Part shown: positions 1 through 64,000 of the stretch, piece by piece
How positions within the stretch are numbered: the stretch's first letter is position 1
Layout: every line of letters begins with the position of its first letter
DNA from: Dehalococcoidia bacterium
GTDB lineage: Bacteria; Chloroflexota; Dehalococcoidia; Plut-88900
Length of the DNA stretch: 64,000 nucleotides
NCBI GenBank assembly: GCA_965207225.1
Contig: CBDBLV010000005.1
Span: forward strand, 288,001 to 352,000
Direction of reading: 5' to 3'
Made by a program: the position numbers and the translations under genes
The notes under the pieces: model-generated
What the model was told of the DNA's origin: nothing
What the model saw: only the letters and a program-made list of their open reading frames with translations
Databases searched by the model: none

Positions 1-289
1 CGGCCCCGGACTCCAGCCCCGACAGCCTGTCCTCCTCCTCCACACGGGCGGTGAGCATAACTATGGGGACCTGGGACTCCTCCCTCACCCTCCAGCACAC
101 GGTCATGCCGTCCAGCTTGGGGAGCATCAGGTCCAGGACGATTAGGTCGGGAGCTTCGTCCAGGGCGAGGCGAAGGCCCTGGGCCCCGTCCGGTGCGGTC
201 AGGACTTCGTGGCCGTCATTGGCCAGGTACAGGCGTGCAAGCTCCGCAGTATTTGGGTCGTCTTCTATGACCAGAATTCTGCTAGGCAT
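1..289 (-). CDS. Response regulator, OmpR-like receiver domain (partial, runs off window)
   Basis: Manual translation MPSRILVIEDDPNTAELARLYL...PDLIVLDLMLPKLDGMTVC...PIVMLTARVEEEDRLSGLESGA; not in ORF track. Confidence 0.9.
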   Translation of the reverse strand, partial: MPSRILVIEDDPNTAELARLYLANDGHEVLTAPDGAQGLRLALDEAPDLIVLDLMLPKLDGMTVCWRVREESQVPIVMLTARVEEEDRLSGLESGA

Positions 290-403
290 GGTAAAAGTGA
301 CAGGGGAGAGATGACAGTGGAGGTGCCGTCATCTCTCCCCCCAGAGTATACACTTGGCTTAGGGTGGCTCCGGCGCCAGGCCTGGCCTGGCAAAGCCGGC
401 CTG

Positions 404-1015
404 TCAGTGGAGACCGCGCTCCGCCCGTTTCCAGCCCCAGCCGCCGTGCTTGCGCCATTCCTTGCCTTTTCTGCTCTCCAGGCGCTCGGCGATGGCGTCA
501 GCCTGCTCCTGGGTTATTCTTCCGCTTTCCACGGCGGCATCCAGCCTCTGCTGCACCTTCTCTTCCCGAATCTCGCCCTTGACCTGGGCAAGAGCGTCTA
601 TGAGCGCCTGGTCTTCCACCCCGATGTTCTCGGCTATTGTGGACAGGAAGCCGGACCGGTCCCGCTGGAACTCACGCTTCTCGAACTTGATGTCGGTTAG
701 CCAGTCGGGGCGTTCGCCGTACCAGCTCGTGAACTCATCGGCCTGCACCCGGGTTATTTCTCCACTTTCGACCAGCTTGTCGAGCCACGCCTGTATCGCT
801 TCCTGTGCATGTTCCTCCCCGGCATCCCTAAACGCGTCGGTCACGGTTTGTTCGTCAATGTCGAGGACCTCCGCGAGCTTCGATTTCACCTCGCCCCGCT
901 CCCCTGCGTCCGCCATTGCCACGCCTCCTACGGCCATCATGGACACCATGATCGCAGTCACCGACATGACCAGCCAAGCCTTCTTCAGTTTCAAGATTCT
1001 CAGCAACTTCTTCAT
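404..1015 (-). CDS. Secreted helical hypothetical protein (YckD/DUF2680-like)
   Basis: Signal peptide; two copies of LDxxVESGxITxxQAD motif. Confidence 0.7.
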   Translation of the reverse strand: MKKLLRILKLKKAWLVMSVTAIMVSMMAVGGVAMADAGERGEVKSKLAEVLDIDEQTVTDAFRDAGEEHAQEAIQAWLDKLVESGEITRVQADEFTSWYGERPDWLTDIKFEKREFQRDRSGFLSTIAENIGVEDQALIDALAQVKGEIREEKVQQRLDAAVESGRITQEQADAIAERLESRKGKEWRKHGGWGWKRAERGLH

Positions 1016-1187
1016 TGCCTCTCCTTTCTCTTTCGCTTTCTATGCGATGCTCTTTGCGTTTTGCCCGGTGCGGCCGGCTATTTACCGTCCGCTTGCTGCC
1101 ACTTTACTCCAGGAATGTCGAGACATTTTCGACGTTTCCGCCGGGTCTCCTACCGTCATGTATAATCCCTCGCGGAGCCCTCCCGAC

Positions 1188-2183
1188 ATGACTTCCACCT
1201 ACAACGGCAACCCCATGAAGGTGCGCATCGGCATTGGCCTCGGGGCTTGGCCCTTCGGCCCGATCACCCCGACCTCAATCTTCGACTTCATAGACCGCTG
1301 CGAAGCCCTGGACATCGACTCCATCTGGCTCAGCGACCGCATCGCCGGACGCGACGATCTCCTGGAACCCGTCACTTTCATGGCCTTCATGGCCTCCCGC
1401 ATGAGGAACATGCTGTTCGGCACTAGCGTCATCGTGTTGCCAGTAAGACACCCCGTCGTTCTCGCCAAGGAGCTTGCCACTCTGGACCTCCTTTCCGGGG
1501 GCCGGCTCCTCCCCGCCGTGGGCATCGGCCCGCCGACCTCCGAGGACTTCCGGGCCACGGGCATCGAGCAGAAGGGCCGGGGCCGCCGCACCGACGAAGC
1601 CATCGGCCTGATGAAACGCCTCTGGACCGAGGACAGCGTCACCTTCCACGGCGAGTACTACTCCATCGAGGACATATCCGTCACGCCCAAGCCCGCCCAA
1701 CCCGAGGGCCCGCCCATCTGGATCGGGGGCCGGTCCCAGGCGGCGTACAAAAGGGCCGGGACCCTGGGCGACGGATGGCTCTCCTCCAGCATCACCGTCG
1801 AGGAGGCCGACGAGGGTGTCCGCTCCATCAAGGCCTATGCCTCCGAGGCTGGCCGGGAGGTTCCCGAGGACCATTTCGGTATCTACCTCCCCTTCCTCTT
1901 CACCGACAACCGGGAGCGTGATCTAGACATTGCCCGGCCCTACCTCCACGGCAGGCCCGACGTCCCCGACGACGCTATTTCGGCAGTCGGGAACCCTGAA
2001 GAAGTCAGGGCCCGGGTCCAGGAGTACATCGACAAGGGCGCCACCAAGTTCGTCATGCGGCCCGCCTGCTCCGGCGCCATGTGGTTCGACCAGCTCGAGA
2101 CCCTCGCCCGGGAGGTCATCCAGCCCATCCAGACCCCCTTTAGCACCCGCGAACGTCAGAAACGGGCCGCAGCAGCCGGTTGA
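1188..2183 (+). CDS. LLM-class flavin-dependent oxidoreductase
   Basis: DSIWLSDR, LATLDLLSGGRL, PPIWIGG; start trimmed from ORF 450; TATAAT at 1161. Confidence 0.9.
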   Translation: MTSTYNGNPMKVRIGIGLGAWPFGPITPTSIFDFIDRCEALDIDSIWLSDRIAGRDDLLEPVTFMAFMASRMRNMLFGTSVIVLPVRHPVVLAKELATLDLLSGGRLLPAVGIGPPTSEDFRATGIEQKGRGRRTDEAIGLMKRLWTEDSVTFHGEYYSIEDISVTPKPAQPEGPPIWIGGRSQAAYKRAGTLGDGWLSSSITVEEADEGVRSIKAYASEAGREVPEDHFGIYLPFLFTDNRERDLDIARPYLHGRPDVPDDAISAVGNPEEVRARVQEYIDKGATKFVMRPACSGAMWFDQLETLAREVIQPIQTPFSTRERQKRAAAAG

Positions 2184-2202
2184 CCCCCAACATGCCCCTT
2201 CC

Positions 2203-2232
2203 CGTAATTCCCGACTCCGATCGGGAATCCAT
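2203..2232. repeat. REP-like palindrome ATTCCCG..CGGGAAT (related copies near 11500, 12861, 47866)
   Basis: AATTCCCGACTCCGATCGGGAATCC; CATTCCGATGCCCCGCGAGGAATCTGG occurs twice. Confidence 0.6.
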
Positions 2233-2242
2233 CCTCGGATGT

Positions 2243-2282
2243 GGGGCCGCTCGTGCTGAGGCTCTCGAAGTATGAGCGGGGG
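2243..2282. repeat. REP-like repeat GGGGCCGCTCGTGCTGAGGCTCTCGAAGTATGAGCGG (copies 3251-3290, 9618-9657; variants ~3438, ~8882, ~11908, ~29998)
   Basis: Near-identical intergenic copies with CCGCTC/GAGCGG terminal stem. Confidence 0.8.
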
Positions 2283-2413
2283 CCTGGCCCACACCCTTCC
2301 AATCTGTCGCGTCCCTCCCAGCCTACACCCCCTTCCCCTTCCATCGGAATCCCGTAAACTAAGCTAGGATTTAGACAAACTCGGGCCCGAAGCCCGACAC
2401 CCGGAGGTACACC

Positions 2414-3241
2414 TTGCCCTACGAAAACGTGCTCTACGAGACCGACGGCCGAGTCGCCACCATCACCATGAACCGCCCCGACAAGCTCAATGCCCTCAGC
2501 GAGGGCTTGATAGACGACATCGTCGCTGCTGCAGAGGAAGCGGAAGCCGACAACGAGGTCCGCTCCATCATCCTCAGGGCGGCGGGTCGGGCCTTTTCCG
2601 CCGGCTACGACATCTCGCCCGGCGCCCATGGCGACGGCTCCGACGACCTCTACACCGAGCTAATGCGCTTCCGCAAGACCAACACGCAGTGGGGCAAGCT
2701 CTGGAACCTCTCCAAGCCCATCATCGCCCAGGTCCACGGCTACTGCCTCGCCGGCGCCACCGACCTCGCCACCAACTGCGACATGATCATCGCCTCCGAG
2801 GACGCCGTCTTCGGCCTCCCCGACGTCCGGGGCATCGAGTCCGTCGAAAACCACATGTGGACCTACCTGGTCGGGCCCCAGTGGGCCAAGCGCATGATGA
2901 TGACCGGCGACCCCATAGACGGCAAGACCGCCGAGCGCATCGGCCTTATCATGCAGGCCGTCCCCGCCGACCAGCTGGAATCCGAGGCCCGTCGCCTCGC
3001 AGAGCGCATGGCCAACATCCCGCTGGAGCTACTCGCTCCTCACAAGTCGCTGATCAACAAGGTCATGGGCCTCATGGGGCACGCCGTAGCTCAGCAGATG
3101 GCCTTCGACACCGTCTCCATCACCCACTACTCCCACGCCCGTCGCAACTTCAGCGAGACAGCCGAAAAAGAAGGCCTCCGCGCCGCCCTCCTCAAGCGTG
3201 ACGGCCCCTTCGGAGACTACACCGCCCGCCCGAAGAAGTAG
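2414..3241 (+). CDS. Enoyl-CoA hydratase/crotonase family protein
   Basis: ITMNRPDKLNAL, FSAGYDI, KPIIAQVHGYCLAG; GGAGG SD before TTG. Confidence 0.9.
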   Translation: MPYENVLYETDGRVATITMNRPDKLNALSEGLIDDIVAAAEEAEADNEVRSIILRAAGRAFSAGYDISPGAHGDGSDDLYTELMRFRKTNTQWGKLWNLSKPIIAQVHGYCLAGATDLATNCDMIIASEDAVFGLPDVRGIESVENHMWTYLVGPQWAKRMMMTGDPIDGKTAERIGLIMQAVPADQLESEARRLAERMANIPLELLAPHKSLINKVMGLMGHAVAQQMAFDTVSITHYSHARRNFSETAEKEGLRAALLKRDGPFGDYTARPKK

Positions 3242-3306
3242 GAGTTTGGAGGGGCCGCTCGTGCTGAGGCCCTCGAAGTATGAGTGCGGCCATATCCCCT
3301 TTCCCT

Positions 3307-3417
3307 GAGTATTAACTAGAGGGCCGTCGGTTGCCACGCAACCGACGGCCCTCTGTTATTCTCTCCCCCTCTCCCTTACAGGCCCTAAGGGAGAGGGGGA
3401 TCAAGGGGGTGAGGGTT
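3307..3417 (+). repeat. Composite repeat: AACT-AGAG variable hairpin CTCT-G + CCCCTCTCCC/GGGAGAGGGG REP (copy A)
   Basis: 17-bp perfect stem 3318-3354; same flanks at 23786, 23930, 26890, 27895, degenerate at 12911. Confidence 0.85.
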
Positions 3418-3486
3418 TCTCTCCTTGGGTGGGACGACCGCTCATGCTGAGCGTAGTCAAGAATGGGGGGGGTGGGGCAAGAAAAG

Positions 3487-3873
3487 CTAGACGCGAGACA
3501 GGGTCTCCGCGTCCTGGATGAAATCCTCGGTCTCGTGAATGAGCAGCTCGATGGCGTCTACCGGCTCGCACCAGCCGGTGTAGAAACAATCGCCGTGAAG
3601 AGCGCTCTGTCGAGTGAAGTAGCGGTCACGCAGGCTAGAGATTTCGGGGTTGTTCCTGGCCAGTTTGAGCAGTGATCGGGTCGTATCCGGAGACTTGGGC
3701 GGCAGTTGTCCCGTACGGGCAAGCACCAAACCGTCAGCCGCGCGCTTGGCGGCGCACCAAGCTTTTTCCGCAGCATCCCGTATGTCTCCCGCTGCAAGGC
3801 TCTCCAGGGAGGCTTTGTGCATGCGACGGGCGCCGCCGAAGATAGGGGTGGCGTCAGCTGCAGTGGTGGTCAT
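3487..3873 (-). CDS. PaREP1 / HEPN-like protein
   Basis: GDIRDAAEKAWCAA...ALHGDCFY resembles PaREP1 signature. Confidence 0.7.
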   Translation of the reverse strand: MTTTAADATPIFGGARRMHKASLESLAAGDIRDAAEKAWCAAKRAADGLVLARTGQLPPKSPDTTRSLLKLARNNPEISSLRDRYFTRQSALHGDCFYTGWCEPVDAIELLIHETEDFIQDAETLSRV

Positions 3874-4087
3874 TGGCTTTTCCTCTGAAGCAATGATATC
3901 ATGACGCAAGAGAGTTATACAGGGGCCCTCGCACAGTATCGCTCACCCACTCCGATCCCCCCGTGACCACACCCCCCGACTCGAGACGCAACCCTGAATA
4001 ACCCCTAACCCTTTCGTCCCTTTTCGAAGAACCACCGGCAATGCGGTGTGTTGTCCGTGTTTTCGCTTTTCCTCGGGAGCAGGACCC

Positions 4088-4723
4088 ATGACCAATTGGA
4101 AGGCGGCCCTCGGCCTAATCCTCGCCCTCGCCGGCGCCCTCGTCATCGTGGGGTGTGGGGAAGAAATAGACCCCGCCTATCCCTGCGGGCAGGACGCATT
4201 GCTACACGCACAACATGTCCGTGAGGTGCTCAGAGAGAATATACGTTTGTTTAAGCGTCAGCCGGGCTTCCGACGCGCGATGGAACATTTCTATAGGGAC
4301 GAGGAAGGGTACTGGGGTGACGAATACGGAATCGTTCTCTGGGTAGAGGAGCACGTAGACCAGGGCACGCTGCCTTCAGAGGATCGAGTTCCCAACCAGA
4401 TCGAGGGTGTGCGTATATATTTTGATGTAGGTGCTGAAAACTACGAGTTCAGCCTAATAGAGGGAGTTCAATACAGCAAAGCTGAATTTCAGTATGCTGA
4501 TGCGGTACGCACCAAACATTCCGATCTTTTGTGGGGACAACCGAACCAATTCGGCGGTATCGGTATCGGCACTCTGCATCCCGGGGAGCCCCTTTCGGTG
4601 GACCTAGGTATTGGCGTTACCAAGAAAGTGAGACAGAGCTTACTCCCCCCCGCCGACCGAATACCGAGCTGCCTGGATGGTATACCAGTCAGCATTTATG
4701 AAACAGATTCCGACTCTCAATAA
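4088..4723 (+). CDS. Lipoprotein with two tandem ~80-aa modules
   Basis: Lipobox LVIVGC; repeats ending LPSEDRVPNQIEGVRI and LPPADRIPSCLDGIPV. Confidence 0.7.
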   Translation: MTNWKAALGLILALAGALVIVGCGEEIDPAYPCGQDALLHAQHVREVLRENIRLFKRQPGFRRAMEHFYRDEEGYWGDEYGIVLWVEEHVDQGTLPSEDRVPNQIEGVRIYFDVGAENYEFSLIEGVQYSKAEFQYADAVRTKHSDLLWGQPNQFGGIGIGTLHPGEPLSVDLGIGVTKKVRQSLLPPADRIPSCLDGIPVSIYETDSDSQ

Positions 4724-4903
4724 CGCTACAATAGGTTCCTGACGTTTAGCATTAAGATAGGATGACCCCCCACCCCCAATTCCTGCTAAAATATCTCATG
4801 GGCATAGCACCCGACCCCTCGTTGACTTACCCCCTTCCGGTTGCTATATTTCCCCGAATTCCCTCTCAGGCCGTGGTCTAGGCTAACCAAAATCGGAGGC
4901 TGA

Positions 4904-6058
4904 ATGTACCTTCCCAGGATCAAGGAATTGCGAAGGGCCTACGGATTTGAAGAAGTAGCAATCGTCCCGGGGGAGGTAACAATAAACCCCGAGCTCGCCA
5001 ACACCACCTTCTCCCTCGGCCAGCACACCTTCCCCGTCCCCTTCATAGCCTCCGCCATGGACGGCGTCGTCGACCCCGCGATGGCCGTCAAGATGCACGA
5101 GCTCGGGGGCCTCGGCGTGCTCAACATCGAGGGTGTCCACGGCCGCTACGAAAACCCCGACGACATCCTTGAGCAGATCTCCAACGCCTCCAACGACGAG
5201 ATCACCCCCCTCTTCCAGAAAATCTACTCGACGCCCATAAACGATCAGGCCATCGCCGCCTGCATCTCCCGCATCAAGGACGGAGGCGCCACCTGCGCCA
5301 TCTCCGTCACCCCCCAGAACACCAAGCGGGTCGCCCCCATAGCCGTCGAGGCTGGCGCCGACATCCTGGTAGTCCAGTCAACCGTCACCACCGCCCGACA
5401 CGTCTCCCGCAGCTACAAGGGCCTCATCTTCCAGGAGCTCTGCCAGCAGGTCCCGATACCCGTGGTCGTCGGCAACTCCGTCGGGTTCAACACTGCGTTG
5501 GAGCTTATGGAGACCGGCATTTCGGGCCTGCTGGTGGGTGTCGGGCCCGGGGCCGCCTGCACCAGCCGCGAAGTGCTGGGCATCGGCGTGCCGCAGATTA
5601 CTGCCACCCTGGAATGCGCCGCCGCCCGGGAAGAGTACGTCCGACGCACGGGCCGGGACGTCGCCATCATCACCGACGGCGGTCTCCGCACCGGCGGTGA
5701 CATCTGCAAGGCCATCGCCTCAGGCGCCGACGCCATTATGCTAGGCACCCCTCTCGCCCAAGCCTTCGAGGCCCCCGGCCGAGGCTACAACTGGGGCATG
5801 GCCAGCCCCCACCCCGACCTCCCCAGGGGCACGCGCATAAAGGTCGGGACCCGGGCCTCGCTCAAGGAGATCCTCCTCGGCCCCTCCTCCGTCGCAGACG
5901 GCACCATGAACCTGGTCGGGGCCCTGCGCACGGCCATGGGTATGTGCGGCGCCCTCACCATCAAGGACATGCACCAGGCCGAGATGATCATTGCCCCCTC
6001 CATCAAGACCGAGGGCAAGGTCTTCCAGATGGCGCAAAGGGCCAACTCCCACAACTAG
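4904..6058 (+). CDS. guaB3: GuaB3-family IMP dehydrogenase-related protein
   Basis: RRAYGFEEVAIVPG, VGVGPGAACTSREVLGIGVPQ. Confidence 0.9.
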   Translation: MYLPRIKELRRAYGFEEVAIVPGEVTINPELANTTFSLGQHTFPVPFIASAMDGVVDPAMAVKMHELGGLGVLNIEGVHGRYENPDDILEQISNASNDEITPLFQKIYSTPINDQAIAACISRIKDGGATCAISVTPQNTKRVAPIAVEAGADILVVQSTVTTARHVSRSYKGLIFQELCQQVPIPVVVGNSVGFNTALELMETGISGLLVGVGPGAACTSREVLGIGVPQITATLECAAAREEYVRRTGRDVAIITDGGLRTGGDICKAIASGADAIMLGTPLAQAFEAPGRGYNWGMASPHPDLPRGTRIKVGTRASLKEILLGPSSVADGTMNLVGALRTAMGMCGALTIKDMHQAEMIIAPSIKTEGKVFQMAQRANSHN

Positions 6059-6273
6059 CCCTTACCCCGGGAGGCGATTTCCTCCCCCCTTGACGAGGCC
6101 TTTGCATAACCCGGTGCTCGGTTGCTCCGAGATTATTCGAGGCCACTGCTCTAGGCCCGGGGCAGAACCCGCGATCTACGCTTTGTGCCCGGCATAATGC
6201 CTACACCCGCGTTGCGGCGGGAACGAGGGGCCCATTCGGTTGGCAGACTCGGCTTGAGTGTTCTTGGGGTACT

Positions 6274-7662
6274 ATGGTAGCCATGAGCAGCAATTCACTG
6301 AAAATAGAGGGCGCCAAGTTTGTAATCACCCTGGACCCGGAGCGGCGCATCATTCAGGACGGTTCGATTGTCGTCGAAGGACAACGGATCACACACGTGG
6401 GCAAGGCCGCCGACCTGGCTTCGGTCTCGGCTCAGCGGGTGATAGACGGATCGGAGATGGTGGTCACCCCGGGGTTTTGCAACGGTCACATGCACATCAG
6501 CTACGCCCACGCCACCCGGGGCATCTTCCCCGACGACCTGGGAGCCGCTTACCTGCCCAATGTTTTCAAACTGCAGGGGGCCCTGACCGCCGAGGAGGAG
6601 TATTACGTCTCCTTGCTGGCTATCACCGAGCTGCTGAAGTACGGGACTACCTGCTTTCTCGACCCAGGGAGTACCAAGTTTCTGGACTCCTGCATTCGGG
6701 CCTACGAGGAGTCAGGCTGTAGGATCATCATTGGCTGGCACGTGGTCGACCGGCCCAACCCGGTAAACATTCCCCAGTCCACCACCGCCGACGCCATTGG
6801 GACGATGGAGTCGATAGTGCAGCAGTATGACCACAGCTTGGAGGGCCGCGTGCGGGCCTGGGCCATGCCCTTTTCTGCCGCCTTTTCCAGCCGGGAACTG
6901 CTTGTGGGGGCGAAGGACATCTCGGAACGGTACAATACGGGGCTGACGCTCCACTGCAGCAGCGACGACCAGGCGGTGGCCGCCAGCCTGCGGGATTACG
7001 GCAGGCGTCCCACCGAGTACCTGGAGGACATCGGCTTTCTGGGGCCGAATACCCTGCTGGCCCATGTTCTGGGCCTTGACGAAGCCGAAGTAGACTGCAT
7101 GGCCCGGACGGCAACCAAGGCCGTAATGTGTCCCACGGCAGCGATCAAAAGCGGCTCGGGCATGACCCGGGAGGGGATGCTGCCGGAGATGCTGGAAAAG
7201 GGCGTTACGGTGGGCTTGGGGACCGATGCCGGAAACAACTCTAACCTGGTAGAAACGATGCGGTCGATGTACTTGGCGGCGGTCTTGTACAAGGACGGTC
7301 GACAGGACGTTGGCATGATTCCAGCCGAGACGGCCCTGGAGATGGCAACCCTTTCCGGGGCACGCGCGTTGGGGTTGGGCGACGACATCGGCTCCATCGA
7401 GGCGGGGAAAAAGGCCGACTTGGTGATGTTCGATACCAGGCGGCCGGAATGGCGGACCATTTTCAACCCGGTCAACAACCTGGTATACAACGCCGACGGC
7501 CGCAGCGTTCACACCGTGATCGTCGACGGCCGGGTGGTGGTGGAAGACCATCTGCCACTGTTCGTTGACCAGTGGGAACTAATTCAACGAGTGCAGGCCA
7601 TTGGGCAGGACCTGATGGCCAGGACGGGAGTCAACTTCCCGTCCCGGTGGCCCATCGTTTGA
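6274..7662 (+). CDS. Metal-dependent amidohydrolase (SAH/MTA deaminase-like)
   Basis: PGFCNGHMH, GLGTD, GSIEAGKKADLV. Confidence 0.9.
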   Translation: MVAMSSNSLKIEGAKFVITLDPERRIIQDGSIVVEGQRITHVGKAADLASVSAQRVIDGSEMVVTPGFCNGHMHISYAHATRGIFPDDLGAAYLPNVFKLQGALTAEEEYYVSLLAITELLKYGTTCFLDPGSTKFLDSCIRAYEESGCRIIIGWHVVDRPNPVNIPQSTTADAIGTMESIVQQYDHSLEGRVRAWAMPFSAAFSSRELLVGAKDISERYNTGLTLHCSSDDQAVAASLRDYGRRPTEYLEDIGFLGPNTLLAHVLGLDEAEVDCMARTATKAVMCPTAAIKSGSGMTREGMLPEMLEKGVTVGLGTDAGNNSNLVETMRSMYLAAVLYKDGRQDVGMIPAETALEMATLSGARALGLGDDIGSIEAGKKADLVMFDTRRPEWRTIFNPVNNLVYNADGRSVHTVIVDGRVVVEDHLPLFVDQWELIQRVQAIGQDLMARTGVNFPSRWPIV

Positions 7663-7677
7663 TGTTAAGGAGGGAAC

Positions 7678-8664
7678 ATGGCAGCAAAGGTTAAGTTCGG
7701 CCTTACTCTGTCCAACCGGGGCATCCTACTGGGTCTGACCCAAGCGGAGGACATCCTGGAAATGGCCGAAAGCGCCGACACCTCAGGCGCCTTCGCTCAC
7801 GTATGGGTCGGCGACTCCATCATGGCCAAGCCGCGGTTGGAGTCCATCACCACCATGGCAGCCATCGCTGCCCGCACCAGGAGCGTGGATATAGGGGTGG
7901 CCTGTATGGCCAGCTTCCCTTCTCGCGACCCCATCATCCTTGCCTACCAGTGGGCCAGCCTGGATCTTATCTCCAACGGGCGGATGGTACTTGGGGCCTG
8001 TATGGGCGGCAGGATAGACGAGCAGGACCACCGCACCGAATACCGCAACATGGGAATCCAGGCATACAACCGGGCCCAGCGTATGGAGGAGAATATCGTC
8101 CTGTTGCGCAAGCTCTGGACCGAAGACCGGGTCAGCTACGAAGGCGCCTTTCACAAAGTGGAGAACGCCTTTATAGAGCCCAAGCCGGTGCAGGAGCCGC
8201 CCCCCATCTGGGTGATAAGCAACCCCAGGCTGTCGGTGGGGAAGCCTCACATCATCGAACGTTCGCTGAGGAGGGTGGCCAGGATGGGAGACGGGTGGAT
8301 GACCACCGCCAATCCGGCCCCCGAATTCGCCGAGCTTAGGCGCCGGGTGCTGGAGTATGCCGGGGACTACGATCGCAGCTTCGACGACCTACCCTGCTGC
8401 CTGTACTACAACATCAACATAAACGAGGATAGGGAAGCGGCCTTCCAGGAGTCGAAGAGGTACCTGGACCAGTACTACTCGGTAAACTACACCCGGGAGG
8501 CAGTGGAAAACTGGGTGGCTTTAGGCACCCCGGAGCAGTGCATAGACCAGCTACAGACCTACGTCGACGCGGGAGCTACGGACATACTGCTGAGGTTTCC
8601 GTCGTGGGACCAGCAGGGCCAGTTCCGGCGGTGCGTGGAAGAGGTGCTGCCGGCCTTCGCCTGA
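7678..8664 (+). CDS. LLM-class flavin-dependent oxidoreductase
   Basis: HVWVGDS, WASLDLISNGR, PPPIW. Confidence 0.9.
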   Translation: MAAKVKFGLTLSNRGILLGLTQAEDILEMAESADTSGAFAHVWVGDSIMAKPRLESITTMAAIAARTRSVDIGVACMASFPSRDPIILAYQWASLDLISNGRMVLGACMGGRIDEQDHRTEYRNMGIQAYNRAQRMEENIVLLRKLWTEDRVSYEGAFHKVENAFIEPKPVQEPPPIWVISNPRLSVGKPHIIERSLRRVARMGDGWMTTANPAPEFAELRRRVLEYAGDYDRSFDDLPCCLYYNININEDREAAFQESKRYLDQYYSVNYTREAVENWVALGTPEQCIDQLQTYVDAGATDILLRFPSWDQQGQFRRCVEEVLPAFA

Positions 8665-8686
8665 ACGCAACCCACGTGGTCAATAC

Positions 8687-8722
8687 GAGGGCCCAGCGGT
8701 ATCACGCCGCCGGGCCCTTTTT
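8687..8722 (+). terminator. Rho-independent terminator
   Basis: AGGGCCCAGCGG-loop-CCGCCGGGCCCT followed by T run, after LLM stop. Confidence 0.75.
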
Positions 8723-8753
8723 GTGTCTGATTCCCAGGGGTACCGTCCGGCTA

Positions 8754-8882
8754 TTACTCGGGCAGCCACATGACGCTGGAAATCTCGCTGAACTTCCGCC
8801 AGACCCTGGTCCAAGAATCGCCATCGTCGTCGCTGCGGTACAGGTATCCCTAGCGGCTGCCGGCGAACACTATGCTGGGGTC
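8754..8882 (-). pseudogene. 3' remnant of BNR/Asp-box beta-propeller gene
   Basis: DPSIVFAGSR*GYLYRSDDDGDSWTRVWRKFSEISSVMWLPE*; Asp-box SxDxGxxW; internal TAG. Confidence 0.7.
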
Positions 8883-9022
8883 GCTTACCCTGAGGTCGCT
8901 CGAAGAGCCTGCCCCTGCGAAGGCAAGGGGTCGAGCGGGGGGTGACGACCCCGCATGCAGCAGACGCACTCCACCCCCCCAATCCGCTAAACTACCCCCG
9001 ACACCACACAGGGAGACACCCC

Positions 9023-9514
9023 ATGCGACAAAGACTCCTCCAGGGCGACCGCTTCCCCAAGATCACCCTCAACCTCACTAACGGCGCCACCATCACCCTC
9101 CCCGACCAGGCCCCAGGCCGCTACTTCGCCCTCCTCTTCTACCGAGGAGAGTGGTGACCCTACTGCCGGGTGCAGTTGGCAGCCTACCAGGAAAAAATAG
9201 CCGAGTTGGATGAGCTTGGCGTCTACGTCATCGGTGGGACCATCGAGGACCGGGAGACCGCCGCCCGGATGGGCCGGGAGGAGGGCATCACCTTCCCCAT
9301 AGCCTACGGCGTCACCCCCGAGAGCGTTGGGGCACTCTACCCGCTGTGGGGCGAGGAAAAAGGTTACGGCAAATGCGTCGAACCCATGGAGTTCCTCGTG
9401 CGCAAGGGTTTCGTAATCGGCTCAATGTACGCCTCGGGGCCCGTGGGCCGGATGGACGTCAACCAGCTAGTCCACTTCATCAAGCAACGGGAGAGGTCTC
9501 GGGCGAAGGTGTGA
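9023..9514 (+). CDS. Peroxiredoxin/AhpC-like selenoprotein (UxxC), in-frame TGA at 9155-9157
   Basis: LLFYRGEW-TGA-PYCRVQL joins ORFs 8942-9157 and 9170-9514 in frame. Confidence 0.85.
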
Positions 9515-9586
9515 CCCCTCCCCTTCCGCCATTTTAGCCTCTCGAACCGGAATTCATCATCGTAGCAAAGCCGGGTTCAGTTCCAC

Positions 9587-9612
9587 GTAGGGGCGACCGG
9601 CGGGTCGCCCTG
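9587..9612. repeat. GTAG-family REP (second copy ~27346-27369)
   Basis: GTAGGGGCGACCGGCGGGTCGCCCT. Confidence 0.7.
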
Positions 9613-9671
9613 GGGGCGGGGCCGCTCGTGTGAGGCTCTCGAAGTATGAGCGGGGGGGCTCCCCGATAAGC

Positions 9672-10031
9672 CTAAAACGGCCTTCCCCGCAACCGGCGCG
9701 GCAATAGCTTCTGCCCGACTGGGTCCACTACTAACCCGAACTCTTCTAGGGCCAGGGCCCCCAGCAGGGGCTCTGTGTCATCGCCGAACACCACCTGGCA
9801 CACCTCCTCCCGACCATCGTACCTGATCAGCGCCCGCCCCACGGGATATTCCCTCATCGAGCCGTCAGCCAACTCCAAACCCTCGGATTTGTATGGCTTG
9901 ACTCCCGCCTTCTCCAGTATCCCTCTCGGAATCAACGAGTAGTGAGCGCCAGTATCAACGGTCGCCTTGACCCGTTGAAATTCCTCGCCCTCAATATTGG
10001 ATACGCCTATCGTCACTGAGAACATTCCCAT
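9672..10031 (-). CDS. Clan AA retropepsin-like aspartyl protease
   Basis: VDTGA catalytic motif, LADG, LLGALALE. Confidence 0.85.
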   Translation of the reverse strand: MGMFSVTIGVSNIEGEEFQRVKATVDTGAHYSLIPRGILEKAGVKPYKSEGLELADGSMREYPVGRALIRYDGREEVCQVVFGDDTEPLLGALALEEFGLVVDPVGQKLLPRRLRGRPF

Positions 10032-10306
10032 ATCTGTCACCTTGCTTATACTATACCTGAAGGAATGCCATGGCACAATTGGACTAATTTCATCATTTTC
10101 CTTGGAGAACGCCTTCACCCTCTAAGCTCTTGTCATCATCTCCCCCCGTTTACACCCCACCACCCCCTTCCCCCACAGAAACACCAGTGCTATAATCTCC
10201 CCAAACTTGGGCCCGCCGCCCGCATCCCGCGAAACCCACCATGCCCCCCCAAATCCCAACCTACACCATCCCCACCAAAATGCCGTGAAAATTTTCTCTC
10301 CCCTGT

Positions 10307-10430
10307 TTAGCCGTCATTCAATCAAACCCGCTATGAGTTCAATCAACGTTCAATCACCCTTCAATCAAGTTCAATCATTCTTCAATCAAACTCAATCAAC
10401 TTCAATCGAGTACAATCAACCTTCAATCAT
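10307..10430 (+). repeat. Phased TTCAATC array (10 units)
   Basis: Units at 10317, 10338, 10349, 10360, 10370, 10381, 10391, 10401, 10411, 10422. Confidence 0.85.
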
Positions 10431-10460
10431 CACCCATCTCGCCCCCCCAGGAGGTTCGCC

Positions 10461-11447
10461 ATGTCCCCTGCCCAGAAGATGAAAAAGCTCGTAGTCTGTG
10501 ACGACGGCGTCGCTACCATCAAGGAAGACGGCCTGGAGCCTTACGCCCGTACCCTCGCCGATGAGTTCGTCATCTACCGAGACGCCACCGCCGACAACGA
10601 GGAGCTTATCCGGCGCTGCCAGGGCGCCGACGCCGTGATTAGCATTCTCTCAACTTCCATCTTCACCCGCGACCTCATGACCCGCTGCCCCGACCTCCGA
10701 ATCGTTTCTATTTGGGCCGCCGGCGTCAACAACGTAGACCTGGATGCCGCCAGGGAGCTGGGCGTCACTATCTGCAACACCCCCGGCTACGGCAACATCG
10801 GGGTGGGCGAACACACTCTGGCTCTCATGCTGGCCGTCGCCCGAAACATCAACCAGGTCGACAGGCGGATGCGCGACGGCGAGTGGGTTAAGGAGCCCCT
10901 GGTCCAGCTTCACGGCAAGACCCTCGGGGTGCTGGGGGCGGGGCCCATCGCCCAGCGGGTCATGGAGCTGGGCCGTCTCATCGGCATGGACGTCATCGCC
11001 TGGACCCTGAACCCGACCCCGGAGCGCGCCGCCGAATACAACGTCGAGTTCGTCGACGTCGACACCCTCTGCCAGAAGGCCGACGTCGTAGCCGCCATCA
11101 TCGCCCTTTCCGACAAGACCCATCACGTCATCGGGCGCAAGCAGCTTGAGATGATGAAGCCCAGCGCGATAGTCGTGAACACGGGCCGGGGTGCGCTCAT
11201 CGACGAGGATGCCCTTTACGAGTTCCTCCGGGATGGCAAGATCAAGGCTGCGGGCCTCGACGTTTTCGGTACCGAGCCCCTCCCCGCCAACCACCCCTTC
11301 ACCGAACTGGACAACGTGGTTATGACCTCCCACGTCGCTGCCCACACCCCCGAGACCACCCAGGCCGGCGTCAAAATGTCCCTCGACAACATCGCCACCT
11401 TCAGCGAAGGCAGCCCCCAAAACGTCTTCTCACCCGGATTCCGGTAG
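10461..11447 (+). CDS. D-2-hydroxyacid dehydrogenase (SerA-like)
   Basis: GKTLGVLGAGPIA, VNTGRG, GLDVFGTEP. Confidence 0.9.
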   Translation: MSPAQKMKKLVVCDDGVATIKEDGLEPYARTLADEFVIYRDATADNEELIRRCQGADAVISILSTSIFTRDLMTRCPDLRIVSIWAAGVNNVDLDAARELGVTICNTPGYGNIGVGEHTLALMLAVARNINQVDRRMRDGEWVKEPLVQLHGKTLGVLGAGPIAQRVMELGRLIGMDVIAWTLNPTPERAAEYNVEFVDVDTLCQKADVVAAIIALSDKTHHVIGRKQLEMMKPSAIVVNTGRGALIDEDALYEFLRDGKIKAAGLDVFGTEPLPANHPFTELDNVVMTSHVAAHTPETTQAGVKMSLDNIATFSEGSPQNVFSPGFR

Positions 11448-11586
11448 AAGACTGGCTCGCACCCGCTCACAATGCCGTCAGCGAATTATCTAACGCTTAC
11501 AATTCCAGCCCCCGAGCGGGAATCCAGGGGTGGAGTGATGGGAGCGCTTGTCACCACTCTATTGCATGTGATAGTCTAAGCATGTC

Positions 11587-11883
11587 ATGACCGACGCCAT
11601 CGTCTTCGACAGCCATAGATTTGTCAGGAACCTCACCGCCAGCGGCTTCACCGAACGCCAGGCCGAAGCCCTCGCCAACGAGCAGGTCCAGCTCCTTAAC
11701 GCCAATCTCGCCACCAAAGCCGACCTGGAAGCCGTCCGGTCCGACCTTGAGGCGAGGATTACGAGCGTCCAGGCCGACCTTCAGGTGAAGATTGCCAATG
11801 TCAAGTCCGACCTGTTGAAATGGATGTTTGCCGCCTTCGTCGCCCAGGGCGGCGTGATAGCCACCTTAATCACCCTGCTCTAA
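11587..11883 (+). CDS. DUF1640/CCDC90-like coiled-coil protein
   Basis: FDSHRFVRNLTASGFTERQAEAL, LATKADL, C-terminal TM. Confidence 0.8.
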   Translation: MTDAIVFDSHRFVRNLTASGFTERQAEALANEQVQLLNANLATKADLEAVRSDLEARITSVQADLQVKIANVKSDLLKWMFAAFVAQGGVIATLITLL

Positions 11884-11982
11884 GACTATTCATCCCAACC
11901 CGCACGGCCGCTCATCTTGAGCAGGCTCAAAGGGTCGAGCGGCGGGAGACCTGGGCCCGACTATTCTTCACATTCACCAACC

Positions 11983-12816
11983 CTACCCGAACAACGCCCT
12001 CCCCACCTCCCGTACCCCCTCCAGATCAAACGGCGGATAGATGTCTAGCACCACCCTGTCGACACCCTCCTCCTCCTTCCGACCCACGTACCCCTTGGGA
12101 TCTGCCTTCACTTCATCATCCAGCCTGTCGGATATCGATATCTCGAACTCGTCCCTCGACTTCCCAACCCTCGCAAGCTCCTCCAGCACGATGGGCTTTA
12201 GCCGGTAAAACTTCGGGTGCTCCTCCTCCCTCCACCCCCGCGGAGCCTCGCAGTTCCACCCGTCCCCCACCCTCACGGCATTCCTCGCCGACATAGGCCC
12301 CAGCCCCGCTACCATCACCGGCGGAACGGGCTCCGGTACGGGCGTCGATATAACACCCGCGGCGGTGTAGTACTTGCCCTTGTAGCTGATCCGCTCGCCG
12401 GTCCACATGAGCCGCATCAGCTCCACTGCCTCGCCGACCCGTTCCACCCGCTCCCTGCCCGATGGAAAGGGCCTGTTGAACCCGACCTGCTCCTTGGGCC
12501 GGGCCCCTGCGCCTATGCCCAGCTCTACCCTGCCTCCCGAGACCTGCTGCACGGTGGCGACCGTCTTCGCCAGCACGTCCGGCGCCCGATTCAGCACATT
12601 AGCAACGAAGCTCCCGAGCTTGACGGTCCGGGTTGCCTCAGCTAGGCCCGAGAGCAGCGTCCAGCAATCCAGGACCGGCTCATCGTCGTCGTTGAAAGAC
12701 AGCAGGTGGTCCCACGTCCACAATGACTCAAACCCCGACTCCTCCACCGCAATCGCCGCCTCCCGACACTCAAGATACGTCGTCCCAAACGGCACTATGC
12801 AAATCCCAACCTTCAT
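11983..12816 (-). CDS. LLM-class oxidoreductase
   Basis: SLWTWDHL, SGGRVELGIGAG. Confidence 0.88.
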   Translation of the reverse strand: MKVGICIVPFGTTYLECREAAIAVEESGFESLWTWDHLLSFNDDDEPVLDCWTLLSGLAEATRTVKLGSFVANVLNRAPDVLAKTVATVQQVSGGRVELGIGAGARPKEQVGFNRPFPSGRERVERVGEAVELMRLMWTGERISYKGKYYTAAGVISTPVPEPVPPVMVAGLGPMSARNAVRVGDGWNCEAPRGWREEEHPKFYRLKPIVLEELARVGKSRDEFEISISDRLDDEVKADPKGYVGRKEEEGVDRVVLDIYPPFDLEGVREVGRALFG

Positions 12817-12978
12817 CGTTGTCTCACTTTCCCATTCTACTAAATGGCTGCCTCCCACCTGTCATTCCGATGCCCCGCGAGGAATCTGGGGCTGGGATGT
12901 CCCCTTCCCCCAGTATTGAACTAGAGGGAGACCCCATGCGCTCTAGCGCAAGGGGGAGAGGGTTCCTTCCCCCGGCCC

Positions 12979-13968
12979 CTACTTCGAGGGAAACAGCACC
13001 GCCAGCAGATCAATAATCAGCTTCGCCGTGAATCGGGTCGTCGTCTCCGCGTGATCATACGGCGGCGCCACCTCCACAAAGTCGCACCCGACAATGTTCA
13101 CCCGATTCGCCAGCGCAATCAGCGCATCCCGCATCTCGAAGTAATACAGCCCACCCGGGGCCGGAGTCCCGGTCCCCGGCATCTGCACCGGGTCCATCGA
13201 GTCGATGTCCACCGTCAGGTACACGTCCCCGCCCGACGGCACCTGCTCTATCGCCGCTTCCGACCCCATGGCCCGCATCTCGTCCGTCGTGATTATCTTG
13301 ACGCCCTTGGCTATGGCGTCCTCGTACACGTCGGGCCGAGCCATCCGTATGCCCAGCGACGTGATGTTCCGTACGTTCGGCAGGTCGAAACAGCGGCGGA
13401 TGGGGCAGCCGTGGTGGTAGAAGGTGCCCTGCAGCTCGTGGCTGAAGTCTATGTGGGCGTCGAAGTGGACCACGTCCAGGTCCTTGTAGCTGTCGAAACC
13501 CCTGACCGCCGGAAACGTGATCGAGTGGTCTCCCCCGATGATGACCGGAAACGATCCGCGGTCGATGATCTTCCTCACCGCGTGGGTGATCTTCGCAAAG
13601 TTGTTCTCCAGGTCCGCCGGGATGATTGTCACGTTACCGCAGTCGGCCATCGTCACGCCCCGGAGCATCATCTCCTTGCGGTCGATGTCGAAGTAGCCCT
13701 GGGCCTCCTTGTCCTCGAAGGTGTCCATGTAGTCGTAGATGCGGTCGACGTAGCGGATGCCGTTGGGGCCGTACCGGGCCCCGGGCCGCGCGTAGGTCCC
13801 CTGGTCGTACGGCACCCCGAGAAACGCCACGTCCGCATCCAGCGTGTCCAGGTCGTTCACCAGCGGCGTGTGGAAGAACGACATCGGCACCGCCCGGGTC
13901 GCGGGCCACGGCCCATCCCAACCATCCTTCAGCTCCAACGACCTATTAGGCTCATGCTCAGTAGTCAT
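12979..13968 (-). CDS. speB: Agmatinase/ureohydrolase
   Basis: GGDHSIT, DAHID, DIDSMDP, PGTGTP. Confidence 0.85.
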   Translation of the reverse strand: MTTEHEPNRSLELKDGWDGPWPATRAVPMSFFHTPLVNDLDTLDADVAFLGVPYDQGTYARPGARYGPNGIRYVDRIYDYMDTFEDKEAQGYFDIDRKEMMLRGVTMADCGNVTIIPADLENNFAKITHAVRKIIDRGSFPVIIGGDHSITFPAVRGFDSYKDLDVVHFDAHIDFSHELQGTFYHHGCPIRRCFDLPNVRNITSLGIRMARPDVYEDAIAKGVKIITTDEMRAMGSEAAIEQVPSGGDVYLTVDIDSMDPVQMPGTGTPAPGGLYYFEMRDALIALANRVNIVGCDFVEVAPPYDHAETTTRFTAKLIIDLLAVLFPSK

Positions 13969-14393
13969 AACACACCTCCACGGGGATTTCGGGGCTAGGG
14001 GTGGGGATTATACAACGTGGAGGAGGAGGGATGGGTCGGGTCGACAGAATATATCACTGAAGTCGAAATGCATAATCAACAGGATAGCGAGGCCCTCTCA
14101 TCAAAGGTAGCGGAAGAACGCGGTTACATGAGAGTGCTAATGACATATGAATTAACGTACAATCTACCAGTTGACGAGTGTCTATTCTTGTTCTTAGAAA
14201 AATCGAATTAACCAGCCGTAGCAGTCTAATAACCGCACTGTACGAGGATAGGATTAAGCACTCGAATGAAGCGCAAGAGAGAAGAAACTGTGTTCAATTG
14301 CTAAAATGTGAGGACATTTAAGTGCAGGATAGACCCATCTAGGATAGAAGGTGATAGGCAATTGTTGGATTCTCTATTGTTTCCTGTAATCTC

Positions 14394-14873
14394 ATGAGCG
14401 TGATACAAATGTCCCTCAACTTTCCCCTCGATTCTGACGGCTTCCTCCGGCGCGCCTGCCCCAACTGTGTTCGAGAGTTCAAATGGCTAATAGAGGGAGG
14501 TAGTCCAGCTGCTAATCCGCCTGAACAATACTACTGTCCTTACTGCGGATCATCAGCTGGGCCGCACGACTGGTTTACTTCGGAACAGATTGCCTTTATT
14601 GAATCAGAGGTGGTCGATGAAACCTTAAGACCATCATTGGAAGAAATATCAAAATCTCTTCGACGTTTAGAGCAGTCGTCTGGAGGTCTCATCAAATTCT
14701 CCACCAGTATCGAAGGACTGGAACGAAAGCAAGCGGCTCCAGTATTCGAGCCAAATGACATGAAGCAAGTAGATTTCACTTGCCATCCTTCTGAACCTCT
14801 AAAGATTGACGACGCGTGGATTGACAAAGTGCATTGTCGCCTCTGTGGACAACTTTCCGATGCCACGACATAA
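14394..14873 (+). CDS. Cys-rich Zn-ribbon hypothetical protein
   Basis: CPNC, CPYCG, CRLCG; AT-richer islet. Confidence 0.75.
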   Translation: MSVIQMSLNFPLDSDGFLRRACPNCVREFKWLIEGGSPAANPPEQYYCPYCGSSAGPHDWFTSEQIAFIESEVVDETLRPSLEEISKSLRRLEQSSGGLIKFSTSIEGLERKQAAPVFEPNDMKQVDFTCHPSEPLKIDDAWIDKVHCRLCGQLSDATT

Positions 14874-16218
14874 CAAGGGCGAGTTAATCGGCGAATGGGA
14901 ACTCATAGAATTTCTCGGCCAAGGTGGTAACGCGGAAGTTTGGCGGGCAACCAAGGGCGAAGAAATCATTGCTCTAAAGATCCTTAAACAGAAGAAGGCA
15001 GACTCAGAATCCTACCAGCGATTTCGTCAAGAGATTCAGGCGCTCAGAAGGATCGGTGCTCACCCTGGCATCATGCCGTTGCTTGACGCCGATCTTCCGA
15101 ATCTCCCCACAAAAGCCCGTCCAGCCTGGTTGGGTATGCCTATTGCGACCCCTCTGGCTCAGGCGCTATCGAATTCTTCCCTTCGCGAGGTCGTAGTCGC
15201 GGTTGCTGAAATAGCGAATACCCTAACGTACCTGCATGAGCAATTTTACATACACCACAGGGATATCAAGCCTACAAACCTGTACCTGCATAATGGACGC
15301 CCAACAATTTCTGATTTCGGACTCGCTGACATTCCTGATTCAGAAGATTTTACGGTTGCTGGACAACCTCTCGGGCCTAAGTTCTTCATTGCATATGAGA
15401 TGATTGCTGATCCATCTGAGGCAGAATCTGGACCTTCGGACGTCTTTTCGTTGGCAAAAACGCTATGGGTACTATGTGTAGATCAGCGTTGGCCCCCACA
15501 GGGTGAGCAGAAGGCTACAAATGAGGCGTATTCAATCGACAAATACCGACCTCATCCCCTTTCTCATCAACTCGATAAGCTAATTGAGCGGTGCACCCGG
15601 CACAAGCCCCAAGCGCGGCCTTCAATGAAGGAGGTTGCAGATGATTTGATTGGCTGGATAGCACTAGATGATGCCACCCCTCAGCAGGCAGTCGACTTAT
15701 CGGAGAAATGGAGCAAACTCCGAGAAACTGCAGAACCGAAACTTCGTCAAGTCCGCAAGGAGACCGAACAACTGCAATGTTTCCGAGCTGCTGTTCGAAA
15801 GTTCCAAGAACTAATTGAGCCGCTGCACAGCGAGATTCGCCAACAATACCCTGCAGCAGAGTTTAACCAACGTCGAAAATTCATAGATTCGTTCTTTTAC
15901 GAATTTCACAAGCACGAAGTAACTAACGAAGATATCAGAGCAACTATACTCTCGGGATCTGGCTGGAATCCTATCCTGCTCGCTATCGGGATCGCCATTC
16001 GGACTCGGTCGGACGGTGATTTGGAGTTCGGTGGGATGTTTTATTTGGGTCAGACGGAGACTATGGGGGGGAAAATTGACTTCTGGCAGTCAGAGCGTCA
16101 GAGGATTCCCTGCGGTTCCATTGCTCTTGAAGCCAAGCTCTCACAATTGGCTACCGAGATGCAAGCTTTGTTTCCTTCGTGGCTGGACAAGTTTATATTG
16201 GCTCTAGCAAGTGCATAG
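14860..16218 (+). CDS. Hanks-type Ser/Thr protein kinase with unknown C-terminal domain
   Basis: LGQGGNAEV, ALK, HRDIKPTN, DFG; no TM segment. Confidence 0.9.
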   Translation: MPRHNKGELIGEWELIEFLGQGGNAEVWRATKGEEIIALKILKQKKADSESYQRFRQEIQALRRIGAHPGIMPLLDADLPNLPTKARPAWLGMPIATPLAQALSNSSLREVVVAVAEIANTLTYLHEQFYIHHRDIKPTNLYLHNGRPTISDFGLADIPDSEDFTVAGQPLGPKFFIAYEMIADPSEAESGPSDVFSLAKTLWVLCVDQRWPPQGEQKATNEAYSIDKYRPHPLSHQLDKLIERCTRHKPQARPSMKEVADDLIGWIALDDATPQQAVDLSEKWSKLRETAEPKLRQVRKETEQLQCFRAAVRKFQELIEPLHSEIRQQYPAAEFNQRRKFIDSFFYEFHKHEVTNEDIRATILSGSGWNPILLAIGIAIRTRSDGDLEFGGMFYLGQTETMGGKIDFWQSERQRIPCGSIALEAKLSQLATEMQALFPSWLDKFILALASA

Positions 16219-16318
16219 CCATGATTGTTCCTTACGTCCTCTGCTCTCTTCTCCTCTAACCCGTTGCCGACCCCCTCACCCAGGGAAGGCCGGCCCCCTT
16301 TTTACGCCCCTTTAGTTC

Positions 16319-16960
16319 CTATGCACTCAATCGGAACGGAGGGTACCTGTCCGTCGTCAGCAGGAACGCGTACGCCCCGACCCGGTAGCTCCACCTCATC
16401 ACCCCGACAACGAAGTTGAACAGCGCCTCGGGATACCGGCCCAGGACCAGAATCGACAGCCAGGCCAGTATCGTAGCCACTATAGCCAGCGCACACAGGA
16501 TGGCCAGAATGATGTAGTGCGGGATCGCCAGCAGCCACTTGAAGATCGGCAGGACCCGGTTCAGCTCGGTCTCGGCGTTCGGATACTCGATCTGCAGATG
16601 TACCGACTGCTCTTCATCCGTGGACGGGTACTCGTCACGGAGTACCAGGATGAACGACTCGATCCTCGTCGTGAACCGGCTCAGCTCCAGGTTCCAGTCG
16701 AACCACCACTTGGGGTACTTCTTGCGGAACACGATCATCAGCAGCGGCCCGATCCACAGGACGCCACCGGCATATAGAGGCGCAAACGACTCGGTCAATT
16801 CCGCGTCTCCCATGTCGATATGCCCACCTATTGCGGCGCCCACGATAACGATCGGTATCGCCAGGATCAATCTGAACAGGACCGACAGCCGGTTCCTTGA
16901 CTCCGGATAGTCGACGGAAAACTGGACCGGGTAGTCGGAACTCGCTCCACTTTGAGCCAT
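16319..16960 (-). CDS. DUF4389 membrane protein
   Basis: Duplicated LAIP...YP units, TDRYPPF. Confidence 0.85.
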   Translation of the reverse strand: MAQSGASSDYPVQFSVDYPESRNRLSVLFRLILAIPIVIVGAAIGGHIDMGDAELTESFAPLYAGGVLWIGPLLMIVFRKKYPKWWFDWNLELSRFTTRIESFILVLRDEYPSTDEEQSVHLQIEYPNAETELNRVLPIFKWLLAIPHYIILAILCALAIVATILAWLSILVLGRYPEALFNFVVGVMRWSYRVGAYAFLLTTDRYPPFRLSA

Positions 16961-17050
16961 ATAAAACCCCCTATTGGAATTTGGAAACCCAGCCTATATT
17001 TACCCGCCGCTCAGCATAACAGAAGGGGGCTTCATGCCAAACCATCCCCA

Positions 17051-17092
17051 AAAAGAAGGACCGACCCCCCATTCAGGCGGGCCGGCCCCTCT
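17051..17092. terminator. Probable terminator after aminotransferase
   Basis: Imperfect GC stem next to A5 (U-run on minus strand). Confidence 0.45.
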
Positions 17093-17117
17093 GCGCCGTG
17101 TATCTTAAATCAGGCGT

Positions 17118-18446
17118 CTATGCTTCCGCTTCGACCGCCTTCAAAGACTCGTCGATGATCGACACTATCTCGTCCGCCTCGTCCCGGGTCAGGGTGAGGG
17201 GTGGGGCCAGGTAGAGGTACGGCTCCGTCCGGGTCAGCATGCCCCGGGCCTCGAGCTCCTGCACCAGCTTCTTCAGCTTCGGCGCACCCTTCTCGAACGG
17301 CTTGCCCGTGGCCTTGTCCTCCACGAATTCGATCGAGAGCATTAGGCCCTTGCCGTGCACTTCGCTGACTATGGAGTGCTCTTTCAGCGTCTCCAGCTGG
17401 CCCTTGAGGTACGCGCCCGTCTCCGCCGAGTTCTGCACCAGGTTCTCCCGCTCCATGATCTCCAGGTTGGCGACCGCCGCCGCCGCCCCCGCCGGGTGCC
17501 CCGAGTACGTGTACCCGTGGGTGAACGTCTTGTCCGCATCGCCCTTGAATGCGTCGTAGACCTTCGGGGTAACCATCACACCCCCGACCGGCTGGTAGCC
17601 GCTGGTCACGCCCTTGGCGAAGGTCATCAGGTCGGCGGTCACCCCCCAGTGCTCCATCGCGAACATCTTGCCCGTCCGCCCGAAGCCCGTGATCACCTCG
17701 TCGGCGACCATCAGGACACCGTACCGGTCGCAGATCTCCCGCAGCTTGGGCCAGTAGTCGTCATCGGGGACCTTCATGCCCTTGGGCACGGAGATTGGCT
17801 CGGTGATGAAACCTGCTATCGTCTCGGGGCCCTCGAACTTGATCAGGTCCTCGACCTCTTCCGCCGTCTCCCCGACAAACTTGGTGTCGATAAGCATCGG
17901 GTCCCAGATGTCCCGGTGCACCACTGGTGAGCTGTTCATGCTCAGCGCGCCCATGCTCACCCCGTGGTAAGACCCGCGCCGTGCGATGAACTTGGTGCGT
18001 CGGGGCTCGCCGTTGTTCACGTGATACTGCCGGATGATCTTCAGCGCCGTGTCAACCGCCTCGGAGCCGCCGCTGGCCAGGAAGACCCTGTCCAGGTCCC
18101 CGGGCGCCAGCTCGGCCAGCTTCTCGGCCAGCTTGATGGTCGGGACTGCGGGGTACATGAACGTGTTGGCGTAATGGACCGCGCTCAGCTGGTCGGCCAC
18201 CGCCTCCGCGATCTCCGTGCGCCCGTGGCCTACGTTCACCAGGAACAGCCCGCCTATCGCGTCGATATACGATTTGCCGTCGCTGTCGGTCATCCGGATC
18301 CCGTCACCCTCGACGATGACCTGCGGGCCACCTTTGCTCAGCAGGTCGTTGTACTGTGTGAAGGGCATCCACAGGTGGTCCATGGCGGCCTGTTTCAGGT
18401 CGCCGAAATCCACATCGGCATAAGTTTTGCCGTTTGACTTTGCCAT
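17118..18446 (-). CDS. Class III PLP aminotransferase
   Basis: GGSEAVDTALK, ADEVITGFGRTG, FAKGVTSGY. Confidence 0.92.
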   Translation of the reverse strand: MAKSNGKTYADVDFGDLKQAAMDHLWMPFTQYNDLLSKGGPQVIVEGDGIRMTDSDGKSYIDAIGGLFLVNVGHGRTEIAEAVADQLSAVHYANTFMYPAVPTIKLAEKLAELAPGDLDRVFLASGGSEAVDTALKIIRQYHVNNGEPRRTKFIARRGSYHGVSMGALSMNSSPVVHRDIWDPMLIDTKFVGETAEEVEDLIKFEGPETIAGFITEPISVPKGMKVPDDDYWPKLREICDRYGVLMVADEVITGFGRTGKMFAMEHWGVTADLMTFAKGVTSGYQPVGGVMVTPKVYDAFKGDADKTFTHGYTYSGHPAGAAAAVANLEIMERENLVQNSAETGAYLKGQLETLKEHSIVSEVHGKGLMLSIEFVEDKATGKPFEKGAPKLKKLVQELEARGMLTRTEPYLYLAPPLTLTRDEADEIVSIIDESLKAVEAEA

Positions 18447-18844
18447 TGGGTTCCTCCTTAAAAGGTCCGTCACCGGAACAATTGGGGGCATTATACACCC
18501 GACGCCTTGCCCCGCCACCCGAGATATAGCTGGCCGTTCAACCGTCGCTATCAGTCCCGAAACTTCGGGCCATAACCCTCTTCCCGGAACTTGTCGATGT
18601 CGAATGGGGGGTGGTCGGGAGGAATCTTGTCCCTCAATCCCCCAAGCATCGACAGGTCAATCTTCCGTTTTGGCGCTTTCTTGTCTTCCTTCTCTGTATC
18701 CATAGCTGAAGGTTAGTTTTGCTAGGCATGGGAGTCAAGACTGCATCGGTGAATAGCCATCGCTTCCCCACCCCCCCAATACGAAACTAAGAAATACTTG
18801 GTATCATGGCGCGCAGGCAAAAGGTTGAGTTCAGGAGGAGACCC

Positions 18845-19288
18845 GTGGCAGCGCTAAAGGTCCTGACCGCCCTATACCTGGTCCTGGTGGGAGCAGCCGT
18901 CGCCGTCCACTTCATCGTCGGCCTCTTCTATGACCCCGCCCTGGAAGGAACAGGCGCTACCGTCTGGCGAATCCTCGACCCCTTGATGGTCGCCGGTGTG
19001 TTCATCGTCATGCTCCTGGCCCTTGGTGCCAAGCGCCGCCGGGACGCCGACCCCGACAACGCCTCCATCGACCGACACTACCTGGAGGCCAACTTCACTT
19101 ACTACTTCTCCGTTGTCCTGCTCCTGGTCCTCCTCTGGAACTGGATCTCCTCCGAGTGGGTCGAGCCCGCCCAGGACATGTCCCTGCTCTGGATATTCAT
19201 CGACACCACCGTTCCCCCGCTCCTCGGCGCCGTCGGGTCCCGGCTCCTGCGTGGCGACTCCGCCTTCGATTGCTTCCCGAAACAATAA
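18845..19288 (+). CDS. Membrane hypothetical protein
   Basis: Four hydrophobic segments; AGGAGG before GTG. Confidence 0.65.
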   Translation: MAALKVLTALYLVLVGAAVAVHFIVGLFYDPALEGTGATVWRILDPLMVAGVFIVMLLALGAKRRRDADPDNASIDRHYLEANFTYYFSVVLLLVLLWNWISSEWVEPAQDMSLLWIFIDTTVPPLLGAVGSRLLRGDSAFDCFPKQ

Positions 19289-19300
19289 CCCTTCCACATT

Positions 19301-21028
19301 TTGACTATGTTTAAGAACATTCCTCTAAGCAGACGCCTGAGCCTCGGAGTAGCTGCCCTGCTAGTCGCCATTGCCCTCTTCGTCATCTTCCGCCCCGAAG
19401 GGGACAGGACTCTGAACATCCTCTACTGGCAGGCTCCCTCCACCCTGAACCCTTACCTCTCCGGCGGATTCAAGGACCGCGACGCCGCAGCCATCACCCT
19501 CCAGCCTCTGGCCTACTACGACCCCGACGGCACCCTCGTCCCGGCCCTCGCCGCCGATATCCCGACCGTCCGCAACGGCGGTATCTCCCAGCACCTGACC
19601 TCCATCACCTGGAAGCTCCAGGATGGCCTGAAGTGGTCCGACGGCAGCGACCTCACCGCCCACGACTTCGTTTTCACCTGGCGCTACTGCATGGACGAGG
19701 CCACCGGCTGCACTGAGGCCAGCTCTTTCGTAGACATAACCTCCGTAGAAGCCCCCGACGACCTCACGGTCAGGATCAACTTCCACGCCCCCACCCCCTA
19801 CCCCTACTCCGCTTTCGTCGGTGCTGGGTTGCCTGTGCTTAGCCGGGCCCAGTTCGCCGACTGCGTCGGGGCCGCTGCTTCCGGCTGCGACGACCAGAAC
19901 TTCGCCCCCCTCGGCCCGGGCCCCTACCGCGTCGTCACCTTCTTCCCCGACGATCACGCCGTGTACGAGCGCAACCCCCACTATTACGGTGACAAGCCCT
20001 ACTTCAAGAGCGTCATCCTCAAGGGCGGCGGCGATGCCCTCTCCGCCGCCAGGTCCGTCTTGGAGGAGGGAGAAGCCGACTATGCCTGGAACCTGCAGAT
20101 AGATCCCGAGTCCCTCGCCGAGCTCGAATCCGTGGGCAAAGGTAAGGTCGTATCCGCCTTTGCAAGCCTCGTGGAGCGCATCGTCCTTAACCAGACTAAC
20201 TCAGACCCTGCCCTCGGCCAAGACCGCTCAGAGTACCTGGAAGGCGCTAATCCTCATCCCTTGCTTACCTTCACCCCCATCGCCCAGGCCATGTCTATGG
20301 CCATAGACCGCACCACAATCTCCGAGCGGCTCTACGGCTTCGCCGGCAAGTCCGCCTGCAACCTCATCGTCGGCCCCCCGGCCTACGTCTCCACCGCTAA
20401 CGACGCCTGCCTGACTCAGGACATCAGGGGCGCCAACAAGCTCCTGGACGACAACGGCGTCATAGATATTGATGGTGACGGCATCCGGGAATACGACGGC
20501 ATTCCCCTGCGCTTCACCTATCAGACCTCCACCAATGAGGTCCGACAGGAGACCCAGGCCCTCGTACGTGGTTGGTGGAGGGAGATTGGCGTCGAGGCCG
20601 AGCTAATCGACCATGACGCCGCTGTCTTCTTCGGCGGCGACCCCGTGGAAGACAAAGAAGCCGTCTATTCCCGCTTCTTCGCCGACCTCCAGATGTACGC
20701 CACGGGCCCCGACATCGACCCCCAGCAGTACCTCGTCGGCCTCACCTGCGACCAAATCCCCGACCAGGACAACGGCTGGGGCGGCAGCAACGTCCCCAGG
20801 GCCTGCAACCCCGAGTTTGATCAGCTGGCCGAGGAGCTCGCACACACCCCCGTTGGCCCCGACCGCTCCACCCTCGTCCGGCGTATGAACGACATCCTCG
20901 TCCAGAGCTACTACGAGATTCCCCTGGTCAACCGGGGCATCGTCTCCGCCCACTTGAATGCCCTTCAGGGTGTCCGCTTTAACGGCTGGGACAGCGAACT
21001 CTGGAACATCGCCGAGTGGCGGCGTTGA
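19301..21028 (+). CDS. Peptide ABC transporter substrate-binding protein (family 5)
   Basis: YWQAPSTLNPYLSGG, KWSDG, GPGPY. Confidence 0.9.
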   Translation: MTMFKNIPLSRRLSLGVAALLVAIALFVIFRPEGDRTLNILYWQAPSTLNPYLSGGFKDRDAAAITLQPLAYYDPDGTLVPALAADIPTVRNGGISQHLTSITWKLQDGLKWSDGSDLTAHDFVFTWRYCMDEATGCTEASSFVDITSVEAPDDLTVRINFHAPTPYPYSAFVGAGLPVLSRAQFADCVGAAASGCDDQNFAPLGPGPYRVVTFFPDDHAVYERNPHYYGDKPYFKSVILKGGGDALSAARSVLEEGEADYAWNLQIDPESLAELESVGKGKVVSAFASLVERIVLNQTNSDPALGQDRSEYLEGANPHPLLTFTPIAQAMSMAIDRTTISERLYGFAGKSACNLIVGPPAYVSTANDACLTQDIRGANKLLDDNGVIDIDGDGIREYDGIPLRFTYQTSTNEVRQETQALVRGWWREIGVEAELIDHDAAVFFGGDPVEDKEAVYSRFFADLQMYATGPDIDPQQYLVGLTCDQIPDQDNGWGGSNVPRACNPEFDQLAEELAHTPVGPDRSTLVRRMNDILVQSYYEIPLVNRGIVSAHLNALQGVRFNGWDSELWNIAEWRR

Positions 21029-21165
21029 ACGTCTTCCGGCTCTCATCTATTTCCATGCCGTGTGGGTTGTCATTTGTGACGCGATTCGCTATATAATGGT
21101 AACCCGCAGAGCCACAGCGGCTCAGGAGGAAAGCTTTCTCACTGCCTCTGCGCAGGAGGACATCG

Positions 21166-21501
21166 ATGAATGTAGACTTTGAGAGACAAGACGGCAATCT
21201 GATAGCTTCCGTTGTGGGTAGCGTGGACGGCACCAACGCAGCGGAATTCCAGGCAACCCTCCAGGGAGCGGTCCAGGACGAAGACAAAGGGATGCTTCTG
21301 GACTTCGAGAGTCTGGAGTACATCAGCAGTGCCGGCCTCCGAGTCCTCTTGCTGATTGCCAAGGAAATGCAGAGGAAGGCCTCCAATTTCGCCGTTTGCT
21401 CCCTCTCGGGCCAGGTCCGGGAGCTCTTCACCGTCAGCGGCTTCGACCAGATTATTTCCATCCACAACAACCAGAAGGACGCCCTCAAGTCCTTCAACTA
21501 G
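21166..21501 (+). CDS. STAS anti-sigma factor antagonist
   Basis: LEYISSAGLRVLL. Confidence 0.9.
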   Translation: MNVDFERQDGNLIASVVGSVDGTNAAEFQATLQGAVQDEDKGMLLDFESLEYISSAGLRVLLLIAKEMQRKASNFAVCSLSGQVRELFTVSGFDQIISIHNNQKDALKSFN

Positions 21502-21527
21502 CCCCCGACCCGCATCTGAACAACAGC

Positions 21528-21565
21528 AACGGGCGCCCGACCTATGCCGGGCGCCCGTTCTCTTT
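21528..21565. terminator. Terminator between convergent genes
   Basis: AACGGGCGCCCG...CGGGCGCCCGTT, then CTCTTT. Confidence 0.7.
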
Positions 21566-21585
21566 GCCCTTCTTGTTACGCTGCC

Positions 21586-22236
21586 CTAGTACAGGTGCGG
21601 CTGCATCGAGGATATCACCGTCAACTCGATGTCCCTGATCGCTTGGGACATCGCCTGCCCGATTATGTCCAGCTTCCTCACCTGCTCTATACGCCCCGCC
21701 ACCTGTCCTAACTGCCGCTTGGACAGCAACTCCCGGAAGATCCCGCACGCGTCCACCAGGCAGATGATCATTATGTCCCGGGGCCCGGGTATCATCTCGC
21801 TGAACAGCACCTCCATGATCCGGAGCTTCACTTCCCGTTCTGCCTGCCCGTCCACCATCGGGTAGCGCCGGGAGCGGAACATCCACATGAACCGGTCGTC
21901 CTGCCGCTCCAGTATCCCCTCGTTCACCAGCCTGTTCAGCGCCTCCTCCCGGACTTCGGGGCCCTTTTCGGCCAGGTGCTCCAGCCAGTAGCGCGTGTCC
22001 TTCTGCTCGGAAGCTGCTATCTCCGCCAGCGCCGGGTCCAAAAGGCTGTCCCCGACAGGCGAGGAGTCGACGAGGATCAGGTTCTCCAGGTCCGTGTCGA
22101 TCCGGTTCTCCATGGCCAGGTCCATCAAGATGCCCCCCGCCAGGGCGTAGTTCAGCGACCACCTCGGGATCCGAACGAACCTGCCGTCCTCGTCATCCAG
22201 GAGAATCAGGATGATCTCTTCAGCAAATCTAAGCAC
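21586..22236 (-). CDS. GPP34/GOLPH3-family protein
   Basis: FAEEIILILLDDEDG, LAGGILMDLAMENRI, RRYP. Confidence 0.85.
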   Translation of the reverse strand: MLRFAEEIILILLDDEDGRFVRIPRWSLNYALAGGILMDLAMENRIDTDLENLILVDSSPVGDSLLDPALAEIAASEQKDTRYWLEHLAEKGPEVREEALNRLVNEGILERQDDRFMWMFRSRRYPMVDGQAEREVKLRIMEVLFSEMIPGPRDIMIICLVDACGIFRELLSKRQLGQVAGRIEQVRKLDIIGQAMSQAIRDIELTVISSMQPHLY

Positions 22237-22304
22237 TTTTACTGTCCTCTTCCCGCCAGGAACGGGGCAGTTTGACTAATTTTATACTACCCGCCCCCTA
22301 CCCG

Positions 22305-23720
22305 CTACCTTTCGGCGAGCTCCTGTATCATCTCCATCGTGAGCTCCGCTGACTGTGCGATTGGCTCGTATTCCAGGTGCTCCACCGTGTCCCGAGGCGA
22401 GTTGATATAGGTCACGTCGTCGGCGAACAGGAACACCGCCTCCACCCCCGCCGACATGAATGCCACGTGGTCGGACCCGTACCCCGGGGGCAGCTCGAAG
22501 GTCAGCACCTCGATCCCGACTCCCGCCCCCGTCTCTGCCGCAAACTCCACCATCGCCTCCGACCCGATGGCCGTCAGGGCCCCCGCCCCGACCACGTCCA
22601 GGTTGATCATCCCCATTATCCGGTCCAACTCCTCCTCTTCCAGCCCCCCGACATACGCAAAGCTCCCGTTCAGCCCCGTCTCCTCCGCCCCGAACATCAC
22701 GAACCTCAGGTCGAAGGGCAGTTCGTCGTCGGCCAGCTCCTCGGCGATGGTAAGGGCCACCGCGACCCCCGACCCATTATCATTCGCGCCCTGTGTGTCG
22801 GGCGTCGTGTCGTAGTGCGCCCCGACCACCAGCACCTCGTCATCCTCGATGTCGTTGTTAAGCTCCGCGATGATATTTCTGGAAGGTTGCGGGAACAACG
22901 GCGTCTTGTTGACCCGGGCCTCGACCTCGACACCACTCTCCACCATTCGCGCCAGCCCGTTCCCCTCCTGTACCCCGATGGTTATCGCCGGAATGCTCGT
23001 TTCGTCAAGTATCCTGTCCCAGATCGCCGTCCCCCCCGCCTCCCGGCTGAAGAGCACCACCGCCTCCGCCCCCGACTCCGCCGCCCCTTCCACTTTGTCC
23101 TGCAGCGTGTTATCACCCCCCATTTCGATGAGCACGATTCTGCCCGTCAGGTCCACCCCCGAGAAATCCTCTTTCGTACCCTGGCCCGCATATGCCAGGG
23201 TGCCGTCTATCCCGTAACCCTGCGCCCTTCGGGTAGAAGGGTCGACCGGGAAGGCAAACATCCACACCTCTTCTCCGGGCGCCCTTCCCAACAGGATGCG
23301 CCCGACATCCGACCGCTCCGGCACCCGTATCATCAGCCTTACAGCCTCCGAGATTTCGATAGCCTCGAACTCCTCCAGCCCCACCTCATACCCCCACCCC
23401 GAGAACCGACCCGCCAGCCATTCCGCCGCCCGCAACTCCTCCTCCGTCGCGCTCTCCCTGGGACTCAGCTCCTCCGCCAGCATCAGCGTCGTCTCCCACG
23501 CCCTTTCCCCCAGAGATGTCTCGGACTGCGTAGCCGGGGCCTGGGTAGGGGCGACCGCCGTGGGAGGCTCAGCAGTAGCAACAGGCATCGATGTAGGGGC
23601 CGCGGTAGGCATCGGCGTAGATGCCTCCCCCCCGCACCCCACCACCAGAGCCAAGACCAGCAGCCCGGCCAGGGCCAGTAAGGTAAGTCGTAAGAAACGG
23701 GCTTTCGTAGAAGACTCCAT
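22305..23720 (-). CDS. M28 aminopeptidase lipoprotein with PA domain
   Basis: Lipobox LVVGC; GAHYD, GANDNGSG, AEETGLNGS, SDH. Confidence 0.9.
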   Translation of the reverse strand: MESSTKARFLRLTLLALAGLLVLALVVGCGGEASTPMPTAAPTSMPVATAEPPTAVAPTQAPATQSETSLGERAWETTLMLAEELSPRESATEEELRAAEWLAGRFSGWGYEVGLEEFEAIEISEAVRLMIRVPERSDVGRILLGRAPGEEVWMFAFPVDPSTRRAQGYGIDGTLAYAGQGTKEDFSGVDLTGRIVLIEMGGDNTLQDKVEGAAESGAEAVVLFSREAGGTAIWDRILDETSIPAITIGVQEGNGLARMVESGVEVEARVNKTPLFPQPSRNIIAELNNDIEDDEVLVVGAHYDTTPDTQGANDNGSGVAVALTIAEELADDELPFDLRFVMFGAEETGLNGSFAYVGGLEEEELDRIMGMINLDVVGAGALTAIGSEAMVEFAAETGAGVGIEVLTFELPPGYGSDHVAFMSAGVEAVFLFADDVTYINSPRDTVEHLEYEPIAQSAELTMEMIQELAER

Positions 23721-23785
23721 ACATAGAGTCTAACGATGGGCCGGGGGTGGGGTTACGCCGCTGGCCGCCACCTCCTCGCCCCCCC

Positions 23786-24046
23786 CAGTACTGAACTAGA
23801 GTCAGACCCCATGTGCCTTAGCACATGGGGTCTGACTCTGTTCTTATCTCCCCCTCTCCCTTAGAGGCCCTAAGGGAGAGGGGGATACAGGGTGTGAGGG
23901 TTCCCCTGTGGGGCGGGGAGCCTCCCCCTCAGTACCAAACTAGAGGCATGCACCTGCGCCATGGCGCAGGTGCATGCCTCTGTTTTTTCTTCCCCCTCTC
24001 CCTTAAAGGCCCTAAGGGAGAGGGGGATACAGGGGGTGAGGGTTCC
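23786..24046 (+). repeat. Two tandem variable-hairpin composite repeats (copies B, C)
   Basis: Stems 23798-23839 (19 bp) and 23942-23981 (40-bp palindrome), each followed by the same REP tail. Confidence 0.9.
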
Positions 24047-24058
24047 CTTCCCCCACCC

Positions 24059-24622
24059 CTAGAAATACTTATCAATCCCCCCGTACCCTATCTGCCTCCC
24101 CTTCTCGCTCGCCCTTATCAGGTTCTCCAGCCGACTCGCGAACACCTCCGGCCGGGCCCGTGCCCCGTCTATGTATGCCACCCGGATCCGCTGGTAAGCC
24201 TGCGAGCAGCCCTGGAAATACTCCCACGCCTCCTCATTCGACCGGATCGCCTCCAGGATATCCGGGGGAAACACGAACTCCTCCTTCAGTACCTCCTCCA
24301 CCGACTCCCACACCGAGGGATGCAGCAGGCCCTCCTCCGCCAGCCAGCGAAGCCTCTCCTTGTTCTGCTGCGAGTAGCCACTCCTGGGTTTCCGAGGCGA
24401 GAAGCGCTACACCGCCCGCAGGGGGTCCAGCTTCTTGATGATGCTGTCTATCCACCCGAAGCACAGGGCCTCCTCCACCGCATCGTTGTACAGGATGCGA
24501 GGCTCCCCCGACCCCTTGTTCGGATAGACCAGCCAAATCTCCCCCGCCGACTCGAAATTAGCCTCCAGCCACCTCCGCCACTCCCCCCTCTCGACAACAT
24601 ACAGCCTCTCCCCTATCTCCAT
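24059..24622 (-). pseudogene. YdeI/OmpD-associated family gene with in-frame TAG at 24407-24409
   Basis: EALCFGWIDS...LRAV*RFSPRKPRSGYSQQNKERL continues in frame. Confidence 0.8.
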
Positions 24623-24907
24623 GGAAATATCCCTCCCTTAGCCTCCGTCTAATGACAGAAAAACCTACATAGCAGGCAAGTTCCTGGGCTCTGGGCCTTG
24701 CCTGCCTGATCGTTGACTTAGTTCGCAATCGTCCATATGGGTGAGGTCCACCGGCGAATCCGTGCGGCTGGCAAGATTCCCTATCTCCTTCAAATGTTAC
24801 GTACACTTCTGAACCAGAAGGGTGGTAAATCTTTAACGTGTGCCGTATGTCTCTCTTAACTCAGCACTTAAGGATGATTGGAAGGCTACAAATGATGAAT
24901 TCACAAG

Positions 24908-26005
24908 ATGACTCGACGGTATAATCATACTAACGGTACTCCGATGAATTCACTACACGAATTATTCGAATCGACTTTAGAGGAAATGCTGTCAGCAAAT
25001 GACGCATTCCTTGATCCAACTGATCTACAGGTTGCGGTTACCGAAATGATTCCCGAGTTAGCAGAAGAGACTGCTGATGCGATGTTGGGAAGGATCAAAA
25101 AGAGCTACAAGGCGACATTGAAGGCCAACCGACGGGAACAAGCGAGGTTCGAGAATAGGCATATCGCGCTTTGGAAAGAACCTCTTGACCTATTGGAGCT
25201 CTTCATTGCGGTCTCTAGAGAAGCCGGTGAAGATTGCAACCGCAGGCTCCGAAATAGCAACCCTATCAATAGCGGAGCTACGGTAGAAGCTCTCACCAGA
25301 CTTCATGCAAAAGCTTGCCAGACATCCTCTGCAATACTCATTCTTCTGCGATTTGGATATGCGGACGATGCTAACGCCAGATGGCGTTCATTACATGAGA
25401 TTGCCGTTGTCGGGCACTTCCTAAGGCAGGGTGGCGAGGAATTAGCTCAACGTTATCTGCTGCACGATGCAATTCAAAGATACAGAATCGCGTGCGCTCT
25501 GCGCGACTATGCAGACCGGACAAATGAAGTGCCGCTGCCCGAATCGGATTTCGAAGGGCTAAAGGCGGAACACGACGAACTGATAGCCCGTTTTGGTAAG
25601 CAATTTGGAAAGGATTACGGCTGGGCTGAATCCGTTTTGAAGAAAAAAGATCCTAAGTTGTCGGACATCGAATTATTCGTCAAGTCAGACCATTGGCGTC
25701 CCTACTACAGATTGGCGAGTGGCAATGTTCATCCTAATGCACACGGCATCTATTTTCGGCTTGGGCTTAGGAAAGAGTCTGACAACATTCTGCTAGTAGG
25801 GCCAAGCAATTTCGGTTTGGCGGATCCCGGGCACTCCACTGCGGTCTCACTCCTGAACATAACTATCGCCTTGCTCATGGTGGACCCAACCCTCGATGAT
25901 TTTGTCCACTCATCAATTGTCGAACGTCTGGCCGATGAGGTCGGCGAATCGTTTCTTCAAGTCCATCGTAAGATTGAACTACATCCAGATCCCGCGAACG
26001 CTTAG
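24908..26005 (+). CDS. DUF5677 / HEPN-like protein
   Basis: GYADDANARWRSLHE and YRLASGNVH (Rx4-6H-like); AT-richer. Confidence 0.75.
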   Translation: MTRRYNHTNGTPMNSLHELFESTLEEMLSANDAFLDPTDLQVAVTEMIPELAEETADAMLGRIKKSYKATLKANRREQARFENRHIALWKEPLDLLELFIAVSREAGEDCNRRLRNSNPINSGATVEALTRLHAKACQTSSAILILLRFGYADDANARWRSLHEIAVVGHFLRQGGEELAQRYLLHDAIQRYRIACALRDYADRTNEVPLPESDFEGLKAEHDELIARFGKQFGKDYGWAESVLKKKDPKLSDIELFVKSDHWRPYYRLASGNVHPNAHGIYFRLGLRKESDNILLVGPSNFGLADPGHSTAVSLLNITIALLMVDPTLDDFVHSSIVERLADEVGESFLQVHRKIELHPDPANA

Positions 26006-26179
26006 TAGGCTATGCAGCTACTAGCATATTGCTCTTTCATGCCGCCCCCCTCCCCCCCCCGACCTCAATATCTCAACCCCACGACCAAACCAGAGCCACC
26101 CCCCTTGCCCCCGGGTATATGCTATCAGCGACCGGATCCAATGGTCCTTCTCAAGACACAACCTGAAGGAGGTCTGAAC

Positions 26180-26860
26180 ATGGGCACAATTGCCGTCAAT
26201 CGGTTGGCGGGCCTGTCCCTCATATTTGGTCCGTTAATCGCTTTCGTATTCTTCCTGGTGGAACCGGGTGGACTGATCATCGACAGCGCCGACGTCTCGG
26301 ACGCTGCCGGCACCATAGACGCCAAGAGTGGCAACGCCGTACTGACCAACATAACCAACATGGGGATAATCCTTGGCATCGCCCTGATCCTGTCGGGGCT
26401 CTATGCGCTGATGAGGAACGTCACCTTGAAGGGCAACGGCAAGGGGTTGGTCCAGATGGGCTTCTTCATCCTCCTAGTCGGGCTGACCGGGTGGATCCTG
26501 TCCGCCGGTGTGGACTTCATCCTCGCCGACGCCCAGACCGCTGCCCAGGTTACGGAAGGCATCCCCGTCTTGAACGTCGGCTTTGCCATCTTCTACGCCG
26601 GTGGAATCGCCGTGGGCTTTGGCGGTTTCATCTTCGCCTTGGGCCTCTCCACGAGAGACGATTTCAACCGGATAATCTCCCTCCTGGCTTCCCTCGTTAG
26701 CCTGGCGGTAATGGTCTTCTTCATGATTGCCATACTCAGCAACGACGCCCATGACACCTTCATCACCTTGGCTCGGAGCTTCTACGTGCTGCTCGTAATC
26801 TGGTATGGCTATCTTGGCCTCGGCCTCACCAAACGACCCGACCCCGACCTCTGGCAATAG
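26180..26860 (+). CDS. Multi-pass membrane hypothetical protein
   Basis: About 6 TM segments; AAGGAGG SD. Confidence 0.7.
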   Translation: MGTIAVNRLAGLSLIFGPLIAFVFFLVEPGGLIIDSADVSDAAGTIDAKSGNAVLTNITNMGIILGIALILSGLYALMRNVTLKGNGKGLVQMGFFILLVGLTGWILSAGVDFILADAQTAAQVTEGIPVLNVGFAIFYAGGIAVGFGGFIFALGLSTRDDFNRIISLLASLVSLAVMVFFMIAILSNDAHDTFITLARSFYVLLVIWYGYLGLGLTKRPDPDLWQ

Positions 26861-26889
26861 TCATAGTAGAGAGGGCAGCCCCCTCCCCC

Positions 26890-27152
26890 CAGTGCTGAAC
26901 TAGAGGCCCACGTGGGTGCAGCGCACCCACGTGGGCCTCTGCTCTTCTCTCCCCCTCTCCCTTAATGGGACCCTTATACAACCCTCTCCAAGGTGTCGGG
27001 GGGAGGTGTCCAATCCCCTCTCCCATCGAGGGAGAGGGGGAGGGTGATTCGAATGCCAAGAGACCAGTCATGCAAAGCCCTCTTAGTGGCCCTGAGAGCC
27101 TGCCCCGAGTCCCTCGAGGGGGAGAGGGGGATAAAGGGGGTGAGGGTTCCCC
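26890..27152 (+). repeat. Variable-hairpin repeat (copy D) plus CCCTCTCCC/GGGAGAGGG REP cluster
   Basis: 18-bp perfect stem 26902-26940; further REP units to 27152. Confidence 0.8.
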
Positions 27153-27197
27153 TGGGGGGTTGGGGGGTATTCCCCCCAAAACCCGTGCCAAAAGCCC

Positions 27198-27250
27198 TTG
27201 ACTTCTATTACACCCGTGCTAAACTGTTTCGCAGTTCGAACTAATATTCA
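27198..27250 (+). promoter_or_regulatory. Sigma70-type promoter with LexA-like box
   Basis: TTGACT-16-TAAACT with extended TG; CGAAC-TAAT-ATTCA at 27237-27250. Confidence 0.5.
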
Positions 27251-27454
27251 GTGATCTAAGGAGGAACCAAGAACCCAGGGAAGCCCCGAGACCCGCCCCC
27301 GAGGACTCAACGCCCTAGCCCATCCCAATACCTCTCCCCTCTCTTGTAGGGGCGACCGGCCAATCGCCCCCTCGCGAGACGGGCAGGTTGCGGCACAAGC
27401 GAAAAGCGCCATCTCCTCACCCCACCGGGTCCCGTGCCCCTTCCCTGGTTTCCA

Positions 27455-27821
27455 GGCGATGGAGGGTCCATCGACTCTATGCGGCATCAGGCCTCTCTAT
27501 AACGACGCCCCTTACCCGGGCGTATACGCCTCGCCGACTTTACCCTCGTCGAGGAATTCCGCGAGTCTTCTGACTCGTTATGCAGGGCTTTAGCGCCCTT
27601 ATGCGGCTCCATCCGCCCACGGCGGCTTCGAGTCGAATGCTGTCCCGCTCAGCGGTCGAGCGCTGATACGGAGAACAGAAGTCCCCGCGCAGAGACGCCC
27701 TCGACAACGGCAAGTCTCCCAAGGCATGCGTGAAGGGAAAGGCAGGACAGCCGCCGATGCCACAAGCGTCGGCGTAGGTGCCAAAGAGATCCTGCGTGAG
27801 AGTCCCGGACCTTCCATCGCC
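27455..27821 (+). ncRNA. Candidate large structured ncRNA of unknown class
   Basis: 15-bp closing stem plus about 10 further helices; mismatches mostly G-U on + strand; no credible ORF. Confidence 0.65.
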
Positions 27822-27894
27822 GACCCAAAACTCAACAGCCAGAATGCAAACCCAGACCCCACAACCGAACACCCCCATCTCCTCCCTTCCCCCC

Positions 27895-28035
27895 CAGTAC
27901 CAAACTAGAGGCAAGCGCCTGCGCCATGGTGCAGGCGCTTGCCTCTGTTTTTTCTTCCCCCTCTTCCTTAAGGGCCCTAAGAGCCTGCCCCGAGTCCCTC
28001 GAGGGGGAGAGGGGGATCAAGGGGGTGAGGGTTCT
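27895..28035 (+). repeat. Variable-hairpin composite repeat (copy E) with nested 24-nt insert
   Basis: Stem 27907-27946; tail interrupted by GAGCCTGCCCCGAGTCCCTCGAGG. Confidence 0.85.
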
Positions 28036-28196
28036 TCTGTGGGGCGAGGGGTATCCCCTCCCCGGTTTGGAATGCGGGGTGATGGTTCCCTCCCCGTCCC
28101 TTAAACAATCAAAGTCGTGCCTGAAAACGCAAAACAATCAAACACCGGCTCCTCCCCCTCGCCCCCCGCGCCACGCGAAATCCCCGGAAATCCCTC

Positions 28197-28248
28197 TAGG
28201 CGTCGTTCAATCAAAACAGCTGCGAGTTCAATCAACCTTCAATCAATC
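28197..28248 (+). repeat. Short TTCAATC array upstream of glnS
   Basis: Units at 28206, 28227, 28238; leader matches 10307 copy. Confidence 0.75.
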
Positions 28249-28294
28249 CCCCACCCGACTATAATGTGTCGGCATCAAATCGCCCGACACCACC

Positions 28295-29980
28295 ATGACT
28301 GACACCAAACCCTCCCTCGACTTCGTACGCTCCGCCGTAGAGGCCGACAACGCCTCCGGCCGCTTCGGCGGCCAGGTAATCACCCGTTTCCCCCCCGAGC
28401 CCAATGGCTACCTCCACATTGGCCACGCCAAATCAATGTGCCTCAACTTCGGCCTCGCCCAGGAATACGGAGGCCGCTGCCACATGCGCTTCGACGACAC
28501 CAACCCCGCCAAGGAGGAAGAGGAGTTCGTCGACGGCATCCTCGAAGACGTCCGATGGCTCGGCTGGGAATGGGGCGAGCACCTCTACTTCGCGTCAGAC
28601 CACTTCGACAAGCTCTACGATTTTGCCATTGACCTCATTCAAAAGGGCAAAGCCTACGTCGACGACCTCGACCAGGAGCAGATCCGCCAGTATCGCGGCA
28701 CCCTAACCGAGCCCGGCGTCGAAAGCCCTTACCGCAACCGCTCCATCGAAGAAAACCTTGCCCTCTTCCAGGCCATGAAGAACGGTGAGGTCGACGAAGG
28801 CCAGCAGGTCCTCCGCGCCCGCATCGACATGTCCTCCGGCAACATCAACATGCGGGACCCGGTCCTCTACCGCGTCCTCAAGACCCCACACCACCGCACC
28901 GGAGACAAGTGGGTCGTCTACCCCATGTACGACTTCGCCCACGGCCAGTCCGACTCCATTGAGGGCGTCACCCACTCCATCTGTACCATGGAGTACGAAG
29001 ACCACCGACCCCTCTACGACTGGATCCTCGACGCCCTGGACGTCTACCACCCCCAGCAGATAGAGTTCGCCCGGCTCAGCCTGAGCCACACTGTGATGAG
29101 CAAGCGCAAGCTCGCCCAGCTGGTTAACGAGGGCCACGTCCTCGGCTGGGACGACCCCCGCATGCCAACACTCGCCGGCCTCCGGCGCCGCGGCTACACC
29201 CCAGAGTCCATCCGAAAGTTCTGCGATCTGGTCGGCGTCGCCAAGCGGCAGAACGTCATCGAAATCTCCCTCCTGGAACACGCCATCCGTGACCACCTGA
29301 ACGCCACCTCATATCGGGTGCTGGGTGTCCTTAAACCCCTCAAGGCAGTCATCGAAAACTACCCGGAGGACCAGGTCGAGCATCTCGACGCCGTCAACAA
29401 CCCCGAAGACCCGGGCGCCGGGGTCCGGCAGCTACCCTTCTCCCGTGAACTCTACATCGAACGCGATGATTTCATGGAAGACCCGCCCCGTAAATTCTTC
29501 CGACTCGCCCCCGGTCGCGAGGTCCGCCTTCGCTACGGATATTTCATCACTTGCAAAAAGGTGATAAAGAACGACGCTGGCGAAATCATAGAGCTGCGTT
29601 GCACCTACGATCCCGCCACCCGGGGCGGCCAGTCCCCCGACGGGCGCAAGGTGAAGAGCACAATCCACTGGGTCTCGGCGGCCCACGCCGTCAACGCCGA
29701 AGTCCGACTCTACGAGCACCTCTTCACCTCCGAACGCCCCGAAGAAGAGCCCGACTTCCTCTCCACCCTCAACCCCGATTCTCTCCACGTCATCACCAAC
29801 GCCAGGCTTGAACCTTCCCTCGCCGACGCCAAACCCGGCGACCGTTTCCAGTTCGAGCGCCTAGGCTACTTCGCCGCAGACCCCGACTCATTACCAGGCG
29901 CCCCGGTCTTTAACCGCACCGTCACCCTGCGCGACACCTGGGCCAAGATCAAGTCGGGGGGCAAACCTCGGAGGTCCTAG
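28295..29980 (+). CDS. glnS: Glutamine--tRNA ligase
   Basis: [30 protein letters not shown]. Confidence 0.97.
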
Positions 29981-30098
29981 CGCATCCTTCCTGGGGGGCG
30001 CTCACCCTGAGCGGAAGAGTTTATCCTGAGCGAAGTCGAAGGGAAGGGTCGAGCGGGAGTGGTCCGCGTAACGCCTTTTCGCCAAGTGGGCTTGGCCC

Positions 30099-30992
30099 CT
30101 ACCCGCCCTTCTCCTCTATCAACCGCAGCCTCCCCAGCAGCGACACCGCCCGGTCGTACACCGGCTTGTCTACCATCACTCCGCCCATGTTCACAGCCCC
30201 CAGCCCCTGCCTCGTCCCCTCCTCGTATGCCTCCACCACGTTGCGGGCGTTCTCGATCTCCGGCTCCGAGGGACGATATATCCGGTTCACCGCCGCCACC
30301 TGCGATGGGTGAATGCAGTATCGGCCCTTGAATCCTATCGACTTCCCGTGCAGCGTGTCTGCCTCGAAGCCCTCCGTGTCCCGGAAGTCGGCAAACACCG
30401 TGTCCAGGGGCATGACGCCCGCAGCAGTGCAGGCCGTCGCTACCAGGTTCCTAGCGTACTCAAGCTCCCGACCCTCCCGCGTCCTCTCCATCCCCATGTC
30501 GGATGTCAGGTCTTCCCCCCCGACCGAGGCCGCCATCACCCGCTCCGAGGCCGTGCACAATGCATGCGCATTGATCAGCCCCTGCGCCGTCTCGATCCAC
30601 GGAAATATCTGCACCTGCCCGACGGGTATTCCCCGGATCTTTTCGAGGATTGTCAGGTAGTGGTCGACCCGCTTGATGATCTCCGGGTCGTCCGCCTTGG
30701 GTAGACCAATGGCTTGCAGGTCGGGGATGACAACCGCGTCCAGGTCTTCTTCGATGAACCCAGACTGCAGGGAGTTCACCCGCACGGCCATCAGGTAGCC
30801 CGTGCGCCTCATCCGGGGCATTGCGTCCCGGGCCATCTCCCGGCCCTTCGGCTTCTCAGCCAGCGCTACCGAGTCTTCCAGGTCCAGGCAGACCATGTCG
30901 GCGCCCGCGTCCGGGGCCTTTTCGATGAACCGCTCCCTGATTGCGGGCACGAACAGGGCGCTGCGGACCAGCAGGGTGTCGGACTTAGGCAT
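30099..30992 (-). CDS. CitE/HpcH-HpaI CoA-ester lyase family
   Basis: RSALFVP, DLEDSV, IETAQG, CIHPSQ. Confidence 0.9.
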   Translation of the reverse strand: MPKSDTLLVRSALFVPAIRERFIEKAPDAGADMVCLDLEDSVALAEKPKGREMARDAMPRMRRTGYLMAVRVNSLQSGFIEEDLDAVVIPDLQAIGLPKADDPEIIKRVDHYLTILEKIRGIPVGQVQIFPWIETAQGLINAHALCTASERVMAASVGGEDLTSDMGMERTREGRELEYARNLVATACTAAGVMPLDTVFADFRDTEGFEADTLHGKSIGFKGRYCIHPSQVAAVNRIYRPSEPEIENARNVVEAYEEGTRQGLGAVNMGGVMVDKPVYDRAVSLLGRLRLIEEKGG

Positions 30993-32031
30993 TGTCGGGG
31001 ATGAGGACCATCTTACCCATGACGTCGCCATCCTCGATGGTCTTTTGGGCGACGGCGGCGTCCTTCAGGGGCACGGCCTGGCTCGGCAGGGGCTTGATCT
31101 CGCCGCTCTCCACGAACTTCATCGCCTGCAGAAACTCGCCCTTGGACCCCATGTGGGATCCGTAGAAGTTCATCTGCTTCATCCACAGGTGGCGGATGTC
31201 GGTCGGGCCCATGAACCCGCTGGTTGCGCCACAGGTCACCAGGCTGCCTCCCCGCTTCAACGACAACACGCTGTCCTTCCAGGTCTCCTCCCCAGTGTGC
31301 TCGAAGACTATGTCTGCCATCCGCCTGTTGGTGATGGTCCGCACCTCGTCCCGGATCTTCTGGGTCTTCCGGTTGATGGTCGCATAAGCCCCGAGACCCT
31401 TCGCATACTCAGCCTTCTCGTCAGACCCGACCACCGCAATCCCCTTCGCACCATACAGGTTGCAGACCTGTATCGCCATGGACCCGAGACCTCCCGCCCC
31501 ACCCCAGATCAGCACGAAGTCGCCGGTCTGGATCCGGCACCGGCTCACCAGCATGCGCCACACCGTCATCAGGATCAGGGGCAGGGTCGCCGCCTCCTGG
31601 TAGGAGATGTTGGCGGGTTTGGGAATCAGGTTCGTCTGGTCCAGCTTGGCGTACTCTGCATCTGCGCCGTCCAGGGGCCCGGTTTGAAATCCCCAGATCC
31701 TGTAATACCGGCAGAAGAACTCCTGCCCGCTGGTGCACATCTCGCAGGTGCGGCAGCTAATGCCCGGGTGCACCATCACGTCGTCACCGGGCTTCAGGCC
31801 CTTCACCTCGCTCCCGACCTCCTCCACCACCCCGGAGGCGTCGGAACCCGACACGTGCGGAAGGATGATCTCCATGCCAGGCAGGCCCCGTCGGGCCCAG
31901 ATGTCGTTGTAGTTGCAGCCCGCCGCCTTGACCTTGAAGATCACGTCATTCGGCCCGACCTTCGGGTCCGGGATGTCCTTGTACTGGAGAACATCCACCT
32001 CGCCGTGCTCTTCGAACATTACTGCCTTCAT
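30985..32031 (-). CDS. Zinc-binding alcohol dehydrogenase / quinone oxidoreductase
   Basis: CRTCEMCTSGQEFFC, GGAGGLG, LVTCGATSG. Confidence 0.9.
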   Translation of the reverse strand: MKAVMFEEHGEVDVLQYKDIPDPKVGPNDVIFKVKAAGCNYNDIWARRGLPGMEIILPHVSGSDASGVVEEVGSEVKGLKPGDDVMVHPGISCRTCEMCTSGQEFFCRYYRIWGFQTGPLDGADAEYAKLDQTNLIPKPANISYQEAATLPLILMTVWRMLVSRCRIQTGDFVLIWGGAGGLGSMAIQVCNLYGAKGIAVVGSDEKAEYAKGLGAYATINRKTQKIRDEVRTITNRRMADIVFEHTGEETWKDSVLSLKRGGSLVTCGATSGFMGPTDIRHLWMKQMNFYGSHMGSKGEFLQAMKFVESGEIKPLPSQAVPLKDAAVAQKTIEDGDVMGKMVLIPDNA

Positions 32032-32263
32032 GGTTTCCTCCGCGTTGAATTACGGTAGTTGTAAAGTGTCGTAAAGTGGGGGATAAGGGTCTCGATCACA
32101 GCAGTTGTAAAGGATAGCTTATTTGGGGTGGAGGGGCAATTTGGGCTTGAGCGAGCTACACGATTATGATTACGTCTGCTTGAAGGCACGGCAGTCAAAA
32201 GTTACTTATACTCAAACCTAACGTTTTGCACTAGGAGAGACGGCTCGAAACAACATACGGGCA

Positions 32264-33022
32264 ATGCGAACCGACTGGAATGACAACCACGAATTTCTGC
32301 TTTGGCGAGGTGGCCTACATCCTTCACTCTGGAGCAAAAGACGCCCTACGGGTCCCTTTACCCTGGGACAAGATTGTGTCGCCGTCGAGACACCGCCCAA
32401 TCTAACTCATTACATCGGCCTAGGGGCTATGTGCCTAATATGGCGATGGAAGATAGGTGGCGAAGGCTACGGACTTATCAGTCTGCCTAACAAACGAGTT
32501 AAAGTGCATCGCCTAACGTATGCGCTGTCGCGTGAAATCGACATTACCGACATTAGAGGCGACATCCTTCATATGTGCAATCGCCCCTATTGTGTCCAAC
32601 CCGGTCATCTTTATGAAGGTGCGGCTGCACAAAACGGCCGTGACAGAGCCAATCACAAACGCATGTTTCCAAAGGGTGGCTGGCCCGAGTTAACAGAGCT
32701 GTGGGAACTAGCCAGTGAGCCAGCTCAGCACCTGTGGATGGCCCCGGATCCGCCTGCGTTACCCCCTGGTTTGCATGCCCCACCACCATCTTTGGCGCCT
32801 CATCATCGCCACGTTGGTGAGGCGCCCGGGGGTGATGTTGCAATTTGCAATACGTGCGGCATTGGCACACCTTCTGACTTTGAGCGTTGGAAGGTCATCC
32901 AGTTCGGCGACCGCGGACATACATTGCGTGTCCCGAGCTTTCAAGTGGCTCGAACAGGATGGGCCGCAGACAATCGTCGCGTTTGGTGGAAATACTGGCT
33001 CGGCGACGAACACCCACCGTAG
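32264..33022 (+). CDS. HNH (His-Me finger) endonuclease-domain protein
   Basis: VHRLTY...ILHMCNRPYCVQPGHLYEG...N. Confidence 0.75.
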   Translation: MRTDWNDNHEFLLWRGGLHPSLWSKRRPTGPFTLGQDCVAVETPPNLTHYIGLGAMCLIWRWKIGGEGYGLISLPNKRVKVHRLTYALSREIDITDIRGDILHMCNRPYCVQPGHLYEGAAAQNGRDRANHKRMFPKGGWPELTELWELASEPAQHLWMAPDPPALPPGLHAPPPSLAPHHRHVGEAPGGDVAICNTCGIGTPSDFERWKVIQFGDRGHTLRVPSFQVARTGWAADNRRVWWKYWLGDEHPP

Positions 33023-33166
33023 GACCTTTACTCCCTACCCTCTAGTCCAGCAGAAACTTGACAACAAGACAATTATGCCCCTGTCTTGTGCTCCCCTCCC
33101 AATTGACTCTCCCCGCCCCCCAATGCTACGCTGGTAACAGGATCCGATGCACACTTCAGGGGAGGA

Positions 33167-34192
33167 ATGGTTGTGGCTCGTGTAACCGCAGATGTTCGGG
33201 TCTCCCCGACCGATCTCGGACTCAGTTCCACTGATCTAATCGCCATCTACCGTGATATGTTCACCGCGCGCGCCGTCTCGGAGCGGTTGTGGCTACTGGG
33301 CCGGCAGGGCAAGGTCTACTTCCTCGTCTCCTGCGAAGGCCATGAGGCTGCGCAAGTGGGCAGCGTCTACGGCATGAGGCCCGGCTCCGACATCTTCGTT
33401 CCTTACTACCGAGACCTCGGCGTGGCCCTCGCCCTCGGCTCCGAGCCCATAGACATGGTCCTCCACGCCCTCGGCAAGTCCGCCGACCCCTACAGCGGCG
33501 GCAGGCAGCTCCCGGGTCACTACAGCAGCAGGGAGCGCAACATCGTCAGCGGCTCCAGCTGTGTTGCGACCCAGATCCTGCACGGAGTCGGGACTGCCTT
33601 CGCATCAAAATACCGAGGCGAGGATGTGGCCTCCATCACCTACTTCGGCGACGGGGCCACCAGCAAGGGCGATTTCCACGAAGCCATGAACTTCGCCGCC
33701 GTTCACAAGCTGCCTGTCGTCTTCTTCTGCGAAAACAACGGCTGGGCCATATCCGTGCCCCAGGACAAGCAGATGGTCGTCCAGGACATATCCAAGAAGG
33801 CCGAGGGTTACGGCATGCCCGGCGTCTCCGTCGACGGTATGAACGTCCTCGACGTCGTCCGGGCCACGAGGAAGGCTAGGGACCGCGCCCTCCGCGGCGA
33901 AGGCCCGACCCTAATAGAGGCCAAAGTCCACCGCTTCAGCTCCCACAGTAGCAACGACGACCACCGCCGTTACCGCACCCCCGAGGAACTCGCCGCCGAA
34001 CGCGAGGCCGACCCCGTCGCCCGCTACAGGGACCTCCTCATCAACATCTCCGTTCTCGATGAAGCCCGTGCCTCGCAGATAGAACAAGACGTCATAAACG
34101 CCCTTGACGATGCCGTAGATGCAGCAGAGGCCAGCCCCGACCCCACCCCCGATAGTGCCTACACCCGCATCTATTCTACGGAGGAGGTGTAG
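33167..34192 (+). CDS. 2-oxoacid dehydrogenase E1 alpha (branched-chain/pyruvate type)
   Basis: FGDGATSKGDFHEAMN TPP motif, HSSNDD. Confidence 0.92.
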   Translation: MVVARVTADVRVSPTDLGLSSTDLIAIYRDMFTARAVSERLWLLGRQGKVYFLVSCEGHEAAQVGSVYGMRPGSDIFVPYYRDLGVALALGSEPIDMVLHALGKSADPYSGGRQLPGHYSSRERNIVSGSSCVATQILHGVGTAFASKYRGEDVASITYFGDGATSKGDFHEAMNFAAVHKLPVVFFCENNGWAISVPQDKQMVVQDISKKAEGYGMPGVSVDGMNVLDVVRATRKARDRALRGEGPTLIEAKVHRFSSHSSNDDHRRYRTPEELAAEREADPVARYRDLLINISVLDEARASQIEQDVINALDDAVDAAEASPDPTPDSAYTRIYSTEEV

Positions 34193-34193
34193 G

Positions 34194-35177
34194 GTGGCCG
34201 AGAAGACTGTACTCGAAGCCATAAAAGACGGCCTCGCCGAGGAGCTTGAGCGCGACGACAGTGTCGTCATCATGGGTGAGGACGTGGGCAACATGGGAGG
34301 CGCCTTCCGCGCCACGGAGGGATTCCTGTCCCGGTTCGGCGAGCGCCAGATAATAGACACCCCCCTCGCAGAGACCTCCATCGTCGGCATCGCCATCGGC
34401 ATGGCCGTCAACGGCATGCGCCCCATCGCCGAGATCCAGTTCGCCGACTTCATGTTCCCCGCCTACGACCAGATCGTCAACGAAGCCGCCAAGTTCCGCT
34501 ACCGCTCCAACGGCGAGTTCAGCGTCCCCATGGTAATGCGCACCCCCTACGGCGCAGGAATACACGGTGGCCTCTACCACTCCCAGAGCATTGAAGTCCA
34601 GCTTGCCCACATTCCCGGCCTCAAGGTAGTCGCCCCGAGCACCCCCTACGATGCCAAGGGCCTGCTCAAGTCCAGTATCCGGGACCCCGACCCCGTCATG
34701 TTCCTCGAACATAAGCGCACTTACCGGCTCATCAAGGGCGAGGTTCCCGACGAAGACTACACCCTCCCCATCGGCCAGGCCGACATCAAGCGCGAGGGCT
34801 CTGACATCACCATCCTCACCTACGGCCTGATGCTCCACTTCTCCCTGGAGGCCGCGGAAGAACTAGATGGGGAAGGTGTCAGTGTCGAGGTCATCGACCT
34901 CAGGTCCCTTCTCCCACTGGACAAGGAGACCATCCTGGACTCGGTGAAAAAGACCAGCAAGGCCCTCATCGTCTACGAAGACAACCTCACCCTCGGCTAC
35001 GGCGCCGAACTCTCAGCCATCCTCGCCTCCGAGGCGTTTGAATACTTGGACGGCCCCGTCATGCGAGTCGCCTCCCCCGACATCCCCTCCATGCCCTTCC
35101 ACCCCGCTATGGAATTCGAGGCCCTCCCCAATCCCGCCAAGATCGCCGATGCACTACGCAAACTCGCAGCCTATTGA
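34194..35177 (+). CDS. 2-oxoacid dehydrogenase E1 beta
   Basis: GEDVG..GGAFRAT, DTPLAE, EIQFADF. Confidence 0.93.
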   Translation: MAEKTVLEAIKDGLAEELERDDSVVIMGEDVGNMGGAFRATEGFLSRFGERQIIDTPLAETSIVGIAIGMAVNGMRPIAEIQFADFMFPAYDQIVNEAAKFRYRSNGEFSVPMVMRTPYGAGIHGGLYHSQSIEVQLAHIPGLKVVAPSTPYDAKGLLKSSIRDPDPVMFLEHKRTYRLIKGEVPDEDYTLPIGQADIKREGSDITILTYGLMLHFSLEAAEELDGEGVSVEVIDLRSLLPLDKETILDSVKKTSKALIVYEDNLTLGYGAELSAILASEAFEYLDGPVMRVASPDIPSMPFHPAMEFEALPNPAKIADALRKLAAY

Positions 35178-35221
35178 ACGTCCCCCCCTTACCCCGGCCC
35201 TGATACCGGAAGGAACCCGAC

Positions 35222-36382
35222 TTGCCCGTAACAGTCACCATGCCCGAGGTCGCCGAGACCATCGTCGAAGGCACTATCGCCAAGTGGCTCAAGCAGCCCG
35301 GCGATCCTGTTGAACGCTACGAGTCCATCGCCGAGATCGTCACCGACAAGGTCACCCTTGAACTCCCTTCCCCTGCCACCGGCATCATGGGCGAACTCCT
35401 CGTCGCCGAGGGCGACACCGTAACTATCGACGCCCCCATCGCCATCATCCATTCCGATGTACCGCTAGAGTCCCCCAATCCCATTGCAGCACCCGAGCCT
35501 GCCTCGACCGAAACCCCTGCCCCAAGTCCAAACGGCCGTACCGCCCGACACTCTCCCTTGGTGAAGAGGCTCGCCGAGGAACACGGCATAGACCTGTCTT
35601 TGATTAGAGGCACGGGCGCCGGGGGCCGCATCACCAAGGCAGATGTCCTGCAGGCCGCCGAGGCCCGTGTCACCAGACCGGCCACCGAATCTTCAGATGG
35701 CCGTGTTGATCCCGTGCGCCGTGCCATCGCCCAGAGAATGACCCAGAACGCCCACGACATACCTCACGTCTGGACGATGATGGAGGTAGATGTTTCAGGG
35801 CTCGTGGCCACTGTGAAGGCGCAAAAGGAAGCTTTCCAGCAACGGGAGGGTGTCAACCTCACCTACCTTCCCTTCGTCCTCCAGGCCGTAGCCCGTGCCC
35901 TCCGCTCTTCCCCCGAGATCAACTCCTCATGGCAGAACGACAGGATAGTCCTGAAGGACGAGATCAACCTGGGCATAGCCGTGGCCCGGGACAAGGGCCT
36001 CATCGTCCCCGTCCTCCGCAACGCCGACACCCTGTCCATCCCGGACCTCGCCCAACAAGCCAATACCCTCATCGAAAAGGCCCGGGATGACAAACTTAGC
36101 CCTCAGGACGTCCAGGGCGGAACCTTCACCGTCAACAACACCGGGGCCCTGGGCTCCATCCTGAGCATGCCCCTCATCAACCCTCCTCAGGCCGCCATCA
36201 TGACCACCGAGGCCATAGTCAATCGCCCTGTGGTAGTCGCCGACAACGCCATCGCCATCCGCTCAATGATGAACCTCTGCCTCTCCTTCGACCACCGCCC
36301 CCTCGACGGCCACCAGGCCCTCACCTTCCTCGGCCAGGTCAAGACAGTCCTCGAAGAAATTACACCCGAAACCGGGATCTAA
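35222..36382 (+). CDS. Dihydrolipoamide acyltransferase E2
   Basis: Lipoyl TDKV, GTGAGGRITK, SFDHR. Confidence 0.93.
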   Translation: MPVTVTMPEVAETIVEGTIAKWLKQPGDPVERYESIAEIVTDKVTLELPSPATGIMGELLVAEGDTVTIDAPIAIIHSDVPLESPNPIAAPEPASTETPAPSPNGRTARHSPLVKRLAEEHGIDLSLIRGTGAGGRITKADVLQAAEARVTRPATESSDGRVDPVRRAIAQRMTQNAHDIPHVWTMMEVDVSGLVATVKAQKEAFQQREGVNLTYLPFVLQAVARALRSSPEINSSWQNDRIVLKDEINLGIAVARDKGLIVPVLRNADTLSIPDLAQQANTLIEKARDDKLSPQDVQGGTFTVNNTGALGSILSMPLINPPQAAIMTTEAIVNRPVVVADNAIAIRSMMNLCLSFDHRPLDGHQALTFLGQVKTVLEEITPETGI

Positions 36383-36386
36383 AGCC

Positions 36387-37160
36387 CTACTTCCCCACCA
36401 CCCCATCCAGCCACTGACCCACCCCCCTCGCCAGCCCCGGAAGGACCCGTCGGTTCAGCACCAGGCCCCAGTGCGATGCTCCCTCCGCCTCTCTCAACTC
36501 CTCCCCCAGCCCCATCCCCTCGTACAGCGACTTCGGGAACACCCGGTCATCGCTTCCAGCTATTACCAGCAAGGGGCACGGCATCGACTCTATGACGACT
36601 CCCGCCTTCCGCTCATCCCTCGCAGTACGGGACTCCTGTGACAGCGACCCCAGCGCCACCCCCCGCTCCTCCTCGTCCAGGTCGGGCATCGCCGGTTGCT
36701 TGGCAGGGTCCATGGTCTTTATCCCGTACACCTCCGACCCGTAAACGCCTCCCCGGATTCGCACACTTTCGTTCCGCTCCCTGGTTGGTGGTGTCGGGGA
36801 AAGGGCCACGCACGCCCTCGCCCGACCTTCCGCCGCGAACTTCAGCGCTACCAGGCCACCCATGCTCCACCCCATCACCACCGGCTTGCTCGGCAGCTCA
36901 TCCGCCACCCTCGCCACGTCCGACACGTAGTCGTCCATCGTCGCCCCGTCCACCGAGCCCCCGCTCTTCCCATGCCCCCGCAGGTCTATGGCATGATTGC
37001 TCCACCCCGTCCGCGCCAGGGCCTTTTGGAAGAATTTCCACGCCGCCCCTGAGTTCGCAGCCCCGTGAATTAACAGCACGTGCGGCCTAGCCGACACTAT
37101 CGCCGCACGGACGAACGTCGCGGCTGGCATATCGGGTGGGTTTTTCTCGGAGTCTGTCAT
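36387..37160 (-). CDS. Alpha/beta hydrolase
   Basis: LIHG, DLRGHG, GWSMGG. Confidence 0.85.
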   Translation of the reverse strand: MTDSEKNPPDMPAATFVRAAIVSARPHVLLIHGAANSGAAWKFFQKALARTGWSNHAIDLRGHGKSGGSVDGATMDDYVSDVARVADELPSKPVVMGWSMGGLVALKFAAEGRARACVALSPTPPTRERNESVRIRGGVYGSEVYGIKTMDPAKQPAMPDLDEEERGVALGSLSQESRTARDERKAGVVIESMPCPLLVIAGSDDRVFPKSLYEGMGLGEELREAEGASHWGLVLNRRVLPGLARGVGQWLDGVVGK

Positions 37161-37178
37161 GTTAGTCCTGGTTCGGGT

Positions 37179-37613
37179 CTATGGTATTTTCACCCCGACG
37201 GCCCACACGTAACCGTCCGGGTCTGCGATCATGGTCTCCCGCCACCCGTGGGGCTTGTCCTTCGCCTCTTCAACTATCGTCGCCCGAGCCCCCCTCGCCC
37301 GTGCCTCGACCTCGTCCGGGTCCAGGCCCAGCGCCCTCAATTCCGCCCCCACCCCCCTCATCACCCCCGACGCCAGGGGGTCGACCCACGGGTGCTCTTC
37401 GTATGTGTGGTCGGCATGCAGCATGAAGTCCACCCCGCCGATCTTCAGCGCCGCAAAGTCTTCGTCCCAGTACACAACTTCCGCCTGAAGCACTTCCTCG
37501 TAGAACTCAACCGAGCGAGCCGGTCTGCGGACCAGTAAATTGAGTGAAAGCGGAGGAAGACTCCGACCATATTCGTCGGCGGGCATCCAGGGGGTTTTGG
37601 TCGACTTCTGCAT
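37179..37613 (-). CDS. VOC/glyoxalase family protein
   Basis: SVEFY, DKPHGWRE, ADPDGYVW. Confidence 0.85.
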   Translation of the reverse strand: MQKSTKTPWMPADEYGRSLPPLSLNLLVRRPARSVEFYEEVLQAEVVYWDEDFAALKIGGVDFMLHADHTYEEHPWVDPLASGVMRGVGAELRALGLDPDEVEARARGARATIVEEAKDKPHGWRETMIADPDGYVWAVGVKIP

Positions 37614-37679
37614 GTGTTAGCTACTCTCCGGACGGTAATCTTGACAGAATCTCGACCTGCTGACTAGTATTCCCCCGTT

Positions 37680-37913
37680 ATGCCCCTCTACGAATACCGC
37701 TGCTCCGATTGCGGCCACCAGTTCGACATGCTCCGACCCATGAGTGAGGCCGACGAGCCCGCCGTCTGCCGTGCCTGTAATAACGGCGCCCAGAGAGTGC
37801 TCTCCGTCTTTGCCTCCTTCACCTCCACCGAAGCTGGCGCTTCCCTCCCCATGGCCGGAGCAGGCGTTGGCTGCGGAGGCTGCGGCCCTGCCGGATGCGG
37901 CTGCGCCCACTAG
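37680..37913 (+). CDS. FmdB-family zinc-ribbon protein
   Basis: MPLYEYRCSDCGHQF...CRAC. Confidence 0.9.
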   Translation: MPLYEYRCSDCGHQFDMLRPMSEADEPAVCRACNNGAQRVLSVFASFTSTEAGASLPMAGAGVGCGGCGPAGCGCAH

Positions 37914-38641
37914 CCGGCCCGACTCCCCCTCTCCACCCCCACCCGACGGCTCATCCTCCACCCGAGCCCCACGCTCACCAGCAGCAGCGCCTGCCCAATC
38001 GCCATCAGCGCCACGAATAGCGTCGCGTCCCGGAAGAAGGGCTCGGGGAACATCGCGATTAGGTTGTGAATCCTGGGATTCAGCCGCCAGAAGTCGTTTG
38101 CGAAACTCAACTGGTGAAATGCCAGAAACAGCGACTCAAACCCGACTACCGACCCTATCCCCAGCGCCCCTATAATCAGCAGTGTCGCCACCCCTCCCCA
38201 GAACCCCACCCTAACAACTCCTCCTACCGCCTCCTTGCGCCTCAGCCAGGCATAGGCCGCCACCGCCGCTAATAGGTACCCCAGCGTAATCCACTGGAAC
38301 ATGTAGACGCCCTGGATCAGCCCCTTCACGTCCTTCATGTGGATGATCTCCCGCTCGGTGAACAGAGGCACTAGCTCTCCGTAGATGACGGCGTCTATGT
38401 CGATTAGCTCGGCGTCGTCGTTGAAGTAGTCCCGTATCTCCCCCCCGAGCCTCGACAGCTCCTCCCGCACTATCCCCGTGCGCAGGCTGATGTCGTACCG
38501 GTCGAACCCGTACTCGTACAGCCCCCCGGCGTTGATGGCAAAGCGGAGGCTGCTGGTCACCAGCAGTATGGCAATGGCGACTATCGCGAGGGCGGTTGCT
38601 ACACGCAGGGCGATGCGAAGGGCGGGGGTGTTGGGTGTCAT
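37910..38641 (-). CDS. TIGR01906/DUF1461 membrane protein (Lit-like)
   Basis: FTEREIIHMKDVK, FLAFHQLSFAND, LIAMFPE. Confidence 0.85.
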   Translation of the reverse strand: MTPNTPALRIALRVATALAIVAIAILLVTSSLRFAINAGGLYEYGFDRYDISLRTGIVREELSRLGGEIRDYFNDDAELIDIDAVIYGELVPLFTEREIIHMKDVKGLIQGVYMFQWITLGYLLAAVAAYAWLRRKEAVGGVVRVGFWGGVATLLIIGALGIGSVVGFESLFLAFHQLSFANDFWRLNPRIHNLIAMFPEPFFRDATLFVALMAIGQALLLVSVGLGWRMSRRVGVERGSRAG

Positions 38642-38735
38642 TACGTGGATGGTAGGTATCGGCTGATTTTGTTGTCAAGGAGTCGGGCTGGCCGGTATAA
38701 TCGCCCTCGGCCCCTCTAGGCGGGGGAGGAGCCCC

Positions 38736-39533
38736 ATGCCCCTCAACCAAGACCATTCCAACTTCGACGCCCTCACTCAGATTGTCGCGACCCTGCGCGC
38801 CCCCGGCGGCTGTCCCTGGGACCGCAAGCAGACCCACCAGTCCCTCGGCAAGCACCTCGTCGAGGAGTGCTACGAGGCCCTCGAAGCCTTCGATGAGGAC
38901 GACCCCGCCAAGATCAAGGAGGAGCTCGGCGACATCCTGCTCCAGGTTATGCTCCACTCGCGAATCGCCGAGGACAAGGGCCTCTTCAGCGTGGACGATG
39001 TGATATCTGTGCTCTCCGACAAGCTGGTCAGCCGGCACCCCCACGTCTTCGGCGACGATGACGCAGCCACCGCCGAGGACGTCGAGGCCCGCTGGGAGGT
39101 CCGCAAGCGCAAGGAGAAGGGCCGCAAGTCCGTCCTGGACGGCGTCCCGAGCGCCCTTCCCGCGCTCGCCCACAGCCAGTCCATCCACCGCCGCGCTGCC
39201 AACGCCGGCTTCGACTGGGATGACGTGGACGGTGCTATGGAGAAGCTGGACGAAGAGATCGCCGAACTCCGTCAAGCCTCCACCCCCGAGGAACTTGAAG
39301 AAGAGCTCGGCGATGTCCTGTCTACCCTCGTAAACATGGGTCGCAAGCTCGACCTCGACATGGAAGCGGCCCTCCGAAAGTCGAACCGGAAATTCATTAG
39401 ACGCTTCACCCGCATGGAGGAACTCTCCCAGGAGCGCAGTCTCGACCTGGCGGAGATGGGATTCGCGGAGCTTGAAGCGCTCTGGCAGGAGGCCAAGGGC
39501 AAATTAGCCCTGGAGGAAAAAGCCTATGGGTAA
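38736..39533 (+). CDS. mazG: Nucleoside triphosphate pyrophosphohydrolase
   Basis: LRAPGGCPWD, EELGD twice. Confidence 0.95.
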   Translation: MPLNQDHSNFDALTQIVATLRAPGGCPWDRKQTHQSLGKHLVEECYEALEAFDEDDPAKIKEELGDILLQVMLHSRIAEDKGLFSVDDVISVLSDKLVSRHPHVFGDDDAATAEDVEARWEVRKRKEKGRKSVLDGVPSALPALAHSQSIHRRAANAGFDWDDVDGAMEKLDEEIAELRQASTPEELEEELGDVLSTLVNMGRKLDLDMEAALRKSNRKFIRRFTRMEELSQERSLDLAEMGFAELEALWQEAKGKLALEEKAYG

Positions 39534-40749
39534 CAACGGCAGCAGCAGCCTGCCCCTCGCCGGGGTCAGGGTGCTGGACATGAGCCAGGCCCTGGCGGGC
39601 CCCTTCGGCTCGCGGATCCTGGGAGACCTCGGCGCCGAGGTCCTGAAAATCGAGCAGCCCGGAGTCGGGGATTCCAGCCGACGCTTCCCGCCCTACTACC
39701 TGGAGGGCGAAAGCGCCTACTTCCTCGGCATGAACCGCAACAAGAAGGGCCTGACCCTCAACCTGAAGAGCGAAAAGGGCAAGGAAATCTTCCAGGGCCT
39801 GGTAAAGGTCTCGGACGTGGTCTACGAGAACTTCAGGCCCGGCGTCCTGGACCGGCTCGGCTTCGGCTACGAGGCCCTGAAAGAGATAAACCCCCGAATC
39901 ATCTACTGCTCGATCTCGGGTTTCGGCACCTCCGGGCCGTTGAGAGACGGCCCCGCCTTCGATGGCATGATCCAGGCCATGGGCGGCGCCATGAGCGTGA
40001 CAGGATTCAAGGGCGGCCCCCCGGCCCTCATGGGCTACCCCATGGGTGATGTTGGCGGCGGCCTCTACGCTGTCCAGGGTATCCTCGCCGCCCTATACTC
40101 CCGAGAGCAGAAGGGCGTCGGCCAGGAGATAAGCATCAGCCTCTTGGACGTTCAGATCGCCCTGCAGGCCCACGTCGGACAGCTCTTCCTGGTCTCCGGC
40201 AACCTCCCGAATCCCGTGGGCAACAGCCACGAGACCAACGTCCCCATCGGCGCTTTCGGCACCAGTGATGGCGCCTACGTTCAGATTAGCTGCCCGACCC
40301 AGAAGTTCTACGAAAACCTCGCCGACATCATCTCCCGCATGGATGGCTTCGCCGACCTCCCCTCCGACCCCCGCTTCGCTTCCCCCAACCTCCGCCACGA
40401 GCACAAGGCCGAGCTGGAGGAGATAATTCAAAGAGCCTTCTCCATGAAATCCGTCGAGCAGTGGCTCAAGGAGCTCTCCGAGGGCCAGGTCCCGGCAGCC
40501 AAGGTAAACAACTTCGCCGAGGCCCTATCCAACCCTCAGATAATCCACCGCAAAATGGTCGTCGAGCAGCAGCACCCCGTAAGCGGCCGGTACAAGGCCG
40601 CTGGCAACCCCATCAAGATGTCCGAAACCGAGGCCGAGTCTTTTGCCCCCGCCCCCACCCTCGGCCAGCACAACCGCGAAATCCTGACTGACCTCCTCGA
40701 CTACTCCGCCGACGAGGTCGACGCCCTGGAGAAAGAGGGAGCCATCTAG
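39526..40749 (+). CDS. CaiB/BaiF family III CoA transferase
   Basis: LAGVRVLDMSQALAGP, NRNKK, ENFRPG. Confidence 0.93.
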   Translation: MGNNGSSSLPLAGVRVLDMSQALAGPFGSRILGDLGAEVLKIEQPGVGDSSRRFPPYYLEGESAYFLGMNRNKKGLTLNLKSEKGKEIFQGLVKVSDVVYENFRPGVLDRLGFGYEALKEINPRIIYCSISGFGTSGPLRDGPAFDGMIQAMGGAMSVTGFKGGPPALMGYPMGDVGGGLYAVQGILAALYSREQKGVGQEISISLLDVQIALQAHVGQLFLVSGNLPNPVGNSHETNVPIGAFGTSDGAYVQISCPTQKFYENLADIISRMDGFADLPSDPRFASPNLRHEHKAELEEIIQRAFSMKSVEQWLKELSEGQVPAAKVNNFAEALSNPQIIHRKMVVEQQHPVSGRYKAAGNPIKMSETEAESFAPAPTLGQHNREILTDLLDYSADEVDALEKEGAI

Positions 40750-40751
40750 CC

Positions 40752-41978
40752 ATGCCTGAAGACCCTGCCACCCACCCCATCCTCAGCGAGATCAACCGGA
40801 ACGAGCTTGTGGAGCTGGGGAAAGACCTCATCCGCATACCCAGCAAAATAGGCGAAGAGACCCCCGCTGCCCGCTGGACCGCCGAGTACATGAAGTCCCG
40901 CGGCCTTGAGGTCGAGCTTCAGGAGGTAGAGCCCGGCTGGTACCAGGCCATCGGCGTGGTAAAGGGCTCGGGTGGCGGGCGCAGCATCATGCTCAACGGC
41001 CACCTGGACAGTAACCCCATCGCCTCAGGCTGGACCCGAAACCCCTACGACCCCTGGGTAGAGGGCAACCGGCTATACGGCGCGGGCATCAGGAACATGA
41101 AGAGTGGCGTCGCCTCCATGATCCACGCCGCCGACGCCATCTTAAAGTCGGGCGTGAAGCTCAAGGGCGACGTGGTCGTCGCGTGCGTCCTCGCCGAGCT
41201 CCAGGGGGGCCTCGGGACCCTGCATGCCATCGAGAACGGCTACAAGACCGACGTTGCCGTCGTCACCGAGCCATATGGCGCTCATCAGGTCTGCACCAAG
41301 CACGGCGGCATGAGCAAGTTCTCCCTGCACGTCAAGGGCCGACACCCCCACGGCGCCGATGTCCACGGCGTCGACGCCATTCCCAAGATGATGAAAGCCA
41401 TCGAGGCAATTTATGCCACCAAGCTAACCCATGCCCCCTGGGTGATAGAGGGCCTCCCCTGGCTCAAGATCGGCTCTATAATCGGCGGCCGCGGCGAGTC
41501 ATACGACATGCGCTCAGTCAGCCGAAACGCCGACCTCTGTACCGCCTTTATCGCCGTTAGCACCGTTCCCGGCATGACCGCCGACACCCTCCGCGCCGAC
41601 TTCGAAGGCACATTGGACAGGCTGAAGGCCGAAGACCCCGACTTTGAATATGAACTGGTCCATCCCATCGAGCGTAAGTTCAACACCTGGATCCTGGACC
41701 ACCCTCCCATGGACATGGATGAGGACGAGGAGATCGTCAAAGTCGTCTCCGATAGCTACCGTCGGGTCACGGGCAACGAGGTCAGGCAGGTCGGGCCGCC
41801 GGAGTCAGCCCTCTCTGCCCGCTACGGCGATGACGACGCCCACCTCTGGCTCGCCGGCATCCCCGCACCCATCTATGGCCCTTCCGGCGGCTCCTACGGT
41901 GTCGACTATTCCGACATCGATGAGATGGAGCTCTGCAGCCGGGTCCTCGCCCTCACCGCCGAGTCCATTTGTTCCTAG
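40752..41978 (+). CDS. M20/ArgE-DapE family hydrolase (divergent metal site)
   Basis: LNGHLD, LYGAGIRNMKSG, TEP. Confidence 0.85.
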   Translation: MPEDPATHPILSEINRNELVELGKDLIRIPSKIGEETPAARWTAEYMKSRGLEVELQEVEPGWYQAIGVVKGSGGGRSIMLNGHLDSNPIASGWTRNPYDPWVEGNRLYGAGIRNMKSGVASMIHAADAILKSGVKLKGDVVVACVLAELQGGLGTLHAIENGYKTDVAVVTEPYGAHQVCTKHGGMSKFSLHVKGRHPHGADVHGVDAIPKMMKAIEAIYATKLTHAPWVIEGLPWLKIGSIIGGRGESYDMRSVSRNADLCTAFIAVSTVPGMTADTLRADFEGTLDRLKAEDPDFEYELVHPIERKFNTWILDHPPMDMDEDEEIVKVVSDSYRRVTGNEVRQVGPPESALSARYGDDDAHLWLAGIPAPIYGPSGGSYGVDYSDIDEMELCSRVLALTAESICS

Positions 41979-41994
41979 CACGGAAGCGCTTGAT

Positions 41995-42585
41995 ATGTTC
42001 CTCCCCCGACTCCTCATAGGCAAAGGCCTGCAAAGGCGCATCCTGGCCATGGCCTTCGTGCAGGTCGCTGAGATGGCCGTTTCCGAAAACGTCGGCGTCC
42101 TCTCCGGCCCCTCCGCCCGACGCTGGGCCGACTCCCTCGCCAAGTCCGCAGGCACATCGGGGTTGGGAGGGGGTCTGGCCTCACTCCTCGGCCCCCGGCT
42201 GGCTGCAAGCCTCTTGCGGCAAACACCCTTGGGAAACATCGTTCCCGGTCAGAACAAAGACGTAGACCCTGCCCTGTCAATGAGTGCGCTGACCACAGCT
42301 CTGGGCATTCTCGGCAAGGACGACTCGAAAGACCTCAGAAAGAGCCTGCTTCCCCAGTTGTTGGACGCTATACCCGGAGTAGGCACTGCAAAGGAAGTGG
42401 CCCTGCTCGACGGCAACCTCCTCTTCCACGAACCCTCCCTCTACCTGCGCCACTCCAGGAGGGCGCTTGACGACGCCCTGTCCATTCTTCCCGTCGAGTT
42501 TGGGGCCCTGGTTCTGGCCGCCCAGACCCTCTTCAAAGGTGAAAAAGTCAGGGTCTCGGAGCCGACGGATCAGCCGAGGGGTTGA
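41995..42585 (+). CDS. Hypothetical protein
   Basis: Open frame in gap downstream of M20 gene; codon pattern like neighbours. Confidence 0.5.
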   Translation: MFLPRLLIGKGLQRRILAMAFVQVAEMAVSENVGVLSGPSARRWADSLAKSAGTSGLGGGLASLLGPRLAASLLRQTPLGNIVPGQNKDVDPALSMSALTTALGILGKDDSKDLRKSLLPQLLDAIPGVGTAKEVALLDGNLLFHEPSLYLRHSRRALDDALSILPVEFGALVLAAQTLFKGEKVRVSEPTDQPRG

Positions 42586-43327
42586 ACAGCGGGCACATCT
42601 CCGAAAAGTCACACGGGCAGGACGGGTTCAGCCGGGGGTCGAATTCTTCATTCGCTATCGATTGAGAGACCGATGTGACTGTCTCCTCCGCCTCCCTGAG
42701 CGTCGACTCGTCCCGAGCCTCGACCTCCACGTTAGTGTTGGAACGAAGGTGATACAGCGAAAGCTTCTCCACCGGCAGAAGCCAGGTCCCCTGCGCCCCG
42801 AGCTGGTACATGCTCAACTGGAGGCTCCCCTCCACCTCGCTCGTGGTGATGTCCCGCTTGCCACTCTTGTAGTCCAGGATGTTCAGGCCGCCGGTCGGCG
42901 ATATGTCCACCCGGTCTATGTACCCCCTGAACGGCACCCCGCCTATGTCCACCGTGAACCACTTCTCCGTCGCCAGCGGCATCCGGTAGGCCCTGGAGTT
43001 CAGCTCCCAGAACCGGGTCAGTATCTCCCTGCCCGTCTGCTTGTCCGACGCCTCCCGCTTCTTGCTGAAATACCCCCACGAGCTCCACGTCCGATCGTAA
43101 AACTCCAGGAATTCCTCCAGCGTTGGTGGCCCCTGTCCCCTCTTGAAGAAATACTGCGCGCAACGGTGCAGCGTATTCCCGAAACTGAAATAGGACTTGG
43201 GTTTGGTCGGCAGCTTGTCGATGTACTGAAACCTGTAGAATAGGCCGCAGGTCTGATAAGCTGATATCTGGGAGTAGCTGAGGGGTCGCACCAGCCGAGT
43301 ATAGGAACCGTCGGCGCCGCGGGTCAA
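42548..43327 (-). CDS. PD-(D/E)XK RecB-like nuclease with Cys cluster
   Basis: LSYSQISAYQTC, GYIDRVD, LDYKSG, QLSMY, CPCDFSEMC. Confidence 0.88.
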   Translation of the reverse strand: MTRGADGSYTRLVRPLSYSQISAYQTCGLFYRFQYIDKLPTKPKSYFSFGNTLHRCAQYFFKRGQGPPTLEEFLEFYDRTWSSWGYFSKKREASDKQTGREILTRFWELNSRAYRMPLATEKWFTVDIGGVPFRGYIDRVDISPTGGLNILDYKSGKRDITTSEVEGSLQLSMYQLGAQGTWLLPVEKLSLYHLRSNTNVEVEARDESTLREAEETVTSVSQSIANEEFDPRLNPSCPCDFSEMCPLFNPSADPSAPRP

Positions 43328-43362
43328 TACAAAGTCCCATTCCCCTCAAAGGAGATGACCAA

Positions 43363-44793
43363 ATGGCCAAGACCTTCAAGACACCCCAGGACTACATCGA
43401 AAGCATCCGGGATGGCAGGGTCATCTACGCCGACGGCGAGAAGATCACCGACGTCATGGACCATCCCGTCACCCGACACGGCGCCCTTTCATATTCCCGA
43501 CAATACGCCCGCTTCCACGACCCCGCAGTCAAAGATATCTTCACCGCCCCCGACCCCGAGACCGGCGAACCCGTCGACCTCTTCCTCACACCCCCCAGGT
43601 CCGCCGACGACCTGCTCAGGCGGGCCAAGGCGCTGGCTCTCTCTGAAGAGCTGGGATATGGGGGGGCTCCCGCATTGAGCGATGCCATGCTTTCCCTCTT
43701 CATGGTCTCCCAGGAAATCGCCGAAGCCAACCCGATGTACAAGGCCAACATCGATAACTTCTACCGTCGCTTTCGCGAAGAAGACCTCATCATGGCCATC
43801 GCCATGTCCGACACCAAGGGCGACCGTTCCCTTCACCCCGGCCAGCAGTCCGACCCCGACCTATACGTCCGAAAGGTGGAAGAACGAGACGACGGCATCG
43901 TCATTCGCGGCATGAAGGCCCACATCACGGGGGCCGCCTACATGCACGAACTGGTGGTGATGCCCACCAAGAAGATGAGACCCGACGAGTCGGATTACTC
44001 CGTGACCTGCATAGTTTCCCCGGGTACCGAGGGCGTGAAGCTGCTCATGAGGCCCCGACGCATGGTGGGCTCAGACTTTGAGTACCCGGTCAGCCACGAC
44101 GAGCCGGGCGCCGAGTGTTTCGTCTGGTTCGACGACGTTTTCGTACCATGGGAGAGGGTGATCCAGAACGGGGAAGACTGGCTCTCTCAGCCCATTGCCC
44201 GGGGCCTGGGTCTCCTGCTGCGCTATTCAGCCCTCTGCAGCATGAAGCACACCGCAGAAGTGCTGGCGGGAGCAGCGTACCTGCTGGCCCAGTACAACGG
44301 CGTCGAAAAGGCCCCCCACATCCGCGATCACTTCTTCGAATTCGCCATGCTGGCCAGCGCCATGGACGCCTTCGTCACTTCCGCCGCCATGACCTGCACC
44401 ATGTCCGACGGCATGGCGATACCCAACGGCGTTATAACCAACGTCGCCAAGTACATGTTTACCGACAAACTAAGCGACATGTACAAGCACCTCATCGATA
44501 TCGGCGGGGCAATCATCGCCACCCAGCCCTGGGAAACCGACTACAACAACCCCGAACTTCACTCCGCCTTTAGAAAGTACCTCTCGGGCGGCGACAGGGC
44601 TACCGCCGACCAGCGCATGAGGCTCTACAATTTCGTGCGTGACATCGCTGCCGACGAATATGCCAGCCACTTCCTGATGACCGAATACCACGGCGCAGGC
44701 TCGCCCCAGGCCCAGAAGATGATGACTATCTTCGGCTACGACTTTGATGCCGCGGCGGAAAAGGTCAGGCGCCTGGCCCGGATAGAAGAGTAG
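43363..44793 (+). CDS. 4-hydroxyphenylacetate 3-hydroxylase / 4-hydroxybutyryl-CoA dehydratase family protein
   Basis: SDTKGDRS, GIVIRGMKAHIT, FDDVFVPWERV, HGAGSP. Confidence 0.88.
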   Translation: MAKTFKTPQDYIESIRDGRVIYADGEKITDVMDHPVTRHGALSYSRQYARFHDPAVKDIFTAPDPETGEPVDLFLTPPRSADDLLRRAKALALSEELGYGGAPALSDAMLSLFMVSQEIAEANPMYKANIDNFYRRFREEDLIMAIAMSDTKGDRSLHPGQQSDPDLYVRKVEERDDGIVIRGMKAHITGAAYMHELVVMPTKKMRPDESDYSVTCIVSPGTEGVKLLMRPRRMVGSDFEYPVSHDEPGAECFVWFDDVFVPWERVIQNGEDWLSQPIARGLGLLLRYSALCSMKHTAEVLAGAAYLLAQYNGVEKAPHIRDHFFEFAMLASAMDAFVTSAAMTCTMSDGMAIPNGVITNVAKYMFTDKLSDMYKHLIDIGGAIIATQPWETDYNNPELHSAFRKYLSGGDRATADQRMRLYNFVRDIAADEYASHFLMTEYHGAGSPQAQKMMTIFGYDFDAAAEKVRRLARIEE

Positions 44794-44799
44794 CTGGCT

Positions 44800-45201
44800 T
44801 TACTCGGTGAATATCGGCGACCCGTGATGGTGGACCATCAGCCACCGGTCACCCTGTAGCGTGTACAGGTTGGTGGCCTGCACGAGCCCCATGTTCTCCT
44901 GCCCGCCCGACACGCTTCGTAGGTTCTCCATGCACGTTACCCGCGCCCACGGCCCCGACACCAGCACCTCCACCCTCGTCAGGTTGAACTCCATATAGCT
45001 CGTGTTCCTGAAAATCACCGCCCAGCTCTCCCTCACCTCCCCCCACCCCGACTTTAGCGTCCAGCCAGGGTGTATCACCTGCGCCGTATCGTCCTGCACC
45101 CACACCCCGGCCATCTGCTCAATGTCCAGGCTCTCAAACGCCCGGTAGAACCGCTCATTCGCCGCGGTGACTTCGGCTATGGCATCTCCCTCGGAAACCA
45201 T
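44800..45201 (-). CDS. SnoaL/NTF2-like protein
   Basis: ANERFYRAFE, IHPGW, MVHHHGS. Confidence 0.88.
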   Translation of the reverse strand: MVSEGDAIAEVTAANERFYRAFESLDIEQMAGVWVQDDTAQVIHPGWTLKSGWGEVRESWAVIFRNTSYMEFNLTRVEVLVSGPWARVTCMENLRSVSGGQENMGLVQATNLYTLQGDRWLMVHHHGSPIFTE

Positions 45202-45207
45202 GACACC

Positions 45208-46146
45208 CTAATTGGCAGTCCGGACCGGATAAGGCGCCTTCACCATCCCCCCGAACTTCGTCCCTTCATCCGAGAACAGTTCCGGGTGGAAAATCTGCGC
45301 CAGGATCTCTAGGCCGTCAACCACCCGGGGCCCGGGCCTGTTGAAGTACGACGACCCGTCCACCACGTACACCTCCCCCTTCCCCACCGCATCCAGCCCG
45401 TACCACTCATCGGGGAAGTTCGTCTTCTCCATCTCATCCAACGCCCTACCGGCGCTGAACCCACAGGGCATCACCACGATCAGGTCGGGGTTGTATTCGG
45501 CAATCCGGGGCCAGTCCACCTGGAAAGATGGTTTGCCTGCAACGCCCAGCCCATCCTCCCCTCCCGCCATAGCCACCATCTCCGGAACCCAGTGCCCGCC
45601 TATGAACACCGGGTCCAGCCACTCCATGCACAGCACCCAAGGCTTGCTTTGCGCCTCTGAAGCAATCCTCTCCACCCTCTCCACCCGAGCCCTCAGCCCG
45701 CCTATCACCTCCTCCGCCCGACCCTCGACCCCCGCCATCTCCCCCACTATCCTGATAGTGTCCAGTATCTCACCGACGGAGCTCGGCTCCAGTGATACCA
45801 CCCGGGTATCGCACTGCAGCATTGATGCTGCTGCTTCCACCTGGTGATAGGACACGGCGCAAACATCGCACAGTTCCTGGGTCAGGATCAGATCAGGGCT
45901 TGCCTCGTCCAGCAGTTCCTGGTCCAGGTTGTAAATGCTGCTCCCGCCGTGGACCAACCCCGTGATAGCGTCGTGGATATCCTTACCGCTCATAGACTCC
46001 CCGTTCACCACGCTGGACGTCACCGAGGCAATGCCTGCCGTCTCCGCCGGATAGTCGCATTCGTGCGTTACCCCGACCAGCGAGTCCCCCAATCCCAACG
46101 CGAACACTATCTCTGTGCTGCTTGGGAGCAGGGAGCATATCTTCAC
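45208..46146 (-). CDS. BtuF/FepB-like substrate-binding protein
   Basis: SLLPSSTEIV, GVTHECDYP, FNRPGPR. Confidence 0.85.
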   Translation of the reverse strand: MKICSLLPSSTEIVFALGLGDSLVGVTHECDYPAETAGIASVTSSVVNGESMSGKDIHDAITGLVHGGSSIYNLDQELLDEASPDLILTQELCDVCAVSYHQVEAAASMLQCDTRVVSLEPSSVGEILDTIRIVGEMAGVEGRAEEVIGGLRARVERVERIASEAQSKPWVLCMEWLDPVFIGGHWVPEMVAMAGGEDGLGVAGKPSFQVDWPRIAEYNPDLIVVMPCGFSAGRALDEMEKTNFPDEWYGLDAVGKGEVYVVDGSSYFNRPGPRVVDGLEILAQIFHPELFSDEGTKFGGMVKAPYPVRTAN

Positions 46147-46994
46147 GCCGCCGCCCTCGCCGCCGACACCTCCCTGCTGAGTCGTGCCAGTATTTCCGCA
46201 GTGTGCCCTGCCTCCATGTTGTCCACCGTGTACACCTTCTCCCCCGAGATTCCGTCCACCCCTCCCGCGTCTATCCACTTCTTCACCATCTTGAACTCTT
46301 CATCGACAGTGGGAAGCAGATCTTTACCCGTTAGAGCAGAAAGACATGCCACCAGACCATACCCTCCCCAGTTTGAAACACTGGCAATGATCAGCTGCTC
46401 GGCGGGCGTTACAGCCGGGTCCGGGACCAGCGTCGAGACCTTCGGAATGTGCTCATACACCGACCCCATTCCTATCTCGTTGCCGCCGTCTCCAATCGCC
46501 ACGGTCCTGTCCACCGCCTGGAACAGGTAGTCAAGCTTCGCCGTATTCTCAGATATATCCACGCCCCTCATGTTCAGGTACAGCTTCGACTCCCTCGTCA
46601 TTCCCGCCCGCTCTATCGAGATCGCTAGCCCCGGCTTCAACTCCGTCAGGAGGCTCCTTGACTCCAGCTTGCTGATTTCGTGGCCTGCAATTGCGAATTC
46701 CCGGACCTTCTTCCTGGCCCCTCCCACCAGCTTTCGCAGCATCGGCGCCGCTCCATCGGTGACGTAGGTCACCTTCCTGCCCAGCTTTTCCAGCGCCCGA
46801 CCTATCGCCACCGCCCCCGGAGGTCCGTCCGTCTCCCACGATCCCTTCACGTAGAAGCCCGTGAGTATGATCACCGGCCCCTCCGACTCCAGCACGTACT
46901 CCGCCGCCCGATTGCAGAAATCGGGTGGCAATTTGCGTCTCAAGCGGGAAACGCCGCGTGTGTCTCGACTCAGGATGATGTCTTCTATAGTCAT
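46143..46994 (-). CDS. DUF4392 protein (D-glutamate cyclase C-terminal-like)
   Basis: ETDGPPGA, IGDGGNEIGMG, VSNWGGY. Confidence 0.85.
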   Translation of the reverse strand: MTIEDIILSRDTRGVSRLRRKLPPDFCNRAAEYVLESEGPVIILTGFYVKGSWETDGPPGAVAIGRALEKLGRKVTYVTDGAAPMLRKLVGGARKKVREFAIAGHEISKLESRSLLTELKPGLAISIERAGMTRESKLYLNMRGVDISENTAKLDYLFQAVDRTVAIGDGGNEIGMGSVYEHIPKVSTLVPDPAVTPAEQLIIASVSNWGGYGLVACLSALTGKDLLPTVDEEFKMVKKWIDAGGVDGISGEKVYTVDNMEAGHTAEILARLSREVSAARAAA

Positions 46995-47005
46995 AGACTT
47001 ACTTT

Positions 47006-47791
47006 CTACAAGGCTGCCGTCGTCTCGTTCGGTATGTCCGTCACGAACATGTAGCCCGGAGCATGGGTGATCATCAGCGACGGTCGAGACTTCTCGGCCA
47101 CCGCCTGTGGAGTAACTCCGCACGCCCAGAACACCGGCGTTTCGTTCTCCTTGAACTCCACGGGGTCTCCGTAGTCGGGCTTCGAAATGTCCTTTATCCC
47201 GATAGACCCCGGCTCCCCCACATGCACCGGCGCCCCATGCACGTCCGGGTACCGGGAAGTCACCTGCACCGCCTTGACAACCTGCGAGTGGGCTACCGGC
47301 CTCATACTCACCACCATCGGCCCCGAGAACACCCCCGCGCTCTGGGTCTCCATGTTCGTCACGTACATCGATACGTTGGACCCCTGCTCGATGTGGCGCA
47401 TCGGGATCTGGGCCCGCATCAACGCTTCCTCGAACGTGAAGCTGCACCCCAGCAGGAACGACACCATATCATCTCGCCAGTACTCTGCGATGTCCGGCAC
47501 CTCGGCTTCCAGCACCCCATCCCGGTACACCCGGTAGGCTGGTAGGTCCGTGCGTATGTCCGCCCCCGGCGCCGACACCCGAGGCTCAACCTGTCCAGGC
47601 TCCAGCACCTCGATCAGGGGACACGGCTTCCGGTTCCGCTGGCAAAATAGCAGGAAGTCGAAAGCGTACTCCTTCGGAAGGATTGCCAGGTTCGCCTGCG
47701 TATAACCGGGCGCAACGCCCGCCGTGACCCCCGCAAACGCCCCCGACCGCGTCTCGGCCCTGAACTCCGCGGGGTTGTTGTGGTTGCTCAT
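47006..47791 (-). CDS. DUF1445 putative hydro-lyase (D-glutamate cyclase N-terminal-like)
   Basis: [31 protein letters not shown]. Confidence 0.9.
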
Positions 47792-48047
47792 ATCGAGTGC
47801 CCTCCTCTCCGCGTAATATACCACCCTCCCCCTCCTTCCCCAACATCCAACCCCTGCACCTCCACCATTCCGATGCCCCGCGAGGAATCTGGCGTGGTCT
47901 CCGGTCCCCTCTCCCTCGACGGGTCGAAGATGCGCCTCAGGCGTGAGAGGGTTAGGGTGAGGGTGAACTACTGCAAAGAATCAACCAAGGCAAAGTTCCT
48001 AACAGGCAACACTGCGGTGACCTTCCTGGCCGTGTTAGCATAACCCT

Positions 48048-48323
48048 ATGAGTTTCAGTATGTCGCAATCGATTCCCGCCGACCTCTCCGCTCGCGGCGC
48101 ATCCCTTTACGAACAAAGCATCCGCTCTCAGGTCGAACCCCAAGAAAACGGAAAATTCGTTGTCATTGACATCTTTAGCGGCGACTTTGAGGTCGGAATC
48201 CGTGATGCCGACGCCACCAAACGCCTTCTCGACCGTCACCCCGACGCCATGACATGGGCCGTCCGAGTCGGCCACCCGACTCCCTACGTCTGGCTTTCCA
48301 GGCGGTCTCCTTTCAATGATTAG
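48048..48323 (+). CDS. Small hypothetical protein (DUF5678-like), coupled to protease
   Basis: GKFVVIDIFSGDFEV...TWAVRVGH; 8-bp ATGATTAG overlap. Confidence 0.75.
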   Translation: MSFSMSQSIPADLSARGASLYEQSIRSQVEPQENGKFVVIDIFSGDFEVGIRDADATKRLLDRHPDAMTWAVRVGHPTPYVWLSRRSPFND

Positions 48324-48696
48324 AGGTCGGGTAACCGCCGACGGGGCCCCGAGGGTTCGTATCGAAATCCTGGATGAAATGGGTCAGGCTAGACCTATAG
48401 CAGCCGTGTTAGACACCGGATTTACAGGTGACCTATCGCTTCCTTCCTCTAGTCTGAGCAGTCTTGGATTGAGGCCGGTTGGGCAGCGCATGTTTAGACT
48501 CGCGGATGGAGGAACATCCGTGATGAATACTTATGCAGGATCCGTGAACTGGCATGATAAAGCTCGGGATATTCTGGTCGTGGAATCCGAGGGAACGGCA
48601 ATGGTCGGTATGAACTTGATTTGGGGTAGCCGGGTTACTTTGGAGGCCCGAGAAGATGGGGACATTGTCATCGAACCCCTTCCTAGACCAGCCTAA
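48316..48696 (+). CDS. Clan AA aspartyl protease (AF_0612-like)
   Basis: VLDTGFTGDL, LADG, VGMNLIWG. Confidence 0.88.
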   Translation: MIRGRVTADGAPRVRIEILDEMGQARPIAAVLDTGFTGDLSLPSSSLSSLGLRPVGQRMFRLADGGTSVMNTYAGSVNWHDKARDILVVESEGTAMVGMNLIWGSRVTLEAREDGDIVIEPLPRPA

Positions 48697-48714
48697 ATTA
48701 GCAACTAGAAAGAA

Positions 48715-50811
48715 ATGACCACCAATCGCCTCGCCCACGAATCCAGCGCCTACCTCAAAAGCGCCGCTCACCAACCCATCGACTGGCACCCCTGGGGCGA
48801 CGAACCCTTCCTCCTCGCCGCCCGACAGAATAAGCCCGTTCTCCTCGACATCGGCGCAGTTTGGTGCCACTGGTGCCACGTCATGGACCGCGAGAGCTAC
48901 GAAGACCCCGAAGTCGCCGCCATCATCAACGACCGTTTTATCGCCGTTAAGGTCGACCGGGACGAAAGGCCCGAGGTCGACCGCCGCTATCAGGGGGCTG
49001 TCGGGGCCATCACCGGCCAGGGTGGCTGGCCCCTCACCGCCTTCCTCACCGACAAGGGCCAGGTCTTCTACGGCGGCACCTACTTCCCCAAAAACGACAT
49101 GCACGGCAGGCCCGGCTACAAGACCCTCCTGGCCCGCATCAGCGACCTCTACAGGGACGACCGGAACTCCGCCCTGGAAAACGCCCGCAAGATTAAGGAG
49201 CACCTCGGCAAGCTCACCGTGCAGGCGGAGGACGGCCACGTGCTCCAAGACGCCGCCATCGACGCCGCCCTCGAGGCCATAGGCCAAGGCTTCGACATAG
49301 TCCACGGCGGATTTGGCCGCGCCCCGAAATTCCCTCACACCTCCGCTATCGAGCTAGCCCTTTCCCGACACTACGCCTCCGGCGAAGATTGGTTGAACAT
49401 CATCATCAACAAGACCCTGGACAAGATGGCCCTAGGCGGCGTCTACGATCAGCTCGGCGGCGGCTTCCACCGCTACTCCGTAGACGAACGCTGGATAGTC
49501 CCCCACTTCGAGAAGATGTCCTACGACAACTCGGAGCTGCTCAGGAACTATGTCCACGCTTACCAGGCCACGGGCTCGGCCCTGTTCAGGGAGGTCGCCG
49601 AGGGCATTGTCGCTTGGGTCTCAGAGGTCGCCTCAGACCCCGACCGCGGCGGCTTCTATGCCAGCCAGGACGCCGACGTCGGGCTCGATGACGACGGCGA
49701 CTATTTCACATGGACCCTTAAAGAGGTTGAACAGGCCCTCCCACCCGAGGACGCCCGCATCATCTCCCTCCACTACAACGTCGAGCCCCGCGGCGAAATG
49801 CACCACAACCCCGCTAAGAACGTCCTCTTCGTAGATGCCTCCCCCGACATCATCGCCCGCCGCATTGACCTCGAAGAGGATAACGTCACCGAACGCATCG
49901 CCGCCGCCAAAGAGACCCTGCTCCAGGCCCGTGCCCTTAGACCCGAGCCCTACGTCGACACCACCGTCTACTCCGGCTGGAACGGCATGATGGCCTCGGC
50001 CCACCTGGAGGCTTACAAGGGTCTCGGGTTTGAAAGTTGCCGAGAGTCTGCCCTGAAGGCCATTGACCGGCTCATAGACGAGGCTTACAAGCCCGGTCGG
50101 GGCTTCTTCCACAGCCTCGTAGACGGCGTGGCTAAGGTCGAAGGCCTCCTGGACGACCAGGTCCACATGGCCCGAGCCCTCCTCGACGCCCACGAAGCCA
50201 CCACCGAAACCCGCTACCTCACCCTTGCTCAAGAGCTGATGGACTTCACCATAGAGCACTTCTGGGACGACATCGAAGGTGGTTTCTTCGATCTGGCCGA
50301 CTTCAAACGGGGTTCGGTAGGGCTGGAAGAAGCCGACAAGCCCATACAGGACTCCCCCACCCCCGGCACCAACTCCTTAGCCGCCCTCACCCTCGACAGG
50401 CTCTTCTATCTCACCCATCGTGAGGAATATCGCGATAAAGCGGAACAAACCCTGAAGCTCTTCGGCCCGTTGGCCGGCCAGTACGGCCTCTTCGCCAGCA
50501 CCTACTTCCTTGCCCTCGACCAGCACCTCAACCCGCCCGCCCACGCCGTAATCGTCGGCCCCGACTCAGACCCCCTCACCCAAACCCTCTGGAAGAAGGC
50601 CCTCGCAACCTACCGACCCCACAAGATCGTCTCTTTCTATGACCCGGAAAAGAGTGACCCCTCCCTCCTCCCGCCCGCGGTGCAGGGCATGATGTCCAGG
50701 GATGTCGGGCCCCAAGCCTACGTCTGCGCCGGAAACACCTGCGCCCTCCCCACCAACGACCCCGCCGTCCTGGAGGCCAACCTCAGGACCTTCGGCCTCC
50801 CGACCCGCTAG
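48715..50811 (+). CDS. YyaL/SSP411 thioredoxin-domain protein
   Basis: NRLAHESSAYL, WCHWCHVM, PHFEKM. Confidence 0.93.
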   Translation: MTTNRLAHESSAYLKSAAHQPIDWHPWGDEPFLLAARQNKPVLLDIGAVWCHWCHVMDRESYEDPEVAAIINDRFIAVKVDRDERPEVDRRYQGAVGAITGQGGWPLTAFLTDKGQVFYGGTYFPKNDMHGRPGYKTLLARISDLYRDDRNSALENARKIKEHLGKLTVQAEDGHVLQDAAIDAALEAIGQGFDIVHGGFGRAPKFPHTSAIELALSRHYASGEDWLNIIINKTLDKMALGGVYDQLGGGFHRYSVDERWIVPHFEKMSYDNSELLRNYVHAYQATGSALFREVAEGIVAWVSEVASDPDRGGFYASQDADVGLDDDGDYFTWTLKEVEQALPPEDARIISLHYNVEPRGEMHHNPAKNVLFVDASPDIIARRIDLEEDNVTERIAAAKETLLQARALRPEPYVDTTVYSGWNGMMASAHLEAYKGLGFESCRESALKAIDRLIDEAYKPGRGFFHSLVDGVAKVEGLLDDQVHMARALLDAHEATTETRYLTLAQELMDFTIEHFWDDIEGGFFDLADFKRGSVGLEEADKPIQDSPTPGTNSLAALTLDRLFYLTHREEYRDKAEQTLKLFGPLAGQYGLFASTYFLALDQHLNPPAHAVIVGPDSDPLTQTLWKKALATYRPHKIVSFYDPEKSDPSLLPPAVQGMMSRDVGPQAYVCAGNTCALPTNDPAVLEANLRTFGLPTR

Positions 50812-51800
50812 TCCCCCTCCCGTCTCCCGACCCTCTCCACAAACTCACACACCGTCGGGCCATCGGCAGTTTCAGCGATCAACTTCGCTTCCGGCTCCGC
50901 GTACTTCTTCCTCACGTACCCCAGCGCAGCCCTCCGCCCCGACACCGCCACCGGCGCCACCGACGTGATCTTCCCCGCTTCCTTCCCATCTACTGTCAAC
51001 GTTGCACCGGGGTCCGGTATTTCACCATCTTCTAAACTCAACCTAGAAAGGTATCGCTTCACCTTCTCATAGGTGTTCAGCCGAGCCACTACTTCCTGCC
51101 CGACATAGCAACCCTTCGTGAAACTCACGGCCTCCCAAAGCCCGGCCTCCAGGGGGTTCACTTCCTCCCCCAACTCCGCCCCGAAAACCGGAGCCCCCAC
51201 CCCCACCCGGAACACCTCGTATGACTCCGAATCCATCTCCTGGGCACCTGCCACCACCAGCTCCTTCCACACCTCTCCCACCGAGCCCGAAGGTGCAATG
51301 ACGTTATACGCGCCCCCCATCCCCACACCACCCCTGTACACGATCGCCTCAACGCCCGCAATTGTTGCTTCAACACAGTGATAGGGTTCTAGCGCCGCTA
51401 CCCCCACCGCCTCCGCTCCCCGTGGCCCGATTACCAAGAGAAGGCCCTTCTCTTCCGTCACGTCCTCCAGCTCTATCTCCTCCCCGAATGTGAACTCCTC
51501 AATCCAATCGACGACCTTCTGCTGGTTTCCCGGCGAGGTCAGCACGAGCCAGTGGTCGGACATATATAGAATCGTAAGCAGGTCCACCACCCGCCCCTTG
51601 TTCGTCGTCAACACCGTCGCCACCCCCGACCCTGCAGGCCTCTCAACGACCTCATTCGTCGAAAGCCGGTCCACCAGGTCCAGCGCATCCTCTCCCGTCA
51701 TCCGCAGCACGCCGGGCATCGGTGGCCGGGCCACCGCCGCGGACTCCTCTGCGGCACTCATGGCTATATCGGTTGATGTAAGGTCTGCAGTCTGTGTCAT
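50808..51800 (-). CDS. ygfZ: YgfZ/GcvT folate-binding protein
   Basis: KGCYVGQEVVAR signature. Confidence 0.88.
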   Translation of the reverse strand: MTQTADLTSTDIAMSAAEESAAVARPPMPGVLRMTGEDALDLVDRLSTNEVVERPAGSGVATVLTTNKGRVVDLLTILYMSDHWLVLTSPGNQQKVVDWIEEFTFGEEIELEDVTEEKGLLLVIGPRGAEAVGVAALEPYHCVEATIAGVEAIVYRGGVGMGGAYNVIAPSGSVGEVWKELVVAGAQEMDSESYEVFRVGVGAPVFGAELGEEVNPLEAGLWEAVSFTKGCYVGQEVVARLNTYEKVKRYLSRLSLEDGEIPDPGATLTVDGKEAGKITSVAPVAVSGRRAALGYVRKKYAEPEAKLIAETADGPTVCEFVERVGRREGD

Positions 51801-51901
51801 CGCACTCGTCGTCCCAGGGATTTGTATATCAAATCCTAAAAGAAAGGGGCCTTCCTATCAACCGGAAGACCCCCGAGTCACCTCTTCTATGTGGCTTGCG
51901 T

Positions 51902-52249
51902 CTACACCGAGAAGGAGTTCCCGCACCCGCACGTCGTCTTGGCGTTCGGGTTCGTGAACTCGAAACCCTTGCCGTTCAGCCCTCCAGAGAAGTCCAGGAC
52001 CGTGCCCCCGAGATAGAACATGCTCTTGAAGTCCACGTACAGCTTCACGCCGTGCTCCTCGATGACTTTATCGTCCTTCTTTGGCGTCTCGGCGAAGCCC
52101 AGCTTGTACGTCAGCCCCGAGCAACCGCCGCCCTTGACCGACATTCGAAGGCCAAAGTCGTCGTAGCCTTCCTTGGAAGCAAGTTTCTGCATCTGCTTGG
52201 CGGCCTGCTCCGTTACGTGGATTGTGGGCAAAGTTGTTGCTGTTGTCAT
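51902..52249 (-). CDS. iscA: A-type Fe-S cluster carrier
   Basis: GGGCSG, CGCGNSF. Confidence 0.9.
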   Translation of the reverse strand: MTTATTLPTIHVTEQAAKQMQKLASKEGYDDFGLRMSVKGGGCSGLTYKLGFAETPKKDDKVIEEHGVKLYVDFKSMFYLGGTVLDFSGGLNGKGFEFTNPNAKTTCGCGNSFSV

Positions 52250-52313
52250 GGCTGCCTTCCGGCTGTTGGTGGAATTCCTCTATCGAGATTTTAGGAAGCA
52301 CAAGGCATCAATG

Positions 52314-53540
52314 TCAAGGATTGCGCCCCGATGCCAGGTTCCCCCGCCTGCTCGGCAGAAACCTCTCCGATCCCCCCGACGGCAGATGGTCCGCATATAC
52401 GCTCGGCTCGGACGACAGGAACCGCAATGCCCACCTGTACGCCGAGTCGGGGTTCTCTGCCGGCTGTCTCCCGTACCGGTAGTCGTGCAGCGCAATGAAG
52501 TCGTCCAGCTCCCCGATAAGCGTGTTCAGTCTTTCCAGTTGGTCCTTAAGGAATGCTCCTCCCGCCTCCCCATCGAGCAACTCCAATGCCCGAGTCAGGT
52601 GCCTCAAACACAGCAGGTCCCGCGCCCCGTACTCTCTGATCTGCGAAATCGCTTCATCCAAGGCCCGATTCTCCAGTTCATCGGATTTCTCGCACATCGG
52701 GCAACCCTTTTCCTTCGTTTGCCCTTCGGATCCCTCCGTCGGATCAAGGTGAGCAAAGAGCCTGCTGCCCGCCGTCTTGGTTCCCCGGTAATGGGCCAGG
52801 CAAAGCCCTAACCTGCCCGACATTGGCGCAGCCCAATCCCCCTCCAGCCTCAACAGCCGCTCACACACCGGACACCGCTCCGATGCATTGACGTAAATAC
52901 TCTCCGATCTCACCGGCACCGGAAACATACCCGGAATCGGCAAAACCGCCGCCTCCACCCGCCTTTCTCTGGCCTCCCTCGATAGACCCGCGTTCTGAAG
53001 CTCGTATAACCGGGACCGTGCCTCGGGTTTGCGCACCGCTGACACCATGCCCTCGAAATGCGCCCGACAAAACGGAAACCCCGATTCAAGCCAGTCCGGC
53101 GGCTTGTCAACCGTGGCCGCCAAGAGCAGTCGCGCCCGAGCCCTCCGCCCCGCACCCTTCGCAGTCTCACATGCCTGGCACTCCCGACCCAGCTCAAATC
53201 TCCATGGCGCCGTCCCAATCCACCTCTCCCCCGAACGCCCACTCTCCAGCGCCCGGGTCACGACCTTCACCAGGTGCTGGAACACCATCGCCACACCCAG
53301 CGAGTTCTTGATTACGTTCCGCGCCACCTCTACCGAGCGCCAGAGGTCGGCCGGACAGAGCCCGCCGGCAGCTATGAATTCATCACGGGTGTCGGGGTCG
53401 TTGACGTGCTCCCAGAGAAAGCTCCATATCCAGTTATATCGGGACTCCCCCTCGAAGGCACAGACGGGGCATATGTCCCCGGCACACGCTTTTTCTAGCT
53501 GGATAGTCAGGTAGTCGTTGGGCAGCGACCGCCGGAACAT
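52314..53540 (-). CDS. Cys-rich DUF6062-like protein with repeated CxxC units
   Basis: CPVC, VNDPDTR..GGLC, CQAC, FCRAH, CPVC, LCLAH, CPMC, LCLRH. Confidence 0.7.
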   Translation of the reverse strand: MFRRSLPNDYLTIQLEKACAGDICPVCAFEGESRYNWIWSFLWEHVNDPDTRDEFIAAGGLCPADLWRSVEVARNVIKNSLGVAMVFQHLVKVVTRALESGRSGERWIGTAPWRFELGRECQACETAKGAGRRARARLLLAATVDKPPDWLESGFPFCRAHFEGMVSAVRKPEARSRLYELQNAGLSREARERRVEAAVLPIPGMFPVPVRSESIYVNASERCPVCERLLRLEGDWAAPMSGRLGLCLAHYRGTKTAGSRLFAHLDPTEGSEGQTKEKGCPMCEKSDELENRALDEAISQIREYGARDLLCLRHLTRALELLDGEAGGAFLKDQLERLNTLIGELDDFIALHDYRYGRQPAENPDSAYRWALRFLSSEPSVYADHLPSGGSERFLPSRRGNLASGRNP

Positions 53541-53569
53541 GAACGAAAGGAAAGAAGGCAGGCCGGGGC

Positions 53570-55051
53570 TCACGGATAAAAAAGCTTCCGCGCTTCCCGA
53601 CGCAACTCGGCGCGGAAGTCCGGGTGCGCCACGCTGATCAATTCCTCGGCCCTCTGCCTGAACGTCTTGCCGAACAGGCTCGCCACCCCGTATTCCGTCA
53701 CCACGTAGTCCGCATACCCCCGAGGCACCGTGATCGCTGTCCCCGCCTCGTGTTGCGGCACGATACGCGACACCACCCCCTTCATCGCTGTCGACCTCAG
53801 GCACGTGATCGCCCGACCTCCTCGCGAGCTTAGCGCTCCCATGTGAAGCTCCGGCTGCCCTCCGGTCCCCGCTATCAACCTCCCCCCGAACACCGTTTCC
53901 GCAGTGATCTGCCCCGTCAGGTCTATGGCTATCGCACTGTTCACCGATACCATGTTGTCGTTCGCCGCCACGCTGGCCATGTTTACCACGTAGGACGTAT
54001 CCCTCAGCTCGAACATCGGGTTATTGTGTGCGAACTGGATCTCGTCCTGCGTGCAATTGGAAAGCGACGAGGCCACGTATTTCCCCGCGTGAAAGTTCTT
54101 GCGCTTGCCCGTAACTACTCCCTTACGCACGAGGTCGATCAGGCCCCTCGGTGACATCTCCGAATGGAACCCGAGGTCATGCTTTTCTTCCAGCACCCCC
54201 ATGCTCGGTAGCAGTGTGGACGGCGTCCCACCCCCGACCTGAAGGCAAGACCCATCGGTAATAAGCTCCGCGACCTGCCGGCATATTGCCAGGGCTACAG
54301 GCTCCGGCTCACTTTGAAACCCCATCGATTCAGCCCATCGCCGCATCGCTTGGGCTTCCATATTCGTCAGCTTCGGAATTAGCTCGTAGCGCCTCAATGG
54401 CTCTATCCGGCTGGATATGGCCTTCAGCTCCTCCTTCGCCTCTTCGTCCTCCATGCCCCGGATAATCGACTCCATCTCTTCATCGGGCATCGCCCTCGAC
54501 GAGTTATCTACGAACCGGTCAATCTCGGATACATGGATATAGTTGGTTCCATACGTCCGGATGTAGGTATCGTTGACCTCTGCCAGCACCACCTTGGCGT
54601 GTCTGGCCAGTTGCCTCTTGTACCACAGGTACGGCCCGAAACTGCAATATCCGTTCTTGTCCGGCGGCGACACCGTGCACATAAACACATCAACGGGCGG
54701 AGCGTCAGCGCGGCGGTCGTCCAACGGCTTGTGCCATAGGGAGAACAGTGAAGGCAGATAGTCGCCCCGCCTCTCGTCGATCATCATCCCACCCCCACTC
54801 ATCCCCACATGGACGGTCAGCGTAGTGGATAACGACCCCTCCTGTCCCGGCTCATACCACGGCATGTCGTAGGCCGGCTCGGACATAACAGTCTCAACGC
54901 CCTTCAGTTCGGTCCAACGCTCCCCCAGCGCCGGCGGCAAAACCGAGGGCGTCGGCGACATGGCTATCTCCACCCTGTCCCCCGACTTCACCAGCTTCAC
55001 CGCCTCGTCCGCGCTGACCAGCTTCCGCTTGTAGTGCTCTTGCCAGTCCAT
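53570..55051 (-). CDS. Acetyl-CoA hydrolase/transferase (4-hydroxybutyrate CoA-transferase-like)
   Basis: VSPPDKNGYCSFG, HSEM, GTGGQ, VVTEYG, AHPDFR. Confidence 0.92.
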   Translation of the reverse strand: MDWQEHYKRKLVSADEAVKLVKSGDRVEIAMSPTPSVLPPALGERWTELKGVETVMSEPAYDMPWYEPGQEGSLSTTLTVHVGMSGGGMMIDERRGDYLPSLFSLWHKPLDDRRADAPPVDVFMCTVSPPDKNGYCSFGPYLWYKRQLARHAKVVLAEVNDTYIRTYGTNYIHVSEIDRFVDNSSRAMPDEEMESIIRGMEDEEAKEELKAISSRIEPLRRYELIPKLTNMEAQAMRRWAESMGFQSEPEPVALAICRQVAELITDGSCLQVGGGTPSTLLPSMGVLEEKHDLGFHSEMSPRGLIDLVRKGVVTGKRKNFHAGKYVASSLSNCTQDEIQFAHNNPMFELRDTSYVVNMASVAANDNMVSVNSAIAIDLTGQITAETVFGGRLIAGTGGQPELHMGALSSRGGRAITCLRSTAMKGVVSRIVPQHEAGTAITVPRGYADYVVTEYGVASLFGKTFRQRAEELISVAHPDFRAELRREARKLFYP

Positions 55052-55058
55052 CAGCGGT

Positions 55059-56540
55059 TCACGGGTAGAATAGCTTTTGGGCTTCCTGTCGTAGTTCCGC
55101 CCGGAAGTCAGGGTGGGCGACGTTGATTAGCTCCTCCGCCCTTTGCCGGAAGGTCTTGCCCAGCAGGCTGGCCACCCCGTATTCCGTCACCACGTAGTCC
55201 GCAAACCCCCGGGTCACCGTGATTCCCGCTCCGGCGTCGTGTTGCGGCACGATCCTAGATACCACACCCCCCATCGCCGTAGACCTCAAACACGTGATCG
55301 CCCGACCTCCCCTGGAGTTTATGGCCCCCATGTGCAGCTCCGGCTGCCCTCCCGTCCCCGCAATCAACCTCCCCCCGAACACCGTCTCGGCGGTTATCTG
55401 GCCCGTCAGGTCTATCGCCAGCGCGCTGTTTATGGACACCATGTTGTCGTTGGCCGCCACGTTGGCGATGTTTACGACATAGTGAGAGTCGTAAAGCTCG
55501 AACATCGGATTGTTGTGTGCAAACCTGATTTCGTCTTGCGTACATGCCGTCAGCGCCGAGACTATGTACTTCCCCGGATGAAAATTCTTCCGCTTCCCCG
55601 TGACCACCCCTTTGCGCACCAGCTCCACCAGCCCCCGAGCAGACATCTCCGAATGCACCCCCAGGTGGTGCTTCTCGTCCAGCACCCCCATCCCCGGTAT
55701 CAGCGTCGATGGTGTCCCTCCGCCTACCTGCAGGCACGACCCGTCTGGTATAAGCTCGGCTACGTACTGCCCGATTGTGAGGGCTATCGGTTCCGTTTCG
55801 CTCTGGTACCCGTAGACCTGGGCCCATGCCCGGATCGTGGCGCCGTCCATCAGCGCCAGCTTGGGTATGAAGTCGTACCGACGCTCGATTTCCACCCGCT
55901 CCGATACTGCCCTCAGTTCCCGGCTCCCCTCCTCGTCCGGCATACCCTGGATGATTTGCTCCAACTCCTCGTCAGGCATGATCTTCGGAGAGTTATCAAC
56001 GAACCGGTCTACCTCCGACACATGGATGTAGTTCGTCCCGTGTGTCCTGATGAACGTATCGTCCACCTCTGCCAGCACTACCTTCGCATGTCTCGCCAGC
56101 ACGCGCTTGTTCCATAAATGCCCCCCGAAGCTGCAGTACCCGTTCTTGTCCGGCGGAGACACGGTGCACATGAAAACGTCGATAGGCGGCGCAGTCTCGG
56201 GTCTGTCGATGTGTGGCTTGTGCCACAGCGAGAATAGAATCGGGTAGTAATCGGACCGTTTCTCATCGATTACCGGCCTTGCCCCCCCCATCCCCACGTG
56301 GACCTCCAGCGTCGATGAAAACGACTCCTCGAACCCCGGCTCGAACCAGGGCATCGGGTACGTCGGCTCCGGCATCACTGTCTCGACGCCACGCAACTCC
56401 CCCCTGCGTTTATGAAGGGCCGGTGGCAGCAGCGATGGCGTCGGAAAGATGGATATCTCCACCCTGTCCCCCGACTTCACCATCCCCACAGCATCCTCCG
56501 CCGAAACCAGCTTCCGCTTATATTCTTCTCGCCAGTTCAT
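55059..56540 (-). CDS. Acetyl-CoA hydrolase/transferase, tandem paralog
   Basis: Same length (493 aa) and motifs as neighbour. Confidence 0.92.
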   Translation of the reverse strand: MNWREEYKRKLVSAEDAVGMVKSGDRVEISIFPTPSLLPPALHKRRGELRGVETVMPEPTYPMPWFEPGFEESFSSTLEVHVGMGGARPVIDEKRSDYYPILFSLWHKPHIDRPETAPPIDVFMCTVSPPDKNGYCSFGGHLWNKRVLARHAKVVLAEVDDTFIRTHGTNYIHVSEVDRFVDNSPKIMPDEELEQIIQGMPDEEGSRELRAVSERVEIERRYDFIPKLALMDGATIRAWAQVYGYQSETEPIALTIGQYVAELIPDGSCLQVGGGTPSTLIPGMGVLDEKHHLGVHSEMSARGLVELVRKGVVTGKRKNFHPGKYIVSALTACTQDEIRFAHNNPMFELYDSHYVVNIANVAANDNMVSINSALAIDLTGQITAETVFGGRLIAGTGGQPELHMGAINSRGGRAITCLRSTAMGGVVSRIVPQHDAGAGITVTRGFADYVVTEYGVASLLGKTFRQRAEELINVAHPDFRAELRQEAQKLFYP

Positions 56541-56707
56541 GTTTATATCTATTCAAATTTTATGTTACTTCATTATATGATTATGCCCGCGAAGTAACCC
56601 AGTCAATTTGCTGACAGCGGGCTGGGCAGCTCCCCCGAAGTGTGCAGGCCCCACCAGTCCCGCATTCTCATTCCCTAAATATCCGTAAAAGTGGAGGCAA
56701 TAATAGG

Positions 56708-59068
56708 ATGAAGAAGAGACGTATTGCACTTCCCGTCATGGCTATAATAGTCATGGTCACGCTGGCCGCCGTTGGCAGCGGGTTCACCTTGGACAACACG
56801 GCTCAGTCCGAGATGAGCCTCCCCCTCCCCGCCCCCACCAACGTGCAGGTGGTCAATGGCGACAATCCCGGCGAGGTGGTGGTGTCCTGGGACGAGGTTC
56901 CCGGCGCCTCCGGTTACCACATCCAATGGGTGGACCAGGACGCCGCTTGGGACACTCACTACGCAGGCCATGACTGGCAGCGCCTCATCCTGTCCTTTGA
57001 AGTTGCGGGGAGCGAAACCACTTCCCATACTCTGATGGTCAGCAACCCGACTACCGGTGCGGTGCAGTACCAGTTCAGAGCAGGCAGCAAGGGCGTCTCC
57101 AACGCAGAACCCGCAACTTGGTCGGTGTGGCAGGGACTGGAGGTGCAGGGAGACGCCGACAAGGACCTTCAGGCTCTCGCCGCCGCGATTCGTATTTCAA
57201 GGCTCGCCGGGCAGTTGGTTGCCTTGTCCGGCCCTACTACCACTTCTATGACCCAGGACGCCCTCGACCAATCTGGGGCAGCAATCGCTGGCCACAAGGC
57301 CGACCTCGCTGCTCAACTGAAAGTACTGGCCGGAACCGGCTATGACGCTCGGGCCGGCGAGATTGAAAGATTAGTCAACAATTTGGGATCTAACGCGGAC
57401 CTTATCCAGGAAGGCAGAGGCCCATTGCTGGCTGAGCTCCTTTTGGGGATAAGAAACTGGCAGAGCGTGACTATAGACAGCACCATAAAAATAGTCCCTG
57501 CCGCCGAGACCATACTCGATGACGAGTTCTATGACCTCGTCACCGGTGCCGATGATGCGGGATCAGCCCATCTCTCCAACCTCGACCTTCTCCGCTACTC
57601 CCATCTGAAAAATTTGACGACAACCTTGGACCTCGCAACTCCCACTCTCCTGGGCGCCAGCACGCAGGATAATCCTGCCCTGGCAGGCCAACTCCACGAA
57701 TTATTTGACGGGAGGGCTGCCGCTGCTGCCCGCGACATTGAATTTCTGAAGGAGCTTGAGGACCCTCGATTGGCGGACGTGCTCCGCCTCATTGAGGAAA
57801 TGTTTGCCCGCGGGCAGGGGGATAAGAACCTCTGGGATGGCTTGTATCGTCGGCTTGGCTTGATAACGCGGGAAAGAGTCCTGGTTGCGAACGTCGCCAA
57901 CATTCAGCAACAGTTGCTCGGTGAAATTAACGGCCTCGTGGCCGACGTTCAGGGCGACCCACAACCCTCGACAACTCCCCTGGTCGAAGCTGGCGAGCCC
58001 GGCATTACTGACAATGAGATTAAGTTCGGGCAATCGGCTGTTTTGACGGGGCCCACTGCCGCATTGGGTGAAGGGATGCGGCTCGGCGTCCAGGCTGCCT
58101 TCCACGAAGTGAACCAGGCAGGCGGGATCCATGGCCGACAGCTGACCCTCAAGACCCTCAACGACCATTACGAACCCTTCTTTGCCTTTTCCGCCACCAG
58201 TCAGCTGGTCAATAGGGACCGTGTATTCGGGATGATCGGCGCCGTGGGCACGCCCACTACTCGTGCTGCCCTGCCCTCGGTGGAAGCCGGCCATGTTCCT
58301 TTCGTAGGAGCGTTCACCGGAGCCCAGCTGATCCGGCGCGATGATCAGACTTACGTCCTCAACGTGCGGGCCTCCTACCACGACGAAGCCAGGGCAATGG
58401 TGGATTCCCTGGAAGAAATGGGCAAGACCAGGGTGGCGGTCCTCTATCAGAACGACTCCTTCGGCCTTGACGGCCTGATAGGCGTGGAAAAGGCGCTGCA
58501 AGGGCGCGATGACATGGAACTGGTGGCTTCCTGGTATTACGTCCGCAACACCTCCGCTGTGAAGTCGGCAGCCTATCGTATCGCCAATGCCAATCCCGAC
58601 GCAGTCATCATCGTCGGGTCTTACACTCCGGCGGCCGAATTCATCAGGTACACCCGCCTCAGGCTTGCCGATGCCCCCATCTTTATGGCCGTCTCATTCG
58701 TTAGCAGCGACGCACTCAAGGACCGCCTTGAAGAACTCGACCAATCCCTGGCAGACGTTTACGTGACCGAGGTGACGCCTTCGCCCTACGATGAAAGCAA
58801 CCCCTTGGTTGCCGGGTATCAAGCCGCCCTGTCCGCATTCGACCCAGAGGCGGAACCCGGTTTCACCTCCCTCGAAGGCTATATGGCCGGACGCCTGGCC
58901 ATCGCACGGTTGCAGGAGTGCGGCCCCGATGTCACTCGGGAATGCTTCCTTGACGTCTTTGATGAGACCACAACTGTAGACATAGACGGCCTCCAACTCG
59001 AATTCGGGCCCATGGATAACCAGGGCTCTGACAACGTGTCCCTGATGGCCATTCAGCAGGAGGACTAG
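56708..59068 (+). CDS. Secreted FN3 + helical domain + type I periplasmic binding protein fusion
   Basis: Signal peptide; PAPTNV..VSWDEVPGASGY (FN3); GITDNEIKFGQSAVLTGP, VGTPT, RASY. Confidence 0.82.
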   Translation: MKKRRIALPVMAIIVMVTLAAVGSGFTLDNTAQSEMSLPLPAPTNVQVVNGDNPGEVVVSWDEVPGASGYHIQWVDQDAAWDTHYAGHDWQRLILSFEVAGSETTSHTLMVSNPTTGAVQYQFRAGSKGVSNAEPATWSVWQGLEVQGDADKDLQALAAAIRISRLAGQLVALSGPTTTSMTQDALDQSGAAIAGHKADLAAQLKVLAGTGYDARAGEIERLVNNLGSNADLIQEGRGPLLAELLLGIRNWQSVTIDSTIKIVPAAETILDDEFYDLVTGADDAGSAHLSNLDLLRYSHLKNLTTTLDLATPTLLGASTQDNPALAGQLHELFDGRAAAAARDIEFLKELEDPRLADVLRLIEEMFARGQGDKNLWDGLYRRLGLITRERVLVANVANIQQQLLGEINGLVADVQGDPQPSTTPLVEAGEPGITDNEIKFGQSAVLTGPTAALGEGMRLGVQAAFHEVNQAGGIHGRQLTLKTLNDHYEPFFAFSATSQLVNRDRVFGMIGAVGTPTTRAALPSVEAGHVPFVGAFTGAQLIRRDDQTYVLNVRASYHDEARAMVDSLEEMGKTRVAVLYQNDSFGLDGLIGVEKALQGRDDMELVASWYYVRNTSAVKSAAYRIANANPDAVIIVGSYTPAAEFIRYTRLRLADAPIFMAVSFVSSDALKDRLEELDQSLADVYVTEVTPSPYDESNPLVAGYQAALSAFDPEAEPGFTSLEGYMAGRLAIARLQECGPDVTRECFLDVFDETTTVDIDGLQLEFGPMDNQGSDNVSLMAIQQED

Positions 59069-59132
59069 CGCCTACTGGCCCATGGGCATCGAACCTTGGA
59101 CTCGCGCCATCGCGCTGCGGTCAAAGCGGTTT

Positions 59133-59170
59133 TATCCATAGGGGCGAATAACCATTCGCCCCTATGGATA
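59133..59170. terminator. Perfect 17-bp hairpin between convergent genes
   Basis: TATCCATAGGGGCGAAT-AACC-ATTCGCCCCTATGGATA. Confidence 0.75.
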
Positions 59171-59299
59171 CATCATCCTCTCCGCCTCCCGACGCAGTTC
59201 TGCCCTGAAGTCCGGGTGCGCAATGCTGATTAGCTCCTCCGCCCTCTGCCGGTTCGACTTCCCCATCAGCTGCGCCACCCCGAACTCCGTTATCACGGT
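59162..59299 (-). pseudogene. 3' fragment of a third acetyl-CoA hydrolase/transferase, cut by the integrated element
   Basis: [45 protein letters not shown] matches C-termini of 53570 and 55059 genes. Confidence 0.9.
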
Positions 59300-60921
59300 A
59301 TGGCAGACGCAATCGCTACAGAATCATCCGTAGGGGATTCAGGTTCGGGAGCATCTGTCCCGAGGGGGTCGTCGTCGATGGGAATGGCCAGGGTAATGTC
59401 CACGTTGTTGTCCCTGTCGATGACCACCTGCTCCACCACCATCAGGAGAATCTCCCTGCGCTGCTCATCGGTTAGGGCGTTCAGGCCCTTGCCTACTTCT
59501 CTGGCCCAAACCAGGACACTCTCCAGCATACGCCGCTTCTCGACCTCGCTGGCTTCCTGAGCGCGGTAGTAGTCCAGCTTCGCCCTGGCGCTCTCCAGTC
59601 GCTCGGTGATGTACCTGCGCTGGTGGTCCAGTTGGGGCTCGGTTATCTTCCCCGACACGAACAGCCTGATGGCCCGGTCCTCCTCCATCTGGATGCTCCG
59701 CACGTCCCGCTCTGCCTGGGCTATCTCCTCGTCCAGCCCGCCGCCATCCTGGGAATCGAGGGTCTCGATGCCCGCAATGATCAAGTCCGGGCTTTGAAGC
59801 ATCCGCTTGACCTCGCTCCAGACCGGCTCCTCCAGCCGCTCGGCCCTGATGTATTGACGGTCTCTGCACTTGATGCGGAGGCTGTGCATCCCGTGGCACT
59901 TGTAGTAGCGCTTGGGAGTCGTCAGGTCGTAGCGGTACTTCTTGCCGTTGTGAATGCTGGAGGTCCTCCACTGGGCCTTGGCGTGGAAGTTGTGGCCGCA
60001 CTCGCCGCATTTGAGAAGGTGCTGCAACAGGTAGAGCACCTTGGTATTCCTCTTGGCCCTCCTGCTCCGCTGCTTCTTGAGGGCCTGCGCCCGCTCCCAG
60101 GTCTCGTCGTCGATGATCTGCGGCACGGGCACCTCTATCCAGGTGTCCTCCGGCTGTTCGTAGACCTTCATGCCGTCTTCGGTTGAGAGGTGGCGTTCCT
60201 TGCCGTACATCCAGGCGCCGGTGTAGGTCTCGTTCTTCAGAACGTTGTGGACGTATGCCTGGCTCCACCGCGTATTGCCGGTCTGGGTGGGAATGCCCTC
60301 GTCGGTGAGCCGCAGGGCAATGGAGGGAGAGCCCACGCCCTCTTCGAGGTACATCTGGAAGATGCGGCGCACGACCTCGGCCTGCTCTTCCACCACCTCC
60401 GGCCTGCCGTCGTCTCCGATGCGGTAGCCATAGGGAAGTCTGCCTGTGGGCACCCGCCCCTGCTTGGCGGTGCCGCGCTTGCCCAGGGTGGAGCGCTCGC
60501 GGAAGTTGTCCAGCTCTATCTTGCCGATGGCTGCCATGAGGCCGAAGGTCTTCATGTCGATGGCGTCCATGACAGCTTCAAGGCGTATCTGGTGGGCTTC
60601 GACGACCTCCATGAGGGCTGCTGCGGGGTACATGCCCCGGCTGAGCCGGTCGGACTTCCAGCATACGATGACATCGAATCGTCCACGTCTGGCGTCGGCC
60701 AGCATCCTCTGGAACTCCGGGCGCTTCTTTGACCATCCCCTGCCGACCTCGTGGTATCTGGCAACGATGGTCAGTCCCTTATCCTTGCAGTAGGCTTCCA
60801 TCTCGCCCATCTGCTCGGAGATGGAGGTCTTGTCCTCGGTGTCCTGGCTCTTGTCGGAGACGCGTGCGTAAATAGCCGCCCGGTTCGGCTCCGTCCTTCT
60901 ATTGGTAGTTCTGGCCATCAC
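59293..60921 (-). CDS. Large serine recombinase/integrase
   Basis: [17 protein letters not shown], Zn ribbon CGECG...C...C, coiled coil. Confidence 0.95.
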
Positions 60922-60949
60922 TCCTCCTCAAGTACGAATCCGACTGGAA

Positions 60950-61336
60950 TCAGGCGACCTCGATGTCGGTCAATTCGAAGTCACTGCCCTTGAATAGCAG
61001 AGGCTCCCGCGTAGTTTCTGCAAGGGCGTAGGAGAAACAGTCGCCAAAGTTCAGCCCCGCTGGGTGGTTACGCTTGCCGAACCTCCGCCAGGCCCGTCTT
61101 GCCGCGTGCGCCTGTTCAGGGGTGACCGGCTCAAGCTCGATCCCCGCCTCTTGCAGGAAGGCGTCAAGCTCGTAACCGGCGGCTGGACCGCTGCGACTTT
61201 CGAGGACAATGCTCGTTTCCAAAAGGGTAGCCGCCGACATGCGACGGGTCGGCGCCGACGTGATGGCCCTGGCGAAGCGCGCAGCGTCCGGCTCGCGGAA
61301 CAGGATGGCAAGCACTGCCGAAGTGTCTAGGATCAC
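60950..61336 (-). CDS. vapC: VapC PIN toxin
   Basis: VILDTSAVLAIL, LNFGDCFSYALA. Confidence 0.92.
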   Translation of the reverse strand: MILDTSAVLAILFREPDAARFARAITSAPTRRMSAATLLETSIVLESRSGPAAGYELDAFLQEAGIELEPVTPEQAHAARRAWRRFGKRNHPAGLNFGDCFSYALAETTREPLLFKGSDFELTDIEVA

Positions 61337-61590
61337 TTGGGCAGCCCCCACTCGTCATACAAGAAATCGCCGTGTTCAACGGCAGAGGGGCCGTCGCCCA
61401 TCATGCTGGCGCAGCGCTCTCCTATAGCGAGAAGTCTTTCGACCTGTGCCTCGGCGCTGCGCTCACTCCTCTCGCGTTCCAGCCGCTCCCTGAGGGCCAC
61501 CGTTATAGCGCCGGTCATGGTATCGCCGGTGAGTTGCGCCAACTCGCTGGCCAACCGACACGTCTCTTCGTTCTTGATGTTGATGCTCAC
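61333..61590 (-). CDS. vapB: VapB antitoxin (Rv0623-like)
   Basis: INIKNEETCRLASELAQLTG, LYDEWGLPK; GTGA overlap with toxin. Confidence 0.9.
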   Translation of the reverse strand: MSINIKNEETCRLASELAQLTGDTMTGAITVALRERLERERSERSAEAQVERLLAIGERCASMMGDGPSAVEHGDFLYDEWGLPK

Positions 61591-61607
61591 CGGCCCCTCC
61601 TCATACG

Positions 61608-61634
61608 GGTAGACTCTACATATATAAGTCTACC
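61608..61634. promoter_or_regulatory. Putative VapBC operator
   Basis: GGTAGACT-N11-AGTCTACC just upstream of vapB. Confidence 0.6.
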
Positions 61635-61770
61635 ATACACCCTATCGTCGCCCTCTGCAACTGGTCCAGGGGCGACTTTGACAGGTCTGGGGACGGCAAG
61701 CCTGCATCAGTCATTCGCTCCACATTCGTCCTGCACGTCCTGGGTGGCGTACCTGATTGCCTCGAACAGA

Positions 61771-62181
61771 TCACGCCTCCAGCCAGTTCTCCACCGACAA
61801 TTCAGGGATGCGCTGAAAGTGCCGGATGTTGCCAGTGACAACCGTCAGGCCGCGAGAGAGGGCTATGGCGCCAATTCTGAGGTCCGCCTCCCCCAGAGGC
61901 GTTCCCTGGCGTTCCAGTTCCGCTCTCACTTCACCGTAACGACGTGCTGCATCTCCATCGAACGGGAGCACTGGCAGATTGGGCAGTAGGGCCTTTTCCA
62001 GCCGGTCCAGAAGTAGGGTGGTGTGCGTTTGCAGCTTGTAAGCCCCGTAGATCATTTCACCCAGGGTGATGCTGGATGTGAACTGGGCCTCCTGGGGCAC
62101 CGAAGCCAGCTTGGCGACAAGAGCGGTGGAGGGTGTGCGTTTGGCGATGTTGCTCAGAATGTCCGTGTCGAGGAGGTACAT
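61771..62181 (-). CDS. vapC: VapC PIN toxin
   Basis: YLLDTDILS, DLRIGAIA, VVTGNIRHF. Confidence 0.92.
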   Translation of the reverse strand: MYLLDTDILSNIAKRTPSTALVAKLASVPQEAQFTSSITLGEMIYGAYKLQTHTTLLLDRLEKALLPNLPVLPFDGDAARRYGEVRAELERQGTPLGEADLRIGAIALSRGLTVVTGNIRHFQRIPELSVENWLEA

Positions 62182-62483
62182 CAGATGCTCATCTCCACCG
62201 GGCGTCCCAGGTCGTTGTCCCGCTCGGTATAGATCTCCTCTAGCAGAGACTCCACGTCGGCATCGTCGATTTCCCGCCACGCCCCCGCCAGGGCGAGAGC
62301 TCCCTGGGGTCTTTCGGATGTCGTCTGAGCCTGCCCAAGGTATTCCAGGTCGGAGACCCTCACCAAGGCTACCCAGGGTTTGTTTCGCCGTTCGATGATG
62401 ACGTGCGGCCCCCCGTAGGCCACCTCTGACGCTATGGCCGAAAGTTGAGCCTTGGCCTGCGCTGCGCTCACTCTTCTAACCAT
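62181..62483 (-). CDS. Phd/YefM antitoxin
   Basis: VSAAQAKAQLS, IIERRNKPWVALV; TGATG overlap with toxin. Confidence 0.88.
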   Translation of the reverse strand: MVRRVSAAQAKAQLSAIASEVAYGGPHVIIERRNKPWVALVRVSDLEYLGQAQTTSERPQGALALAGAWREIDDADVESLLEEIYTERDNDLGRPVEMSI

Positions 62484-62662
62484 TGTTCGCACCTCCTGCT
62501 GTATGACTGATTAGCCGACATGACCAATTGTATCTCATATAGACTACAATGACCAGAAGGTCTGTGTGCTGGTATGCACTGGGCTGGGCGAATGTCGGCG
62601 CGTTGGTGGATGCGCTCGACGTCTCTTCGCCTACCATGAGGGACATGCTTCTCCGGCGGATT

Positions 62663-62974
62663 CTATGCGGGTTGGTAGCGCTGGACGCTGACCTCGCTCT
62701 CCCTGGCCCGCATCCGCGAGGCGTCGTGCCAAGCCTGCATACGCAGCAGCATGTCCATGTTCACGTCAAACGCCTTTTCGATGCGAAGGGCCATCTCCGG
62801 CGACAGTGAGGCGTTGGCGTTGAGAAGGTCGGATAGGGTCGCCCTGCGAACGCCGAGTATCTCGGCCGCCCTCTTCACGCTTAGTCCCAACTGCTCGATG
62901 ACCTCCGTGCGGACGAAGTCGCCCGGATGGGAAGGCGTCATGCGTACTTTGATATTGCTATCGTCGTTGACCAT
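62663..62974 (-). CDS. higA: HigA antitoxin
   Basis: HPGDFV, LSPEMALRIEKAF, LRMQ. Confidence 0.92.
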   Translation of the reverse strand: MVNDDSNIKVRMTPSHPGDFVRTEVIEQLGLSVKRAAEILGVRRATLSDLLNANASLSPEMALRIEKAFDVNMDMLLRMQAWHDASRMRARESEVSVQRYQPA

Positions 62975-63264
62975 CAGTGGTAGTCCTCCAAGTTCAGCCG
63001 ATATATGTGTCCGTCGTCCTCTTCAAAGGTGATCCGCCAGTTGCCGGATACCGAGACGCTCCATTCTCGTCTTCGGTCTCCCGAGAGCCTGTGAACGCGC
63101 CAGCCGGGAGGCGCGTCGGCGATGAAGGCGTCCATGCGATCGGCCAGGATGACGACAGTCAGAATCCTGCGGACCCGGTCAACCAGCTCATGGGGCAGGA
63201 ATCGGCAGTCATCGTCTTCCAGCAGCCTGCGCAATCCCCTGTGGCGGACGGATCGGACGATCAT
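62974..63264 (-). CDS. higB: HigB (RelE-like) toxin
   Basis: HRGLRRL, HRLSGDR, SVSGNWRITF, LEDYH. Confidence 0.92.
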   Translation of the reverse strand: MIVRSVRHRGLRRLLEDDDCRFLPHELVDRVRRILTVVILADRMDAFIADAPPGWRVHRLSGDRRREWSVSVSGNWRITFEEDDGHIYRLNLEDYH

Positions 63265-63266
63265 GC

Positions 63267-63297
63267 CACAAGTGTACGTCCATACCGTACATTTGTG
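63267..63297. promoter_or_regulatory. Putative HigA operator
   Basis: CACAAGTGTACG-N7-CGTACATTTGTG inverted repeat next to higB start. Confidence 0.6.
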
Positions 63298-63548
63298 CAA
63301 GTCCCTCCTATAGACAGGCTAGGAGAAGACTGGCGGCGGACATGGAAGAGGGGTTGGCCAGAGGGAATGAAGGTGACAGAAGAGTACAACAGGTGCGCGT
63401 CGGGCATTCGCGCCTGTTCGCGCAGTTGGCGCCACGGCCAAGGGGATTTGAGGCATCGCTGGGCCAACTTTCCGGCAGAATGAAACCCGATCGGAAAATT
63501 GGCGTCAAATTGCTGCGTGCCGTGGAGGGCGGCGTTCTGGCAACTCAC

Positions 63549-63929
63549 TCACGATGCGGGTTGGAGTTCCTCAATCGTGACCTCTGCGTCACTGTAAGCG
63601 TCCATCGTAACCCGGCTACCCCAGATCAGTGCCATGCCCAGCAGCGGAGCGCTATCCGATTGCAACACCAGAACGTCGCTTATGCGGCTATGCCAAGAGA
63701 CTGAGCCAAGGTAGACCTGGAAATCAAATAGCTCACCGTTGGCCAGCTCGAAAGTCCGCTGACCGACGGACGGCAACCCCAGATCGCTGACGGTTCGTGG
63801 GGACAGAGTAAGGTATCCGGTGAAACCGGTGTCGAGGACCACCTCGACTGGCTGGAGACGCCCATAGCCATCCATGATGTCTACGACAATCAGGGCCTGT
63901 TGGTCGCCACTTACGCTTCCCCTAATCAC
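63549..63929 (-). CDS. Clan AA aspartyl protease (paralog of 48316)
   Basis: VLDTGFTGYL, LGMALIWGSRVT. Confidence 0.88.
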   Translation of the reverse strand: MIRGSVSGDQQALIVVDIMDGYGRLQPVEVVLDTGFTGYLTLSPRTVSDLGLPSVGQRTFELANGELFDFQVYLGSVSWHSRISDVLVLQSDSAPLLGMALIWGSRVTMDAYSDAEVTIEELQPAS

Positions 63930-64000
63930 GGTGTACAGGCGTCCGAAAACCGCCGACGTGACTGTATGCCGCGCGATGGCCGACGCGCACCCCGTAGGTC
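63922..64000 (-). CDS. C-terminus of small partner protein (paralog of 48048), partial
   Basis: TYGVRVGHRAAYSH...HRD*; GTGATTAG overlap. Confidence 0.75.
   Translation of the reverse strand, partial: TYGVRVGHRAAYSHVGGFRTPVHRD

Follow-up and report, generated by a model that had tools for sequence, protein, structure and literature searches.

The segment between positions 27455 and 27821, which a first-pass annotation had singled out as a candidate non-coding RNA upstream of glnS, proved to be the inner domain of one copy of a dispersed unit. Module searches, followed by a strict motif definition, identified 43 units of one build in the genome assembly (4.03 Mb; 92.3% complete, 8.33% contamination), which, at roughly 750 nt each, make up an estimated share of close to 0.8% of the genome. 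These units are a new genus-restricted family of promoter-bearing structured RNA cassettes.

The segment had been taken for an undescribed large structured RNA, and in so far as it is non-coding and structured, matches no Rfam family and shows covariation above controls, this description holds. It is not, however, a single ~367-nt RNA tied to glnS. Conservation between copies spans the DNA from about 27172, i.e. 5' of the promoter, to the terminator at 27906-27953, beyond the ~367 nt originally delimited, and in place of the single-copy status that had been implied there are ~43 paralogous units with several different cores.

Architecture, fold and strand of the unit

The features of the copy upstream of glnS are collected in Table 1, with positions given for the window, i.e. 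the whole 64-kb stretch of DNA that was analysed.

Table 1. Features of the repeated unit upstream of glnS
Feature	Position	Strand	Description
5' edge of the repeated unit	27172-27197	+	C-run, A-tract, then about 16 nt just 5' of the -35 box
Sigma-70-type promoter	27198-27225	+	TTGACT, 16 nt, TAAACT, with TG preceding; predicted start near 27232
Leader domain	27232-27454	+	nested rod with optional hairpin modules at the apex
Shine-Dalgarno-like motif	27258-27268	+	AAGGAGGAACC; no start codon behind it
Leader outer helix	27275-27283 with 27440-27448	+	CCAGGGAAG with CTTCCCTGG
Core domain, type I	27455-27821	+	inner domain of one copy of the dispersed unit; many internal hairpins
Closing stem of the core	27455-27469 with 27807-27821	+	extended by 27473-27478 with 27799-27804
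Trailer	27822-27905	+	84 nt, unstructured, C-rich (A.33, C.49, G.08, T.10)
Conserved trailer motif	27857-27871	+	CCCCACAACCGAACA
Intrinsic terminator	27906-27953	+	19-pair hairpin (27906-27947), then six T's on the + strand

BLAST searches of the same genome revealed five more full copies of 27455-27821 (87-89% identity), four copies sharing only its 3' half, and many short matches confined to the stem arms. In an alignment, the six full copies remain similar well past the closing stem, from the promoter through the terminator. Among copies with the same promoter type, similarity starts about 25-30 nt 5' of the -35 box, and the DNA beyond this edge is composed of other repeat modules or of unique sequence.

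The near-consensus promoter is the sole promoter-like site between 26800 and 28350. Its general form (TTGACN, 16-17 nt, TAnnnT) is found in 38 of 39 units, the hexamers being kept as the spacers vary: 26 units have TTGACA, 17 nt and TATCAT or TATATT, and 12 have TTGAC followed by T, A or C, 16 nt and a TAAACT-like box. The leader motif lies behind all 40 genome matches to the three promoter types, and the promoter therefore belongs to the unit. The Shine-Dalgarno-like motif lies about 27-34 nt 3' of the -10 box across the units, and no start codon follows it. For the leader of the glnS copy the predicted fold has an energy of -76.7 kcal/mol (z -2.68), which was equalled by 1 of 200 shuffles, and the same nested fold is predicted for the leaders of other units, whose length (70-313 nt) varies with the optional apex hairpin modules. 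In three units the outer helix of the leader reads CAGGGGAA/TTCCCCTG, i.e. it carries two compensated changes.

The leader is followed by the closing stem in 37 of 38 leader matches, and no leader-trailer junction devoid of a core was found in the genome. The first ten pairs of this stem are invariant in all units, and its next part varies by core type with pairing retained. The cores themselves are 198-560 nt long and represent several exchangeable types: type I (six copies), a second type sharing its 3' half, a 309-nt type with about 15 copies, and others. Strong folding is common to all of these types (median z -5.7; 39 cores, 12 shuffles each).

The trailer, about 50-85 nt long across the units, folds in the glnS copy at -0.3 kcal/mol, which is not better than shuffles, and its conserved motif is preceded by the 3' stem arm in 26 of 32 genome matches. 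The terminator hairpin behind it belongs to a repeated terminator module with 74 matches genome-wide, whose motif lies no more than 220 nt from the stem in 22 of the 43 units, the glnS copy included. The predicted transcript of this copy thus extends over about 27232-27953 (~720 nt).

The end pairing described in the first-pass annotation was confirmed: the 15-nt arms at 27455-27469 and 27807-27821 are complementary, with a single G-T, and close the minimum-free-energy fold. The GACTCT/AGAGTC extension of this stem (27473-27478 with 27799-27804) is likewise present in that fold, as are most, though not all, of the local hairpins listed there. The fold has an energy of -174 kcal/mol (z -6.38), which none of 100 dinucleotide shuffles reached (mean -136.2). 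The reverse complement gives a strong fold too (z -4.82).

The Rfam 15 covariance models yielded no match at or above gathering score in the 64-kb window, and none inside 27455-27821 even at a permissive E<=10. None of the 4227 Rfam families matches this unit or 20 other units, the latter giving only hairpin-like chance matches far under gathering scores, and ARAGORN found neither a tRNA nor a tmRNA in the sequence. The absence of a known-class identity, as originally claimed, is borne out by these searches. The complementarity of the arms, the z score of -6.38 against shuffles and the lack of a match to known RNAs together indicate that the feature originally described is real and beyond chance.

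Covariation was assessed in an alignment of 40 type-I and related cores from nine genomes, for which RNAalifold derived a consensus structure of 109 pairs, with 94.6% of cells paired. Changes on both sides were seen in 21 of the 109 pairs; shuffles gave 13.6 +/- 2.1, with none of 500 reaching this count, and slid-partner controls gave 8-14. Covariation of the core helices is therefore above controls, although modest, and its support for selection on structure is moderate, since the aligned copies are kin and the counts overstate the number of independent events.

Two of the helices proposed earlier are not shared by the family. The long-range GCTGTCC/GGACAGC domain exists only in the own fold of the 27455-27821 copy and would be mismatched in most of the 40 aligned relatives. 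Its place is taken by a local helix (A2 columns 241-246 with 276-281) that covaries, pairing being preserved as C-G, U-G or U-A. The ATGCGG/CTGCGT helix is an alternative pairing peculiar to the glnS-upstream copy, because 17 nt holding the 3' strand of a conserved hairpin are absent from this copy and present in all 39 other aligned cores. Judging by this private deletion, the copy may be a decaying member of the family. We also noted a candidate kissing loop between GTCGAG (27655-27660) and CTCGAC (27700-27705), both loops of which are near-invariant, with two variant copies that lack compensation.

The G-U pairs, which had been regarded as a signature fixing the + strand, turned out not to be decisive, because the reverse complement folds well into a structure of its own with 16 G-U pairs, as against 11 on the + strand. 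RNAalifold energies are -81.8 (+) and -76.4 (-), and the + strand structure contains 300 G-U cells versus 110 A-C cells, the structure itself having been derived on the + strand. Our assignment of the + strand is based on the promoter, on the T-run behind the terminator hairpin and on the flanks, which are rich in C and poor in G; pairing played no part in it. A protein-coding reading was rejected: no frame is consistently open in the 40 copies, the indels are not multiples of three, and the variable columns show no 3-base periodicity (94/93/86 by position modulo 3).

Contigs assembled from three RNA runs (two studies), 85-99% alike, cover positions 27258-27845, with a depth of 10-53 over most of the core. 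The contigs derive from relatives and show that kin of the unit occur in RNA libraries, which can contain DNA as well. The depth over glnS was 0-7. Cover was zero at 27160-27257 (the promoter side), 27846-27992 and 28042-28090, and the uncovered part is not evidence. Breaks in the assembly where repeats begin or end may account for the contig ends near 27826-27845, and therefore no transcript ends or processing sites are drawn from them.

Dispersal among genes and genomes

In the copy under study, glnS (encoding GlnRS) lies on the same strand, 473 nt downstream of 27455-27821, with the terminator and other repeat modules standing between the core and the gene. A co-oriented coding-like gene starts 86-782 nt after the stem in 36 of the 43 units, and about four units face a convergent gene. 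The upstream neighbour points away in 22 and the same way in 17 of the 39 units scored, so that co-orientation is automatic in the divergent spacers. Most of the downstream genes seem to have their own promoter-like site 3' of the trailer, and in several units the trailer reaches within 60-90 nt of this site.

A Pfam search of 30 proteins encoded downstream of units showed them to be mutually unrelated. They include proteins with DNA or RNA functions (UvrA, PNPase, NusA, GyrB, RecA, LeuRS, MnmA), proteins of cofactor and central metabolism (RibF, FolD, MoaA, a fructose bisphosphatase), envelope and stress proteins (Lgt, a KatG-like peroxidase) and other enzymes (amidohydrolases, a CoA-transferase, a luciferase-like monooxygenase, PrpD). 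Type I cores also precede the genes for PNPase, a thiolase-like protein, a Rieske protein and a protein of 258 aa. An IS481-like transposase gene lies behind one unit, which is not a general feature. Of the two genes upstream of the glnS spacer, one (24908-26005) encodes a DUF5677 protein and the other (26012-26860) a protein of 282 aa that matches nothing in Pfam.

We surveyed the orthologous loci upstream of glnS, recA, nusA and leuS in five relatives. A unit was found at 13 of the 20 loci (glnS 4/5, recA 2/5, nusA 3/5, leuS 4/5), including all eight loci of the two nearest relatives, and the core type at the same gene often differs between species. The units are therefore old residents with core turnover, a pattern that would be most simply explained by recombination through the conserved flanks. 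The region upstream of recA measures about 1070 nt in this genome and about 135 nt in relative G005, the one empty site compared. Other small repeats obscure its junctions, at which no target duplication can be seen.

Within the genus, units occur in all eight other genomes, and none was found in three other genera of the family. Sampling of 29 other families of the class gave one weak match (E 6e-4). In an exact-pattern scan of species-representative genomes, matches were found in records titled 'MAG: Dehalococcoidia bacterium'. A wider taxonomic spread was considered and rejected: among the matches listed, the 21 in records titled otherwise are without exception devoid of the leader, and in no case do they combine a partner arm with the trailer motif, from which we conclude that they are due to chance. 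A pattern search of viral contigs gave no match, and about 6 of 108 metagenome stretches hold real units. Several metagenomes holding the element are labelled sponge metagenome (shares 0.21-0.33), which is a habitat lead only. The titles and abstract openings of the literature searched, including work on sponges, SAR202 and Chloroflexota, contain no description of such an element.

Candidate roles and relation to known elements

With moderate confidence, we propose that 27455-27821 forms the core of a stand-alone, structured non-coding RNA of ~720 nt, made by one member of a genus-specific family of paralogous cassettes. The promoter at 27198-27225 would start this RNA near 27232, and transcription would end at the terminator (27906-27953), before glnS, giving a transcript composed of a 220-nt folded leader, the 367-nt core, an 84-nt C-rich unstructured trailer and a strong terminator. 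The invariant closing stem, together with leader and trailer, would constitute a processing or stabilising frame, similar to the rRNA stems cut by RNase III, that releases or protects a stable core RNA, and the Shine-Dalgarno-like motif may shield the 5' end. The genome contains both rho and the gene for RNase III, and loading of Rho on the C-rich trailer is conceivable. The core would act generically (e.g. as a protein-binding scaffold or decoy), with no sensing specific to the neighbouring gene, and copies would multiply and exchange their cores at the DNA level, through duplication and through recombination via the conserved flanks.

Several observations count against a stand-alone RNA. A cis role fits at least as well as a role in trans, given that 36 of the 43 units are directed towards a gene behind them and that the terminator is missing from about half. 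Pairing alone does not set the strand, and the modest covariation reflects few independent events. Moreover, restriction to one genus and repeat-like dispersal have been taken as signs of parasitic repeats in pneumococci by Croucher et al. (PMC3049150).

A broader proposal can be put forward only tentatively, namely that the units represent a new class of bacterial RNA genes, in which a standard chassis carries at least eight interchangeable structured cores in about 43 copies. Such units would be maintained genus-wide, stationed before housekeeping genes, exchange their cores by recombination and act as abundant stable RNAs with a genome-wide role. The chassis would comprise the promoter, the folded leader with its 5' protective motif, the invariant processing stem and the C-rich trailer. 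The genome-wide role might be that of protein scaffolds or decoys, of transcription-coupled control of the genes behind, or of signals to the host.

If the units are functional RNA genes, they would rank with the largest bacterial families of long, structured non-coding RNA paralogues, and would have an undescribed modular frame-plus-cargo design, in an uncultivated lineage known only from genomes. The conserved frame would then be a natural standardised cassette for RNA expression and processing, and the many core types would offer structural studies a wealth of new RNA folds. If they are selfish, they would be an unusual repeat that brings a strong promoter, and often a terminator, upstream of recA, gyrB, nusA, pnp, leuS and glnS, and effects on the expression of the essential genes behind them would be likely. 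Either way, annotators should treat these spacers as not empty.

A somewhat unlikely alternative is that the unit is a cis-acting upstream cassette, placed before genes to act on them. It could do so as the real promoter together with an extended structured 5' leader, which would have a stabilising or insulating effect on the mRNA, or as a strongly transcribed upstream unit that modulates the promoter of the gene via read-through, occlusion or supercoiling. The co-oriented gene in 36 of 43 units, with only about four convergent ones, agrees with such a placement, although co-orientation is automatic in divergent spacers and the spacing to the gene is not fixed (86-782 nt). About half of the units are devoid of the terminator module, but its motif stands behind the 22 others, and a cis role fits the 27455-27821 copy poorly, since this copy ends in a 19-pair hairpin with a T-run. 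In several units no more than 60-90 nt separate the end of the trailer from a promoter-like site belonging to the gene, yet the apparent presence of such a site past the trailer in most downstream genes speaks against this alternative. The persistence of units before glnS, recA, nusA and leuS in relatives (13 of 20 loci), and the ordinary promoter found at the corresponding place before recA in the relative that lacks a unit, are in favour of this alternative. The lack of a common function among the downstream genes, the unstructured trailer and the lack of an evident antiterminator alternative are not.

It is unlikely that the units are selfish interspersed repeats, similar to BOX or Correia elements and devoid of host function, whose inverted arms and hairpins serve their spread or are by-products and whose transcription is incidental (this reading is not exclusive of transcription). 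Their confinement to one genus (8/8 genomes, as opposed to 0/3 other genera of the family), the abundance of other small repeat modules beside and inside them, the presence/absence variation between species at recA, nusA, glnS and leuS, and the private deletion in the 27455-27821 copy are all consistent with a selfish nature, and the paired conserved ends around a variable middle recall BOX of pneumococci (PMC3049150). However, the arms do not form the ends of the repeat, being flanked on their outer side by a leader and a trailer that are conserved and non-palindromic, and no leader joined directly to a trailer was detected (stem after 37 of 38 leader matches). Furthermore, the promoter hexamers are kept in 38 of 39 units as the spacers drift, internal helices carry compensated changes, and occupied loci are common to three species (8/8 comparisons with the two nearest relatives).

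Signs of a transposition machinery were sought as well. No target duplication was seen at the blurred junctions of the one empty site compared (recA), a search for TnpB in the genome gave no match, and none of the four reverse-transcriptase genes of the genome is adjacent to a unit. A link of the units to retroelements or TnpB was therefore rejected. A mobile-element RNA, one of the identities suggested in the first-pass annotation, is possible for 27455-27821, with no transposase, target duplication or reverse transcriptase linked to the units.

Finally, a single regulatory RNA or ribozyme dedicated to glnS (a riboswitch, a T-box-like leader or a self-cleaving RNA) is highly improbable: the element is strongly structured and lies 473 nt upstream of glnS on the same strand, but it is multi-copy, type I cores precede unrelated genes, other species carry other cores or none before glnS, and a terminator and other modules intervene. 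The lack of Rfam matches extends to the T-box, riboswitch and self-cleaving ribozyme families in Rfam, and nothing in the analysis speaks for the ribozyme, or for an intron. Riboswitches and attenuators were also rejected for the family as a whole, because unrelated genes stand behind the same core types, a given gene has different cores in different species, an unstructured trailer separates core and terminator, and the terminator is a generic repeated module.

The stand-alone RNA that we favour has a close parallel of layout in rRNA operons, which are composed of a strong promoter, a leader, a long processing stem around a structured RNA, and a trailer, the stem being cut by RNase III. The 16S gene of this genome has such a stem, and the RNase III gene is present. 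There is no sequence relation between the rRNA leader and the units except for a 12-nt identity with the trailer motif of other units, and cleavage of the units by RNase III would be an analogy. The identical 12-mer, ACAACTGAATAG, lies in the 16S rRNA leader (about 510690, at the start of the 16S processing stem) and coincides exactly with the trailer motif of many units, with a chance of identity estimated at roughly 6 in 10,000. It could be a common protein or nuclease site. A link of the units to the rRNA operon was rejected, as the 16S gene has an unrelated promoter and leader of its own.

Large structured bacterial non-coding RNAs such as OLE, GOLLD, ROOL, HEARO and raiA are represented in Rfam; their function is unknown, some are linked to mobile DNA, and these classes have few copies per genome. 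The units resemble them in their length of several hundred nt and their many helices. However, each of those families has one conserved architecture, whereas the units combine a common frame with interchangeable cores in about 43 copies.

BOX elements have the modular build boxA-boxB-boxC, in which conserved end modules can pair around a variable middle, and are far smaller than the units described here. The units fit a loose BOX-like description (pairable conserved ends, a variable middle, many intergenic copies and a narrow taxon), which is a likeness of build and not homology. Unlike BOX, which is not known to have a promoter or terminator of its own, they are 0.6-0.9 kb cassettes reaching from promoter to trailer with a separate folded leader, and they carry at least eight unrelated or distantly related cores; the likeness is drawn from descriptions, not from sequence. 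In pneumococci, BOX, RUP and SPRITE are interspersed intergenic repeats (Croucher et al. 2011, PMC3049150). They are confined to one species group, have extensive RNA structure, occur in transcripts and are thought to affect neighbouring genes (PMC3049150).

The Correia repeat enclosed elements of Neisseria have inverted-repeat arms that form a long RNA stem and, as reported in PMC2649163, can generate promoters, can be bound or cut by RNase III and in this way affect adjacent genes. Stem-forming inverted arms and a location upstream of genes are common to both. However, the inverted repeats of Correia elements are the ends of the element, whereas the arms of the units lie inside a larger conserved unit. 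In addition, the promoter of the unit stands 230 nt 5' of the stem and points into the element, whose interior is a large multi-hairpin domain. Membership among elements of the MITE or Correia type was rejected, since the inverted repeats are not the termini of the unit: a leader (~220 nt) and a trailer (~50-85 nt) lie outside the arms in all copies, and the edges of the unit, which lie 5' of the promoter and 3' of the trailer, do not form an inverted repeat.

Repeat modules in the surrounding spacers

A 967-nt query around 27455-27821 gave 291 BLAST matches in the genome, which shows that the spacer is a mosaic of repeat families. The terminator hairpins behind the upstream gene (26901-26941) and behind the unit (27906-27947) belong to one repeated family, i.e. 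the module with 74 matches, and terminators in this genome seem to be dispersed as a repeat module. A ~60-nt G-rich repeat with an internal palindrome (27089-27150 and 27974-28035), with about a hundred copies in the genome, is usually located 3' of the terminator module. This high-copy repeat reached a DNA contig depth of about 1004 in run X1, and at 27993-28041 it left an RNA trace of 1.8 in one run.

Small hairpin repeats (e.g. a ~22-nt GC-rich hairpin) recur in the leaders of units and in the spacers behind them (27336-27365 in the window), and another small repeat family, which begins with GTCATTCC and ends with GGAATCC, is present in the leaders or spacers of many units. Their occurrence within leaders and spacers suggests nested insertions of miniature repeats.

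A further module, with several tandem copies of TTCAATCAA at its end, spaced at ~10-11 nt, is present at 28198-28262 and also upstream of recA both in this genome and in relative G005. It stands directly 5' of many genes (glnS, recA and others), often just before a -10-like box, and the phased 9-mers look like putative iterated sites for a DNA-binding protein. In G005, the region upstream of recA (about 1365-1475) has a plain promoter (TTGACA-17-TATACT) where this genome has a unit. The ~80 nt between this promoter and the TTCAATCAA module include a hairpin and T-run resembling a terminator, and the region may yield a short upstream transcript. Finally, a 44-nt piece of another repeat module (28099-28142) was found in RNA-library contigs of two runs at a depth of 24-27, with unrelated sequence on both sides, and may be part of another abundant RNA in relatives.

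Follow-up and report, generated by a model that had tools for sequence, protein, structure and literature searches.

Integrase end of a Dehalococcoidia ICE at a split CoA-transferase gene: a palindromic repeat as apparent natural target and a hybrid scar of chromosome rearrangement

In streptococcal ICEs that target rumA, the att site is located inside the gene of the serine integrase, and the enzyme's C-terminus is changed (Ambroset et al. 2016, PMC4701971), and in the Dehalococcoides ssrA genomic islands the 3′ end of the DsiB gene always overlaps att (McMurdie et al. 2011, PMC3146451); an att site within a serine-integrase gene is already published. The locus analysed here resembles the rumA elements as described there (PMC4701971) in being part of an ICE, in its Resolvase–Recombinase–Zn-ribbon integrase with att inside the gene, in a C-terminus that differs between the integrated and excised forms, and in having a protein-coding gene as insertion site. 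The rumA ICEs use one conserved target gene whose 3′ ends are swapped reciprocally, whereas the usual target of the present element is a multi-copy palindrome, and the gene was destroyed, its halves being parted by rearrangement. DsiB, which is compared by description only, comes from the same bacterial class and is a CcrB-like serine recombinase of about 540 aa whose 3′ end overlaps att and whose full function is proposed only on the circle; its islands, in contrast, are non-conjugative and occupy single-copy ssrA with a direct repeat, and no conserved tail is identified in the parts of that report drawn on here (PMC3146451). IntP of Myxophage Mx8 (as summarized in PMC4701971) likewise has attP in the integrase gene and a less active integrated form with another C-terminus, but it is a tyrosine recombinase, and there 13 residues take the place of a 112-residue tail.

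Breaks in synteny that coincide with integrase targets or with element–host repeats have been described for the pTN3 integrase in Thermococcus (PMC5495485) and for prophage–host lytA recombination in pneumococci (PMC8637289). In those cases a tyrosine recombinase or homologous recombination is at work, whereas the case described here involves a serine integrase, 2-bp cores and a hybrid attB scar. This base-precise hybrid scar of a chromosome rearrangement is what is new.

The stretch analysed (64,000 nucleotides, C5:288001-352000; hereafter the window) belongs to a 4.03-Mb genome in five contigs (G000; completeness 92%, contamination 8%). The named sequencing runs that contain it are mostly sponge metagenomes, three RNA runs hold small shares of it, and loci homologous to its integrase come from Dehalococcoidia/Chloroflexota assemblies. 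Two intact host CoA-transferase paralogs of 493 aa each (53570..56540, minus strand; assigned by tblastn, domain search and synteny with the related genome G008) are followed by a plus-strand gene for a 786-aa periplasmic-binding-domain protein (56708..59068), which in G008 faces an intact CoA-transferase gene. In the window an orphan piece lies beside it, the 3′ 44 codons and stop of an acetyl-CoA hydrolase/CoA-transferase gene (59162..59296, minus strand; AcetylCoA_hyd_C, E 3.4e-15), and then a large serine recombinase gene (59293..60918, minus strand; 541 aa in the integrated form), so that the serine integrase and adjacent CoA-transferase C-terminus noticed in a first-pass annotation are both borne out. 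That annotation also took the fragment for a third paralog, in agreement with the CoA-transferase cluster of relatives; 42/44 of its residues are identical in the 492-aa ortholog, which is intact in G007 and G005. At window positions 59284-59286 the fragment has Phe where the eight intact orthologs listed have Tyr, a change that creates GTTC, which is common in target arms of the family.

The recombinase carries the Resolvase, Recombinase and Zn-ribbon domains (PF00239, PF07508 and PF13408) that define large serine recombinases, and DUF4368 was not matched in the Pfam search. It does not reach the NCBIfam thresholds for CcrA/B/C and XisF (135 bits, where the CcrB equivalog requires 900), and its close homologs have erratic lengths of 532-830 aa. 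The genome contains over 40 genes or gene pieces for large serine recombinases, most of them about 25% identical to the window enzyme; they sit in near-identical ICE bodies, inside which several contigs end.

Three sister integrases in the same genome, 61-63% identical to the window enzyme, belong to elements that can be bounded at both ends. In these elements the arms are inverted, an ATTG-type motif lies at a distance of 13 nt from a 2-bp core, and in 3/3 the core is identical at both ends (TC, AG and AA). In the window, GT at 59295..59296 (minus strand) lies 13 nt past an ATTG-type arm motif that is in frame with the integrase, the 5′ half of the host gene ends at the same GT, and intact orthologs read through it in 8/8 loci listed (of 10); the crossover is therefore placed at this dinucleotide, 1-9 nt outside the range 59297-59305 proposed at first. 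The element-side arm (P; 59297..59318, minus strand) lies within the integrase reading frame, forms an imperfect inverted repeat with the far-end arm, has the geometry seen in the sister elements and shows 0 mismatches over 40 nt in G031, G032 and G217. The last integrase codons thus overlap both arm and core, and the TGA (59293-59295) consists of the second core base and two host bases. The earlier idea that this stop overlaps the host codons ACC-GTG-ATA therefore holds for the stop itself, which uses host bases, but not for ACC (59297-59299, Thr): the four closest orthologs have Ile at this codon, three others Met and only the most distant Thr, so ACC is element DNA.

The missing 5′ part of the gene had been expected at the far end of the element, but it was found elsewhere. 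The 11 tblastn matches of the CoA-transferase family in the assembly comprise nine copies with both ends, the 3′ piece in the window and one 5′-only copy (C5:1227025-1228370, plus strand), which lies behind leuC-leuD and has no C-terminus. Both pieces match one ortholog up to the same GT at codon 450; 8/8 same-genus genomes searched have an ortholog closely related to the 5′ half whose frame stays open past the break, and its length is 492 aa in the 8 loci listed of 10. leuC, leuD, the intact gene, the 786-aa gene and two paralogs follow one another, in this order, without interruption in G008. The shared break, the ortholog match and this order indicate that the two pieces are one gene, and 5′ and 3′ pieces abutting at one dinucleotide are beyond chance. 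The halves are now 880 kb apart, and the 5′ half abuts half of a palindromic repeat and not element DNA. None of the other nine paralogs is interrupted in the assembly; the element has knocked out a redundant metabolic paralog, and nine intact ones remain. One of these (G000:C5:885813-887279) has a stop one codon ahead of the usual end.

The same GT occurs at two further junctions, one joining the 5′ gene half to the half repeat, here called REP (C5:1228369-70), the other joining a REP flank to the far end of the element (C2:23765-66). A 2-bp core shared by three junctions, together with inverted att arms, is the signature of a large serine recombinase and bears out the earlier view that the window junction was made by the integrase. 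The far-end arm was located via the sister elements, a plain mismatch scan being too noisy. The end on C2 is of the family type with a GT core, its flank ends in CC, the usual lead-in of REP, and it is 96.7-97.5% identical to the far ends in G031 and G032, where the integrases are 96% identical to the window enzyme and the first 8.6-11.6 kb of the elements 97-99% identical. Because these two genomes pair near-identical far ends with near-identical integrases, C2:23765 is the right partner end. An orphan far end at C4:810500 was ruled out as partner by its CT core; it sits in the 5′ part of a recombinase gene, and neither a matching integrase nor the rest of that gene is among the tblastn matches listed.

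On C5 the REP half is followed by nurA, and HAS-barrel and herA genes lie past the flank on C2. These neighbours adjoin in G008 and G001, and nurA-HAS-herA is contiguous in G008, so the three junctions (element with gene 3′ half, gene 5′ half with right REP half, left REP half with element) close into a cycle between two host sites. The synteny of 40 sampled G008 stretches breaks at the same places, and the three joins have only two to five bases in common. With the query used, nurA was not found in the same-genus genomes G007 and G005 (92% completeness), and the REP region of G008 lacks an exact copy of the repeat that is cut in G000, so the empty REP site is not directly observed.

Comparison of targets points to the repeat as the natural attB of this recombinase and to the CoA-transferase gene as a secondary site. 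Among the seven closest copies (window included), the flank is REP in 5/7, namely in G031, G032, G033 and twice in G034, which holds two GT-core copies; the G217 copy is a direct insertion in a MaoC-like gene, the two flanks of which share a reading frame. The repeat occurs at 26 sites against about 4.7 expected, 17/26 of them preceded by CC, and forms a hairpin of -7.7 kcal/mol. It is thus a short multi-copy palindrome behind a conserved tetranucleotide, as REP sequences are defined, and we take it to be a REP of the CGTC class; a crude motif scan of gene calls gave no match to a RAYT transposase. The first-pass proposal that a multi-copy CoA-transferase family serves as attB, which homologous integrases should then share, did not survive: 84 homologous loci were examined, 83 of them usable (one lacks the C-terminus), and a CoA-transferase C-terminus downstream of the integrase occurs in 0/83, which makes the gene a one-off secondary site. 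A downstream match in one locus (L097; E 0.01, 26%, mid-protein) was taken as noise. The proposed new recombinase–att pair is nevertheless defined, with REP in place of the CoA-transferase gene as its apparent natural attB.

The lineage of the window integrase uses a GT core, and its insertions are usually at the start of a multi-copy REP-like palindrome and sometimes in coding DNA, while distant family members have other cores and sites. An anchor was obtained for 67/84 loci and a core for 49, of which 4 lie in the repeat, 8 in other recombinase genes, 19 at one shared TT site, 2 in genes that we presume to be comM-like from a peptide motif, and 16 elsewhere. Insertion at ssrA with a direct repeat, the mark of DsiB islands, was not found, the flanks being REP or coding DNA. 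With a matrix of 29 family target arms, the CoA-transferase right arm ranks in the top 0.6% of GT sites and is the best among the paralogs of the genome (2.7 against -0.5 to -10.2); its fit to a REP matrix, which is rough and includes one mis-assigned arm, is poor, about 7% of GT sites equalling it. GT is present at the equivalent codon in 6/9 intact paralogs. Multi-targeting large serine recombinases, in which one 90%-identity cluster is found in unrelated targets, have been described (Durrant et al. 2022, PMC10083194), and the 90%-identity cluster of the window integrase similarly has three kinds of target among seven copies (REP, MaoC-like gene and CoA-transferase), which falls short of the class with '>3 gene clusters' in that paper. 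As portrayed there, such enzymes commonly carry DUF4368, which is absent here, and the main target here is a repeat.

On the element side, the window appears to show the integrase end (attR) of a Dehalococcoidia ICE. An antitoxin and PIN toxin pair (60950..61590; PF07704, PF01850) and two further toxin–antitoxin pairs found by domain search (Phd-PIN and HigA-HigB, 61771..63264) form cargo on the minus strand, and an aspartyl-protease-like gene (63549..64000, also minus) marks the point where the element runs on past the window. About 30 nt separate the end of the first pair from the start of the integrase gene on that strand, so the two may share a transcript. A conjugation module follows (C5 353713-364244), with relaxase-like protein, coupling protein, TraG/TraC-type ATPase, pilins and TrbL; the matches that qualify the element as an ICE (PF13814, PF10412, PF19044/PF11130, pilins, TrbL) are modest and above cut-off. 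attL and attR do not flank one contiguous element, the matching far end being on C2, and the body ends in the end block of another family. A block of 993 bp is identical in four places (C5:378140-379132, C3:10531-11523, C4:709009-710001 and C5:2003423-2004415), and its last part codes for a C-terminal tail, that of the other recombinase family, which is in frame with the integrase at C5:379072-380709. The element also has an exact 6351-bp stretch in common with another ICE on C1, and its counterpart is contiguous in G031 (about 46 kb) and in G032. It is a rearranged copy that otherwise works as ICEs do. The first-pass annotation had suggested looking for reads across the circle or an empty site; neither a circle junction nor an intact gene was among the listed features of assembled contigs in four contig sets, a list that does not extend to 145 loose ends. 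A metagenome scan gave two uninformative loci (59-71% identical) and a viral scan none.

Because the crossover site lies within the last codons of the integrase gene, the rest of the reading frame is encoded only by the excised circle. In silico circles of four elements add 21-28 in-frame residues, and the window integrase gains 28 conserved residues to reach 569 aa against 541 aa when integrated, in line with the earlier expectation that the C-terminus differs between the two states. The tail, stored at the far end upon integration, has the consensus core N-S-N-G-K-L-R-Y-S-W-x-V-x-L. A collection of 39 far ends contained 33 distinct ones; the K-L-R-Y-S-W motif keeps its Arg and Trp in 33/33, five different codons are used for the Arg, with switches between AGR and CGN, and an early stop occurs in 1/33 (L132). 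The motif lies 27-44 nt from the core, outside the arm of about 22 nt. In 22 non-redundant far ends, variation is highest at third positions (0.27 vs 0.19 and 0.13), and the synonymous share in frame is 0.54, vs 0.31 and 0.20 in the other frames and 0.28, 0.44 and 0.10 in the antisense frames; these figures do not amount to a formal test because the far ends are kin, found by similarity to the G000 end. The tail motif occurs in 0/120 close integrase homologs, and one natural protein of 270 (P0228) bears it in frame, as on a circle. Invariant residues, codon switches, synonymous share and rare attachment support the view that the tail is a protein part under purifying selection, apparently existing only in attP-type junctions. 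It has no Pfam match. The N-G-K motif resembles a segment in the zinc-ribbon insertion of the same enzyme (window 59296-60918; L107:123-212), and in G000 an ATG that chances to lie in the host flank turns the tail into a 30-codon ORF. The tail could be a beta-hairpin that completes an active, integration-competent enzyme on the circle, the integrated copy then making a weakened enzyme, as reported for Mx8; we give this even odds. The pair of 541 and 569 aa offers a handle on the question raised by the 2011 and 2016 reports, whether integration-dependent loss of the tail regulates a serine integrase.

The two exchanged GT sites are the REP between nurA and HAS-barrel/herA and codon 450 of the CoA-transferase gene. 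That att lies in the last integrase codons, that the GT core prefers REP and that the two sites exchanged flanks through three junctions is very probably correct, judging from the sequences; for the whole explanation, comprising the ICE attR end, the flank exchange, a two-copy route and the role of the tail, we estimate a probability of roughly 0.7. One ICE copy would have integrated at REP and another at the secondary site in the CoA-transferase gene, and the copies would have exchanged flanks, either by homologous recombination or by attL × attR recombination between them. One hybrid copy would then have excised, leaving the scar of 5′ gene half and REP half, and later exchanges with other ICE bodies may have parted the two ends of the remaining copy. 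This route, which needs canonical reactions only, is marginally favoured; the coding-site integration in G217, the two copies in G034 and the 6351-bp stretch shared with another ICE support it. The second copy is assumed, because only one copy of the integrase is left in the assembly (92% complete). Both sites have the same orientation in G008 and G001, so with reference to these genomes the event joins the two ends of a block of about 2 Mb instead of just inverting it, and further rearrangements are needed; several others separate G000 from these relatives. A simple 880-kb inversion restoring the ancestor was ruled out by the same co-orientation.

Alternatively, a single ICE copy at REP could have undergone one further step, a direct recombination by its integrase between attR (or attL) and the naked pseudo-site in the CoA-transferase gene. 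This would take the fewest events and would agree with the same GT core at all three junctions, with the one integrase copy present now and with the high rank of the CoA-transferase right arm among GT sites and paralogs. attR × attB is not a normal pair for large serine integrases, and the reaction would need exactly this abnormal pair, whereas there are observed cases both of direct integration at a secondary site (G217) and of exchange between ICE bodies. Large serine integrases are also inactive on product sites unless a directionality factor is present, according to the part of 10.1101/2025.05.02.651858 considered here, and the single-copy reaction is rather unlikely. A further reading, more doubtful still, is that the tail is a built-in directionality switch: with the tail the enzyme would perform attP × attB, and without it, pair discrimination being lost, attR × naked GT pseudo-sites. 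If this were true, the three-junction cycle would be the direct product of the tail-less enzyme, a resident ICE would drive chromosome shuffling at REP and at coding sites that resemble it, and there would be a natural serine integrase that targets repeats and whose direction depends on a short peptide.

Assembly errors at the junctions were also considered, the genome being a metagenome-assembled one rich in repeats. Dozens of similar ICEs, contigs that end inside them, 8% contamination and a 6351-bp identical stretch that could be mis-resolved would favour them. One contig, found in X1 and X4, two runs of one sample that is possibly the source, is identical to the window from 57500 to 59322, but it passes the core by 26 nt, under the 31 nt set for a bridge. 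The joins, however, share two to five bases, fall where the sister elements predict and close a consistent cycle, and mis-assembly, which could explain the parted ICE ends but not the GT junctions, is very improbable as their cause. That the element simply inserted into the gene, with the CoA-transferase family as its regular attB, as first annotated, would fit a junction within the gene and the GT in 6/9 intact paralogs, but is largely refuted and barely credible given a 5′ half joined to REP and not to the element, 0/83 homologous loci with the tail of the gene and nine uninterrupted paralogs.

The locus is an example of chromosome reordering by such elements in sponge-associated Dehalococcoidia. 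It also yields a base-precise set of integrase, attP and attB with a multi-copy palindromic repeat as the apparent natural target, and the specificity is directly testable because this target and two natural secondary sites are defined. phiRv1 integrates into REP13E12. No REP-targeting serine integrase and no such hybrid attB scar was found in the literature covered, which leaves out most subscription papers and supplements, and the target tables of PMC10083194 could contain the family.

The sister elements sit in another recombinase gene or in the helicase-like gene of another element (C2:123261, C2:150903 and C5:1522766-1544296). In the helicase-inserted one, about 190 nt inward, lies a second far end that is degenerate (C5 about 1522950-1522990).
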